From TPA_inf: Saccharomyces (Eukaryota): a stretch of 64,000 bases of DNA. Both the position numbers and the translations under genes were made by a program. The notes under the pieces are model-generated. The model searched no databases. It saw nothing but the letters and a program-made list of their open reading frames with translations, and was not told the origin of the DNA. Below, in pieces: positions 1 through 64,000 of this stretch (within the stretch, counting starts at the first letter, position 1; every line of letters starts with the position of its first letter). The stretch covers positions 320,001 through 384,000 of the forward strand of contig BK006942.2 in the NCBI GenBank assembly GCA_000146045.2, written 5' to 3'.

Positions 1-11200: not shown

Positions 11201-12442
11201 AAACGAACCAATTGTTGTCAGGGGAATGTTATAAAAAAGGGACCCAATAACCAAAGACTGCACCACAACAGAAACAAATTGAGAAATCAAGTAGTTTCTG
11301 TCACCAATGATTCTTTCGAAAGCTCTTACAGTGCACGTTTTCAGTTGCGTCTTTAGCGGAATACTAAAAATGGGGGAGATATCATCCGGATTAACATCTT
11401 TTCTGGTGCATTCTTGCACTGTTTTTGAAGTGATGGCCTTCCAGTGTTTATAGTATGGAGACTGAATCCATAATGTATGCAAATCTGTTTCATTATTGAT
11501 GTTTAAAGCTTGATTTTCTTCAGAAACAACAGATGGAGTGTCAAGACCAACAATGGAATTAGACGTTTCCTTGAACTTAAAATTTAAGATTGATGTTAAA
11601 TATTCAATAATACAATCGTTAGGGTTTTTTTTTATCTGTAAGGTGTCATGAAAATGGGTTAAACACTCCTCCATGGTTCCGTAAAACACCTGGAAGGAAT
11701 CACCTAACATAAGAATCTTGTCAAACTTGCTGACAATTTTGTCGCTTGCTTGAGAAATTTTAACAAAATTCACCGATCTTGTAGCTTTTGCCATCTTTTG
11801 GGTAATGGAAAGAAATTCTAGGGCGGTGGCAGAGTCCAAACCCTTCGTCGAGTTGTCCCATAAGTAAACAGACCCATTGGCAATAAACGTTTCTATAATG
11901 GAGATACGTTTCCTTTCACCTCCAGAAACACCACGAACGTAGTCATTACCCACATACGTCTTCTTTACGTGCGACAGTCCGAACTCTTTTAATAACTCGT
12001 CTCTCATTTCAATACGCTCTTGCTTGGGAATGTGAAACTTACAACTCAACGCAAAATCAATGGTTTGCTCCACCGTCAGATACGGGAAGTGAATATCTTG
12101 TTCGTTATTATAAATGATCTGATGGGGGCATTTGGAAGCAAACTGTTTGTACTCATTGTCTTTGAATCTAATAGACCCTTCAGGCGAGTATTTCAGATGC
12201 TTGTGACCATGGAATAGACCTTTGAAGAGCGCTGATGTTGGGTTTCCCAGTACTAAGACGACTTCACCTTCATTAGCACGAAAAGTGATATCACTAATTT
12301 CTAAATGGCCTACGTTTTTGAATTCCGATGCGGACTCTTCATCGTTCTGAACAGCACCGAGGGATTCTTCCAATTGAACGGTAGCCCCATCAAAGGTGAC
12401 TGAAGCGTCAGGAATTGGATTAAAATATTTGGAAAGAGACAT
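8207..12442 (-). CDS. PDR11: PDR11, full-size PDR-subfamily ABC transporter (NBD-TMD-NBD-TMD) for anaerobic sterol uptake (1411 aa)
   Basis: 1411-aa ORF with two nucleotide-binding domains (Walker A GESGAGKTTLLNVL, the degenerate N-terminal NBD typical of PDR proteins, and ABC signature motifs) and two six-helix TMDs. Confidence 0.9.
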   Translation of the reverse strand: MSLSKYFNPIPDASVTFDGATVQLEESLGAVQNDEESASEFKNVGHLEISDITFRANEGEVVLVLGNPTSALFKGLFHGHKHLKYSPEGSIRFKDNEYKQFASKCPHQIIYNNEQDIHFPYLTVEQTIDFALSCKFHIPKQERIEMRDELLKEFGLSHVKKTYVGNDYVRGVSGGERKRISIIETFIANGSVYLWDNSTKGLDSATALEFLSITQKMAKATRSVNFVKISQASDKIVSKFDKILMLGDSFQVFYGTMEECLTHFHDTLQIKKNPNDCIIEYLTSILNFKFKETSNSIVGLDTPSVVSEENQALNINNETDLHTLWIQSPYYKHWKAITSKTVQECTRKDVNPDDISPIFSIPLKTQLKTCTVRAFERIIGDRNYLISQFVSVVVQSLVIGSLFYNIPLTTIGSFSRGSLTFFSILFFTFLSLADMPASFQRQPVVRKHVQLHFYYNWVETLATNFFDCCSKFILVVIFTIILYFLAHLQYNAARFFIFLLFLSVYNFCMVSLFALTALIAPTLSMANLLAGILLLAIAMYASYVIYMKDMHPWFIWIAYLNPAMFAMEAILSNELFNLKLDCHESIIPRGEYYDNISFSHKACAWQGATLGNDYVRGRDYLKSGLKYTYHHVWRNFGIIIGFLCFFLFCSLLAAEYITPLFTRENLLRWNNYLKRYCPFLNSQKKNNKSAITNNDGVCTPKTPIANFSTSSSSVPSVSHQYDTDYNIKHPDETVNNHTKESVAMETQKHVISWKNINYTIGDKKLINDASGYISSGLTALMGESGAGKTTLLNVLSQRTESGVVTGELLIDGQPLTNIDAFRRSIGFVQQQDVHLELLTVRESLEISCVLRGDGDRDYLGVVSNLLRLPSEKLVADLSPTQRKLLSIGVELVTKPSLLLFLDEPTSGLDAEAALTIVQFLKKLSMQGQAILCTIHQPSKSVISYFDNIYLLKRGGECVYFGSLPNACDYFVAHDRRLTFDREMDNPADFVIDVVGSGSTNIPMDDAEKPTSSKIDEPVSYHKQSDSINWAELWQSSPEKVRVADDLLLLEEEARKSGVDFTTSVWSPPSYMEQIKLITKRQYICTKRDMTYVFAKYALNAGAGLFIGFSFWRTKHNINGLQDAIFLCFMMLCVSSPLINQVQDKALQSKEVYIAREARSNTYHWTVLLIAQTIVELPLAISSSTLFFLCCYFCCGFETSARVAGVFYLNYILFSMYYLSFGLWLLYSAPDLQTAAVFVAFLYSFTASFCGVMQPYSLFPRFWTFMYRVSPYTYFIETFVSLLLHDREVNCSTSEMVPSQPVMGQTCGQFMKPFIDEFGGKLHINNTYTVCAYCMYTVGDDFLAQENMSYHHRWRNFGFEWVFVCFNIAAMFVGFYLTYIKKIWPSVIDGIKKCIPSMRRSKTSHNPNEQSV

Positions 12443-12864
12443 CCGCGAGGCGTTGCTTCTCTAATTTTACTCTATCGTGTTTAGTTGTGAATTTTTTTGC
12501 TACAGTATGCAAGTTCTTTTTACCAACCCGTTTACGAACTAATGAGAAAAGGGTTTAAGTGTGTGATAATACTATTAATAGCTAAAAGAGCAGAGAGCTT
12601 TACGATGTTGTATGTTGTTTTATATAGGTGAGAGCAGGATCTGCGGAAAATACTTCGTACCGTAGTATCCATTTTGCCTATGGAGGAAAGCTTGTTTCCA
12701 AACCAGGAGATCCGCAGACAGGAAAAGTTCGAGGCCAAACAAAAACCGCAGCACAATGGAGTAAAAGTCGAAGGCACGGGCCCCAAACGATAGAGTGGAA
12801 GTTGTAGGAAACAAAAGTGGCCGTCTATGTGGCGCTTCTCTGCGGTGAATTCTGTGCGAAGTGC

Positions 12865-12872
12865 CTAAACGA
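12865..12872 (-). promoter_or_regulatory. Candidate anaerobic response element AR1 (TCGTTTAG) in the PDR11/TIR3 upstream region
   Basis: The plus strand reads CTAAACGA, which is TCGTTTAG on the minus strand. The TCGTTYAG motif is bound by Upc2/Ecm22 in DAN/TIR and sterol-uptake gene promoters. A TCGTATA sterol-regulatory-element core is also present, as the reverse complement of 13306..13312. Both are short motifs and the match is by eye only. Confidence 0.3.
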
Positions 12873-13010
12873 AAACGGACGGAGAAGGCTGCGGGGGGAT
12901 ATCCCTTGCATAAAGGATGCCCGGCACTGTCCTAGACGGTGCCTTCCCTTAGAGACTAGGAGAGACTTGAGTAGGAGAAACTGAGCAGGAAAATTCGAGA
13001 GATAAAGTAC

Positions 13011-13352
13011 ATGTGCCTAGGTAAGCTGTACTTCGAACAGCTAATATTAGTAAGATGCATAAAGGGGCGTCAAAGTGGAAATATAACGACAGGAGAATCT
13101 CGGTGTGTAAGTTGGAATGTGTATTGCACCACTTCCATGATTGGGCTTTTTTCCTGGCGCAAAATGTTGCTTTTTCAACATTTTTCTTATACGCAGAGAG
13201 AGAATCGTCAGATAGGTGGTAAAACTTGGAGCCTAATTAGCTCATTATTTCATTTGAACGAGACATTGGCTTCTGCCCTACATCACCCATACGAGACATT
13301 GGCCTTATACGAGGCGTACTTCGCCTTGCGGGAAAAAAAATTTCTTTTGTAA
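13011..13352 (+). CDS. YIL012W: Dubious 113-codon ORF in the PDR11-TIR3 intergenic region (corresponds to YIL012W), probably non-coding promoter DNA
   Basis: ATG ORF of 113 aa with no domain features and low complexity. It overlaps putative Upc2-type sites. Confidence 0.2.
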   Translation: MCLGKLYFEQLILVRCIKGRQSGNITTGESRCVSWNVYCTTSMIGLFSWRKMLLFQHFSYTQRENRQIGGKTWSLISSLFHLNETLASALHHPYETLALYEAYFALREKKFLL

Positions 13353-13726
13353 GCGAGGTTACTCAGAAACTGTGACTGAAGGCAGAGGTTGGAAACGTGT
13401 GTAGACTCCAAATGGAACGATAGGAACGTGTACCCTACCGCTTCTGCACACGTTTCTTAGATATGCGTGCCTTAAGGCGACCCATTGTTCCTGTTTACCA
13501 TGATTTCTGTAGGCTTTTTTTTAGAAGGCCCTAGAATGGATTGCAGATTTCCGTCTGAGAAGGCAGTATACGTACATATGAATATATATATACATATATT
13601 CTTTGGTGGAGAGTATAAGCGTTTCGTCTCCTCTTCCTTTCTCTACTGCAGATTTTCTTGCTGGTTGTTTGATTTTTTCTTTTTAGTGTTCCCCAGATCC
13701 AATTGTTCAACCGCCCACACACAACA

Positions 13727-14536
13727 ATGTCTTTCACTAAAATCGCTGCCTTATTAGCTGTTGCCGCTGCCTCCACTCAATTGGTTTCTGCTGAAGTTGG
13801 ACAATATGAAATCGTCGAATTTGACGCTATTTTGGCTGATGTCAAGGCCAATTTGGAACAATATATGTCCTTGGCAATGAATAATCCAGACTTTACCCTA
13901 CCATCTGGTGTTTTGGATGTTTACCAACATATGACCACTGCTACTGATGATTCCTACACCAGTTATTTCACCGAAATGGACTTTGCTCAAATCACCACTG
14001 CCATGGTTCAAGTGCCTTGGTACTCTTCTAGACTGGAACCTGAAATCATCGCTGCTTTACAAAGCGCGGGTATCAGTATTACCTCCTTAGGTCAAACCGT
14101 TTCCGAATCTGGTTCCGAATCTGCCACTGCTTCCTCAGACGCTTCTTCTGCTTCTGAATCCTCTTCAGCTGCTTCTTCTTCTGCTTCTGAATCCTCTTCA
14201 GCTGCCTCCTCTTCTGCTTCTGAATCCTCTTCAGCTGCTTCTTCCTCTGCTTCAGAATCTTCTTCTGCTGCCTCCTCTTCTGCTTCTGAAGCTGCTAAGT
14301 CTTCTAGCTCTGCCAAGTCTTCTGGCTCTTCTGCTGCTTCATCTGCTGCTTCATCTGCTTCTTCCAAGGCCTCTTCTGCAGCTTCCTCTTCTGCAAAGGC
14401 CTCCTCTTCTGCAGAAAAATCTACTAATAGCTCCTCCTCTGCTACCTCCAAGAACGCTGGTGCAGCTATGGACATGGGCTTCTTCTCCGCTGGTGTTGGT
14501 GCCGCTATTGCCGGTGCCGCTGCTATGCTCTTATGA
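13727..14536 (+). CDS. TIR3: TIR3, serine/alanine-rich GPI-anchored cell-wall mannoprotein of the Srp1/Tip1 (DAN/TIR) family, anaerobically induced (269 aa)
   Basis: Track start 13703 is TTG. The ATG at 13727 gives MSFTKIAALLAVAAASTQLVSA (signal peptide). A conserved Tip1-family N-domain is followed by SESSSAASSSA tandem repeats and a hydrophobic GPI-signal C-terminus. Confidence 0.85.
   Translation: MSFTKIAALLAVAAASTQLVSAEVGQYEIVEFDAILADVKANLEQYMSLAMNNPDFTLPSGVLDVYQHMTTATDDSYTSYFTEMDFAQITTAMVQVPWYSSRLEPEIIAALQSAGISITSLGQTVSESGSESATASSDASSASESSSAASSSASESSSAASSSASESSSAASSSASESSSAASSSASEAAKSSSSAKSSGSSAASSAASSASSKASSAASSSAKASSSAEKSTNSSSSATSKNAGAAMDMGFFSAGVGAAIAGAAAMLL
14147..14278 (+). repeat. 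Four tandem copies of a 33-bp in-frame repeat (TCTGCTTCTGAATCCTCTTCAGCTGCTTCTTCT, encoding SASESSSAASS) inside TIR3
   Basis: Visible directly as four near-identical consecutive 33-mers with 1-3 substitutions each. Confidence 0.9.
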
Positions 14537-14833
14537 TTGTCACTTATTAATGATAAATTATAAAATGTTATATGTAAAAAAACAAATATACACTTTTTGA
14601 ATATTAGTATCCTATTTTAATATACTGTCTCCTAGATAATACAAACTTAATTTGCTTTCTCTTCACACTTTTTTCTTTACTCTTGTAATGTACACTTGGC
14701 TGTACATTAAAAAAAGGAATGTTCGAGCAAGAGCATGAAATCCACAGACGGCTGTGCCATGTAGCAGCCGTCGAGAAAAAAAAGATATAGAAAAGGGAAG
14801 AGAAATATCATTGTTATTACATCCACTGGATGA

Positions 14834-15529
<696 letters not shown>

Positions 15530-15665
15530 AGTTTAATAACCCCCTTTTTGTTTCTCTAGAGGAGTACTTATCGGTAAAATATTCCAAACCCTTCCCTTTA
15601 TATATGTAGATAAACGAAGATATTCTAACTCTCTCACACTTATAAAATATCGAGCCTGCAGAAGG

Positions 15666-16212
15666 TCATAAATATTTATATACAAATGGGAAAGTACTTA
15701 ACGATCCGACTTGATCAATATCAAATATCGTGGCCTGGTTTACATTGAGAACGGGCACTATTTCTTTGGACGAAATGTTGCTTAGGCAAATTTTGAAGTG
15801 AGACATTGCTCGAGAATTTGTTACGTAGACTAAGTCAGCATCGCCAATGATCATTAAGCAATTGGTCGTCTCAGATGTGATCCTGCAATTATGAGTCCTT
15901 TCAAAATTAGATACACACTCTTGGGAAAACTCAACTAAGTATTTGGTGTGAGGAATCTCTTATCGATGCGTATACCTTGTAGTCGCAAACGTTATAAAAT
16001 TTTGTAATTTTGGCGAAATGGCACGGATTGGTTAAAATTGTCGGGCTCATATGCGGTAGCGCTAAGTCCTGCTTGGTCAAGCTAGGAATTACATGGCCAG
16101 AGGGATGATATTGATCATGCTCCGAGTTGTCTTCAATTAATGCCTTTATCCATGGTTGTAGAAAAACTGAGTCTGTTGGCTTTGAATGAGACTCCAGAAT
16201 TACTTTCGGCAT
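15666..16212 (-). CDS. EST3: EST3 telomerase subunit, encoded by two overlapping frames joined by +1 programmed ribosomal frameshifting (181 aa product). ORF1 spans 16212 down to the TGA at 15931..15933. Translation continues in the +1 frame to the stop at 15666..15668.
   Basis: The upstream frame (93 codons, [21 protein letters not shown]...SSHQIL) ends in CTT-AGT-TGA (plus-strand TCAACTAAG at 15931..15939). This is the classic yeast +1 slip heptamer CUU-AGU-U, also used by Ty1 and ABP140. The +1 frame continues ...[24 protein letters not shown]...FVYKYL. Confidence 0.85.
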
Positions 16213-16348
16213 TGTTTACTTGTTATCCCGATTTGTACCCAGGATTTACAGCTTTTAATTCATTATCTATGGTCAACTTTTGCTGTCTAGTTTCATATTT
16301 ACTCGCTACCGTTTCACCAACTGTAGTCATCAGTTATGGTAAAAAAAT

Positions 16349-16420
16349 CTCCGCGACGGGGAATTGAACCCCGATCTGGCACGCGACAAGCGCCCATTCT
16401 GACCATTAAACTATCACGGA
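16349..16420 (-). tRNA. tD(GUC): tRNA-Asp (anticodon GUC), second copy, sequence-identical to the copy at 4303..4374
   Basis: Identical 72-nt sequence on the minus strand. An A7/T7 run lies immediately 3' on the minus strand. No LTR is detectable upstream of this copy. Confidence 0.95.
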
Positions 16421-19225
16421 TTTGTTTCTATGAAAATTTCGTTTATTTGTATAGTATATGTTTTTTTAAAATATAATGAGAATCTGGTAGAAAAGTGTTG
16501 ATAACTAGCAGTTTAAAACGTATCATTTGTTGAAATAAGTACCAACTATCATCCGTCGACTAGTACTCACACAACTATTGAGAAATTCGTAAGTTTTGTA
16601 AAACTGTTGGATACCGTTGCTGTTGAAGGCTATAGTAATAGGCATACAAAATTAGCGGAAGTTTACCTTGGAAATATATCCACAAAAGGGAAACGATATT
16701 TCCTCATAATAATATTGTAATTTCTTTTTCTTTTTATATGTTTCATTATCCTATACATTACCAATACTTGCATTTGAGCATTCATTAAATCTGATGGGTA
16801 CATCTCAATCTTTCTGTCATCTTTTTATAGCATATATGGTAACATGCTAGTAGTATGAATACTAGTCGATATACGTAAATAAATTTTCATTTTAAAATGG
16901 ATATGCCTAATCTGATAGATTCTATTAGCTGATTTTTCTACTACTTTTCATGTTCGTTTTTCAATAATTTGCAAGTTATATATCTTTGCCTCCGCTATAC
17001 CGTGATGAAGGTTAATGCGTAAGTTGCAGGCGAGGCATGATATGGACCACAACCCAGTTCGAACATAAAGAACTGAAAAACCATGAGCTGTTTGATTAAT
17101 TCAAAACAGCTGCTCACAATTTGGCCCAAGTTCAAACCTTTGTCTTTGAAGCATGGAACGTGCCGTTATTTTCATGCTAGTGTAATTTTTGCCTGTTTCA
17201 TCCCTCCCATCAAAAAATTCATCACGAAGTGCTAAAGGAAAACAAAAAAAATATCAAAGAGAGGAGACGGCTTAAAAGCCCTTATTCAATTGAAGAAATC
17301 CCCTGACCTCTGCAAAAAATCTATCGTTTATTTTATTTCTTTGTCTTACGTAACAAATTTATTTTCTGGGATGATGTCAATTCTATTTGGCACGCGAGTC
17401 ATCGTCTATATAAGGAGGTAACGAGGTCCTTGTATATTTGATGATCCTCACTATCAACACGTCGAGGGACGGTTGGTGACGAACTCAACTTATGTTATAG
17501 TTTTGGACCACTCTTTTCCTTGAAAAATTACAGGCATTATACGCAGTCCTGGGGCAGGAGCGCTTCGATCATTAGCATAACAGGATCACGGTTATCACCT
17601 GTTTTGTTATAATTCATGGCCTTTAGGTCATGACGTAAAATAATCGGAGTGAAAAAATGAAATCAAAGGCTATCATTTTTAGGGGAACTAAAGCACAAGG
17701 ATTTGAAGGCGTAGTGAAATAATGAATAATAGATAATCTATGGACCGAACACAGACGTATTTAAAGACAATACAAGGCCATTAATTCCCTTCGGAGGGCT
17801 CCCGATGGGAGGATTCTTAGCATGCTCTTTCTAGCCAACAGTATCACTTTCATCAGAAAACGGAAGCCTCCAAAAAGCTACGCTAAACGCTTTTTTGTTT
17901 TGGATTATCGCAGAAAATTGGTGACATTCTTGATTAAGAATAAACGGTGACTAGCAAGAAAAGGACATGTCAGGTACCAGTAAAGTCCGATTTAAGATCA
18001 AATCAGCGCCTTTAAAGAATCTTGAGATCTTAGTAATCCCGATGGAAGGAAAGAGGTAAACAAACGAATAACTTAACCCTTAAGATGATTCTATACATAG
18101 CATGATCTATCCAAGGAACGACCGACGCCCTTAAAAGGGTTCTGCTCAGATTTCGTTAAATACCCGGACCATCGTAGATGATTGTTTTTACTCTCCCCTA
18201 ACGATGTACTATGCCATAATAAGCATTTTTTTTTTCTTTCTTCACTGCAGCTCTGCTTTGAAAACACTACATCTAAGGCGCTGACGCCAACGCCCAGACT
18301 AAATCATCATATAATATCAAACGCCCAACAAAATATTAGAAATAGCTCAACAATAGAGCGCCAAAAGTTTACCGGAACGAACCATCATTGTTTACAGGCA
18401 AGCACCCATTTGGAAGGGTACGTAAACTAAATAAATAAGACAAGAAATTTTTTTTATATCTGGAATTTCCTTTGCATTTTAGTGATCCCACCATTACAGA
18501 TAACTAAACCAGGATAAAAAACAAAAATAATGACATTAATGATACCTTAACTAACGTATAGCAAGCGAAGCAACCACCCATCAGATTTTTGTCCCCGTTT
18601 GGAAACTGGAATGCTATGACCACTTTTATCACTACAGCTAACCACTTGTCGGAATGAAGATACGAAAGAGAAATCTTTATTGGACCACTTTTTCTTTCGC
18701 TAGAGGTCCTACCTAGCGTATTGCACCCAAGTGATTATTGCGACCTCTGAGTGTCAGAAACTTACGAAGTAAAATTCATAGTTGTGCCTTTCGTCAAGAA
18801 TCGGAAAGCGTAAAAATAGGCTACGGTCTTTGTCAAGGCGAAATTTTGGAGATTTCAGACGCATGATACCAGCAGTTTTTGGTAATATACTTTTTCAGGT
18901 AAAAGCTTTCTACGGCCACTGAAAGTAATGCAGAAGCTTAAGGCTACAGATGAAATGGCCGACCCAAACTAACCAAGCACAACATCAATTACAGAACCGA
19001 CAATCGAAAATCCTAAAAAAAAAGAACATCGAGTGAACTTTTCGTTATCTCAAAGCTTTAAAGTTAAAAGTGGCAGAAGCCTTGGCTATTCTGTTTCTCT
19101 CTTAGATTCTCGCACGACAGCATCGAGCGAAGTTGCAAAACCATATATTTCAGTTCTCTAAACGATCTTTCCCCGAACTCCAATCGAAATAGACTTAACC
19201 CGCAACATAACTGACATTCTTCCTC

Positions 19226-19250
19226 TTTTTTTTTTTTTTTTTTTTTTTTT
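19226..19250 (+). promoter_or_regulatory. 25-nt poly(dT) tract about 95 bp upstream of the FAA3 ATG, a likely nucleosome-excluding promoter element
   Basis: An uninterrupted T25 run seen directly. Poly(dA:dT) tracts are established nucleosome-depleting elements in yeast promoters. Confidence 0.6.
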
Positions 19251-19343
19251 GCTATTTGCTTTCTGCATGCATAAAAGCGAGACTAGCGTATTAACACTTT
19301 ATCACTTTCCCTCTCTTCCTGAAGCTGACATGAGCATACATCA

Positions 19344-21428
19344 ATGTCCGAACAACACTCTGTCGCAGTCGGTAAAGCTGCTAATGAGCACGAGACTGCC
19401 CCTAGGAGAAATGTTAGAGTCAAGAAGCGGCCCTTAATTAGACCATTGAACTCGTCAGCATCTACGCTGTATGAATTTGCCCTAGAGTGTTTCAACAAGG
19501 GTGGAAAACGAGATGGTATGGCTTGGAGAGATGTCATCGAGATTCATGAGACAAAGAAAACCATTGTGAGAAAGGTAGACGGCAAGGATAAATCTATAGA
19601 AAAGACATGGCTGTATTATGAAATGTCACCATATAAAATGATGACCTACCAGGAACTGATCTGGGTGATGCACGATATGGGCCGTGGGCTGGCAAAAATA
19701 GGCATCAAGCCCAATGGAGAACACAAATTCCACATCTTCGCATCTACTTCCCATAAATGGATGAAGATTTTCCTTGGTTGCATATCCCAGGGTATCCCCG
19801 TAGTAACCGCGTATGATACTTTGGGTGAGAGCGGTTTGATTCACTCCATGGTTGAAACCGAGTCTGCTGCTATTTTCACTGATAATCAATTATTGGCTAA
19901 AATGATAGTGCCTTTGCAATCTGCTAAAGATATCAAATTTCTTATCCATAACGAACCTATCGACCCCAATGACAGAAGACAAAACGGCAAACTTTACAAG
20001 GCTGCTAAGGATGCCATTAATAAGATCAGAGAAGTTAGGCCAGACATAAAAATTTATAGTTTTGAAGAAGTTGTCAAGATAGGTAAAAAAAGTAAAGATG
20101 AGGTCAAACTTCATCCACCTGAGCCAAAAGATTTGGCTTGTATCATGTACACCTCGGGCTCGATCAGTGCACCAAAAGGTGTAGTATTGACTCATTATAA
20201 TATTGTTTCGGGTATCGCTGGTGTAGGTCACAACGTCTTTGGATGGATCGGCTCTACAGACCGTGTTTTGTCGTTCTTGCCATTGGCTCATATTTTTGAA
20301 CTGGTCTTTGAATTCGAAGCCTTTTACTGGAACGGTATTCTTGGGTACGGTAGTGTTAAGACTTTGACTAATACTTCGACTCGTAATTGTAAGGGTGACC
20401 TGGTTGAGTTTAAGCCTACTATTATGATCGGTGTGGCTGCCGTTTGGGAAACTGTGAGAAAAGCTATTTTGGAAAAGATCAGCGATTTAACTCCCGTACT
20501 CCAAAAGATTTTTTGGTCTGCCTATAGTATGAAAGAAAAGAGTGTACCATGCACCGGGTTTTTAAGTCGTATGGTCTTCAAGAAAGTCAGACAAGCCACC
20601 GGTGGTCATCTTAAGTATATTATGAACGGTGGGTCTGCGATCAGTATTGATGCTCAGAAATTCTTTTCTATCGTCCTGTGTCCTATGATTATCGGTTACG
20701 GCCTTACTGAAACAGTTGCGAATGCTTGTGTTTTGGAGCCTGATCATTTCGAATATGGTATAGTTGGTGATCTTGTTGGATCGGTCACTGCCAAATTGGT
20801 GGATGTTAAGGACCTAGGTTATTATGCAAAAAACAATCAAGGTGAATTGCTTCTAAAGGGTGCGCCGGTCTGTTCTGAATATTATAAGAATCCAATAGAA
20901 ACGGCGGTCTCTTTCACTTACGATGGATGGTTTCGTACTGGTGATATTGTTGAATGGACTCCCAAGGGACAACTTAAAATTATTGATAGAAGAAAGAATT
21001 TGGTTAAAACCCTAAATGGTGAATATATTGCATTAGAAAAGTTAGAATCTGTTTACAGGTCAAACTCCTATGTGAAAAATATCTGTGTTTATGCCGATGA
21101 AAGTAGGGTTAAACCGGTGGGTATTGTGGTACCCAACCCAGGACCCCTATCTAAATTTGCTGTCAAATTGCGTATTATGAAAAAGGGTGAAGACATCGAA
21201 AACTATATCCATGACAAAGCATTACGAAATGCTGTTTTCAAAGAGATGATCGCAACAGCCAAATCTCAAGGTTTGGTTGGTATTGAACTATTATGTGGTA
21301 TTGTTTTCTTTGATGAAGAATGGACACCTGAAAATGGCTTTGTCACATCTGCTCAAAAATTAAAGAGAAGAGAAATCTTAGCCGCTGTTAAATCAGAAGT
21401 CGAAAGGGTTTACAAAGAAAATTCTTAG
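19344..21428 (+). CDS. FAA3: FAA3, long-chain fatty acyl-CoA synthetase (694 aa)
   Basis: 694-aa ORF with an AMP-binding motif (YTSGSISAPKGVVLTH) and an acyl-CoA synthetase fold. Confidence 0.9.
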   Translation: MSEQHSVAVGKAANEHETAPRRNVRVKKRPLIRPLNSSASTLYEFALECFNKGGKRDGMAWRDVIEIHETKKTIVRKVDGKDKSIEKTWLYYEMSPYKMMTYQELIWVMHDMGRGLAKIGIKPNGEHKFHIFASTSHKWMKIFLGCISQGIPVVTAYDTLGESGLIHSMVETESAAIFTDNQLLAKMIVPLQSAKDIKFLIHNEPIDPNDRRQNGKLYKAAKDAINKIREVRPDIKIYSFEEVVKIGKKSKDEVKLHPPEPKDLACIMYTSGSISAPKGVVLTHYNIVSGIAGVGHNVFGWIGSTDRVLSFLPLAHIFELVFEFEAFYWNGILGYGSVKTLTNTSTRNCKGDLVEFKPTIMIGVAAVWETVRKAILEKISDLTPVLQKIFWSAYSMKEKSVPCTGFLSRMVFKKVRQATGGHLKYIMNGGSAISIDAQKFFSIVLCPMIIGYGLTETVANACVLEPDHFEYGIVGDLVGSVTAKLVDVKDLGYYAKNNQGELLLKGAPVCSEYYKNPIETAVSFTYDGWFRTGDIVEWTPKGQLKIIDRRKNLVKTLNGEYIALEKLESVYRSNSYVKNICVYADESRVKPVGIVVPNPGPLSKFAVKLRIMKKGEDIENYIHDKALRNAVFKEMIATAKSQGLVGIELLCGIVFFDEEWTPENGFVTSAQKLKRREILAAVKSEVERVYKENS

Positions 21429-22535
21429 AGAGAAGCTTATTACCTTCCCCTTCCATCTATGCACGGTGTCTCGTACTTCCATAGAGCACCGATTAGTGAA
21501 TACTAAAACTATGTGCGTGATAAATGGTTCTCTTTTACAGATGCGGTAAATCAATTATTGATATACTACATAACATACAAACATGTTTCATTTCCGTAAT
21601 ACAAATTACAATTGTATAATTAAAAAATATAAAAAACTTCGTGATATGAAATCACATTTTGCTATTGAGTTTGCCACATGAGCGGTATACGAACTATTCG
21701 TTATTTTATGACTTTAAAAGCCATACCGAAAGTAGGCTTGAGAAGTATGACTACTGTAGGAGTGACCACTACTGTTAAATGCAGATAGCCGTCTTATGCT
21801 CTTCCCTTGTTCTTCTGAATTGGGAATGCATAGCTTGAAACATCAATCTTAATAAGGTCTTGTTTGTTTCTGCTTGGCTTTCATAGTAGCAAATAGTTTC
21901 GACCTTAATGTAAGAAATAAAAGCAATCGTTAATTTGAGTAAAGATAACCACTCTTCCTCTTCTACTATCAATATAATAAGAATAACGCTTATGGTTTAT
22001 TTTAGCTTTTTTGAAAGCTAAACATTAAAAAAGAATAAAAATGCACGGCATACCTACATATTTTAAAAACATATATTTTATGATTGACTTTAGCAAAAGT
22101 TGGCGCTGGGTACTTTGAGACTCTTTCCTACAAAACGTTACCAACACTTGCTAGTCTAATCTAATCTACTTAATCAAGGTTTTAGTGGCGTACCATGTGA
22201 CGGCCATCAAATGCCATCAGTTCTACAAGTTCACATATATTTATATATAACTATTCTCCTAACTTGTATAATATTATACCGAGACAGAGGATAGATTCAA
22301 TTGATTTCACATACCGGATTATGTTCCTTCCCAAGTTCTCAATCTTATTTAGACTTTTTTTTTTAATTACATTGTCGCCCACTTCGGCAGAAAAAATATA
22401 ACGACAAAGTAATGGCATCGCATCGACCTAATGAAATACTACTGGCAGACGGTATGGAGAGCTCAAAAATTCCCAAAGCAGAAAACAATACTGATTTCTG
22501 ATACTAAAACGAGATAGGTTAATAGCAAAATCGGG

Positions 22536-22835
22536 ATGGTAAACGTGAAAGTGGAGTTTCTAGGTGGACTTGATGCTATTTTTGGAAAACAAAGAGTACA
22601 TAAAATTAAGATGGACAAAGAAGATCCTGTCACAGTGGGCGATTTGATTGACCACATTGTATCTACTATGATCAATAACCCTAATGACGTTAGTATCTTC
22701 ATCGAAGATGATTCTATAAGACCCGGTATCATCACATTAATCAACGACACCGATTGGGAGCTCGAAGGCGAAAAAGACTACATATTGGAAGACGGTGACA
22801 TCATCTCTTTTACTTCAACATTACATGGTGGTTAA
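22536..22835 (+). CDS. URM1: URM1, ubiquitin-related modifier and tRNA thiolation sulfur carrier (99 aa, C-terminal GG)
   Basis: 99-aa [30 protein letters not shown]...TSTLHGG with a beta-grasp fold and diglycine C-terminus. Confidence 0.9.
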
Positions 22836-22993
22836 AAATAGCAGCAAATAATTTTTAAGAAGCAGCTACATATATATATATAAAGTGCTGTACAGCTTGA
22901 ATGAATCACAAGTTAGATAACGTAGGTAATATGCAGATAGTATAAAAAGTAATAGTAATAACTGGATTGGTTTTTTTTAGTACATGACGAAGA

Positions 22994-23656
22994 TTATAGC
23001 TCTTGTATCCTACAACCCAAAAGACCTCTACCATTCCAGTTTCTCGAAGGTGTTAGCGATGTCTTTAGGATTTGCCCTTCTCTCAAGAGAAGGACGGGAA
23101 GTGGCCTGTCTTCATTTTTCATTACAACCATCTGAATGTTTTGAAGTTTAGAGTGGTTTGCCGCATGCACATTACCAATAGAAATCAGCTTATCATCAAC
23201 CTTTATGTCTGCTTTATCTGAAGGGCTACCGGGTACTACCTCACTGATAAATGCAAAAGGGATGGTATACTGAATAGCTTGATCGTCGTTATTCCTTCTT
23301 GCATCTTGGTTTGACTTAACGTTCATATTATCAAAGTGCTGGTTTAGTAAGACGTGTGATCTTTGCAAAAGGTGATTTAAATCATTCTTCAGCATATTAA
23401 CATTCTTTCTGATCATAGTGACTTGCAATACATCGACATCCGAACGAGGATACCCGTCTGGCGTCACCAACGCAGAGTCCATGCCGATGCCTTGCTGCTC
23501 AAGCACACTGAAATACGCCTCTAGTTGTGTCTCAATATCTGTCTTTAGAACCATCAATTCCGACAGTTTGAAGCTGTCTATTTGACTAATTCTTGATGTT
23601 AGGCTCGGATCTATCTTAACATTGGCCAACAATTTACTTAATTCTTCTTCCTCCAT
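22994..23656 (-). CDS. NAS2: NAS2, PDZ-domain proteasome regulatory-particle assembly chaperone (220 aa)
   Basis: 220-aa ORF. The C-terminal PDZ region (FAFISEVVPGSPSDKADIKVDDKLISIGNVHA) and the position fit YIL007C. Confidence 0.8.
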   Translation of the reverse strand: MEEEELSKLLANVKIDPSLTSRISQIDSFKLSELMVLKTDIETQLEAYFSVLEQQGIGMDSALVTPDGYPRSDVDVLQVTMIRKNVNMLKNDLNHLLQRSHVLLNQHFDNMNVKSNQDARRNNDDQAIQYTIPFAFISEVVPGSPSDKADIKVDDKLISIGNVHAANHSKLQNIQMVVMKNEDRPLPVLLLREGQILKTSLTPSRNWNGRGLLGCRIQEL

Positions 23657-24061
23657 TGTAGTTCGTTCTTATTCTAATTCTTGCTCCTTTTTACTCTGGT
23701 GATAACTTTTCTATCTCTCAATGCTGAACATTTTTTTTCCCTTTATTATCCAATATTCCAACCGTTATAAAGTAAGCCTTATCGAACACAATCCACGGCG
23801 CACGCAAGGGACAGCAAATTTCGAGAATTAATGAATAGCCAGTAGTAAGATCCGTATTGATAAAGGTCATAGATCCCAACCTTTATGTGAGCCAGCCCGA
23901 AGGGCCCTTTAAATGACTCTCATAATATGGTCCAATAGCACCAATTTCTAGGGGTTACCCACCGGCCTAGTGCTTAATCGAATTCTGAAAAGAATCTCTA
24001 CTACAGACTGCCAACCGTAATAGTAGTGAGATCAACACTGAAGGCAGCAGTCTTTAGCACA

Positions 24062-25183
24062 ATGACACAGACTGATAATCCTGTCCCCAACTGCGGTTTA
24101 CTGCCCGAGCAGCAGTATTGCTCTGCAGACCATGAAGAGCCACTGTTGTTGCATGAAGAACAATTGATATTCCCTGATCATTCCTCCCAACTGTCCTCAG
24201 CAGATATCATCGAGCCCATCAAGATGAACAGCAGTACTGAGTCAATTATAGGGACAACGCTGCGAAAGAAATGGGTACCACTATCCTCAACTCAGATCAC
24301 AGCTCTTTCCGGCGCATTTGCTGGATTCTTATCAGGTGTGGCAGTATGTCCCCTCGATGTTGCCAAAACGCGATTGCAAGCACAAGGACTACAAACTAGG
24401 TTCGAGAACCCCTACTATAGGGGGATAATGGGGACATTAAGTACTATAGTAAGAGACGAAGGCCCGCGGGGCCTCTACAAAGGGCTGGTACCGATTGTCC
24501 TGGGCTACTTCCCAACCTGGATGATATACTTCTCCGTGTATGAATTCAGCAAAAAGTTCTTTCACGGCATCTTCCCACAGTTTGATTTTGTTGCTCAGTC
24601 ATGTGCTGCAATCACGGCAGGCGCTGCATCTACCACCTTGACCAACCCAATCTGGGTTGTGAAGACAAGACTTATGCTGCAATCAAACCTCGGTGAGCAC
24701 CCCACACATTACAAAGGCACTTTCGATGCATTCAGAAAGCTATTTTATCAGGAAGGGTTTAAAGCATTATATGCGGGGCTGGTCCCCTCATTATTAGGGC
24801 TATTTCATGTGGCTATCCATTTCCCTATATACGAAGATTTGAAGGTAAGATTTCACTGCTATTCTCGGGAGAACAACACCAACTCCATCAACTTGCAACG
24901 GTTGATCATGGCATCGTCCGTCTCTAAGATGATTGCATCAGCAGTAACATATCCGCACGAAATTTTACGAACCAGAATGCAACTGAAATCAGATATACCA
25001 GATTCCATTCAACGACGTCTGTTCCCCCTCATTAAAGCAACTTATGCACAAGAGGGACTAAAGGGATTTTATTCTGGATTTACTACTAACCTAGTACGAA
25101 CCATTCCGGCCTCGGCAATCACTCTAGTGTCCTTTGAGTATTTCAGAAACCGCCTAGAAAATATTAGCACTATGGTAATTTAA
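24062..25183 (+). CDS. YIA6: YIA6 (NDT1), mitochondrial carrier family NAD+ transporter (373 aa)
   Basis: Three mitochondrial-carrier repeats with PxD/ExxK/R signatures ([33 protein letters not shown]). The ATG at 24062 gives 373 aa. The track start at 24026 is 12 codons further upstream. Confidence 0.8.
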
Positions 25184-25691
25184 AGCCTTAAAATTCACAC
25201 ACGCCACACATTGAGTGTGCTATGAATATGCCTGCGCTAATATTTTAGGTATTACAGCTTGTAAATATACCAAATAAGGTAAGCCTCTCTTTTCCTAATA
25301 CTAAAAGGATTTGCATCGAACAGCCCACCAAATGCTTTGCGCACACATTATATACACCCACATGATTCTATAGACAAAATATACTTATACATTTTCATAG
25401 TCTTGACAATATTCTACATTGGCCGTTTTCTTGGCACTATTTTAGCTTATCCTTACCAAAATAGTCTCTTTTTTAAATACTATTTTTGAAGCGGAAATAG
25501 GTGCGAACAAATGAATGGCTTCAATTTAGTGCGATAAAGACGTAAAGCATAAACCAGTGAAGATCATAGCACTAAGAAGGCGCCTGTACTGTTCCTCGTG
25601 TTGATACTCATTTCCTTATTTATTTTCCTCAAGAAATTCTATCCAGGAAAGAAAAATACTATCTATAAAAACTAGCTGTAAGGCAGCAGCC

Positions 25692-27797
25692 ATGAAAATG
25701 AATCTGAAAAGGCTCGTAGTTACCTTCTTCTCATGCATCACCTTTCTGCTGAAATTCACTATAGCCGCCGCTGAACCACCAGAGGGCTTTCCAGAGCCCT
25801 TAAATCCAACAAACTTCAAAGAAGAGCTATCTAAGGGGCTGCATATTATTGACTTCTATAGTCCATACTGTCCGCACTGCAAACATTTAGCACCTGTTTG
25901 GATGGAAACATGGGAGGAGTTTAAAGAGGAGAGCAAAACACTGAACATAACATTTTCACAGGTTAACTGCATCGAGAGCGCCGATTTGTGTGGAGATGAA
26001 AATATTGAATACTTCCCTGAAATTAGACTTTATAACCCCTCAGGATACATCAAATCGTTCACTGAAACACCGAGGACCAAAGAATCATTAATTGCATTTG
26101 CACGCAGGGAGTCTATGGACCCAAATAACCTCGATACTGATCTGGATTCTGCTAAAAGTGAGAGCCAGTATCTCGAAGGCTTTGATTTTCTCGAGCTGAT
26201 CGCTGGTAAGGCGACTAGGCCACATTTGGTTTCCTTCTGGCCAACAAAAGATATGAAAAATAGCGATGATTCACTAGAATTCAAAAACTGTGACAAATGC
26301 CATGAATTCCAAAGGACTTGGAAGATCATTTCAAGACAGTTAGCCGTGGATGATATCAACACGGGCCACGTTAATTGCGAATCTAATCCAACAATCTGTG
26401 AAGAACTGGGCTTTGGCGACTTGGTGAAAATAACCAACCACAGAGCCGATAGAGAACCCAAGGTAGCATTAGTCCTACCCAATAAAACCTCAAATAATTT
26501 GTTCGACTATCCCAATGGCTACTCAGCGAAGTCAGATGGCTATGTAGATTTTGCCAGGAGGACTTTTACAAACAGTAAATTTCCCAATATAACAGAAGGG
26601 GAGCTCGAAAAAAAAGCAAACAGAGACATTGATTTTCTGCAAGAAAGGGGACGAGTAACTAATAATGATATCCATTTAGTTTTTTCATATGACCCCGAAA
26701 CTGTTGTTATTGAAGATTTTGACATTTTGGAGTATTTAATCGAGCCTTTGTCAAAAATTCCAAACATATATTTGCACCAAATTGACAAGAATCTAATAAA
26801 TTTGTCACGTAATCTTTTTGGAAGAATGTATGAAAAGATCAACTACGACGCCAGCCAAACTCAAAAGGTTTTTAACAAAGAATACTTTACTATGAATACG
26901 GTTACGCAACTCCCAACTTTTTTCATGTTTAAAGATGGTGATCCCATATCCTATGTTTTCCCCGGATACTCCACAACAGAAATGAGAAATATTGATGCCA
27001 TTATGGATTGGGTAAAAAAGTATTCTAATCCCTTAGTTACCGAAGTTGACTCTTCTAATTTGAAAAAATTAATTTCCTTCCAAACCAAGAGCTACAGTGA
27101 TTTAGCAATTCAGTTAATAAGTAGCACTGACCACAAACATATCAAAGGAAGCAACAAGCTTATTAAAAACTTGCTCCTCGCAAGTTGGGAGTATGAACAT
27201 ATTCGGATGGAAAATAACTTCGAAGAAATTAATGAGAGAAGGGCAAGGAAAGCAGACGGGATCAAGAAAATAAAGGAAAAAAAGGCTCCGGCTAACAAAA
27301 TTGTTGATAAAATGCGTGAAGAGATTCCCCATATGGATCAAAAAAAATTGTTATTAGGATATTTAGATATTTCAAAGGAGAAGAATTTTTTTAGAAAATA
27401 TGGTATTACTGGAGAATATAAAATTGGTGATGTGATTATCATTGATAAATCAAATAATTACTACTACAATAAAGATAATTTTGGCAACTCCTTGACTTCT
27501 AACAACCCTCAATTGCTGAGAGAAGCATTCGTGTCCTTAAATATTCCATCAAAAGCTCTATACAGCTCTAAGTTGAAGGGGAGATTGATAAATTCTCCAT
27601 TCCATAATGTCCTCAGTTTCCTAGACATAATCCACGGGAACGGCATGCCCGGTTACTTAATTGTTATTGTTTTGTTTATCGCAATACTCAAAGGTCCATC
27701 TATTTACAGAAGATACAAAGTAAGGAAACACTATAGGGCGAAAAGGAACGCTGTCGGTATCCTAGGAAATATGGAGAAAAAAAAAAATCAAGATTAA
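25692..27797 (+). CDS. EPS1: EPS1, ER membrane protein-disulfide-isomerase family member (701 aa)
   Basis: Signal peptide, a thioredoxin-like CPHC active site (YSPYCPHCKHLAP), a later thioredoxin-like domain, a C-terminal TM helix and a KKKNQD tail. Confidence 0.85.
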   Translation: MKMNLKRLVVTFFSCITFLLKFTIAAAEPPEGFPEPLNPTNFKEELSKGLHIIDFYSPYCPHCKHLAPVWMETWEEFKEESKTLNITFSQVNCIESADLCGDENIEYFPEIRLYNPSGYIKSFTETPRTKESLIAFARRESMDPNNLDTDLDSAKSESQYLEGFDFLELIAGKATRPHLVSFWPTKDMKNSDDSLEFKNCDKCHEFQRTWKIISRQLAVDDINTGHVNCESNPTICEELGFGDLVKITNHRADREPKVALVLPNKTSNNLFDYPNGYSAKSDGYVDFARRTFTNSKFPNITEGELEKKANRDIDFLQERGRVTNNDIHLVFSYDPETVVIEDFDILEYLIEPLSKIPNIYLHQIDKNLINLSRNLFGRMYEKINYDASQTQKVFNKEYFTMNTVTQLPTFFMFKDGDPISYVFPGYSTTEMRNIDAIMDWVKKYSNPLVTEVDSSNLKKLISFQTKSYSDLAIQLISSTDHKHIKGSNKLIKNLLLASWEYEHIRMENNFEEINERRARKADGIKKIKEKKAPANKIVDKMREEIPHMDQKKLLLGYLDISKEKNFFRKYGITGEYKIGDVIIIDKSNNYYYNKDNFGNSLTSNNPQLLREAFVSLNIPSKALYSSKLKGRLINSPFHNVLSFLDIIHGNGMPGYLIVIVLFIAILKGPSIYRRYKVRKHYRAKRNAVGILGNMEKKKNQD

Positions 27798-27945
27798 ACG
27801 CTTAAGTAGTTATAAAAATAAAAGAATGCTGATATCTTATGATGCTATCATAACTATCCTTTATTTCACGTATCAATATCTACAATCATCTAACAAACGT
27901 CGCTCTTATTTTGTCACTTAGGTTTAATGTACAATATGCAAATAT

Positions 27946-28505
27946 TTATGTAATCCATACCCAAAAAAATAGCACGCCTACCATAAAAAATATTATTAAC
28001 CATGTTTTTATACTGATCCCAGATCTTCTGGCCATCTCCATCATGTTTCCAAAAGTCCTTTTGAGTTTTACAGAAGTGTTATGGAAAGTATCACCAAGCT
28101 GGTCAATAGTTTGATTGCTGCCTCTAATCTCATCACCCATCTTCAACGATAATGACTTGAGTGCTTTTATTCTCTGACCCATAGCTCCCATCTGTTCCTC
28201 ACTTTGAGATTCAAGAGATGCCAAAGTACTTTGGGAGTAGTCTAATTTATCTGTGCTCCCTAGCGCTGATGATACATTGTCATCGAGACTATTTGATCCA
28301 TCAGCCGGTCCGAATAACTGTGTTCTACCAGTATCACGTTGATAAGCGTTTCCCCCTGCAAATCTATATACACACGCTATAGTTAGTAAACGAAGTTCAC
28401 TCGTGGTCAATAACTCCCAATATCGAGGTGTTATGGTAGATGTTTAACAAAAAGCGCTACTCTAACTTTAGAATAGTCTAATAATTTCTCATACCTTGAA
28501 CTCAT
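27946..28505 (-). CDS. BET1: BET1, ER-Golgi v-SNARE (142 aa), two exons. Exon 1 is 28495..28505 (ATGAGTTCAAG), the intron is 28364..28494 (131 nt), exon 2 is 27946..28363.
   Basis: Minus strand: ATGAGTTCAAG|GTATGA...TACTAAC (branch point, complement of 28383..28389)...TATAG|ATTTGCAGGGGGAAAC. The spliced product MSSRFAGGNAYQRDTGRTQLFGP... has a SNARE coiled coil and a C-terminal TM anchor. The unspliced ORF offered by the track (MTTSELRLL...) only starts inside the intron. Confidence 0.85.
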
Positions 28506-29121
28506 CTGTGTAGCCTAGTGTTGTGAGGCTCTTCAATCACATTTTCTAACACATTCACAGTCTCAAGTGAACTACTGTTTGTTTTCTACCATTCCTTGGC
28601 AAAAGGCGCGAGTTGAAAAAACTCCATTTTTAACAACTACTGGATACTTTCGCAATTTAAAATTAATGGAAGAAAGAGCCGTGAACGTTCCTACGTAGCT
28701 TGCAACAACGGTAGAGTAGTATCCGCCAATTAGCATGCATAAATTTCATCTGAGATAGTGCAACATTATAAAAAATCACTAATACTTTCCCTGATATGTC
28801 GCCCCTTCAAATTTTTTGCACGCCACATCGATAAGAGTGAAACATATCCCTGAACAGTAACCTAGAATGTACAGAAATAACTGGAAATACAATTACAAAG
28901 CGATAATTACGGGATCTTTGGTTCCTATCACAGAGTAAACACCATGGGTTTATTAGATATTATTTGGAAGAATCACATTAGACGGCTCATCGCGCAAGTA
29001 ATAGCAAAATGGAAAGAAATCGGAAGGCTTCATTAGTCATGAACGTTTTACACCATCAAAATGAAAACTATACACATGCGTCGAGGAGCACCCAAAACTA
29101 ATACGACTATTACAATTAAGC

Positions 29122-30003
29122 ATGGAGGAACAGGAGATAGGCGTTCCTGCGGCCTCTTTGGCAGGAATAAAACATATCATATTGATCCTTTCCGGAAAAG
29201 GTGGTGTCGGTAAAAGTTCGGTAACGACACAGACTGCGCTGACTCTTTGCAGTATGGGCTTCAAAGTTGGAGTTTTAGATATTGATTTAACAGGGCCATC
29301 CTTACCGAGGATGTTTGGCCTAGAGAACGAATCTATATATCAAGGTCCTGAAGGTTGGCAACCTGTGAAAGTGGAGACAAACTCTACTGGCTCTCTTAGT
29401 GTAATATCATTGGGGTTTCTACTAGGTGATAGAGGGAACAGCGTGATATGGAGGGGTCCTAAGAAGACTTCTATGATAAAACAATTCATCTCTGACGTCG
29501 CCTGGGGTGAACTGGATTACTTACTGATCGATACCCCTCCGGGAACGTCGGATGAACATATATCGATTGCAGAGGAGCTGAGATATTCCAAACCAGATGG
29601 TGGTATTGTAGTAACTACCCCACAGAGTGTTGCAACAGCTGATGTCAAAAAAGAAATCAATTTCTGCAAGAAGGTCGATTTAAAGATCCTCGGTATAATT
29701 GAAAACATGTCAGGGTTTGTATGCCCGCATTGTGCTGAGTGTACAAATATCTTTTCCAGTGGGGGTGGTAAAAGATTATCGGAGCAATTTTCTGTCCCAT
29801 ACCTTGGTAACGTTCCTATAGATCCAAAATTTGTAGAAATGATTGAGAATCAAGTTTCAAGTAAAAAAACGCTTGTAGAAATGTACAGAGAATCATCTCT
29901 TTGTCCCATTTTTGAAGAAATAATGAAGAAACTGAGGAAACAAGACACTACAACCCCTGTTGTGGATAAACACGAGCAACCCCAGATAGAATCTCCAAAA
30001 TAA
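29122..30003 (+). CDS. CFD1: CFD1, cytosolic Fe-S cluster assembly P-loop NTPase (Mrp/NBP35 family) (293 aa)
   Basis: Walker A motif GKGGVGKSS, the conserved CPHC(x2)C cluster-binding motif (FVCPHCAEC) and an exact 293-aa length. Confidence 0.9.
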
Positions 30004-30300
30004 GATCCTCTCCTATGCATGTACGTATATATATATATATGTGTGTGTGTGTGTTTATATACACTTATATTTTGATCCTTGGGCCTAGAAATAAATTTCG
30101 ATTCCTATTTCGATTCCTATATCGAAAGGTGGTTAGAAGCTAACCGGCAACTGCAGCATGTTCTTCAAGTGGTGATACAAATTTAAAAGGCCGGGTAAAT
30201 ATTGACAAAGAAATAATATTTAATCACACAATTTTGAGAAAGAGCAACTGAATCAATTACTCTAGAGAAATCGCAGAACACTTCACTCGTCGTCAATAAT

Positions 30301-30510
30301 ATGACTCGTGATACACCCGAAGATGTCAGTACTGCAGGCGCAAAGGATATTTTAGATGTTTTGAACCTACTAAAAGGAGGAGAAGAGAAAATCTCGGAAG
30401 TCGAACTTAAGTTGGATGAAATGGAAAAGAAAATGGACTCTCTGTTAGTTCAGTTAGAAGATCTACACAGGGACAACAATGATTTGGCAAAAAGTTCCAG
30501 CCAAAAATAG
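30301..30510 (+). CDS. YIL002W-A: Small 69-aa coiled-coil protein (YIL002W-A)
   Basis: ATG ORF of 69 codons between CFD1 and INP51. It is acidic and predicted helical. Whether it is expressed cannot be judged from sequence. Confidence 0.4.
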   Translation: MTRDTPEDVSTAGAKDILDVLNLLKGGEEKISEVELKLDEMEKKMDSLLVQLEDLHRDNNDLAKSSSQK

Positions 30511-30590
30511 AGAGTACGCTCACAGCCGCATAGGGAAGGAACGCTAAATAAATATATTTATATATAATCTTTTCACTAATGATCATTTAC

Positions 30591-33431
30591 TTACCTTTCT
30601 ATAAAAAGTGGCTCATCTTCGTTCTCAACGAATGGATTGGGATCTCTTTTAGGATTAATCATGTAAACGGCCGGGTCTACGTCAAGAACTACTTTAACTT
30701 GCTTCCCACTTCCAATCCACCATTTTTTTAAATCCGAACTAGGTGGTGGTAACTTTCTACCTCTTTTGGGCTCGGGAATTGGTGTCGGAGAATGCGTAGG
30801 GCCAGCTATCGAATCACTGCCCTCAAAACTTTCGATAACAAATGCATCATCACTCAAAACTGCAATTTTCTCATCATCATCCAATCCCTCTAGCCTTTCC
30901 ATAATCTTCTCGTAGATTTGCGTACCCAAAGTAGTCTTTTTTTGTTCATCCACTACAGTCACTCTAGCCCTAAATATGGCATATACGGGCCGATGATCGG
31001 AAAATAGTATATCTTCACAGCATTTATATTCTAACTGTTCTAGTACTTCTCCCCTACTTAAAATCCTATCAGTCCATGCTGGTATTCTCATTTTTTCGCT
31101 CGTGTCGTAGTTTTTAGTTCCTGGGTCGAATTTATAGGTAGGTGGGAAATCAATCGCCATTTCATGGAAATATGGAAAAGACTCACCTGCGATCATTTGT
31201 TGATTAAGTTGATCCTTTTCAAATAGGCTGGCATATTCTTTAGAAACAATTTTTCGTCTAACATCTTCGTTTGACATCAATATTCTGTAATTGAAATCGC
31301 CCATCCAAATAATTGCATCGTGATCCTTTATTCGTAATCCTTTAGAAAATCGTATGCTTTTCGCAATCGTCTTATAATCATTATGCCTTTGTTCAACATT
31401 TTCTAAGCCTGCCGCTAAATGAGATACTAGTACGCAAAATCTTGTAGCTGAGTATTTAAAACTAACCGCGACAGCTCCTTTATTAGAAGCCATTCCTCCA
31501 AACCCGGTTTTTTTAACATCCCCCTCAATATGCTTTACCTTGGAATATTCCGTTTCATTCATGAATAATAATAGTAAAATACCACCCAACTGTGTACTCC
31601 ATAAACGGATATATTTTTTTTTGCGTCCGGGCCCATTTAATAGTGTTAATATCTTCTTCTCCCAAAATTGTCGGACATATGGATCGGTAGCAAGCATATG
31701 ACCTGGGGTAAGTTCTACCACTTCTTCTAATCCGATAACATAAAGATCAGCCATTTCATCCTCCTTGGACATTGATTTTGGAAATATCCAATCTTTTATA
31801 TCATCTTTTGGAATTTTACCACTTATATTAAATGTACCTGCAAAAATTGAGATGTCTTTCTCAAACGTATATTTTGACCTTAATTGCTTTAAATACTGAG
31901 AGATGTAGATATGGAGCGGGTCGTATAATCTAACTCGGGAACCAAATAACTTCGAATAAACCTTTGTATATTTACCAGAATTCTTCGTGTGCTTAGTATA
32001 CGTTCGATCAAGCCAGTAATAGTTTTCTGACCATAGCTTATCATGTGCGTCCAAGAATGGGGAAGTCAATTCAAATACATCAATTTCATTTGTGGTTAAT
32101 TCAAGTACCTCCTTGCTCACTAACCTTTCAACTGTGTTAGGTTTTTCAATTGAATCAAATGCGCTTATTCTTAATACCCCCGTTTGTTTTGCAAAGTAGA
32201 TGCCCCTAGAGATATCATAGGCAAACGCTCCAAACTCGTAAATATCCTGTTTTAATAAATAAAGTAATTTGTGGGGAGACTTTGTCAGAACGCTTGAGCT
32301 GTATTCTATATTTGTTATTTTTATTCCCTTTGATTCAGCACAATCCTTGTACGTCAGTGCTAACTTTTCTTGTGATTCGCTTTTAGGTTTTATGATATTA
32401 ACGATACTCACAACACCATACTTTGAGGTTAAATTATCAAAATGCCTGTCAAAAGCTCCCTGAGCTTCAATAGAATCTTTTGTTACCTTAATTTTTTTTC
32501 CATACAACAGTTGACTTTCTACAGATTCCCAAAAAAGAGGAATGCTTCCGTTCACTTGAGTATAAGAAAAAATAAACTTTTCTGTGGTTACTACAATTTC
32601 TGTCTCAACAAATAGCGACACTCTCCCATCTTCACTAATACCCTCCAATTCTAGCGTATCCTGCTTGCTCTCAGTCGAAATTCTGGAAATAATGGTTATA
32701 GAGGCTGTATTTGGGCCGTCTTCTATTAATGCTGTCTTGCAATAACCCCGAATTACAAATGTTAAGAACCCTGCGTTGGCAAAAAGTTGTTTCTCCTCAT
32801 TTGAAATCTTGCTTCTCCAGTTGATTACCTCACTTGCTAAGTTAGCATTCCAAATAAATGATAAATCTTGATTATCTACGGTATATTCTAAGTTATGTGA
32901 TAAACCATGGTTTTTCACGATATTAGAGATGTCGAAATCTCTAGAATAGTAGAATGTTCCATCACTAAACAGTTTTTTCAGGGGGCCGCAAGGATGCTCA
33001 TGAATCAATTTATCATAGTTTTGCTCTGATCTCTCGCAGAGGAGGTAGTCGAAAACATCATTTTCTAAGCTGTAAAAGTCAACATCCAATACTTTATAAA
33101 TGCTCTCCGAAGGCCTAACTTGATGATCTATCAGTTTCCATCGAGGAAACCCAACATTCTGAACACCAGATATGACGGCAACATATATATCACCATTAAG
33201 ACAAACGAGCCCTAATAATCCATTAAATATGCAACTTTTGACTTCGAGATAGTTACTATCACTTGAAAGATCTGTGTCAGGGTAGGACTTGATTGTTACG
33301 CTAGGAGTTTTACTTAATTGACGCTGCTGAGAACTGGCACCTGGTATGCTGCGCAAACGCTGGAAGGATAAACAGTAGTTGTTGGAAGATATTACAATCG
33401 ACCGTGATCTTCTACCGATGAAGAGTCTCAT
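30591..33431 (-). CDS. INP51: INP51, synaptojanin-like phosphatidylinositol 4,5-bisphosphate 5-phosphatase with an N-terminal Sac1 domain (946 aa)
   Basis: 946-aa ORF. The central inositol polyphosphate 5-phosphatase motifs (WMGDFNYRI, PAWTDRIL) lie downstream of an N-terminal Sac1-like domain. Confidence 0.9.
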   Translation of the reverse strand: MRLFIGRRSRSIVISSNNYCLSFQRLRSIPGASSQQRQLSKTPSVTIKSYPDTDLSSDSNYLEVKSCIFNGLLGLVCLNGDIYVAVISGVQNVGFPRWKLIDHQVRPSESIYKVLDVDFYSLENDVFDYLLCERSEQNYDKLIHEHPCGPLKKLFSDGTFYYSRDFDISNIVKNHGLSHNLEYTVDNQDLSFIWNANLASEVINWRSKISNEEKQLFANAGFLTFVIRGYCKTALIEDGPNTASITIISRISTESKQDTLELEGISEDGRVSLFVETEIVVTTEKFIFSYTQVNGSIPLFWESVESQLLYGKKIKVTKDSIEAQGAFDRHFDNLTSKYGVVSIVNIIKPKSESQEKLALTYKDCAESKGIKITNIEYSSSVLTKSPHKLLYLLKQDIYEFGAFAYDISRGIYFAKQTGVLRISAFDSIEKPNTVERLVSKEVLELTTNEIDVFELTSPFLDAHDKLWSENYYWLDRTYTKHTKNSGKYTKVYSKLFGSRVRLYDPLHIYISQYLKQLRSKYTFEKDISIFAGTFNISGKIPKDDIKDWIFPKSMSKEDEMADLYVIGLEEVVELTPGHMLATDPYVRQFWEKKILTLLNGPGRKKKYIRLWSTQLGGILLLLFMNETEYSKVKHIEGDVKKTGFGGMASNKGAVAVSFKYSATRFCVLVSHLAAGLENVEQRHNDYKTIAKSIRFSKGLRIKDHDAIIWMGDFNYRILMSNEDVRRKIVSKEYASLFEKDQLNQQMIAGESFPYFHEMAIDFPPTYKFDPGTKNYDTSEKMRIPAWTDRILSRGEVLEQLEYKCCEDILFSDHRPVYAIFRARVTVVDEQKKTTLGTQIYEKIMERLEGLDDDEKIAVLSDDAFVIESFEGSDSIAGPTHSPTPIPEPKRGRKLPPPSSDLKKWWIGSGKQVKVVLDVDPAVYMINPKRDPNPFVENEDEPLFIER

Positions 33432-33939
33432 TGTAGTGAAATGTGCTTCGAATTCATACGATTAACACAACTTTATCAATATTTGCTGACTTAATCCTAG
33501 AATGAAATAGAAAGGCTATTTGATTTGTGTAGATATTTGTTCCAACTTTCCGGTTTACAAATGTTTAACAAAGGGATTCGTTTAGCAATTAGGCAATGCT
33601 AAACAAGAAGGAAAACAGGAAACCCTGAAGGAGATAAAACGACGTCAAGAATAGAAGATAAAAAAAAAGGGACATTAACAGGTTATATTGAAACTCAATT
33701 CCTGCCTAACCTTCTAAATTGAGAATTTAGAAACGGTATCGCTTATTCTGAATTCCTAAAACACCCATCCCTTTTAAGTAAAATAATAATACGTGGACTA
33801 CGTAGATGTGGACACTCAATTTACTTACTATTCTCTATGGTCATATTGACAATAAACAAAAATACAAGAAAAAAAAAACTACAGGAAAGATTTGTCATAA
33901 ATTGTACACTACCACTTGAAAACGACCTTTGGCATATTT

Positions 33940-35481
33940 ATGGCAGATAAATTAATGGACAAAAATTTTGAAGAACTGTGCTATTCATGCCGCACTGGTG
34001 ATATGGACAATGTTGATAGATTGATTTCCACGGGAGTAAATGTGAATAGTGTTGACAAGTTTGACAATTCGCCACTTTTTCTGGCTAGCCTTTGCGGGCA
34101 TGAAGCAGTCGTGAAACTTCTTCTACAGAGAGGAGCCGTCTGTGATAGAGACAGATATGAAGGAGCTCGATGTATTTATGGAGCATTGACCGATACTATC
34201 AGAGATACCCTTTTAAGTTATGATATATCCAAGGCTGTAGATGTCAAGCAACCCTTTGCTACTCATATCTCATCGATGTATAATGACGAAGGCTTCCTTA
34301 AAAGAGATATCACATTCAGAGTTTCGAATGGAAAACTGTTCACAGCGCATAAGTTCTTATTATGTGCAAGGAGCGAAATTCTAGCAGAAAAAATGGTGAA
34401 TGAGTGGGCAAAGCATGAAATTGTTTCTCTTGAAGTGCGCCCAGATATATTTGACATATTTTTGAAATTTCTTTACTTAATTCCGATCCTGCACCAAATT
34501 GAACCGGGACAATATGAAGAACTTATAGAGCTATCTAGTAAATTTGATATTGAGTTATTGCCCGAATTTTTAGACAAAGCAAGGCATACCGCCGATCCTA
34601 CGGAAAAGTCGAGGTTAATGTCAGATTACCAATATAAGTTTACCGAGGTTGCAAGAAGTCAACTTTTAATATTTGTGAACAATTGTATCTTTAGATCTAC
34701 TGTTGATCTTGCTAATAGTGAACGACGAGTTTTTTCCTTGATGAACTGTCCAGCTTATCCGGATGTTCAACTTATGGTAAAAAACCGAAATGGAGCCATT
34801 CGAATATACCCTTGTCACCTGGCTGTTTTGAGCCGCGCAGAATATTTCAAGGTGATGTTCACAAACAACTTCAAGGAGAAAGTTACATATATCAAAGCCA
34901 AGCACGTTACAGGAAAGTATAATAGTATCATTCCACAGCTGACATTACCCAATTGTGAGTTTGAGGTTGCCGAAATTATTCTCCGCTACTTATATGCAGA
35001 TAATACAGACATTCCTTGGATGTATGCCGTCGATGTTTTGTTACTTGCCGATATACTTTTAGAAGACCGCTTAAAAACTATCGCTTCTACAATTATAACA
35101 CAATCAAAAGAGTTTATTCAGCAATACAATGTTTTTGACGTACTCTATTTATCATGGGAAATAGGAGTGGAACGCTTAGAACAATTTGCAGCTAAATTTA
35201 TAGCTATACATTTGCAAGAGTTATATAAAGATCCAGAGATTAAAAGGGCAATTATGTTGAGTTCACAACGAATTTCTCTCCGCCAGGAAACTGATACTAT
35301 TGAACTAGTGGATGACATTAGGTACTATTTGCTCCGAAAATATTCTTTTGAACCGGATGATGTGGAGCTGTTCGAAAACCAAGACGATTTAGAATACCTA
35401 AAACAAGTAGGGTATTTGGAGTACAGAAAAGATATGGGTATGTTAGATAATATCCTAGCTGATCTGGAACTTGATGTATAA
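33940..35481 (+). CDS. YIL001W: YIL001W, ankyrin-repeat plus tandem BTB/POZ-domain protein of unknown function (513 aa)
   Basis: Track start 33916 is TTG. The ATG at 33940 gives 513 aa. An ankyrin repeat (NSPLFLASLCGHEAVVKLLLQRGA) is followed by BTB-like regions. Confidence 0.7.
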   Translation: MADKLMDKNFEELCYSCRTGDMDNVDRLISTGVNVNSVDKFDNSPLFLASLCGHEAVVKLLLQRGAVCDRDRYEGARCIYGALTDTIRDTLLSYDISKAVDVKQPFATHISSMYNDEGFLKRDITFRVSNGKLFTAHKFLLCARSEILAEKMVNEWAKHEIVSLEVRPDIFDIFLKFLYLIPILHQIEPGQYEELIELSSKFDIELLPEFLDKARHTADPTEKSRLMSDYQYKFTEVARSQLLIFVNNCIFRSTVDLANSERRVFSLMNCPAYPDVQLMVKNRNGAIRIYPCHLAVLSRAEYFKVMFTNNFKEKVTYIKAKHVTGKYNSIIPQLTLPNCEFEVAEIILRYLYADNTDIPWMYAVDVLLLADILLEDRLKTIASTIITQSKEFIQQYNVFDVLYLSWEIGVERLEQFAAKFIAIHLQELYKDPEIKRAIMLSSQRISLRQETDTIELVDDIRYYLLRKYSFEPDDVELFENQDDLEYLKQVGYLEYRKDMGMLDNILADLELDV

Positions 35482-35630
35482 TTCCGCATTCAATAACCTT
35501 ATGTATTTTTACGCGTCACTGCGAACGGATGAATATTGCCAATGACTGCTGCGCACTCTTAAAAAATATAATGACAATTATAATAAGAAGTATGATACTT
35601 TTTCTGTAAAAAATATATATACATATGATT

Positions 35631-35748
35631 CACGTGAAAATTTTTATATTTTTAATTAAATTTTTATAATATTATAAATTATTATAATATTGATATTTAA
35701 AATTAAAAACAAATTATTAATGGTTTTGTTTTCCGAAATGTTTTTTAT
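35631..35748. other. CEN9: Point centromere CEN9. CDEI is TCACGTG (35631..35637). CDEII (~35638..35721) is about 84 bp and >90% A+T. CDEIII (~35722..35748) is GGTTTTGTTTTCCGAAATGTTTTTTAT.
   Basis: The tripartite architecture is seen directly. CDEI is a Cbf1 site (RTCACRTG). CDEII is an AT-only spacer of canonical length. CDEIII contains the invariant CCGAA core in its consensus context TGTTTTG.TTTCCGAAA....AAAA. The flanking genes YIL001W and SGN1 are the arm-boundary genes. Confidence 0.9.
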
Positions 35749-36142
35749 AATTATTACTTCAGAATAGTTATTTTCACGAATACGAGATACAGGGTAATGA
35801 AAACAGGTGTTATCCAAAAAAAAAAATTGATATATTTTAGATACTTTACATACAGAGGCAAGCTTCAGCTGTAGCCAGGTACATAATATTCCCTATAAAG
35901 TGATCAATATTTTTTAACGAAAAATTAAAAAAAAAAATCCTTGAATAAAGGAATGAAAATATTGTAACAAGCGATGACATTTCTTTTTTTGATTGTAGTT
36001 GTGGCATTTTATATTTGCTTTTGCATTTACCCTATTCTTGAAGGTTTGGATAGACAAGCGAGATAACACCAGTTGTCCTTCAACTTATTCAAAGCAGCAG
36101 CTCACTTAATTATTATTAAGTATACACATGAAAGCCTTGTGT

Positions 36143-36895
36143 TTATTTCGAATCTTTTTCTTGGGTAGAACTTTTAACGTTGTCAGACGGCATGACAACA
36201 GGTTTTTGGGAAGTAGATCTAATATTTTTTGTAGAGTCTTTGGCACTGTTGAAGTGTTTTTTTTGGAAGGTTCTATTCTTGTTATTGTAAGGACTCCTAT
36301 AATAATTGTTCTTATTATATCCGAAATTTTGATTTGGAGACTGATTTGGAGGGTACGGTGGGTAATAAGGGAAGGTATCGGGATTGGGGTAGGCCATTAA
36401 GGGATAATTCCATTGCCATTGTTGGAAATACTGGTTTTGCGAGTTGTAATGCCTATTAAATCCTGGAATGTTAGTTCTTTTTCTGGAGACAGCAATTTTT
36501 TTGCCTTTAAGTTCTCCTCCATTTAATTGCAGGGCTTTTTCTCTGTATGCCGGACTTTCAAATTCAATATAGCCGTAGCCTTTTGGTGTTCCCGTATTCC
36601 TATCATAAAGAAGTGTTATTCTTTTTATCTGGCCACAGTCTTTGAAATGATCTTCTATTTGCTCTGGGGTGACATCCGGAGTGATGTTACCGACAAAGAT
36701 AGAACGCGAGTCAGCTTCAAGTTGATGAGCGTGTTTTTCCTCCTTGCTTAGCTTTTGCGACACCTGTGGAGTGCCCTCGATAGATAGTTTACCCACAAGT
36801 TCATCCAGCTCGAGCTCTTGCTTGTCGTTCTTTTTATTGTTCGAAATTTCAGTCTTTAAGGTTGCCTTAGCATCCACTTTCTCTTCCTGGGACAT
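36143..36895 (-). CDS. SGN1: SGN1, cytoplasmic RRM-containing poly(A)+ RNA-binding protein (250 aa)
   Basis: The ATG at the complement of 36893..36895 gives 250 aa ([10 protein letters not shown]...). The RRM has RNP motifs (IFVGNI..., KGYGYIEF). The tail is Tyr/Asn/Pro-rich. Confidence 0.8.
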
Positions 36896-37414
36896 AACAG
36901 CAATTGCAAATGATGACACTATGTGACAGCAGATATATGTTTATGTTAATAGGCCTGGTTGGAGAGCGAAAGTTGAGATTACTTACTTAATCAAAATTAA
37001 ATTTGAAATTTGCTGCATTTTAAGGTTACTTTTCGGAGTGTAGGAAATTGTTGCGGTTTTTTTTCACCTAACGAATGATTGATAATCTTTTTCATATCCT
37101 CCAAGAAACAAGCTGTTTATTATGGTGATTGCCACAAATTGAAGCGCTATGCTTAGTGCTTCATGACAGAAAGGTTTTGCATTGGTAGGCGTGGAAGATT
37201 ACAGATTGTACTCGTCGTTGGCTCAATTTTTATATTTTGTTGCTTCAAAAACAGTGCCGTATCCTTAATGAATGAAAAATTCTAAAGAAAATAAGTTGAT
37301 ACTAAAAATATAATGTCCTTGAAGTATTTATGCGATATATAGAAAAATCTATAAATACTTAAATATTACAGCAGCGTTATTTTTGTATAGACGCCGACGT
37401 ATAAGAGTCTCCTA

Positions 37415-40396
37415 TCAAAAATCAGAATCTGAGCCCAGTATGTCATCTAATTCTGCGTTCGATAAGGTAAAAGATTGGGATGAATCATGGTTGACACTGT
37501 TGTTATCGACTTGACTTTTATCGTTAACTTTTACAAATTTTTTTTCGTCTCGTAACATGCCTCTCGCCAAACATTTAGTATAGTTCATATCAATTGTCCT
37601 CTTCTTATTATCATTACTCTCGTCGTTAAATAACGTAATGATTTTTGAAACTTTGTGACAATGCGGAACTTTTACCCCTTTGGTGTATTGTACAAAATTG
37701 GGCTCCACATCGAAGGAAACACCTTCTGGGATATAGCGGTTTCTGAAAAAATTCCAATCGTCCAAACTCAATACCATGTTATTCTTGTCAACAGTACAGC
37801 TCTTTTCTTTTTCAAGGTTGTGTTGATTTCCTCGGATGTCTTTCACATTTTTCTCGATTTTAGTTGGAAGACCACAATCATTCACAAATAAAGCCATATT
37901 AGGGCGTTCAAAATTATGAAGTGGCTTGAGTGTGGTAAGACTTTCGCCAGTGCGAATAATGGCAGTTTCCAAATCTTTTTGGCATCCATTCTGCCCTTCC
38001 GCAATGAAAACATTATTATCATCACTGACTTCTTCATCTTCAGTTTCTAATGAGGAGGAAGCTTCCTCGGTTGAATCATTCTCCAGATTATCCAAAGCTT
38101 TAAAAATCTTCCGCTTCTTACTTGGGTTTTCATTACTCGTTACTAGTTGTTTCCCGCCACTTTCATTCACCAAGAACTTATTAATTAAAGTGCTTGCACT
38201 AACAATACTGGTCTCAACATTATCAGGCATAAAGAACTTCTTCGGTTTTTTATTTTCCTGAACTCTCTTCTTCTTTGTTATGGCTTTTTTTGGCTTCACC
38301 TTTTTGCCCATCATACACTGAGTCGCATAACGAATAACTTCGTCAACATCTTCCATTTCATTAATTATTTCGTTTTCATCATTAATCGTGATCAATGTCT
38401 CGTGACATTCCGGAATAATGTCTTCAGGGATTATCCGATCTGATTTTTTATAGTCAATGCATTGCTTGGATATAAGCGCTTGCAGGGTTGAATAGTCTTC
38501 CATAGCACGCTCGAATTTGTATGATTCATTACTGCTAAACAGTAGTACTATCTTACCATCTCGTTTTCTGCCTGTTCTACCCATACGCTGAATATTTTTG
38601 ATTGGACTACTTGTAGTATCATAACAGATTATTAAATCAACTTCTCCGATATCCAAACCTTCTTCTCCAATTGATGTACAAACGAGAACATTATATTCAC
38701 CCTTTTTGAAATTATGGATAACCTCTTTTTGCATTTTTTGGTTCATTCCGCTAATCTGAGCCTCTTCAGAGCTCCCCGTTCGTCTGGCACTTCTTTCAAG
38801 TTTATCATTCGCCGCTCTCTTAGTTCGTTCAGCTTCCAAAAATTTCTCTTGCTCTTGCCTATGCAATCTCTCTACCTTCTTCCTTCCCTTTGGCGCATGT
38901 TTTCTTGTGTATTTGACCTCATCAAAACCTTCTTTTGCACGAGCTTGTCCAATAAAAATATGAGGCCTGATTTGATCGTCAGCTACCGAGTCTATGAACT
39001 TCACAATTTCAAGTGCGCTTTCTCTTAATTCTGTAAAAATAATAACCCTCGAGTCGGAACCCCTTTTCTGAAAAAAGTCCATTAGTTCATCTCTAACACA
39101 TTGTAACTTCCCATGACCGACAAACTTTGGATCACTTAAATAATTTTCGCATTGATTTTTGATGTTTTTCAAAATCGGATGGTAATAAAACTCAGCTGCA
39201 ATTTTATTAGTAGATTTTTTAAGATTATATTTCGTAGTGAATTCTGTACATTTATTCTGGAAGTAATTGAAAAATGTCCTTATTCCATAAATTTTTAATC
39301 TCTTTAGCATTTGACCCACATTGTTCAATAACTGTAAAATAAAGAAGTTCCTCCACTTAATTCCTTCAGGTATAGTAGGGTTAGCAATAATTTTTTGGCT
39401 TTGTTGCATGGCTTTGAAGGCGTTTATTTGTGAAGGGTCACATTCCTCATATATACCGAGTTCAATTGCCTGTTGAAGCACTGGTTTGACGGCCATACCT
39501 AATTGTTCGATTATGTCTTCAATTTCCAACAAAAGGGGCACTTCAATTTTTTCCTTTTTTCTTTTCTTCATATATTTCACGATATCCATGCTTTCTTCAG
39601 TCCTAATTTCAATCTTGGAAATATCTAAGTTATTAACCACTTCTTGGACACCTTCCAGGTCAGAGGCTGGTGTAGCGGTCAATGCTAATAATCTGTATGA
39701 TGAATTGAACCTATCTATGAATTTTACCACATTTGTATACGCAGAGGAGCCAGTAGCTCTGTGAGCTTCATCGATGACAAGACATACAATATCCTTAGGA
39801 TCCAATACACCCCTCTTCAAGTCATTCTCCACTACTTGCGGTGTGGCAAAGAAAACTCTCTTATTGGCCCAAATTTCTTCTCTATTTTTCCTGCTTTTAT
39901 CGAGTAATATAGCAGTTTGATCCGAAGGTATTCCTGTTATACCTAAGCATGCCTTAATTTGCTGGGCTACCAAAGGTCTTGTTGGAGCAGTAAAGATTAT
40001 TTTGGCTTTTTTGGTCCAACGAAAATAATTTAACATTACTGTACTGGCAATGAACGTTTTACCCATACCCGTTGGGATGGCGCATAACGTATTTTGAAAC
40101 AGTGATTTGTGAACAATTGTATACTGATAATCCCTTACCTCGTAATTTGTAGGGTACACGTAGAACGACAAAGCATCGTAATCAAGCTCATGATGAGTGG
40201 GTCCAAAACTGACATCTCTTTGAATTTCTTCGTACACAGTTTTCTGCCCAGGTAAAACGTTATCATGAAGGTCTTTTTGAACTGGTACAGCACGTCTCGT
40301 TATAGTTTCCTTCACAGATTTATTGATAGCCTTTTCATACAGTTTATCCAGCTCGTCATCTTCGAAATCACTAAAGTAATCATCTGCACTAGCCAT
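37415..40396 (-). CDS. MPH1: MPH1, FANCM-family 3'-5' DNA helicase (DEAH box, superfamily 2) (993 aa)
   Basis: 993-aa ORF with helicase motifs I (PTGMGKT), II (DEAH) and VI (QRMGRTGR). Confidence 0.9.
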   Translation of the reverse strand: MASADDYFSDFEDDELDKLYEKAINKSVKETITRRAVPVQKDLHDNVLPGQKTVYEEIQRDVSFGPTHHELDYDALSFYVYPTNYEVRDYQYTIVHKSLFQNTLCAIPTGMGKTFIASTVMLNYFRWTKKAKIIFTAPTRPLVAQQIKACLGITGIPSDQTAILLDKSRKNREEIWANKRVFFATPQVVENDLKRGVLDPKDIVCLVIDEAHRATGSSAYTNVVKFIDRFNSSYRLLALTATPASDLEGVQEVVNNLDISKIEIRTEESMDIVKYMKKRKKEKIEVPLLLEIEDIIEQLGMAVKPVLQQAIELGIYEECDPSQINAFKAMQQSQKIIANPTIPEGIKWRNFFILQLLNNVGQMLKRLKIYGIRTFFNYFQNKCTEFTTKYNLKKSTNKIAAEFYYHPILKNIKNQCENYLSDPKFVGHGKLQCVRDELMDFFQKRGSDSRVIIFTELRESALEIVKFIDSVADDQIRPHIFIGQARAKEGFDEVKYTRKHAPKGRKKVERLHRQEQEKFLEAERTKRAANDKLERSARRTGSSEEAQISGMNQKMQKEVIHNFKKGEYNVLVCTSIGEEGLDIGEVDLIICYDTTSSPIKNIQRMGRTGRKRDGKIVLLFSSNESYKFERAMEDYSTLQALISKQCIDYKKSDRIIPEDIIPECHETLITINDENEIINEMEDVDEVIRYATQCMMGKKVKPKKAITKKKRVQENKKPKKFFMPDNVETSIVSASTLINKFLVNESGGKQLVTSNENPSKKRKIFKALDNLENDSTEEASSSLETEDEEVSDDNNVFIAEGQNGCQKDLETAIIRTGESLTTLKPLHNFERPNMALFVNDCGLPTKIEKNVKDIRGNQHNLEKEKSCTVDKNNMVLSLDDWNFFRNRYIPEGVSFDVEPNFVQYTKGVKVPHCHKVSKIITLFNDESNDNKKRTIDMNYTKCLARGMLRDEKKFVKVNDKSQVDNNSVNHDSSQSFTLSNAELDDILGSDSDF

Positions 40397-40884
40397 CAGA
40401 GAGAAAAAAGGACACTAAAATAAAACAGAACCGGAATGTGTTGAATAAAACTGAAGTGAGCTACTATATCTTGAATCACAATATCTTAGCTCCGTGATAG
40501 AGCATAGGGCACCTCTATTGATCTCTTCGTGATGCCCGGTTATATACACACGTAACCCCGTAAAAGCCGTTACCCGGTTTATGTCTTTCTGTGAGCACAG
40601 TAAGCTAGGAAGGTCGATGGAGAAGAAGACTCCTGTCTCATATGGAACAACCTTGCAAATTGAGTGCAATTATCCCCTTTGGAGTTTGAATTTTGTGTTA
40701 GTACATTCTCCTTTTTTAACTTGTCTTTTCTACCACATGCACAATGAAAGCAATCTTGTTTTACCAGGCGCGAAGCAAAAGAAAAGGAGAAATATTGAGT
40801 ATATTTTAATTTAAGCTTTCTGATTTAGAAAGTATCATGTTTTGTTGGTGATCTAACAGGAAATCTATTTTGACCGATTATACA

Positions 40885-42924
40885 ATGCCATCGGAAGTTA
40901 CGCCAAAAGTACCTGAGAGGCCCTCAAGGAGGAAGACATCTGAGCTGTTTCCGTTATCCGGCTCTGAATCAGGAGATATTAAAGCTAATAGCGAGCCACC
41001 AACACCAGCAGGAACGCCCAATGTACCAACACGTAGACCCATACTTAAAGCAAAGACGATGACTTCGTTTGAGAGTGGTATGGATCAAGAGAGTTTGCCC
41101 AAGGTACCATTGCAGAGGCCAGTTAGACGCTCCACTACTGAAGAACTAAATAATGTAATGAATAACACCAGTAAGGAGTTAGAGGAGATTGAAAGTTTGA
41201 TTTCAAAGCACAATATACACAATGTTTCCAGGAAAAAAAGTCCAACTTCTGTGGAAGAGGGAAAGGTGGCCGCCATTCATCAAAACGGGCAAAGAAGTGC
41301 ATCAGATAACAAAACTTCTACAAATCCCTCCCCACTCGAAAAAAATGAGCACGAGGGTGCTGAGGGCAATGAGTCTGCTATTTCACCTTCTAATTTAGTT
41401 AACAAGTCTAATAATGAAGTGACAGAGCATAGTGACTCCGAAGACCTTACTGAAAAGCAAAAGGTACATGCTGCCCTAGATAATGAGGCAGGGGATAGAA
41501 GCCATTTTGAAGAAAAGCTCATTCCTGGAGATATGAAAGTACAGGTAGATGTTAGTAAGGACGTAGAAGAAGGCAGCCTCAATGCTCTGCCTCCATCTGG
41601 AATCACAGAATCAGACGACAAAGCTGAAAAGTTCACTAAACATCCTGAATCTAGTTTAGAAGAGCTACAGAAGCATCAAGAACAACAGGAAGAAAAAATT
41701 TTCCAAAATCCAACCGATGAAGAAAGTACTACCTCTTTGAATGAGAAACAAGAAGGCAAGGACAACATGGAAGTGAATTCTCAGCCGCAAGGACCTTCTG
41801 ATACTGAAACAGTTATAGCAGCAACTAGCTCAAACGTTCCTTCACAAATTGCAAGTGAAGAGGAAAATGACGTTCCAGTGATTCCAAGGAGTAGGCCTAA
41901 GAAGGATTTTGAAGCACACGTACAAAAAGAGGAGTTGCCTAACACACAAGAGAAGCGAGTATCAGAAGAGTGTGATTCGACCCTAATTAGTACCGAAGAG
42001 GAAAGTAAAATCCCAAAAATTCCCTCTGAAAGACCAAAGAGACGTGCCCCACCTCCGGTTCCCAAAAAACCTTCTTCAAGAATTGCGGCCTTTCAAGAAA
42101 TGTTACAAAAACAACAGCAACAAGATCTGCATAATAATGGTAATTCTTCAGCTACTACCGCTTCAGCAGATATTGCTAAAAAACACACAGATTCTTCTAT
42201 TACTAGCGATACCACGAAGGCAGATTTTACGAGCAAATTGAATGGACTGTTTGCGCTACCTGGTATGGTGAACCCTGGACAGCTTCCACCTTCCTTGGAG
42301 AAGAAGTTGTCCTCCCCGGATACTGAATCTAAGCTAGGACCCCAGGACCAATCACAGGCAAAAACGGGACCTCTGGGCGGAACTAGAAGAGGTAGAGGAC
42401 CTCGTGGGCGTAAATTACCTTCTAAAGTAGCTAGCGTAGAGAAGATTGAAGAAGATGACAACACTAATAAAATAGAAATATTTAACAATTGGAATGTTTC
42501 CTCTTCCTTCTCTAAGGAAAAAGTCTTAATAGATACTACTCCTGGTGAGCAAGCAGAAAGGGCCTTGGATGAAAAGTCAAAGAGCATTCCCGAGGAACAA
42601 CGAGAACAATCTCCAAATAAGATGGAGGCTGCTCTTTGTCCTTTTGAGCTGGACGAAAAGGAAAAGTTACCTGCTAATGCTGAGTCGGATCCTCTTTCTC
42701 AGTTGCCACAGACGAACGCCGTAGGTAATAGAAAAGCCATAAGTGAGGAATCTCTGTCCCCATCGGAGGCCATCGCCAACAGAGATCAAAACGATACGAC
42801 AGAAATACAGGAACAGCAGATGGAGGACCAAATGGAGGTTGATATGGAAAGAGAACTCTCAGGTGGCTACGAAGACGTTGATTCTGCCTTACATTCAGAA
42901 GAAGCGTCTTTTCACTCCCTTTAG
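40885..42924 (+). CDS. AIM21: AIM21, low-complexity acidic/Ser/Pro-rich actin-patch-associated protein (679 aa)
   Basis: Track start 40870 is TTG. The ATG at 40885 gives 679 aa (MPSEVTPKVPERPSRRK...). The protein is disordered throughout and has polyproline stretches (RRAPPPVPKKP). Confidence 0.75.
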   Translation: MPSEVTPKVPERPSRRKTSELFPLSGSESGDIKANSEPPTPAGTPNVPTRRPILKAKTMTSFESGMDQESLPKVPLQRPVRRSTTEELNNVMNNTSKELEEIESLISKHNIHNVSRKKSPTSVEEGKVAAIHQNGQRSASDNKTSTNPSPLEKNEHEGAEGNESAISPSNLVNKSNNEVTEHSDSEDLTEKQKVHAALDNEAGDRSHFEEKLIPGDMKVQVDVSKDVEEGSLNALPPSGITESDDKAEKFTKHPESSLEELQKHQEQQEEKIFQNPTDEESTTSLNEKQEGKDNMEVNSQPQGPSDTETVIAATSSNVPSQIASEEENDVPVIPRSRPKKDFEAHVQKEELPNTQEKRVSEECDSTLISTEEESKIPKIPSERPKRRAPPPVPKKPSSRIAAFQEMLQKQQQQDLHNNGNSSATTASADIAKKHTDSSITSDTTKADFTSKLNGLFALPGMVNPGQLPPSLEKKLSSPDTESKLGPQDQSQAKTGPLGGTRRGRGPRGRKLPSKVASVEKIEEDDNTNKIEIFNNWNVSSSFSKEKVLIDTTPGEQAERALDEKSKSIPEEQREQSPNKMEAALCPFELDEKEKLPANAESDPLSQLPQTNAVGNRKAISEESLSPSEAIANRDQNDTTEIQEQQMEDQMEVDMERELSGGYEDVDSALHSEEASFHSL

Positions 42925-43220
42925 AATCTTATAAATAATATGTATGAATAAACTCTATAGTATGTATCAAGAGAGAAATATGTGAATGACGAGCAAACTA
43001 GAGGTGTTATTAATAATAATGGCATAAAAACTAGATTTTATTCTATATATATATATATATATTTCTTCGACTTTTTTTTTTTTTACCCGCACACCCTGAA
43101 TTTTGTGCTATTTTGAAGCAGAGCGTACTGAACAAATTGGCAGATTTACAAGAGGAATAACAGAGTTATGCTAAATCATTAAGTGTTTCTTGCGGCCAGA
43201 AGGGGCATTATACAAAAGAT

Positions 43221-44519
43221 ATGGTTGTTGATACTGAGTATTACGATTTGTTAGGTGTGTCTACCACTGCATCTTCCATTGAAATAAAAAAGGCCTATAG
43301 AAAGAAATCTATTCAAGAGCATCCTGATAAGAATCCCAATGACCCCACGGCTACCGAAAGGTTTCAAGCAATATCCGAAGCTTATCAAGTTTTAGGTGAC
43401 GATGATCTTCGCGCAAAGTATGATAAGTATGGAAGAAAAGAAGCTATTCCTCAGGGCGGCTTTGAAGATGCAGCTGAACAGTTCTCTGTCATCTTTGGTG
43501 GAGATGCGTTTGCCTCATATATTGGCGAACTGATGCTATTAAAGAACCTACAGAAAACTGAGGAGCTAAATGCTGAAGACGAAGCTGAAAAGGAGAAGGA
43601 GAATGTGGAAACAATGGAAGAATCACCTGCAGACGGTAAGACGAATGGCACCACTAACGCTGTTGATGCAGCATTGGGCAATACTAACGAAAAAGATGAC
43701 AAAAATAAGGCGAGGACAACTTCTGGTAATTTAACTGTACACGATGGAAACAAGAAAAATGAGCAGGTAGGAGCAGAAGCTAAGAAGAAGAAGACAAAAT
43801 TAGAGCAGTTTGAGGAAGAACAAGAGGTAGAAAAGCAAAAAAGAGTAGACCAATTAAGCAAAACATTGATTGAAAGATTATCGATATTAACAGAAAGTGT
43901 CTATGATGATGCATGTAAAGATTCCTTTAAAAAAAAGTTCGAAGAGGAAGCCAATCTTTTAAAGATGGAATCATTTGGTCTGGACATATTACACACAATA
44001 GGCGACGTTTACTACGAAAAAGCTGAAATTTTTCTTGCATCCCAGAACCTGTTCGGAATGGGTGGTATATTTCATTCTATGAAGGCTAAAGGGGGAGTAT
44101 TTATGGATACACTAAGAACTGTTTCGGCAGCCATAGACGCTCAGAATACTATGAAGGAGCTTGAAAAAATGAAAGAAGCTAGCACGAATAATGAGCCTTT
44201 GTTTGACAAAGACGGAAATGAGCAAATTAAGCCAACCACTGAGGAACTGGCGCAGCAAGAGCAGCTATTGATGGGCAAAGTATTGTCGGCTGCTTGGCAT
44301 GGTTCTAAATATGAAATAACATCCACTTTACGTGGCGTTTGTAAAAAAGTACTAGAAGATGACTCGGTAAGTAAGAAAACGCTTATCAGAAGAGCTGAAG
44401 CAATGAAACTATTGGGTGAAGTCTTTAAGAAAACTTTCAGAACCAAAGTCGAACAAGAAGAGGCACAGATCTTTGAAGAACTTGTAGCAGAAGCTACAAA
44501 AAAGAAGAGACATACATGA
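43221..44519 (+). CDS. DJP1: DJP1, cytosolic J-domain (Hsp40) protein involved in peroxisomal/mitochondrial protein import (432 aa)
   Basis: N-terminal J domain with HPD motif (YYDLLGV...EHPDKNP) and an exact 432-aa length. Confidence 0.9.
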
Positions 44520-44888
44520 AGTTAGCAATCATCTCTTGTATATTAAAAATTCAAAAATTCACTTTTTTTTATTATCTGTATTCAATATAATATAATGTAT
44601 ATAAGATCACACTAATACTGATAATTCTATTCTTGAAAGAAAGACAATAGAACAATAAAGAAGTGATTGAACTCAGTGACAATGATAATTTATGTGATAA
44701 GGAAGTGGTTATGGCTGGAGAATTATGCCACACTTAAATGATAAGCTCTTTTACCTTTCTGGGTTTAGGAATTTTTTGAGATTAATACAGATAAAAAAAA
44801 ATAGGCCGAACATTAATTACTCATACAACTCAAAAAGTGCAGCGTGCAATTCTAGATCAAGAACATAGATAATATAAACAAAATAACA

Positions 44889-45335
44889 ATGAACAAAATT
44901 CAGCAAATCAACGATAAAGAACTACAAAGTGGAATTCTTAGCCCGCATCAATCATGGCATAATGAATATAAGGATAATGCTTATATATATATCGGAAATC
45001 TCAACCGAGAATTAACAGAAGGTGACATATTGACAGTCTTTTCTGAATATGGAGTCCCTGTAGATGTAATTCTTAGCAGGGATGAAAACACAGGAGAATC
45101 GCAAGGTTTTGCATATTTGAAATATGAGGATCAACGGTCAACGATTCTAGCAGTCGATAATTTAAATGGATTTAAAATTGGCGGTAGAGCCCTCAAAATT
45201 GATCATACTTTTTATAGGCCAAAAAGGAGTTTACAAAAATACTATGAAGCTGTAAAGGAAGAATTGGATCGAGATATAGTTTCGAAGAACAATGCTGAGA
45301 AACTCATTTTGGCTAAAAAGGACCAACCAAATTAA
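44889..45335 (+). CDS. IST3: IST3 (SNU17), RRM protein of the U2 snRNP / RES complex (148 aa)
   Basis: 148-aa ORF with an RRM (YIYIGNLNRELTEGDILTVFSEYG..., GFAYLKYED). Confidence 0.85.
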   Translation: MNKIQQINDKELQSGILSPHQSWHNEYKDNAYIYIGNLNRELTEGDILTVFSEYGVPVDVILSRDENTGESQGFAYLKYEDQRSTILAVDNLNGFKIGGRALKIDHTFYRPKRSLQKYYEAVKEELDRDIVSKNNAEKLILAKKDQPN

Positions 45336-45465
45336 ATAATTTTTTCTTTCATCGCATATCTTATATTCATATAGCCTAGAAAAAAATAATCAATATCATA
45401 TTTGTAATTCTACATCCTTTCAGAAATTAGTATACATACGTATCTATAGAAAGCAAATTAAATCT

Positions 45466-48400
45466 TCATGGAAGGGGTGGGGGTGGAGGAATACCTGCAG
45501 GTGGAATTGATGGGATACCTGCAGTAGAAACTGGTTGTGCCCCTTCTTCCTCTTCATCTGTACCAACTGATTCAGGAATCGATAAAACGTCATCATCAGA
45601 ATCGGATCCATATGCGCCCGTGCCTTTTTCAGCACCATTGTAGTTATCAACGTGAGCGATAATAGGTTCTGAAGTGGAAGCTTGTTGAGTTGGTAAAGGT
45701 GGGGGTGGAGGCAAAACGCCTCCAGCTAAAGCTGGGGTGGAAGAACCCGATTTTTGCACGGCAGTAGCTATTGCAGGTGCTGAGGGAATTGGAGGTTCTT
45801 GAAAGCCATCAACAGCAGGCAAAGGGGGAGCCAACGGGACGGGTGGCTCCTGAGTAACAGAAGGTGGTATCGGAGCTATTGGAATAGGACTACTCTTTTC
45901 ATTAGAGGTATTCGCCTGAGGGACAGGGACAGCAGGTGGAACAGGGGTAACAGACGGCAAGGGAGCAGCAGTAACAGGTGGAGCACGTGCATGATCAGGA
46001 TGACCAATCTTTGCTTCTTCAACCTTATTATCTACAGCTACGCGGTTATTACTCTCGTCTTCATCAGACCATCCATCATCCTCGTCCTCATCCAATCCTC
46101 TTTGGATTCTTCTTTGCATTTCTGCAGCGCGAGCATCGAAAGTAGATGTAGAGCTAGCTGATGCATCCTTGAAGTATGGATTATGGCCCATTGTCGTGGA
46201 AGGCAGACCAGTACTGTTCTTACCTGCGGCAGGGGTAACAGCAGCGTGTACCGAGCGAGGAGCATTAGTAGAATTTTGCGAAAAAGCTGCAGATGGTGCC
46301 ACTGGAGCGGCCTGAGGAACGTTCACATGGCCGCCAAAGTTGTCTTTTCCGTTTGTCTCCTCTTCGTCACTTTCATTTTGAGCATCCTCAATTTGCTTAC
46401 GTAAAGCTGCAAGTCTTTTTTCTTTATCAGCCTTTTTTTTAAGTTTCAATCGTTTTAGCTCCTCTTGTAAACGCTTTTCTTCATCATCTTCATCTTCATC
46501 ATCGGATTCTTGCTTTGCATTATATACATTCTGAACAGGTTGAGTTGGTTGAACAGGTTGAGTTGGCTGAACAGGTTGAGTTGGCTGAACAGGTTGAGTT
46601 GGCTGAACAGGTTGAGTTGGTTGAACAGGTTGTGTTGATTGAACAGGTTGAGTTGGTTGAGCGACTTCCACATATTTTTCTTCTTGGAATGGAGTTGCTC
46701 TAGGTTCAACTAAATTGGAAGAACCAGCAATCTGTTGTGGCTGTTCTCGAGAGTTTTCACTGCTAATCGATCTGGAACTTTGAGTAACATTTCGCCTATT
46801 CTTATCAAATTTAGCTAATTTTTCCTTCATTCTCTTTTTTGCCTGTTCTTTCAGATAAGCTGCTCTTTCTTCAGCAGTTTTGAACTGAGAATAAGAAGGC
46901 GACGAGGAACGGTCATCTACAGGGGTTGGTGTTGAGGAAGGCACAAAGGGAGATGACTCAGTCACTGATTTATTTGAATTTGACTTCAGATCATCCAAAA
47001 ATTCACGAACACCATCTTCTAACCCTATGCCAAATTCCCATCTTTCAAATTCTTGATTGGATATCATATTCGATCCTGTCATAGTAGACTTCAAGGATGC
47101 AGAAATATCTGATATAGATGACCTTATGTCTTTAATGATTTCTTGGTTCTTACCATTTTCCTGCTGGATTCTCTTGATTTCAGCACTTTGCTGTTCATCT
47201 TCCATGGAAAGTGAATCCTCCGATTCCGTTGATTTTCCTGTTAGAGCAGACATCCTTGCTCTCAACAAAGCCCTACTCTTAGCTTTCTTCCTATCATTTT
47301 CAGTTATTTCACCATTTGGACCAGATCCAATTATCGAAGAAGGATTTTTTTTTCTATACAACTGAATTTTTGCATTGGTAATCTCATTATCAATTGTAGA
47401 AATTTCATTGAATAGGTTTGGAAGTTTGGCGATGATGGCATCAAAGCGGCTTGTCAAATCTGATGGAATAGAACTGTCATAACAGTTTTCAGGATTGCTG
47501 ATATTTTTGATCTCATTTTCCAGTGAAGCAATATTTTTCAGATTTATTTCTCTTGAAAACCCAGCATATTTTGGTTTCGCTGTCTTCTTTTCAACAGTCT
47601 TATCTACCGAAATGTCATCGGTTTGAAGGGTGCTGCTAGAATGATTAACAGATTTAGCAGATGGTGAAGAAAAAGAAGATTGCTCTTCATTTTTCGCAGA
47701 GTAAACCTTCCTACGATTTCTATAGTTCGGCAAAACATCATCATCATTATTTTTGTAGCTCAAGGCATCGATTTTACCAAACGAAGGTTTTTCTTTTGTG
47801 GTCGTTGGCTCTGTCTTTAATTGGTTCTTTAAGTTGTCTAAAAGTTTTGTGCTGGAGGGAATTAAACTTGAAGGTAGGACATTGGGGATTGGCTTCCCGT
47901 TTAATTTACCGTAAACCAAGTGCATACCTAGTGCAAATTCTTGTTTATTCAATTGGCCGGTGTTGTTTATATCACAAAGGTTCCAAATTTGCTCCAAATC
48001 TGCACGATTTAAGCCAGATTTTCTAAAAATCTCCACAGCAGTGGGGGAATCTAACAAACCTTTGTTTTGAGTATCAAAAGTTTCAAAAATTTTATAAAAC
48101 AAAGATTTTTCCTCCGTGGAAATTTTGTCTTGACTTGAGTTATCAATTAAGTTATTATTAAAGTTGGATTTGGTATAAATTTCGTTATTACCAAATCCTG
48201 TCTTTTGGGCAGTCAACGGCATGGTAGCACTAAAGTTAGATGGTGGTAGAAAACCCGTTGGTTGGGGTTGCAACCCGGTTAACTGAGATTGTAATCCTTG
48301 TTGATTAAAGGACAAATTGGGCATACTTGCAGGACCGCTTTGCTGGGGCATAACGGAACCATATCCTCCGGTATACTGAGATTGCAAAGCACCGCCGGTC

Positions 48401-49908
48401 AACTGAGGTCCTAAATTAACGCCAAATGAAGTCTGTGGCATCATACCAGTTGTCTGTGGCATCATACCAGTTGTCTGTGGCATCATACCAGTTGTCTGAG
48501 GTTGCAAAGCATTGCCAGTAATGTTGGGTTGCATAGAGGCAGGTGCTCCTCCAGTAATTTGGGGGTTCAATCCGGGAGTTCCGGTATTCATTGACATGTT
48601 GAAAGTGGTTGGTGCCATAAATCCTGTGGATTGAGGATTCAACGCCGAGGCAACACCGCCTCCAGTAATTTGAGACTGTAATGGGATACCAAAACTAGTT
48701 TGAGGCATATATCCTGTTGGTTGAGGTTGCAAATTTTGTACGCCCGCTGTAATGAATTCATCAAAGGGAGTTTTTGGGGCATCGTTTGCGGAAGAATCCT
48801 GGTTTGCAATGCTTAAATTAATGGCGTCAATAAAACTTGAAACTTCGTTTTTTGTCTTAGAATCCAATTCGTAAGGGATAGTGTCACCTTGTAAGACATC
48901 ATTGATCAAATGCATTGCTAATGCAAATTCAGGAAACAGTAACTCACCTGCTTTTGATGTATCACAAAGCGTCCAAATTCTTGCGAGTTGAGAAGGTGGC
49001 AAACCGGATCTCATCAAAATTTTCCTACAATTAGCACCGGAAACAGTATTCGAACCATTGGTAACAATTGATCTGAATAGAGTCTCAAATTTTGCCTGAT
49101 CTTGGGCAGTAATAAACGACAATCTAATGGCAGGGATTTTGATATCATTGTTTAGACCGTTGTTGGCAAATGAGTTGACAAAGCCAGTTGCGGTGGGCTT
49201 TAATGGTTCTAAGGGAGCTTGGTTTTGCGGTTGAAGGTAAAATCCTGTTTGCTGCGGCTTCAAAGGTTGCAAGGACTGTGCTTGCTGAGGAGGTGGCACC
49301 TGTTGAGGTTGAGATTGATAATAACCAGTGCCCTGGGCCTGAAGGGGCTGCTGGGTTTGATTAGAAGAGATCAAATTGGGTGTAGACACATAATATCCTG
49401 TCCCTTGAGATTGCAAAGGTTGTACTGAGTGTACATTTGCAGTATTAGCAGCTTGGTAATAGCCTGTTCCTTGGGGTTGTATGGATTGTAGCTGAGGCTG
49501 TTGAGCCGGATTAGGTGGAGGCATGGTGCCAGTAGTATTCATCATAGGCATACTGGAATTTGGTACGTATCCCGTATGCTGCGGTTTCGCCTGCTGTTGT
49601 TGCTGCTGGGGTTGTTGGCCAAAATTACCATTACCATATACACTACCATTATTTCCATTATTATTGTAACCCGTTTGGGGCTGCTGTGGCATACTTGAGA
49701 AAGAATTACCAAAACTTTGAGGCATCCCACCAATTCCGGTAGCCTGAGGCTGGTTAAACGCCATTTGCTGTTGTGGTTGAGGCTGGCCTTGGGGCTGGTT
49801 TGAAGACTGACCTTGCTGCTGCTGCGGGTAGAATCCATTTGGTTGTTGCTGCTGTTGCTGCTGTTGCTGCTGGTAACCCATGCCCTGTTGCTGGTACGGG
49901 TTATACAT
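45466..49908 (-). CDS. PAN1: PAN1, endocytic scaffold with two EH domains and an Arp2/3-activating acidic C-terminus (1480 aa)
   Basis: 1480-aa ORF. The N-terminus is Gln-rich (poly-Q, QPQ). It has long-repeat (LR1/LR2) regions with TGF/TGY motifs, two EH domains ([13 protein letters not shown]..., [13 protein letters not shown]...) and a Pro-rich C-terminus. Internal QPTQPV and TGMMPQT tandem repeats are present. Confidence 0.9.
46533..46658 (-). repeat. Seven tandem copies of an 18-bp in-frame repeat (plus strand GAACAGGTTGAGTTGGCT, encoding QPTQPV on the PAN1 strand)
   Basis: Seven consecutive near-identical 18-mers seen directly. They generate the spurious antisense EQVELA and QLNLFS ORFs in the track. 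Confidence 0.9.
48431..48493 (-). repeat. Three tandem copies of a 21-bp in-frame repeat (GTCTGTGGCATCATACCAGTT, encoding TGMMPQT in PAN1)
   Basis: Three perfect consecutive 21-mers. Confidence 0.9.
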
Positions 49909-50416
49909 ATTCAGTTGTACAGATTAGCAATTTCGCGTCGCTGATAGATTCTTCCTCTTCCTGCTTCTCGACGTGTGTTTCGCCAATAGATCTATATGGC
50001 TTTCTAATGCTTTTTTTCTTCCAATACCAACTTTTGCCCCTAACAAGAAAAAAATATCGTCGACGTGTCATGTGATCAAGCCAATTTATAATAACAAGCG
50101 ATTGATAAACAGAGTATACATAGCTACTATGCGACTGAGAGATCAATCGGTTATCGTGAGCACCTACCTTTAAGGTTTAACAGATCTGGACGTGATTTTT
50201 TTTTTTTTTTTTTGACGAACCAGATTGTCAAATAAACATTGTTAATTGATGAATTTTTAATATCTGCCCAATTGAAGCATAAAAAGCGTCTTAGGAAAGC
50301 ATTCGTTAAATATCTCTACTGTTGGTAAGCAGGTACTTCAGTAAAAAACCATATTAAACCCAAAATTATCAAATTAGTAGTACATAAGATCGAAGTAGAA
50401 AAAATATAGATTATAA

Positions 50417-50488
50417 TCCGATATAGTGTAACGGCTATCACATCACGCTTTCACCGTGGAGACCGGGGTTCGACTCCCCGTATCGGAG
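50417..50488 (+). tRNA. tE(UUC): tRNA-Glu (anticodon UUC)
   Basis: TCCGATATAGTGTAACGGCTATCACATCACGCTTTCACCGTGGAGACCGGGGTTCGACTCCCCGTATCGGAG with box B GGTTCGACTCC. A T-rich terminator follows about 15 nt downstream. Confidence 0.95.
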
Positions 50489-50703
50489 TATGTTTATTTT
50501 ATTTTTTTCATATCCGCTCGAATATTGCCTTCGTTTAAGGTTTCTATATCTCTGGTAAACCTTAACAATGGAATTAATATTAATTCTATATTTCGCAATA
50601 ATTCTACTGACAGTTATTTTCTTAACCTTTCTTCTCTTTTTTTATTTATTTATTTCTTTTTCTTTCGTACCTAAATTGTTTGAATTTAATAAGAACAGAT
50701 CAT

Positions 50704-52998
50704 ATGCCTGCCAAAATACACATTTCTGCAGACGGTCAGTTTTGCGATAAAGATGGCAACGAGATCCAATTGCGTGGTGTCAATTTGGATCCGTCAGTTA
50801 AAATCCCTGCAAAGCCATTCCTATCCACCCACGCTCCCATAGAAAATGACACGTTTTTCGAGGATGCTGATAAAGTCAGTTTCATCAATCACCCCTTAGT
50901 TCTTGATGATATCGAACAGCATATCATCAGATTGAAATCACTGGGTTACAATACCATTCGTTTACCCTTCACCTGGGAATCTCTTGAACATGCTGGTCCA
51001 GGACAGTACGATTTTGACTATATGGATTATATCGTCGAGGTACTAACCAGGATTAACAGCGTACAACAAGGTATGTACATTTATTTGGACCCTCACCAAG
51101 ACGTCTGGTCTAGGTTTAGCGGTGGATCTGGAGCACCGCTATGGACCTTATACTGTGCAGGGTTTCAACCTGCAAACTTCCTGGCCACCGATGCTGCAAT
51201 CTTACATAATTATTATATTGACCCCAAAACGGGCAGGGAAGTTGGCAAAGATGAAGAGTCCTACCCTAAGATGGTTTGGCCTACAAACTACTTCAAACTG
51301 GCGTGTCAAACAATGTTTACGTTATTCTTTGGTGGGAAACAATATGCTCCTAAGTGCACAATTAATGGAGAAAACATACAGGATTACTTGCAAGGAAGGT
51401 TTAATGATGCAATCATGACACTGTGCGCAAGAATTAAAGAAAAGGCTCCTGAGTTGTTTGAGAGCAACTGCATTATTGGATTAGAGTCTATGAACGAGCC
51501 AAACTGTGGTTACATTGGTGAAACAAATCTCGATGTGATTCCGAAAGAGAGAAATTTGAAATTGGGCAAAACGCCAACGGCATTTCAAAGCTTTATGCTG
51601 GGTGAAGGTATTGAGTGCACAATAGATCAATATAAAAGGACATTTTTTGGATTTTCTAAGGGAAAACCGTGCACAATCAATCCCAAAGGCAAAAAAGCTT
51701 GGCTGAGTGCAGAGGAAAGAGATGCGATAGATGCGAAGTATAATTGGGAAAGGAACCCTGAATGGAAACCAGACACTTGCATTTGGAAACTCCATGGTGT
51801 TTGGGAGATTCAGAATGGTAAACGCCCTGTTTTACTCAAACCAAATTACTTTAGCCAACCTGATGCAACGGTATTTATAAACAATCATTTTGTTGACTAT
51901 TACACTGGAATTTATAACAAGTTTAGGGAATTCGATCAAGAATTGTTTATTATAATCCAACCGCCGGTAATGAAGCCACCACCCAATTTACAAAATTCTA
52001 AAATATTGGACAATAGGACGATTTGTGCATGTCATTTTTATGATGGTATGACACTAATGTATAAGACATGGAATAAACGAATTGGCATAGACACCTATGG
52101 ACTAGTAAACAAAAAATACTCAAATCCTGCCTTTGCTGTAGTGCTTGGCGAAAACAATATACGGAAATGCATTAGGAAGCAATTATCAGAAATGCAAAAG
52201 GACGCTAAATCCATGCTTGGAAAAAAAGTACCTGTATTCTTCACCGAAATTGGTATTCCATTTGACATGGACGACAAGAAAGCATATATTACAAATGACT
52301 ATTCTTCACAGACCGCTGCATTGGATGCTCTTGGATTTGCATTAGAAGGAAGTAATCTTTCGTACACCTTATGGTGTTATTGCAGTATTAATTCACATAT
52401 ATGGGGTGACAATTGGAACAATGAAGATTTTTCGATTTGGTCCCCGGATGACAAACCACTCTATCACGATACCCGAGCAAAAACTCCTACTCCTGAGCCA
52501 TCTCCAGCCTCTACTGTGGCTTCGGTATCCACTTCTACATCTAAATCGGGTTCTTCACAACCACCAAGTTTCATAAAACCAGATAATCATTTAGATTTGG
52601 ATAGTCCCTCGTGCACTTTAAAGAGCGACTTGTCAGGGTTCAGAGCTCTTGATGCTATAATGAGACCATTCCCCATACAAATTCACGGAAGATTTGAGTT
52701 TGCTGAGTTTAACTTATGTAATAAATCCTACCTTTTGAAATTAGTTGGTAAAACGACACCTGAACAGATAACTGTCCCTACATATATTTTTATACCACGG
52801 CACCATTTTACACCAAGCCGGTTGTCAATTCGTTCATCATCAGGTCATTATACCTATAACACTGACTACCAGGTTCTTGAATGGTTTCACGAGCCTGGCC
52901 ATCAGTTCATTGAAATTTGCGCAAAATCGAAGTCAAGGCCCAACACCCCTGGAAGTGACACTTCGAATGACTTACCAGCGGAATGCGTTATCAGCTAA
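50704..52998 (+). CDS. EGH1: YIR007W (EGH1), glycoside hydrolase family 5 (cellulase-superfamily) steryl-beta-glucosidase (764 aa)
   Basis: Track start 50680 is TTG. The ATG at 50704 gives 764 aa. A GH5 TIM-barrel has the conserved NEP general acid/base motif (LESMNEPNCGYIG) and a downstream FTEIG nucleophile region. The C-terminal third is Ser/Thr/Pro-rich. Confidence 0.75.
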   Translation: MPAKIHISADGQFCDKDGNEIQLRGVNLDPSVKIPAKPFLSTHAPIENDTFFEDADKVSFINHPLVLDDIEQHIIRLKSLGYNTIRLPFTWESLEHAGPGQYDFDYMDYIVEVLTRINSVQQGMYIYLDPHQDVWSRFSGGSGAPLWTLYCAGFQPANFLATDAAILHNYYIDPKTGREVGKDEESYPKMVWPTNYFKLACQTMFTLFFGGKQYAPKCTINGENIQDYLQGRFNDAIMTLCARIKEKAPELFESNCIIGLESMNEPNCGYIGETNLDVIPKERNLKLGKTPTAFQSFMLGEGIECTIDQYKRTFFGFSKGKPCTINPKGKKAWLSAEERDAIDAKYNWERNPEWKPDTCIWKLHGVWEIQNGKRPVLLKPNYFSQPDATVFINNHFVDYYTGIYNKFREFDQELFIIIQPPVMKPPPNLQNSKILDNRTICACHFYDGMTLMYKTWNKRIGIDTYGLVNKKYSNPAFAVVLGENNIRKCIRKQLSEMQKDAKSMLGKKVPVFFTEIGIPFDMDDKKAYITNDYSSQTAALDALGFALEGSNLSYTLWCYCSINSHIWGDNWNNEDFSIWSPDDKPLYHDTRAKTPTPEPSPASTVASVSTSTSKSGSSQPPSFIKPDNHLDLDSPSCTLKSDLSGFRALDAIMRPFPIQIHGRFEFAEFNLCNKSYLLKLVGKTTPEQITVPTYIFIPRHHFTPSRLSIRSSSGHYTYNTDYQVLEWFHEPGHQFIEICAKSKSRPNTPGSDTSNDLPAECVIS

Positions 52999-53076
52999 AC
53001 AAAAATTGAACCAAAAGCTATAGTAGTCATATATATATATATACACCCTTTTTATTGTTACAAAAAGATTTCACCA

Positions 53077-54306
53077 TCAGAAATCTAAAGAAGCCGGTTC
53101 ATCATCATCTTCACGTTCTCTTTTCACTGAACCCAGTTCATTTTTCAAAAGAGAACTCACATATGCTTGGAACTGATTGATAAAAGGTTGTAAAGCTGTT
53201 AATGAAACATCATTATTTTTCTCCATTTCTGTTTGAAGATCAATTAGCTTAGGTGCTTTTTCAGGTGCAAAGGATTCATCAATAGGCACACAGACATTCC
53301 CCGTAGCAGGATGAATACAAAAAGGGGCCTTTAACAAATGAATTGTTTGCTTTGTAACTTCCACATCCAGCTTCGGATAAAGAGTCATCAATACGAGATC
53401 TTCCTTACATTCACGTAACTTAATTATGTGAGAGTCTTGCTTGGGGCCTTTGAAGAGCGATGTAGCTATCTGATCTATATCATTCCACTTCTCTTTGCTT
53501 GACCTCCTTGGATTGTCCAGCCAATACTTCTTTAATGAATCAATCAATTGTTTATCATATAATGCAGGCAATAAAGTTTGGATAGCATGTTGGTCATCTT
53601 CCCAAGGATTTTGCTCTTCGAGCATAATGCTGACAAAGAAAGGTTTCAATTGCTCCAAAGAACGAGCAAGATGAGGGTGATAAGGCCTCTTCAAAGCCAA
53701 TCGCTTGTCAGTATTTCTGTCTCTAATCACGTTGACATAATCTAAAACGTTTCTTCGTTGTACATCCGTCAAAGCCCGTGCCCGTTTGTCGCTTACCCAA
53801 CAATGAGCACCACGTCTACCTGAAAATACCCAGATGAAGTCCTTATAACCAAAATCCTCTCTTAGGGCCGTGTTCGTAATTTTCATTGCCAAAGATATAA
53901 ATTTCCAGCACTTAGAGCAAACTTGGGCTCCGGAGCAACACGTTCTGAAGGCATCGTAATCATCCATATCAATATCAAACACCAACTCCTTCTCTAAAGC
54001 TTTCAATTCGCTTTTTAATAGAGTATCACGTTCTCTTGGCGGTTTGTTATATATGGCACCGATTTCAAATCTGTCTGGGTTGGCTTTTTCTATTTGTGCT
54101 TTGAAATCTTGCACAGAGTTAAAAGAATTATACCTTTTGTAAGCACCTGACCTGAACGCCATAGCGAATTCTCTGTTAATCATATCCCTAGAAGGTTTGG
54201 GCGAATGATTCAGCCAGTTGAAAATGTGTTTGAATGGATAGAGCGACTTATAGTAGTACTCCATGTCTGAGGAGCTTGGCCCATTAGTCTTTACTGAATT
54301 GGTCAT
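53077..54306 (-). CDS. PRI1: PRI1, DNA primase small (catalytic) subunit p48 (409 aa)
   Basis: 409-aa ORF with conserved archaeo-eukaryotic primase motifs (ELVFDIDMDDYD, catalytic aspartates) and a zinc knuckle (CCSGAQVCSKCW). Confidence 0.9.
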   Translation of the reverse strand: MTNSVKTNGPSSSDMEYYYKSLYPFKHIFNWLNHSPKPSRDMINREFAMAFRSGAYKRYNSFNSVQDFKAQIEKANPDRFEIGAIYNKPPRERDTLLKSELKALEKELVFDIDMDDYDAFRTCCSGAQVCSKCWKFISLAMKITNTALREDFGYKDFIWVFSGRRGAHCWVSDKRARALTDVQRRNVLDYVNVIRDRNTDKRLALKRPYHPHLARSLEQLKPFFVSIMLEEQNPWEDDQHAIQTLLPALYDKQLIDSLKKYWLDNPRRSSKEKWNDIDQIATSLFKGPKQDSHIIKLRECKEDLVLMTLYPKLDVEVTKQTIHLLKAPFCIHPATGNVCVPIDESFAPEKAPKLIDLQTEMEKNNDVSLTALQPFINQFQAYVSSLLKNELGSVKREREDDDEPASLDF

Positions 54307-54524
54307 GATGTTTATAAAACAGTTTTTTGAGTTGCTAAAACTAATTTTTGCTAGTATTATGGCACGCTTTTCTCTTCAGCTTCAAAGTATTTTTGATTAA
54401 TTTTTTATCTTTTTGGCGTTATGAAACTTTTCAACTGAAAGAAAACAATAGGTAAAAGTGGCAAAGGGCACTGACCGAGCAACTGTTTCGAAACTCACGC
54501 ATCATTCACACGTAGGATATAGTA

Positions 54525-54860
54525 ATGGTTGAACCAGCAAGGAAAAAGCAGAGGATTGATCGCGATACTCATCACACTGTGGCTGAACCAGTAACGGAAG
54601 CTAAAAATACGCTGTACGTGAGCCAGCTTAATGAAAAAATTAATATGCAACGACTGCGAGTAAACCTTTTTTTGCTCTTTGCTACGTTTGGAGAGGTACT
54701 GAAGGTTAGCATGAATTTCAAGAAACAGCGGGGCCAAGCCTTTATCACCATGAGAACCATCGACCAGGCCAGTCTGGCCCAGATTTCATTAAACGGCGAG
54801 CGATTCTTTGGTAAGCCTTTGAAAGTTGAGTTCAGCAAGAGTGAAACTAAAACACTATGA
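54525..54860 (+). CDS. MSL1: MSL1, U2 snRNP B''-like protein with a single RRM (111 aa)
   Basis: 111-aa ORF with an RRM containing RNP1 RGQAFITM and RNP2 LYVSQL. Confidence 0.85.
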
Positions 54861-55430
54861 CTGGCTTAACGCTCTATTCATAGCAGCACGTATATACCGA
54901 GAAGAGCTGCCATAGGGGCACATCAAAGTCAAGAGCGCAGAACCAAACCAAAATGTTTATATCCAAACAACCCGGCGTTATAGATGGTCGTCAACGGACA
55001 AATAATATCAAGGCATGTATCAATATGGAGTAGATATAGAATCTACAAAAATCTGTAGCAGAAAGAGTCTCCCGAAAAGACATACTGCAGAACGGCCGCT
55101 TATTCCTCACTTCAATTGCTTAAATAATACAAAGGGCAAACCACAGAGTACCCCATTGCCAAAAGACGTTTATTACATTTTGGAAGTGATAATTTAGTAT
55201 ATAAGACAGCTTACTATATGATGAATTACAGTGTAGTTCAGCGTTTATATGTGGCTTCGTTTAAAATGATATATATTTCTAGTAAAAGCAAAAATTCACA
55301 AATGATAAACAAATCAAAATAAACATCAAAAGAACCGCCAATTGATAAAAGCACAAAGTACCAGGCAGAGTTGTGAAACCGGGCCTCTTCTATTGTACCA
55401 CACACAAATTTTTCTTTATTTAGGTAGAGG

Positions 55431-57161
55431 ATGAGTCTGGAACCCACACAAACGGTCTCCGGTACGCCGCCGATGCTGCATCAAAGAACACACAAACAAG
55501 TATACCCATTGCGGATGGAAACTATCCCAATATTGGAATCCGACTCCAAGGCTACTCTACAAAGCAACGAGCCCACCCAGAAAGATGAGGAGGAGACCGA
55601 ATATTTTGAGAATAAACAATCCGTGTCGAATTTGAGCCCCGATTTGAAATTCAAACGACACAAGAATAAACATATCCAGGGGTTCCCTACTCTGGGCGAA
55701 AGGCTGGATAACCTGCAAGATATAAAAAAGGCCAAGAGAGTGGAGAATTTCAATTCTTCTGCGCCAATTGCTGACGACAATCATAGTGGAGATGCGACTG
55801 CAAATGCGACTGCAAATGCGACTGCAAATGCGACTGCGAATGTTAATGCAAGTGCAATGCCCGCTCCATATATGCCTTATTACTATTACTACCATCCGAT
55901 GAATGCACCAACTCCTGCAATGATACCATATCCTGGATCACCAATGCATTCGATTATGCCCAACTCCTCATTACAGCCCTTTTATTCGCAACCCACTGCT
56001 GCAGGCGGTCCCGATATGACTACTCCCCAAAATATATCTTCATCACAACAATTGCTGCCAGCTCCGCAATTGTTTCCGTACGGATCATTCCATCAACAAC
56101 AACTTCAGCAACCACACTACATTCAACGAACAAGGGAAAGGAAAAAATCAATCGGAAGTCAGAGAGGTAGAAGATTGTCTATGTTAGCATCTCAAGCTAA
56201 TGGGGGAAGCACTATTATATCTCCGCACAAGGATATTCCTGAAGAGGATTTTTACACCGTGGTTGGAAATGCGTCTTTTGGTAAAAATTTACAAATACGA
56301 CAGCTTTTCAACTGGTGTTTAATGAGATCTCTGCATAAATTGGAGTTGAAGGCTAAAAACCAAGAGGAAGAAGGGGAACTTGAACATCTGACCAAAAAAT
56401 CCAAGCTCGAATCAACAAAGGCAGAAACTGATTATGTGGATCCCAAACGTCTGGCTATGGTGATAATAAAAGAGTTTGTCGATGATCTTAAAAAAGATCA
56501 TATTGCGATAGATTGGGAAGATGAGGAAAAATATGAGGATGAAGATGAGGAGAAGATTCTGGATAATACTGAAAACTACGATGACACGGAACTGCGACAA
56601 CTGTTTCAGGAAAACGACGACGACGACGACGACGACGATGAGGTGGACTACTCGGAAATACAGAGGTCTAGACGTAAATTTAGTGAAAGGAGAAAAGCCC
56701 TACCGAAAGAACCAAAAAAACTATTACCTAATAGCAAAAACGTGGAAAACACAAAGAATCTTAGCATTTTAACGAGCAAGGTGAACGCGATCAAAAATGA
56801 AGTGAAAGAATGGGCAGTCACTTTAGACACTTCGAGACCAGATCTTGAATGGCAAGAATTGACTTCATTCTCATCACAACCACTGGAACCGTTGTCGGAT
56901 ACAGAAGAGCCAGACCTTGCGATTGCAGATGTTGAGACAAAGTTAGAAACAAAAGTCGATGAGCTAAGGTACCAGTCGCATATATTAAACTCGCACTCAC
57001 TAGCCTTAAACGAAATAACAAATTCAAAAGTGAATAAATTGAACATAGAAACAATGAGAAAGATCTCAAGCGAAACGGACGATGACCACTCACAAGTGAT
57101 TAATCCTCAACAGCTGTTGAAGGGATTAAGTTTATCTTTCAGTAAAAAACTGGATTTATGA
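55431..57161 (+). CDS. DSN1: DSN1, MIND/Mis12 kinetochore complex subunit (576 aa)
   Basis: 576-aa ORF with a low-complexity N-terminus containing an ATAN repeat, a poly-Asp tract, and a C-terminal coiled coil. Confidence 0.8.
   Translation: MSLEPTQTVSGTPPMLHQRTHKQVYPLRMETIPILESDSKATLQSNEPTQKDEEETEYFENKQSVSNLSPDLKFKRHKNKHIQGFPTLGERLDNLQDIKKAKRVENFNSSAPIADDNHSGDATANATANATANATANVNASAMPAPYMPYYYYYHPMNAPTPAMIPYPGSPMHSIMPNSSLQPFYSQPTAAGGPDMTTPQNISSSQQLLPAPQLFPYGSFHQQQLQQPHYIQRTRERKKSIGSQRGRRLSMLASQANGGSTIISPHKDIPEEDFYTVVGNASFGKNLQIRQLFNWCLMRSLHKLELKAKNQEEEGELEHLTKKSKLESTKAETDYVDPKRLAMVIIKEFVDDLKKDHIAIDWEDEEKYEDEDEEKILDNTENYDDTELRQLFQENDDDDDDDDEVDYSEIQRSRRKFSERRKALPKEPKKLLPNSKNVENTKNLSILTSKVNAIKNEVKEWAVTLDTSRPDLEWQELTSFSSQPLEPLSDTEEPDLAIADVETKLETKVDELRYQSHILNSHSLALNEITNSKVNKLNIETMRKISSETDDDHSQVINPQQLLKGLSLSFSKKLDL
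55794..55841 (+). repeat. Four tandem copies of a 12-bp in-frame repeat (GCGACTGCAAAT, encoding ATAN) within DSN1
   Basis: Seen directly. The fourth copy carries one substitution (GCGACTGCGAAT). Confidence 0.85.
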
Positions 57162-57286
57162 AATAAAAGAAAAAATCAAAAAAAAATCGGATACTTCTGC
57201 ATATGTAACATTACACAGTCATACATTTATATATACATATATATACATATTAATGTATTTGAAAAAGCAAAAGAACCATTCTATCC

Positions 57287-58246
57287 TTAGTTAAAGGGCG
57301 AATCAGTAGCAGCGCTACCACTATTGTTATTGTTTTCGTTTGCTGTCATGGTATCGTGGTGGTAAATAATACTTTCTTGAAGTGATAATGTTGATGACGA
57401 TGCTGCTGAAGGGCTACCCATATCTAAAGATTTGAACAGCTGGAGTGGGCGTTCCAATAACCCATTTGAATGTTCATTGTATACCTGTAATCTTGTCATA
57501 TGACTTTTCCAGACGGAGCTATTATCTGCTAATAAAATTATCCTGTCACGGGCAACATGTTCAATAAGCGTACACCATACGTGAGACAATTGTTCAATGC
57601 ATTTATCGTAGTAGTAATTATTACTAGCTAATTCAAATCTGGGCAATTTGATAACTAATTCCGTGCAAATGTCTAAGAATTTTAATGATGCGTGCAAATT
57701 TTCCAAACGTGGTGGAATGTTATCCAGTATGAAATCCACCAAACAGTTTAAGAACTCCAGAATTTGAGGTTTCATTCTCACGAAAGCATAGTCATCTAAT
57801 TTATTACTCTCATAAGACCTATTGTAAGGTATGCTCTGGTAAACGGCTTCTGATTTTTGTTTCAACATGTCCAGACACTTTTGTATACTGAAGTCTAATC
57901 CGATGACTCTCGTATGTACGCTTTGTTGTATTTCTGGATGTTTTGTCATCAAATCCACCAACAACTGCTGTAATTGGTTCTTGTTCATTAGTTCCATGCC
58001 TCGTTGCAAGGGCAGAGGCTGCCCTCTGATGAGCGATCCTGGCTGAGGCCTCCTCTTGGAGACGCCCCCATATTTCATCACATTCTTGTTACGAGGTAGT
58101 TCTTCCTCTTCTTGCTCCTCGTTGGCATACCGCCTTTTTTGTTTCACTCCAGCAGTTGGAATCATTACATTGCCTGTGCCTTGTGAACTGACTGTACTCT
58201 GTGTTATTTTACTGCTGGGTTTAAAACCCCATTCAAACCCCATCAT
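57287..58246 (-). CDS. STS1: STS1 (DBF8), nuclear import factor for proteasomes (319 aa)
   Basis: 319-aa ORF starting [13 protein letters not shown] with a basic NLS-like segment ([15 protein letters not shown]). The position, convergent with DSN1, fits. Confidence 0.75.
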
Positions 58247-58485
58247 AATGCTATACTGTCCTGTGTTTGTTGCTTTTGCCAGGTACCTTCGAACACACTA
58301 AGTGAGAATACTTGGTTAAGTATATTTTTAAGTAAGAAATTCCCACTCGCCGCATTATCACCCGCCCGCCGTTTCTTTTTCTGGCAAAATTTTCACTATG
58401 AATAACTAAAGAGATACATTCGATGGGCTTTAGATGAGGCCTTTTGAAGACCAAAACAGCACCAAATAGCGACACATTAAGCGTA

Positions 58486-59781
58486 ATGGAACCTCAAGAA
58501 GAGTTTATAACTACCGAAGAAGTTGAGCAGGAGATTGTGCCCACTGTGGAGGTCGAACAAGACGTTCCCGTTGATATTGAAGGAGAGAATGACGACGATG
58601 ATGAAATGATGAATGATGATGAGGAAGCTTTGGAGGTCGACATGTCCAACAACTCGCTTACCTATTTCGATAAGCACACAGACTCCGTGTTTGCCATTGG
58701 CCATCATCCTAACCTGCCGCTAGTATGTACCGGTGGGGGTGATAACTTGGCACATCTTTGGACATCACATTCACAGCCACCCAAGTTTGCTGGCACTCTA
58801 ACCGGTTATGGCGAATCTGTGATTTCATGTTCTTTCACTTCTGAAGGGGGCTTCTTGGTCACTGCCGATATGTCGGGGAAGGTTCTTGTACACATGGGTC
58901 AAAAAGGTGGCGCTCAGTGGAAGTTGGCATCGCAAATGCAAGAAGTCGAAGAGATTGTTTGGCTGAAAACTCATCCCACTATAGCAAGGACGTTTGCGTT
59001 TGGTGCAACTGATGGATCTGTTTGGTGCTACCAGATTAATGAGCAGGATGGTTCTTTGGAACAGTTAATGTCTGGTTTTGTACACCAGCAAGATTGCTCT
59101 ATGGGTGAATTCATTAACACCGACAAGGGTGAAAATACGCTGGAATTAGTCACTTGTTCTTTGGATAGCACTATTGTGGCATGGAATTGCTTCACTGGCC
59201 AACAATTATTTAAGATCACACAGGCAGAAATCAAGGGATTAGAAGCTCCATGGATTTCCCTATCATTAGCTCCGGAAACTTTGACCAAGGGTAACTCGGG
59301 TGTCGTGGCATGTGGGTCCAACAATGGTCTTCTGGCAGTAATTAATTGTAACAATGGCGGTGCGATTTTACATTTATCTACAGTGATTGAACTAAAGCCA
59401 GAACAAGACGAATTAGATGCCTCCATTGAATCCATTTCTTGGTCATCCAAATTCTCCCTTATGGCCATTGGCCTTGTCTGCGGTGAAATACTCTTATATG
59501 ATACAAGTGCATGGAGAGTAAGACACAAGTTTGTTCTCGAAGATTCTGTTACAAAACTTATGTTTGATAATGATGACTTATTCGCATCGTGTATCAATGG
59601 TAAGGTTTACCAGTTTAATGCAAGAACTGGCCAAGAGAAGTTTGTTTGTGTGGGCCATAATATGGGGGTTCTTGATTTTATATTACTGCATCCTGTGGCA
59701 AATACCGGCACCGAGCAGAAGAGAAAAGTAATAACTGCAGGTGATGAAGGTGTATCTCTGGTGTTCGAGGTACCAAACTGA
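58486..59781 (+). CDS. SQT1: SQT1, WD40-repeat chaperone for ribosomal protein uL16 (431 aa)
   Basis: Track start 58444 is TTG. The ATG at 58486 gives 431 aa. An acidic N-terminus (EGENDDDDEMMNDDEE) is followed by WD40 repeats. Confidence 0.85.
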   Translation: MEPQEEFITTEEVEQEIVPTVEVEQDVPVDIEGENDDDDEMMNDDEEALEVDMSNNSLTYFDKHTDSVFAIGHHPNLPLVCTGGGDNLAHLWTSHSQPPKFAGTLTGYGESVISCSFTSEGGFLVTADMSGKVLVHMGQKGGAQWKLASQMQEVEEIVWLKTHPTIARTFAFGATDGSVWCYQINEQDGSLEQLMSGFVHQQDCSMGEFINTDKGENTLELVTCSLDSTIVAWNCFTGQQLFKITQAEIKGLEAPWISLSLAPETLTKGNSGVVACGSNNGLLAVINCNNGGAILHLSTVIELKPEQDELDASIESISWSSKFSLMAIGLVCGEILLYDTSAWRVRHKFVLEDSVTKLMFDNDDLFASCINGKVYQFNARTGQEKFVCVGHNMGVLDFILLHPVANTGTEQKRKVITAGDEGVSLVFEVPN

Positions 59782-60018
59782 TAGATAGTCGCGTATACAT
59801 AAATAACAAAAAAACAAATTCAATAACATAAAATAAAAATACTTTTACATACAGAAGAAGAAACTTTATATATTCGACAAAGGAAAATGTAAAAAAAAAA
59901 AACACATTATTTTAAAAGAACTGCGCTCATTATCGTCGTTAACGATTTTATTATTACATGTTGAACGTTACATTGTCTTTTTGTCCCGATAGGTTGAAAG
60001 CTGAAAAAGTATAATGGG

Positions 60019-60384
60019 TCAGAATCTGACAGTTCCGGTAAGTTCTTTGGGGATCCTTCTCTTAGTCCCGGTACCTTTAATTTGCTCCATGTATCTTTTA
60101 GCAGCTGCTCTACCGAAGCGCAGAATCAATTTTCTAAAAAACAACCCACAAGCATTACACAGGCAAGCAGCACCGTTAGGGCCCTCCCTCCATTGTAATG
60201 AAGTCTTAATCTCTCCACATTGCCCACATGTCCTAGTAATGCCCGTTCTTGGTCGAGCAGGCTGAGAGTCAGCGTTCCTAGGGAGGCCATGTTGTGCCTC
60301 TGATCCGCTATTCAACAGCAATTGAACGGGGACTTTTTTGAAGGCTGTTCCGTTTGAAATCACAATAGGCAACTTAGTGGACAT
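60019..60384 (-). CDS. GAT4: GAT4, small GATA-type zinc-finger protein (121 aa)
   Basis: A single GATA zinc finger, [33 protein letters not shown], in a 121-aa ORF. Confidence 0.85.
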
Positions 60385-60983
60385 AGCGACCCTGTAATGT
60401 TATGTTTCTAGCTAGGAACAGAAAGTGCCAGCTTTTTGAGCAGTTAAAGAGTAAAATGTTTATGTGGTTTCACGGACTTACATGTGAAAGACTAGCCTGG
60501 CGCTATCTAAATTCATGATGAAACTCGATGGCCCTTTCCATGGCACAAAAATCTTGACACATGGATGTGCGCGGCGGCGGTAACCGCACCAAGGAAAAAA
60601 GGGTCCAATGCCAAGAAATAATAAAACGGACCCTTTTTTCTTTTTTTTTGAAATAAAATTGAAAGAGAAATGCAAACACTTTTCAGGTTTGAAAAGAAAA
60701 GAAAACGTCAAGAATCTTACGCCAAAAGTGCCTAAGATTCAAGTATCTCTGAAAGGCGTACCATTTTCAACAAGGGGCATAGGTGGCCGCAAACTAGGAT
60801 AATTGACAACTTAGTTTCATATTGACAATGTCATCGCAATTGAGGAGATAGCCATAATTCGGGAGGGTACAAAACCTGACCTGCTAGTGTTCAACTAATG
60901 CATCATGGGTACTATAGAGAGCATTCTAGTGGTAGAAAAAAAAAAAAAAACAAACTTTAAACCGGGTAATATAAACTTCTCAT

Positions 60984-61814
60984 ATGGCTTTTCTCCAGGG
61001 AAAGAAAGGGAAGGGATACTTCAATGACGAAGGCTTAGATGACAAGCTAATACAGAAAGGGAAAGGAGCAGGGCATCGGAAGGAAATGTTGCATTTGGAA
61101 GATGACAATGGACGACAAAGGTCAGTGATAGCGAATTTGCAGAAATTCGTTTATTGCTGCCTGTACTTGAGGTTTATCAAAGATGGATCATTATTCTTGA
61201 TCCTCCTGGGGTGGATAATTTCATCGCTCTGTGATTTCATTCAGGAATTGACACTCAGGTACCTGAAGAAGAACTATTTAGAGGTGGGCCGCGACAATGA
61301 TCAGGAAGATGATGAAAGTCTTGCCATCAGAGGGTTAGAAACACCTATTGTAAGAATGATAATAAACAAAGCCATACGATATTACCAAGGCCTAATACTT
61401 CTAGAAACAGCGTACTGTATAGTATACCACATTAGGCTAGACGTATCGAGAGACATATGTTCCAAACCGTACGGATTTGTGATAATGCTTTTGATAAGGG
61501 AATTTACTTGTCCGGTACCCACAGCGTTTCCTAGCAAGCTACTTCTGGTACTACTCGATATTTTATTACTTTTCTGCCAGATTGTAATAATAAACGGCTC
61601 ACTGAGCTCGAGTCTTCAGAACGTGAAACTTATTGTCAAGGAGTTGAATGCAGAAGAAGAGGGCGCACTCAACATTCTCAAACTTAATACCTGGCACATG
61701 GATGCAACCGGACCGGAACTCATAGTACTCAAGAATCATGACAAGTCGATTCCTCAACAGGCAGACGGGGATGACGCTACAGAGATCACTCCTCTACTGA
61801 ATATCGCCGAATAA
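60984..61814 (+). CDS. YIR014W: YIR014W, multi-pass membrane protein of unknown function. The ATG-to-stop ORF is 276 aa. An internal in-frame ATG at 61086 would give 242 aa.
   Basis: ATG at 60984. The product has several predicted TM helices (FLILLGWIISSLC, LLLVLLDILLLFCQIVIINGSL). Confidence 0.6.
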   Translation: MAFLQGKKGKGYFNDEGLDDKLIQKGKGAGHRKEMLHLEDDNGRQRSVIANLQKFVYCCLYLRFIKDGSLFLILLGWIISSLCDFIQELTLRYLKKNYLEVGRDNDQEDDESLAIRGLETPIVRMIINKAIRYYQGLILLETAYCIVYHIRLDVSRDICSKPYGFVIMLLIREFTCPVPTAFPSKLLLVLLDILLLFCQIVIINGSLSSSLQNVKLIVKELNAEEEGALNILKLNTWHMDATGPELIVLKNHDKSIPQQADGDDATEITPLLNIAE

Positions 61815-61947
61815 ATTCAAGAAAGGAAAAGAAAAAAAATTACCAAAATGAAAAGAACGGAAAAAAAAGATGAACAGAAAATAAAACAATACGTGGTTCT
61901 TCTACTGTCCTTCCCACATCGCCGACAGAGAAAAGACAAGCAAAAAG

Positions 61948-62382
61948 ATGGGCAAGAAAGCACACGGAGGAAAGATGAAACCTGAGATCGACGAAAATGG
62001 TACTCTGCTAGTACCGCCACCAAGGACGATTGCGAACCAGGACCATTTCCATAGATTAAACTACCTCTACCAAATATCCGCTTACCAAACAAGAGCAAGA
62101 CAGAAAGCAAGAACAGACGCACATACGCCTTTGGCACGCAATTATATCAAATCAATGGACCTAATTAGTAAGAAAACCAAGACATCACTGCTTCCTACGA
62201 TAAAGAGAACAATTTGTAAAAAATGCCATCGGTTGTTATGGACCCCAAAAAAACTGGAAATCACATCCGACGGAGCGCTTTCGGTAATGTGTGGGTGCGG
62301 TACCGTTAAACGTTTTAATATTGGCGCCGATCCTAATTACAGGACCTACTCGGAGCGGGAGGGTAATCTACTAAATTCTTAG
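61948..62382 (+). CDS. RPR2: RPR2, RNase P protein subunit (Rpp21 homologue) with a zinc ribbon (144 aa)
   Basis: 144-aa ORF. The four-Cys zinc ribbon is CKKCHRLL...CGCG in a basic protein. Confidence 0.85.
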   Translation: MGKKAHGGKMKPEIDENGTLLVPPPRTIANQDHFHRLNYLYQISAYQTRARQKARTDAHTPLARNYIKSMDLISKKTKTSLLPTIKRTICKKCHRLLWTPKKLEITSDGALSVMCGCGTVKRFNIGADPNYRTYSEREGNLLNS

Positions 62383-62627
62383 GGTTATTGGTAGGGTTTT
62401 GGACCAATGTTTTGAGCAGGACAAAAATGCGGAGTTTCCAGATTTTCTTTAAGAGCCGACCCCCCACCCCCTTGCCCCTATACATGGGGTACGTGCCTGT
62501 ATTTTGAGGGAAAACTACGACATAAAACACAGGGAAAAAAACGAGACGCCCGTTTGAAGAAGGTAATGTAGGATTCCGTCTTGCCAGCATAGCGGATAAA
62601 CACCGCAAGGAGGTGTTGTGGTCGGTA

Positions 62628-63425
62628 ATGAGTGGCACGAGGTGTTTGCTAGGCGTCGGACTACCAGTTGATGTGACTGCTACGGAAACTTTGACTCATG
62701 ATGAACAAGGACCAGGTGTAGAGCCAGGACCGTGTTCGCGAGGAAGTTCTATAGATGGTCTGCTGCCCTCGTTGCTCGGTCCACATGATGATGTGGATGA
62801 CGATTCGGCGGCTTTTCACAAGTACATGACACTATCGCGAGATGGCGCAGGCGCCATCCATGCTCCGTCATTAGTCGAAGACGCCTCAAGGAACGACGAC
62901 GACGACGATGATGAAGACGACGACGACAGTTCCATGTCGCGAGACCTATCCAAGGCTCTAGATATGTCATCGTCATCATCGTCCAGCCCGCGCGTTCAAA
63001 GTCGGCGGCACCGTAGTTCTGTGAGCGCAATATCTGCAATCTTACACCAAGGAAAATCTGGCCGCGAAGACATAACTGGAAGCCTTAGCGTTCCGGCAGA
63101 ACAAGAAAAACTCAGTTTTCTTGCCAAAGCCTCGAGTATTTTCTTTCGAAGGAACAGTATGCCCAGAGACAAACATACGCATTCAGTATGTCCCGCTAGC
63201 CGCCCAGATTCCGAGAGATTTATCGTCACATCTGCAGCCGCGCAGTCTTTACGCCGCCAACAACAACTGGAAGACGCTCAGTACGCTCGAGTTATTACAA
63301 ACTTTCGTACTATAGGATGGTGCTCTCCCAGCGAGATAGAGTCTGTGGAATATAAACGGTCCTTGATCAATGCGGAGTGGGACGAAAAGATCTCGCTTTT
63401 GTCTCACGCGCAATGCTATAAATAA
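62628..63425 (+). CDS. YIR016W: YIR016W, acidic, disordered protein of unknown function (265 aa)
   Basis: Track start 62613 is GTG. The ATG at 62628 gives 265 aa. It contains a poly-Asp/Glu tract (DDDDDDEDDDD), is Ser-rich and has no recognisable domain. Confidence 0.6.
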   Translation: MSGTRCLLGVGLPVDVTATETLTHDEQGPGVEPGPCSRGSSIDGLLPSLLGPHDDVDDDSAAFHKYMTLSRDGAGAIHAPSLVEDASRNDDDDDDEDDDDSSMSRDLSKALDMSSSSSSSPRVQSRRHRSSVSAISAILHQGKSGREDITGSLSVPAEQEKLSFLAKASSIFFRRNSMPRDKHTHSVCPASRPDSERFIVTSAAAQSLRRQQQLEDAQYARVITNFRTIGWCSPSEIESVEYKRSLINAEWDEKISLLSHAQCYK

Positions 63426-63555
63426 TAAATATACATATATATATATTTATATGTAGATAGATGTGTGTATATATATGCTAGGTAAAGAAACGGAAAAATC
63501 GAAAAATCGAAGTTGGAGAGGAAAAACAAGACATCAGGCCCGCACGTTTCGCGGG

Positions 63556-64000
63556 CTACCTGCCCATGTTCCGTCTCTTAATGTCATTCAACAATTTCAA
63601 AGACTTAATCTCGTTAATGTCATTGAGCTTTGCTTTCCAAAACTCATTTTCCTTGTTCAATTGCTCTATACGATCGCGAAGTTTGTTGATTTGCGTGTTT
63701 AAGTTCTGCAGCTTATTCATGTTCTCAAAATTCTTTTGTTTCTTGCGAATGCGGAACCGCTGCGACGCCTCTGTGTTCTTTCTTCTCCGCTCTTGCTTAA
63801 TCTTATCCAGTTCGTTAGAAGTGCTCACGGGAGCTTCCTCTTCTTTTACAACAACTGCTGTTGTTGCGGCAACCTTCCCCTTTCTCGGCTCGCGGAGCTT
63901 CTTAAACTGCGAGACATCCTGGCCATTATTTATCATGCTAATGAGCTCCTCCGCGTTGCCACTGCTAACCAGCAGCAATGATAGCAAGCGCGAGCCCAGC
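63556..64000 (-). CDS. MET28: MET28, bZIP transcription factor of the Cbf1-Met4-Met28 complex. The C-terminal ~148 codons are present and the N-terminus lies beyond the right edge of the window.
   Basis: The minus-strand frame is open to the window edge. The product contains a bZIP basic region, KQERRRKNTEASQRFRIRKKQK, followed by a leucine-zipper heptad (LQNLNTQINKLRDRIEQLNKENEFWKAKL). Confidence 0.75.
   Translation of the reverse strand, partial: LGSRLLSLLLVSSGNAEELISMINNGQDVSQFKKLREPRKGKVAATTAVVVKEEEAPVSTSNELDKIKQERRRKNTEASQRFRIRKKQKNFENMNKLQNLNTQINKLRDRIEQLNKENEFWKAKLNDINEIKSLKLLNDIKRRNMGR

Follow-up and report, generated by a model that had tools for sequence, protein, structure and literature searches.

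In the 64,000-nucleotide stretch of Saccharomyces DNA that we analyzed (the window), the minus strand between positions 16212 and 15666 carries two overlapping open reading frames. The first, ORF1 (15931..16212, minus strand), starts with an ATG at 16212 and runs in frame 0 for 93 codons to a TGA (15931..15933), with a 3′ end that reads CAC CAA ATA CTT AGT TGA (HQILS*) on the minus strand. The second, ORF2 (15666..15935, minus strand), lies in the +1 frame, opens at 15935 with GTT GAG TTT TCC CAA GAG (VEFSQE), and continues for 89 codons (residues 93 to 181) to its own TGA at 15668..15666, 265 nt past the frame-0 stop; its first ATG occurs only at residue 120 of the joined product. The frame-0 TGA overlaps the GTT-GAG of the +1 frame and was kept in all orthologues that we examined. 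Since a TAA closes the +1 frame upstream, leaving a frame overlap of 29 nt, a change of frame must fall inside 15959..15931. This interval contains the heptamer CTT-AGT-T (CUU_AGU_U; 15933..15939, minus strand), in which CTT (15939..15937), codon 92 of frame 0, is the P-site codon and is followed by an A, AGT (15936..15934) is the frame-0 A-site codon, and GUU is the +1 A-site codon. The original prediction had named a 93-codon ORF ending in CTT-AGT-TGA, a +1 frame open to a stop 265 nt further on, and a slip heptamer at these seven bases, and all three agree with the sequence, the heptamer exactly to the base. A naive ORF caller had also been expected to split the gene, and the mechanical ORF list does break it into a 93-aa piece and an ATG-started 62-aa piece (15854..15666).

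Product identity and context of the EST3 locus

ORF1 encodes residues 1 to 92 of the joined product and, when no shift occurs, adds a terminal Ser. Removal of the A at 15936 (minus strand), the base that would be skipped without being decoded, joins these 92 codons to the 89 of ORF2 and yields a contiguous protein of 181 codons. This protein is identical to PDB chain 9swn_C at 181 of 181 residues (residues 1 to 181, E = 3e-122) and to 2m9v_A at 169 of 169 (residues 13 to 181), both chains being deposited under the name "Telomere replication protein EST3." The +1-shifted translation had been predicted to give just such a contiguous 181-aa Est3. The joined protein also scores 167.8 bits in Pfam family PF10341 (TPP1/Est3 OB fold), where the cut-off is 26.5, and its residues 18 to 175 span profile positions 1 to 154 of 158. 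This single OB-fold domain is split at profile positions 70/71, with ORF1 alone covering positions 1 to 70 and ORF2 alone covering positions 71 to 154. Because one domain is cut exactly at the frame change, neither ORF alone can encode the folded protein, in keeping with the earlier claim that neither gives a full product. The layout is that of a Ty1-type +1 site: the ORFs overlap, the downstream one is in the +1 frame, neither codes for the full protein, and the in-frame CUU can re-pair on UUA.

We therefore identify the locus, with a probability of about 97%, as Saccharomyces cerevisiae EST3 (YIL009C-A), which encodes the telomerase regulatory OB-fold subunit in two overlapping frames joined by programmed +1 ribosomal frameshifting. 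The basis for this assignment in the sequence consists of the two-frame layout, the identity of the product with Est3, the splitting of the domain at the junction, and the deep conservation of the site described below. The EST3 frameshift has been known since 1997, and nothing found here differs from the described gene. Later papers credit Morris and Lundblad (1997) with the programmed +1 frameshift in S. cerevisiae EST3, and the literature states that expression of the gene needs a +1 shift at CUU-AGU-U, just before the UGA at codon 94, to give a protein of 181 aa.

The heptamer is not distinctive by itself. The window contains 6 copies of CTTAGTT compared to 11.1 expected from shuffles, a count below expectation, so the motif alone provides no evidence and it is its position and conservation that carry significance. 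The copy in EST3 is in frame and closes ORF1, where one domain goes on in the +1 frame. The other five copies are at 27032, 38819, 50895, 57286, and 60810 (plus strand), and no plausible gene uses the CTT of any of them as a codon; that at 38819 falls within a 104-aa ORF that is antisense to a 993-aa ORF. In-frame shifty heptamers are reportedly avoided in yeast, and the low count and the lack of in-frame use among these five copies fit this report, with a number far too small for testing it.

Upstream of EST3, at a distance of 137 nt from its start codon, is a tRNA-Asp(GTC) gene (16349..16420, minus strand). Beyond this tRNA gene, ORFs of at least 150 aa are absent from an interval of about 2.9 kb (16421..19343), which extends to the next long ORF, of 694 aa (19344..21428, plus strand). 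The synIX paper places a Ty1 long terminal repeat (LTR) between the tRNA-Asp gene and this next long ORF, and a 22-nt inverted repeat pair (16556-16577 and 16848-16869) is also present between them. In that paper, deletion of the tRNA-Asp gene together with the adjacent Ty1 LTR led to lower Est3p, shorter telomeres, and a growth defect at 37 °C, and its authors blame aberrant upstream transcripts for these effects.

On the downstream side, the convergent neighbor in the window is a 215-aa ORF (14882..15529, plus strand), and its counterpart beside EST3 in the unannotated contig L009 is an AhpC-TSA/Redoxin protein. In Zygosaccharomyces, Naumovozyma, Torulaspora, Kazachstania, and Eremothecium, EST3 is followed instead by an adaptor-complex mu-subunit gene (PF00928; L004 to L008 and L011, and 2706..4049 in L002/L003). 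In Zygosaccharomyces this PF00928 gene lies between EST3 and the peroxiredoxin gene, and it is missing at that position in the window.

Public gene calls at this locus contain several errors. A model from S. cerevisiae Y55 (P0002, 116 aa) consists of an ORF over the tRNA-Asp gene (16314..16406, minus strand, MGACRVPDRGSIPRRGDFF...) fused to the +1-frame half of EST3 (15666..15935, minus strand), a fusion that looks like an annotation artifact caused by the frameshift. Four gene calls on unannotated assemblies (P0005, P0013, P0014, and P0015, among L009 to L012) are half-genes.

Conservation of the shift site across yeasts

We found Est3 homologues by sequence and profile searches and then retrieved the encoding DNA, which gave orthologue DNA from 10 further yeast lineages. 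These were the annotated genomes of Naumovozyma dairenensis, N. castellii, Kazachstania africana, Zygosaccharomyces bailii, Z. parabailii, Z. mellis, Torulaspora globosa, and Eremothecium gossypii (8 in all) and 2 unannotated assemblies. In 10 of the 10 lineages, CTT-AGT-TGA is found at the same place, ending the frame-0 ORF. The two contigs from unannotated assemblies that have these nine bases come from a second Saccharomyces-like yeast, whose ORF2 fragment is ~89% identical to the EST3 of the window, and from one other yeast. All eight annotated gene models span 3n + 1 bases, and in seven of them nothing but a +1 join at the site yields the deposited protein. The deposited proteins follow annotation, so they do not constitute independent evidence for the junction peptide. 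In the exception, the Z. mellis model (P0010, 150 aa), the site is intact but a simple +1 join does not reproduce the protein; this model is most likely an annotation workaround.

We compared 99 nt around the site in 8 sequences, the window and 7 orthologues, with Z. parabailii omitted as a near-duplicate of Z. bailii. Apart from the 9-nt stretch CTTAGTTGA, this alignment has no run of more than 2 invariant nt. Among the 32 third-codon positions that we examined, the only ones that never vary are those of CTT (Leu, an amino acid with six codons) and GTT (Val, with four), while each of the remaining positions has 2 to 4 different bases across the 8 sequences. The conservation of the shift site thus exceeds what the protein sequence needs, since flanking synonymous sites vary freely. 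At the protein level, the invariant residues are R85, D86, S87, Q90, I91, and L92 in frame 0 and V93, E94, and F95 in the +1 frame; the invariance of L92 in the one frame and V93 in the other places the shift between them.

Our profile search returned no single-frame orthologues. One gene call, P0011 (L012, 182..790), was considered as a candidate and rejected: in it the frame-0 TGA is read as Trp and the call continues out of frame, and the underlying Zygosaccharomyces-like gene has a normal site. In yeasts whose divergence predates the Kluyveromyces/Saccharomycetaceae split, EST3 is reportedly expressed without frameshifting, and the presence of the site across yeasts has been found to correlate with the tRNA-Leu repertoire. 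The original prediction had treated single-frame orthologues as grounds for refuting the frameshift, which was too loose, since such orthologues are reported in distant yeasts and have no bearing on S. cerevisiae. According to a review, the frameshifts of OAZ1 and EST3 have been conserved for ~150 My in budding yeasts.

Mechanism of the shift and alternative readings

In the mechanism that the literature has established for EST3 (Morris and Lundblad 1997 and later work), ribosomes would initiate at the ATG at 16212 and decode 92 codons in frame 0, until CUU (Leu92) occupies the P site and slow decoding of AGU in the A site creates a pause. During this pause, the peptidyl-tRNA-Leu of a fraction of ribosomes would re-pair from CUU to the overlapping UUA, after which an abundant Val-tRNA would decode GUU in the +1 frame. 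These ribosomes would then read 89 codons in the +1 frame to the TGA at 15668..15666 and produce functional Est3 of 181 aa. The ribosomes that stay in frame 0 would decode AGU as Ser and terminate at UGA, releasing a 93-aa fragment with half of the OB fold. The identities of the tRNAs, the pause, the efficiency, and the need for the full-length product are taken from the literature. Read by itself, the DNA would be compatible with a +1 slip at CUU-A, with a skip of the C after AUA, which gives the same protein, or with a -2 shift, which gives one extra Leu. The choice of the A at 15936 as the skipped base rests on the published mechanism, as dropping the C at 15939 produces the same protein.

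Several published observations bear on these steps. A review reports that CUU is read by tRNA-Leu(UAG), whose unmodified wobble U and weak pairing favor re-pairing on UUA. A 2025 study explains the pause by AGU being decoded slowly through wobble pairing and gives a high gene copy number for the Val-tRNA. Thus, the predicted pause at AGU stands, while the rarity of this codon, which had been offered as its cause, does not agree with the literature. The same study found that a stem-loop from ABP140, a stimulator of P-site slippage, increases shifting at the EST3 heptamer from 15% to 40% and leaves GCG heptamers unaffected. Because the stem-loop boosts the EST3 heptamer and not the GCG heptamers, this result supports tRNA re-pairing at EST3, and with it the predicted slip of the P-site CUU tRNA onto UUA. 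The efficiency of the shift is ~10 to 15% in recent dual-luciferase reporters and ribosome profiling, and older literature disagrees with this value. The 2025 study reported ~15% for the heptamer alone and ~10% in its native context, the latter matching ribosome profiling. By recent estimates, ~85 to 90% of ribosomes terminate at the frame-0 UGA. In the synIX paper, Est3p with a C-terminal 3xFLAG in frame with ORF2 was detected by immunoblot.

A 3′ stimulator of 27 nt has also been reported for EST3. The literature places it in the downstream 27 nt, which would correspond to approximately 15906..15932 (minus strand) in the window. A review states that this element stimulates EST3 shifting 8-fold; the 2025 study found no stimulation by it and, in the native context, a 1.5-fold decrease. 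In our alignment, the bases of this stretch that never vary occupy the first or second position of their codons, as expected from the conserved peptide E-F-[ST]-x-x-C-V-S. We saw no extra synonymous-site constraint over the 27 nt, with third positions as variable as elsewhere in this small sample of 8 sequences. RNAalifold predicted 0 conserved pairs from -36 to +63 around the site in 8 species, and the only Rfam match was the neighboring tRNA. We thus found no structured 3′ stimulator, of the stem-loop or pseudoknot kind, at EST3.

Other explanations of the two-frame layout have to be weighed against a programmed shift. The frame break could stem from faulty sequencing or assembly, or from a pseudogenizing indel confined to this strain, in which case the true gene would be a single ORF. 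Single-base frame breaks are the commonest assembly artifact, and one orthologue record is labeled "LOW QUALITY PROTEIN." However, the 3n + 1 layout and the identical CTT AGT TGA are shared by independently sequenced genomes from at least six genera and by two unannotated assemblies. Both halves also retain conserved protein sequence, which is not expected of an error or a pseudogene, and we consider this explanation highly improbable. We give scarcely any weight to a joining of the two frames in the RNA itself, whether through splicing of a tiny intron, through editing, or through slippage during transcription, although some automated annotations (P0002 and probably the Z. mellis model, P0010) use a spliced model across the break. 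A GTATGT-like 5′ splice site and a TACTAAC-like branch point are absent from the gene, and a yeast intron would not fit into the overlap of 29 nt. Nor is there a homopolymer of 5 nt or more near the site, the sole such run in the gene being TTTTT at gene nt 47. In addition, reporters with the heptamer alone frameshift in the 2025 study, and ribosome profiling shows a frame change at the site.

The locus could instead encode two separate functional polypeptides, one of 93 aa from ORF1 and one from ORF2 whose translation begins at an internal ATG (Met120; the 62-aa ORF at 15854..15666). Both ORFs are present in the mechanical list, and since most ribosomes stop at the frame-0 UGA, cells presumably produce the 93-aa fragment. 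This account conflicts, however, with the continuity of the PF10341 OB fold across the junction (70/71) and with the solved Est3 structures, which contain residues of both frames in one chain. It also conflicts with the invariant residues V93-E94-F95...R110-I111-T112-S113-E114-T115, which belong to the +1 frame and precede any ATG of ORF2. We regard a pair of separate functional products as very unlikely. No sequence feature speaks against programmed frameshifting at EST3, which remains our reading of the locus.

Functional implications and relation to known frameshift sites

Telomerase action in vivo requires Est3, and according to the synIX paper telomere length is set by the Est3 level. A recoding step with an efficiency of ~10 to 15% is a plausible limiter of Est3 dosage, an idea already in the literature. 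In a review, a frame-corrected EST3 allele was without discernible growth effect in laboratory media. The conservation of the site over ~150 My argues for some selected role. One tentative suggestion is that the frameshift acts as a tuned throttle, with Est3 limiting for telomerase assembly and its level coupled to tRNA supply or growth state, or that the 93-aa product has a function of its own; we view this as possible but rather unlikely. The question has already been posed in the literature and is not a discovery from the window. The locus serves as a positive control, as a reading of raw sequence located with single-base precision a programmed +1 frameshift of a kind that few chromosomal yeast genes have. 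It also illustrates a practical hazard, since public gene calls at EST3 are often wrong (half-genes, a fusion over a tRNA gene, and TGA read-through).

When compared to known systems, the locus is the same gene as S. cerevisiae EST3 (YIL009C-A), with an identical protein, the heptamer CUU-AGU-U, the UGA at codon 94, and a length of 181 aa. It resembles the antizyme gene OAZ1 (GCG-UGA-C) in being a chromosomal yeast gene that requires +1 frameshifting. In OAZ1, the pause occurs on an A-site stop codon and is regulated by polyamines, whereas in EST3 it occurs on a sense codon, and the literature describes no regulator. With the Ty3 GAG3-POL3 site (GCG-AGU-U), EST3 has the A-site portion AGU-U in common, and for both a non-structural 3′ stimulator has been reported. 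The two differ in the P site, as the GCG of Ty3 cannot re-pair in the +1 frame and the Ty3 shift is believed to involve no slippage of the tRNA, unlike that of EST3; the ABP140 stem-loop likewise stimulates the EST3 heptamer and not that of Ty3. In the P site EST3 resembles Ty1 gag-pol, ABP140, and YFS1 (YPL034W), which have the same CUU and for which re-pairing of a tRNA-Leu onto UUA during an A-site pause is also proposed. Compared to their CUU-AGG-C, EST3 has AGU (Ser) rather than AGG (Arg) in the A site and GUU (Val) rather than GGC (Gly) as the +1 codon, its heptamer shifts with ~15% efficiency rather than ~40%, and a stop codon directly follows its A-site codon. Thus, the original prediction was right to call the heptamer a yeast +1 site but not a canonical one: the canonical site is the CUU-AGG-C of Ty1 and ABP140, and that of EST3 is a derivative which shares its A site with Ty3.

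Follow-up and report, generated by a model that had tools for sequence, protein, structure and literature searches.

Does the A+T-rich DNA between YIL001W and SGN1 contain a point centromere with the tripartite CDEI–CDEII–CDEIII organization, as the original prediction proposed from the sequence alone, or is it generic intergenic DNA? Here we identify positions 35629–35746 of the window (the entire 64-kb stretch of DNA that was analysed) as the chromosome IX centromere of Saccharomyces cerevisiae, CEN9, a genetically defined point centromere, and regard this assignment as very nearly certain. CEN9 is already known and annotated, and its recognition here adds no new biology. The predicted point centromere is borne out by an exact match to the published CEN9, by the presence of the sequence features that define this type of centromere, and by conserved position, orientation and architecture.

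Architecture and identity of the element

The element is composed of three parts in the order CDEI–CDEII–CDEIII, all on the + strand. CDEI (TTCACGTG; 35629–35636) contains the E-box CACGTG, the site of the Cbf1 bHLH dimer, and constitutes the first 8 bp of the published sequence, Scer_CEN9. The TCACGTG Cbf1 site named in the original prediction is present at 35630–35636; the conventional 8-bp CDEI is one base longer and begins at 35629. CDEII (35637–35720), the spacer on which the Cse4 (CENP-A) nucleosome sits, had been put at 84 bp with more than 90% A+T. It is exactly 84 bp long and 97.6% A+T (82 of 84 bases), and is rich in A/T homopolymer runs. CDEIII, the site of the CBF3 complex, extends over 26 bp (35721–35746; TGGTTTTGTTTTCCGAAATGTTTTTT) as delimited by Gordon et al., or over 25 bp (35721–35745; TGGTTTTGTTTTCCGAAATGTTTTT) by an older convention, the next base being the T at 35746. 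The CCGAA on which CDEIII had been centred lies within the 25-bp sequence at 35733–35737, corresponding to CDEIII positions 13–17, and the G's that are invariant in S. cerevisiae are present at positions 2 and 8. A mismatch in the essential CCG had been named in advance as evidence against a centromere; the CCG is intact, at 35733–35735.

The total length is 117 bp with the 25-bp CDEIII and 118 bp with the 26-bp CDEIII of Gordon et al. 2011. Order, orientation and length (about 111–121 bp) are those of a point centromere. The size originally given, roughly 118 bp, was therefore right, whereas its placement at 35631–35748 was 2–3 bp off at each end (the actual limits being 35629 and 35745 or 35746).

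Two open reading frames outside the centromere provide its immediate context. YIL001W (33940–35481, + strand; 513 amino acids, a BTB/ankyrin protein) has a stop codon that ends 147 bp before CDEI, and the stop codon of SGN1 (36143–36895, − strand; 250 amino acids, an RRM protein) lies 396 bp beyond CDEIII. Both genes are transcribed towards the centromere, and the region between this convergent pair is 3′-to-3′. The predicted location between YIL001W and SGN1 is secure, since both products are identical to the S288C proteins (NP_012265.3 and NP_012266.1, respectively). The same applies to the next gene on either side: the proteins from the four open reading frames around the element are identical to those of S288C INP51 (NP_012264.3), YIL001W, SGN1 and MPH1 (NP_012267.1), and the window is therefore from S. 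cerevisiae chromosome IX.

As a reference for the centromere itself we used Scer_CEN9 (118 bp) from Table S2 of Gordon, Byrne and Wolfe 2011 (PMC3141009). This sequence occurs once in the window, at 35629–35746, with 118 of 118 positions identical. Its published coordinates, 355626..355743 on an older chromosome IX release, correspond to those window positions, its neighbouring genes are the same, and we found no difference between the two: they are the same object. CEN9 is also listed in the '+' orientation (Table 1, PMC3141009). Identity of sequence is thus combined with the location specific to CEN9, between YIL001W and YIR001C (SGN1) on chromosome IX.

Rfam and tRNA scans returned no match at the element and only four tRNA genes, all elsewhere in the window, and a window-wide repeat search returned no repeat involving CEN9. 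Two of the tRNA genes, both tRNA-Asp(GTC), form an 85-nt repeat that is 99% identical (4290–4374 and 16336–16420, 12 kb apart) and takes in 12–13 bp of flank; tRNA-Thr(AGT) and tRNA-Glu(TTC) genes are also present (coordinates listed: 5748–5820, 50417–50488). In-frame tandem repeats occur at 14113–14419, in an open reading frame on the + strand (13703–14536), where the sequence is TCT/GCT-rich and the best-matching copies are spaced 33 nt apart, and at 46513–46678, with an 18-nt period, in a 1480-amino-acid open reading frame on the − strand (45466–49908).

CEN9 compared with the window and with the other centromeres

Single short motifs cannot carry the argument for a centromere. The window has 3 copies of TCACGTG where 3.5 are expected and 3 matches to TGNTTTCCGAAA with one mismatch where 2.05 are expected, so that neither motif by itself rises above chance. 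The combination of motifs, by contrast, is unique: there is a single TCACRTG-N70-100-TTCCGAA in the window, whereas shuffles predict 0.04. Comparison with CEN1–CEN16, proposed at the outset as a check, gave the same answer. A CDEIII matrix built from the 15 other published S. cerevisiae centromeres, with CEN9 left out (Table S2, PMC3141009), picks out 35721–35746 with a score of 19.6 bits, and the runner-up on both strands of the 64 kb (128 kb in all) reaches 5.6 bits. No 84-bp stretch in the 64 kb is richer in A+T than CDEII, which marks the only block of such stretches with at least 88% A+T.

The family of point centromeres is defined by a CDEI of the form NNCAVBTG, an invariant CCGAA in CDEIII and a CDEII of 76–98% A+T, to which S. 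cerevisiae adds a G at CDEIII positions 2 and 8 (PMC3141009). All the sequence features of a Saccharomycetaceae point centromere are found at 35629–35746. Its CDEI fits NNCAVBTG and departs from the S. cerevisiae form RTCACRTG at position 1. Its CDEII, at 84 bp and 97.6% A+T, falls within the span of the 16 published centromeres (78–87 bp, 86.0–97.6%), and its CDEIII, of about 25–26 bp, has G2, G8 and CCGAA at positions 13–17. The other 15 S. cerevisiae centromeres share the CDEI–CDEII–CDEIII order, have total lengths of 112–121 bp and, like CEN9, keep the CCGAA and G2/G8 of CDEIII invariant. CEN9 differs from them in having a T at CDEI position 1 (A or G in the other 15), the highest CDEII A+T content of the 16 (86.0–95.3% in the other 15) and a T-run at CDEIII positions 22–26, where an A-rich tail is usual. 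A/T runs of at least 4 hold one third of the CDEII bases, which is within the range of the other 15.

Leave-one-out scoring of all 16 centromeres localizes these departures. The CDEIII core of CEN9 (positions 1–18) scores 26.2 bits and ranks fourth, after CEN2, CEN3 and CEN10. Positions 19–26 (TGTTTTTT; 35739–35746) score −6.6 bits, the lowest of the 16, and the whole CDEIII, at 19.6 bits, is also the lowest, with CEN8, CEN4 and CEN13 within 1 bit of it. This low score arises because the T-run replaces the usual A-rich tail; the deficit lies entirely in positions 19–26. The distal A-run is likewise missing from the orthologous CEN9 in the five other Saccharomyces species compared. The CDEI score is reduced to 8.4 bits by the T at position 1, and only that of CEN2 (ATCATGTG) is lower.

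Conservation within Saccharomyces and deeper ancestry

Orthologous loci were located by searching with YIL001W and retrieving the contigs that encode it, in S. eubayanus (L001), S. mikatae (L002), S. arboricola (L003), S. kudriavzevii (L004) and S. uvarum (L005). All five have a three-part element between the orthologues of YIL001W and SGN1, in the same orientation. CACGTG and TG.TTT....TTCCGAA are invariant in the six Saccharomyces species, CDEII is 84–86 bp long in all of them, and the total length is 117–119 bp in the other five. The CDEII of these five orthologues is 81–93% A+T, lower than in S. cerevisiae CEN9, and there is variation at CDEI positions 1 and 2 and in the distal part of CDEIII.

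Outside the invariant cores, little alignable sequence is left. Mean pairwise identity among the six species is 0.87 for CDEI and 0.74 for CDEIII; the CDEII value, 0.68, cannot be told apart from that of mononucleotide shuffles (0.67 ± 0.04), and the 100-bp flanks also align at shuffle level. Between S. eubayanus and S. uvarum, the closest pair, identity is 74–76% in the flanks but only 62% in CDEII. This pattern fits the published description of Saccharomyces centromere evolution, in which the binding sites are conserved and CDEII is fast-evolving and kept in length and composition only (Bensasson 2011, PMC3155921). The six-species comparison used motif-anchored extraction in place of MAFFT. 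Saturation of CDEII and the flanks led MAFFT, run on the whole intergenic region, to misplace CDEI in two of the species, S. mikatae and S. kudriavzevii.

The published Sbay_CEN9 (Gordon et al. 2011) has 94 of 119 columns identical to the S. uvarum element (L005:3670–3788) and 84 of 119 to that of S. eubayanus (L001:3663–3780). Its CDEIII is identical to that of S. eubayanus and its CDEII aligns better to S. uvarum. Judged from the alignments, this mismatch would be consistent with fast turnover of CDEII or with mixed strain ancestry.

Within S. cerevisiae, we compared nine other assemblies that encode an identical YIL001W protein, a sample that is small and made up of close relatives. Eight of the nine have the same CDEI and CDEIII as the window, and the only CDEII difference in those eight is an A/G single-nucleotide polymorphism at 35716. 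Raised CDEII diversity was looked for in this sample, which, with its one polymorphism, is too small and too closely related to say anything on that point. An A11 tract at 35816–35826, 70 bp beyond CDEIII, ranges from 8 to 11 A among the nine. One assembly (L016:3189–3318; GCA_000568005.1, CM002412.1) has a CEN9 CDEII of 96 bp, outside the S. cerevisiae range of 78–87 bp, with a 10-bp near-tandem duplication and two 1-bp insertions; another 10-bp duplication lies about 100 bp downstream. The 96-bp CDEII is probably an assembly error, not biology.

Positional conservation extends to three more distant genera. In Vanderwaltozyma polyspora, Zygosaccharomyces rouxii and Lachancea thermotolerans, the gene order is the YIL001W orthologue, a TRAP_alpha (IRC22-like) gene (L006:6755–7441, L007:6589–7347 and L008:6603–7268, respectively), the centromere and an SGN1-like RRM gene. 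The published Kpol_CEN499 and Zrou_CEN4 (both exact matches) and Kthe_CEN6 (106 of 127 bases, from a different assembly) lie at the orthologous locus in the same orientation. NOP16 follows the SGN1-like gene in these three species. The IRC22-like gene and NOP16 are both absent at the S. cerevisiae chromosome IX locus, as is expected if, following the whole-genome duplication, they were kept on chromosome V, in the sister copy of the locus.

These positional data agree with the assignment of Ancestral CEN7 as the origin of S. cerevisiae CEN5+ and CEN9+ (Table 1, PMC3141009). Relatives that predate the duplication have one centromere at this place, flanked by the IRC22-like and SGN1-like genes. 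CEN5, the sister copy of CEN9 from the whole-genome duplication, shares this origin, yet the two have no recognizable CDEII sequence in common. Their CDEIII elements begin AGTATTAG... in CEN5 and TGGTTTTG... in CEN9, and the flanking genes have been partitioned between chromosomes V and IX.

Function and alternative readings

The mechanism of point centromeres is established in the literature, and the exact identity of sequence suggests that it extends to the copy in the window. A Cbf1 bHLH dimer would bind the CACGTG of CDEI (PMC10381965, PMC7979930), and the CBF3 complex (Ndc10, a Cep3 dimer, Ctf13 and Skp1) would bind CDEIII, where the Gal4-type zinc-cluster domain of one Cep3 is expected to read the essential CCG (PMC10381965, PMC7979930). 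Through Ndc10 and the chaperone Scm3, CBF3 would then direct deposition of Cse4–H4 onto CDEII. The predicted outcome is a single Cse4 (CENP-A) nucleosome on the 84-bp CDEII, flanked by two CCAN modules (PMC10381965, PMC7979930); the CCAN modules and the outer kinetochore would assemble on this nucleosome and capture one microtubule. CDEIII with CBF3 and, more weakly, CDEI with Cbf1 may also block incoming transcription (PMC9371891). That paper makes no CEN9-specific statement; we consider such a roadblock plausibly relevant here because YIL001W and SGN1 both converge on the element.

Published measurements bear on CEN9 directly. The original prediction had taken absence of Cse4 enrichment as grounds for rejecting it; Cse4 MNase ChIP-seq instead gave peaks at all sixteen centromeres (PMC4794243, Hildebrand and Biggins 2016). 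The same study reports 17 wild-type Cse4 peaks, the extra one being 150 bp from CEN9, on a side and for a cause not stated in its main text. In extract, the median dwell time of Cse4 is 78 s on a CEN9 template, similar to the 82 s on CEN3 and 74 s on CEN7 (PMC10476280), and fun30 mutants show a change in the nuclease-protected centromeric particle found at CEN9 (PMC3459985). Functional characterization of all S. cerevisiae centromeres is stated in PMC3141009 (citing Hieter et al. 1985 and Fleig et al. 1995). Loss of function on changing CCG to AGC was shown for CEN3 (PMC10381965); no CEN9-specific plasmid assay was found in the cited centromere literature.

Could the motifs have come together by chance? 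The element would then be generic A+T-rich terminator or 3′-UTR DNA with a stray Cbf1 E-box and CCGAA and no centromere function, and the unremarkable counts of each motif, together with the general A+T-richness of yeast 3′ intergenic regions, fit such a view. However, a correctly spaced motif pair should turn up far less than once in the window by chance, the full CDEIII matrix leaves a gap of 14 bits to the next site, and no 84-bp stretch in the rest of the window attains the 88% A+T level. Furthermore, the invariant islands in six species stand amid flanks that align no better than shuffled sequence, the sequence is that of the published CEN9, and Cse4 occupies every centromere in the ChIP-seq data. 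A chance origin, which we consider vanishingly improbable, is already refuted by the conservation pattern and the published Cse4 occupancy. Reading the CACGTG as a site through which Cbf1 regulates transcription of an adjacent gene, as it does at the promoters of MET genes, and not as part of a centromere has an equally minute probability. Cbf1 is both a transcription factor and a centromere protein (PMC9371891) and CACGTG is its core site, but YIL001W (+, ending at 35481) and SGN1 (−, ending at 36143) both terminate here. Because both neighbours end, and do not start, in the spacer, it holds no promoter; moreover, the site is coupled at a fixed 84–86 bp to a CBF3 site in all six species.

A further possibility is that the A+T-rich core is, or doubles as, a replication origin (ARS). 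A perfect 11-bp match to WTTTAYRTTTW (TTTTATATTTT; 35642–35652), one of six such matches in the 64 kb, lies within CDEII. Yeast origins require an ACS match of this kind, but the match by itself falls far short of conferring origin activity. Only 5 of the 16 published centromeres have one and the remaining 11 work in its absence, so that it is not characteristic of centromeres. A match is unsurprising at 86–98% A+T, and this one is not conserved in the CDEII sequences of the five other Saccharomyces species. Centromere plasmids also need a separate ARS, as in the ARS1-TRP1-CEN3 minichromosome (PMC10381965). An origin reading is thus very improbable, and the ACS in the CEN9 CDEII is probably a by-product of composition.

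With the element taken as CEN9, it may be asked whether its departures from the other centromeres have a function. CEN9 might be a functionally distinct sub-variant in which the T at CDEI position 1, the A+T-richest CDEII, the distal T-run and the extra Cse4 peak are connected, although we think this unlikely. If it were so, the placement of CBF3/Ndc10, or of an adjacent particle containing Cse4, could differ at CEN9 from that at other centromeres, and chromosome IX might be lost at a different rate or have a wider centromeric footprint. A link between the sequence oddities and the extra peak would, in our view, be unlikely to matter much, and the CDEI position 1 and distal CDEIII differences are minor peculiarities of a clear family member.

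For a genome scan, CEN9 thus serves as a positive control: a 117-bp functional element was recognized from raw sequence and then verified in three ways, through its exact agreement with the published sequence, through a matrix built without CEN9 and through comparative genomics. For the yeast itself, it is a textbook genetically defined centromere, essential for the segregation of chromosome IX.
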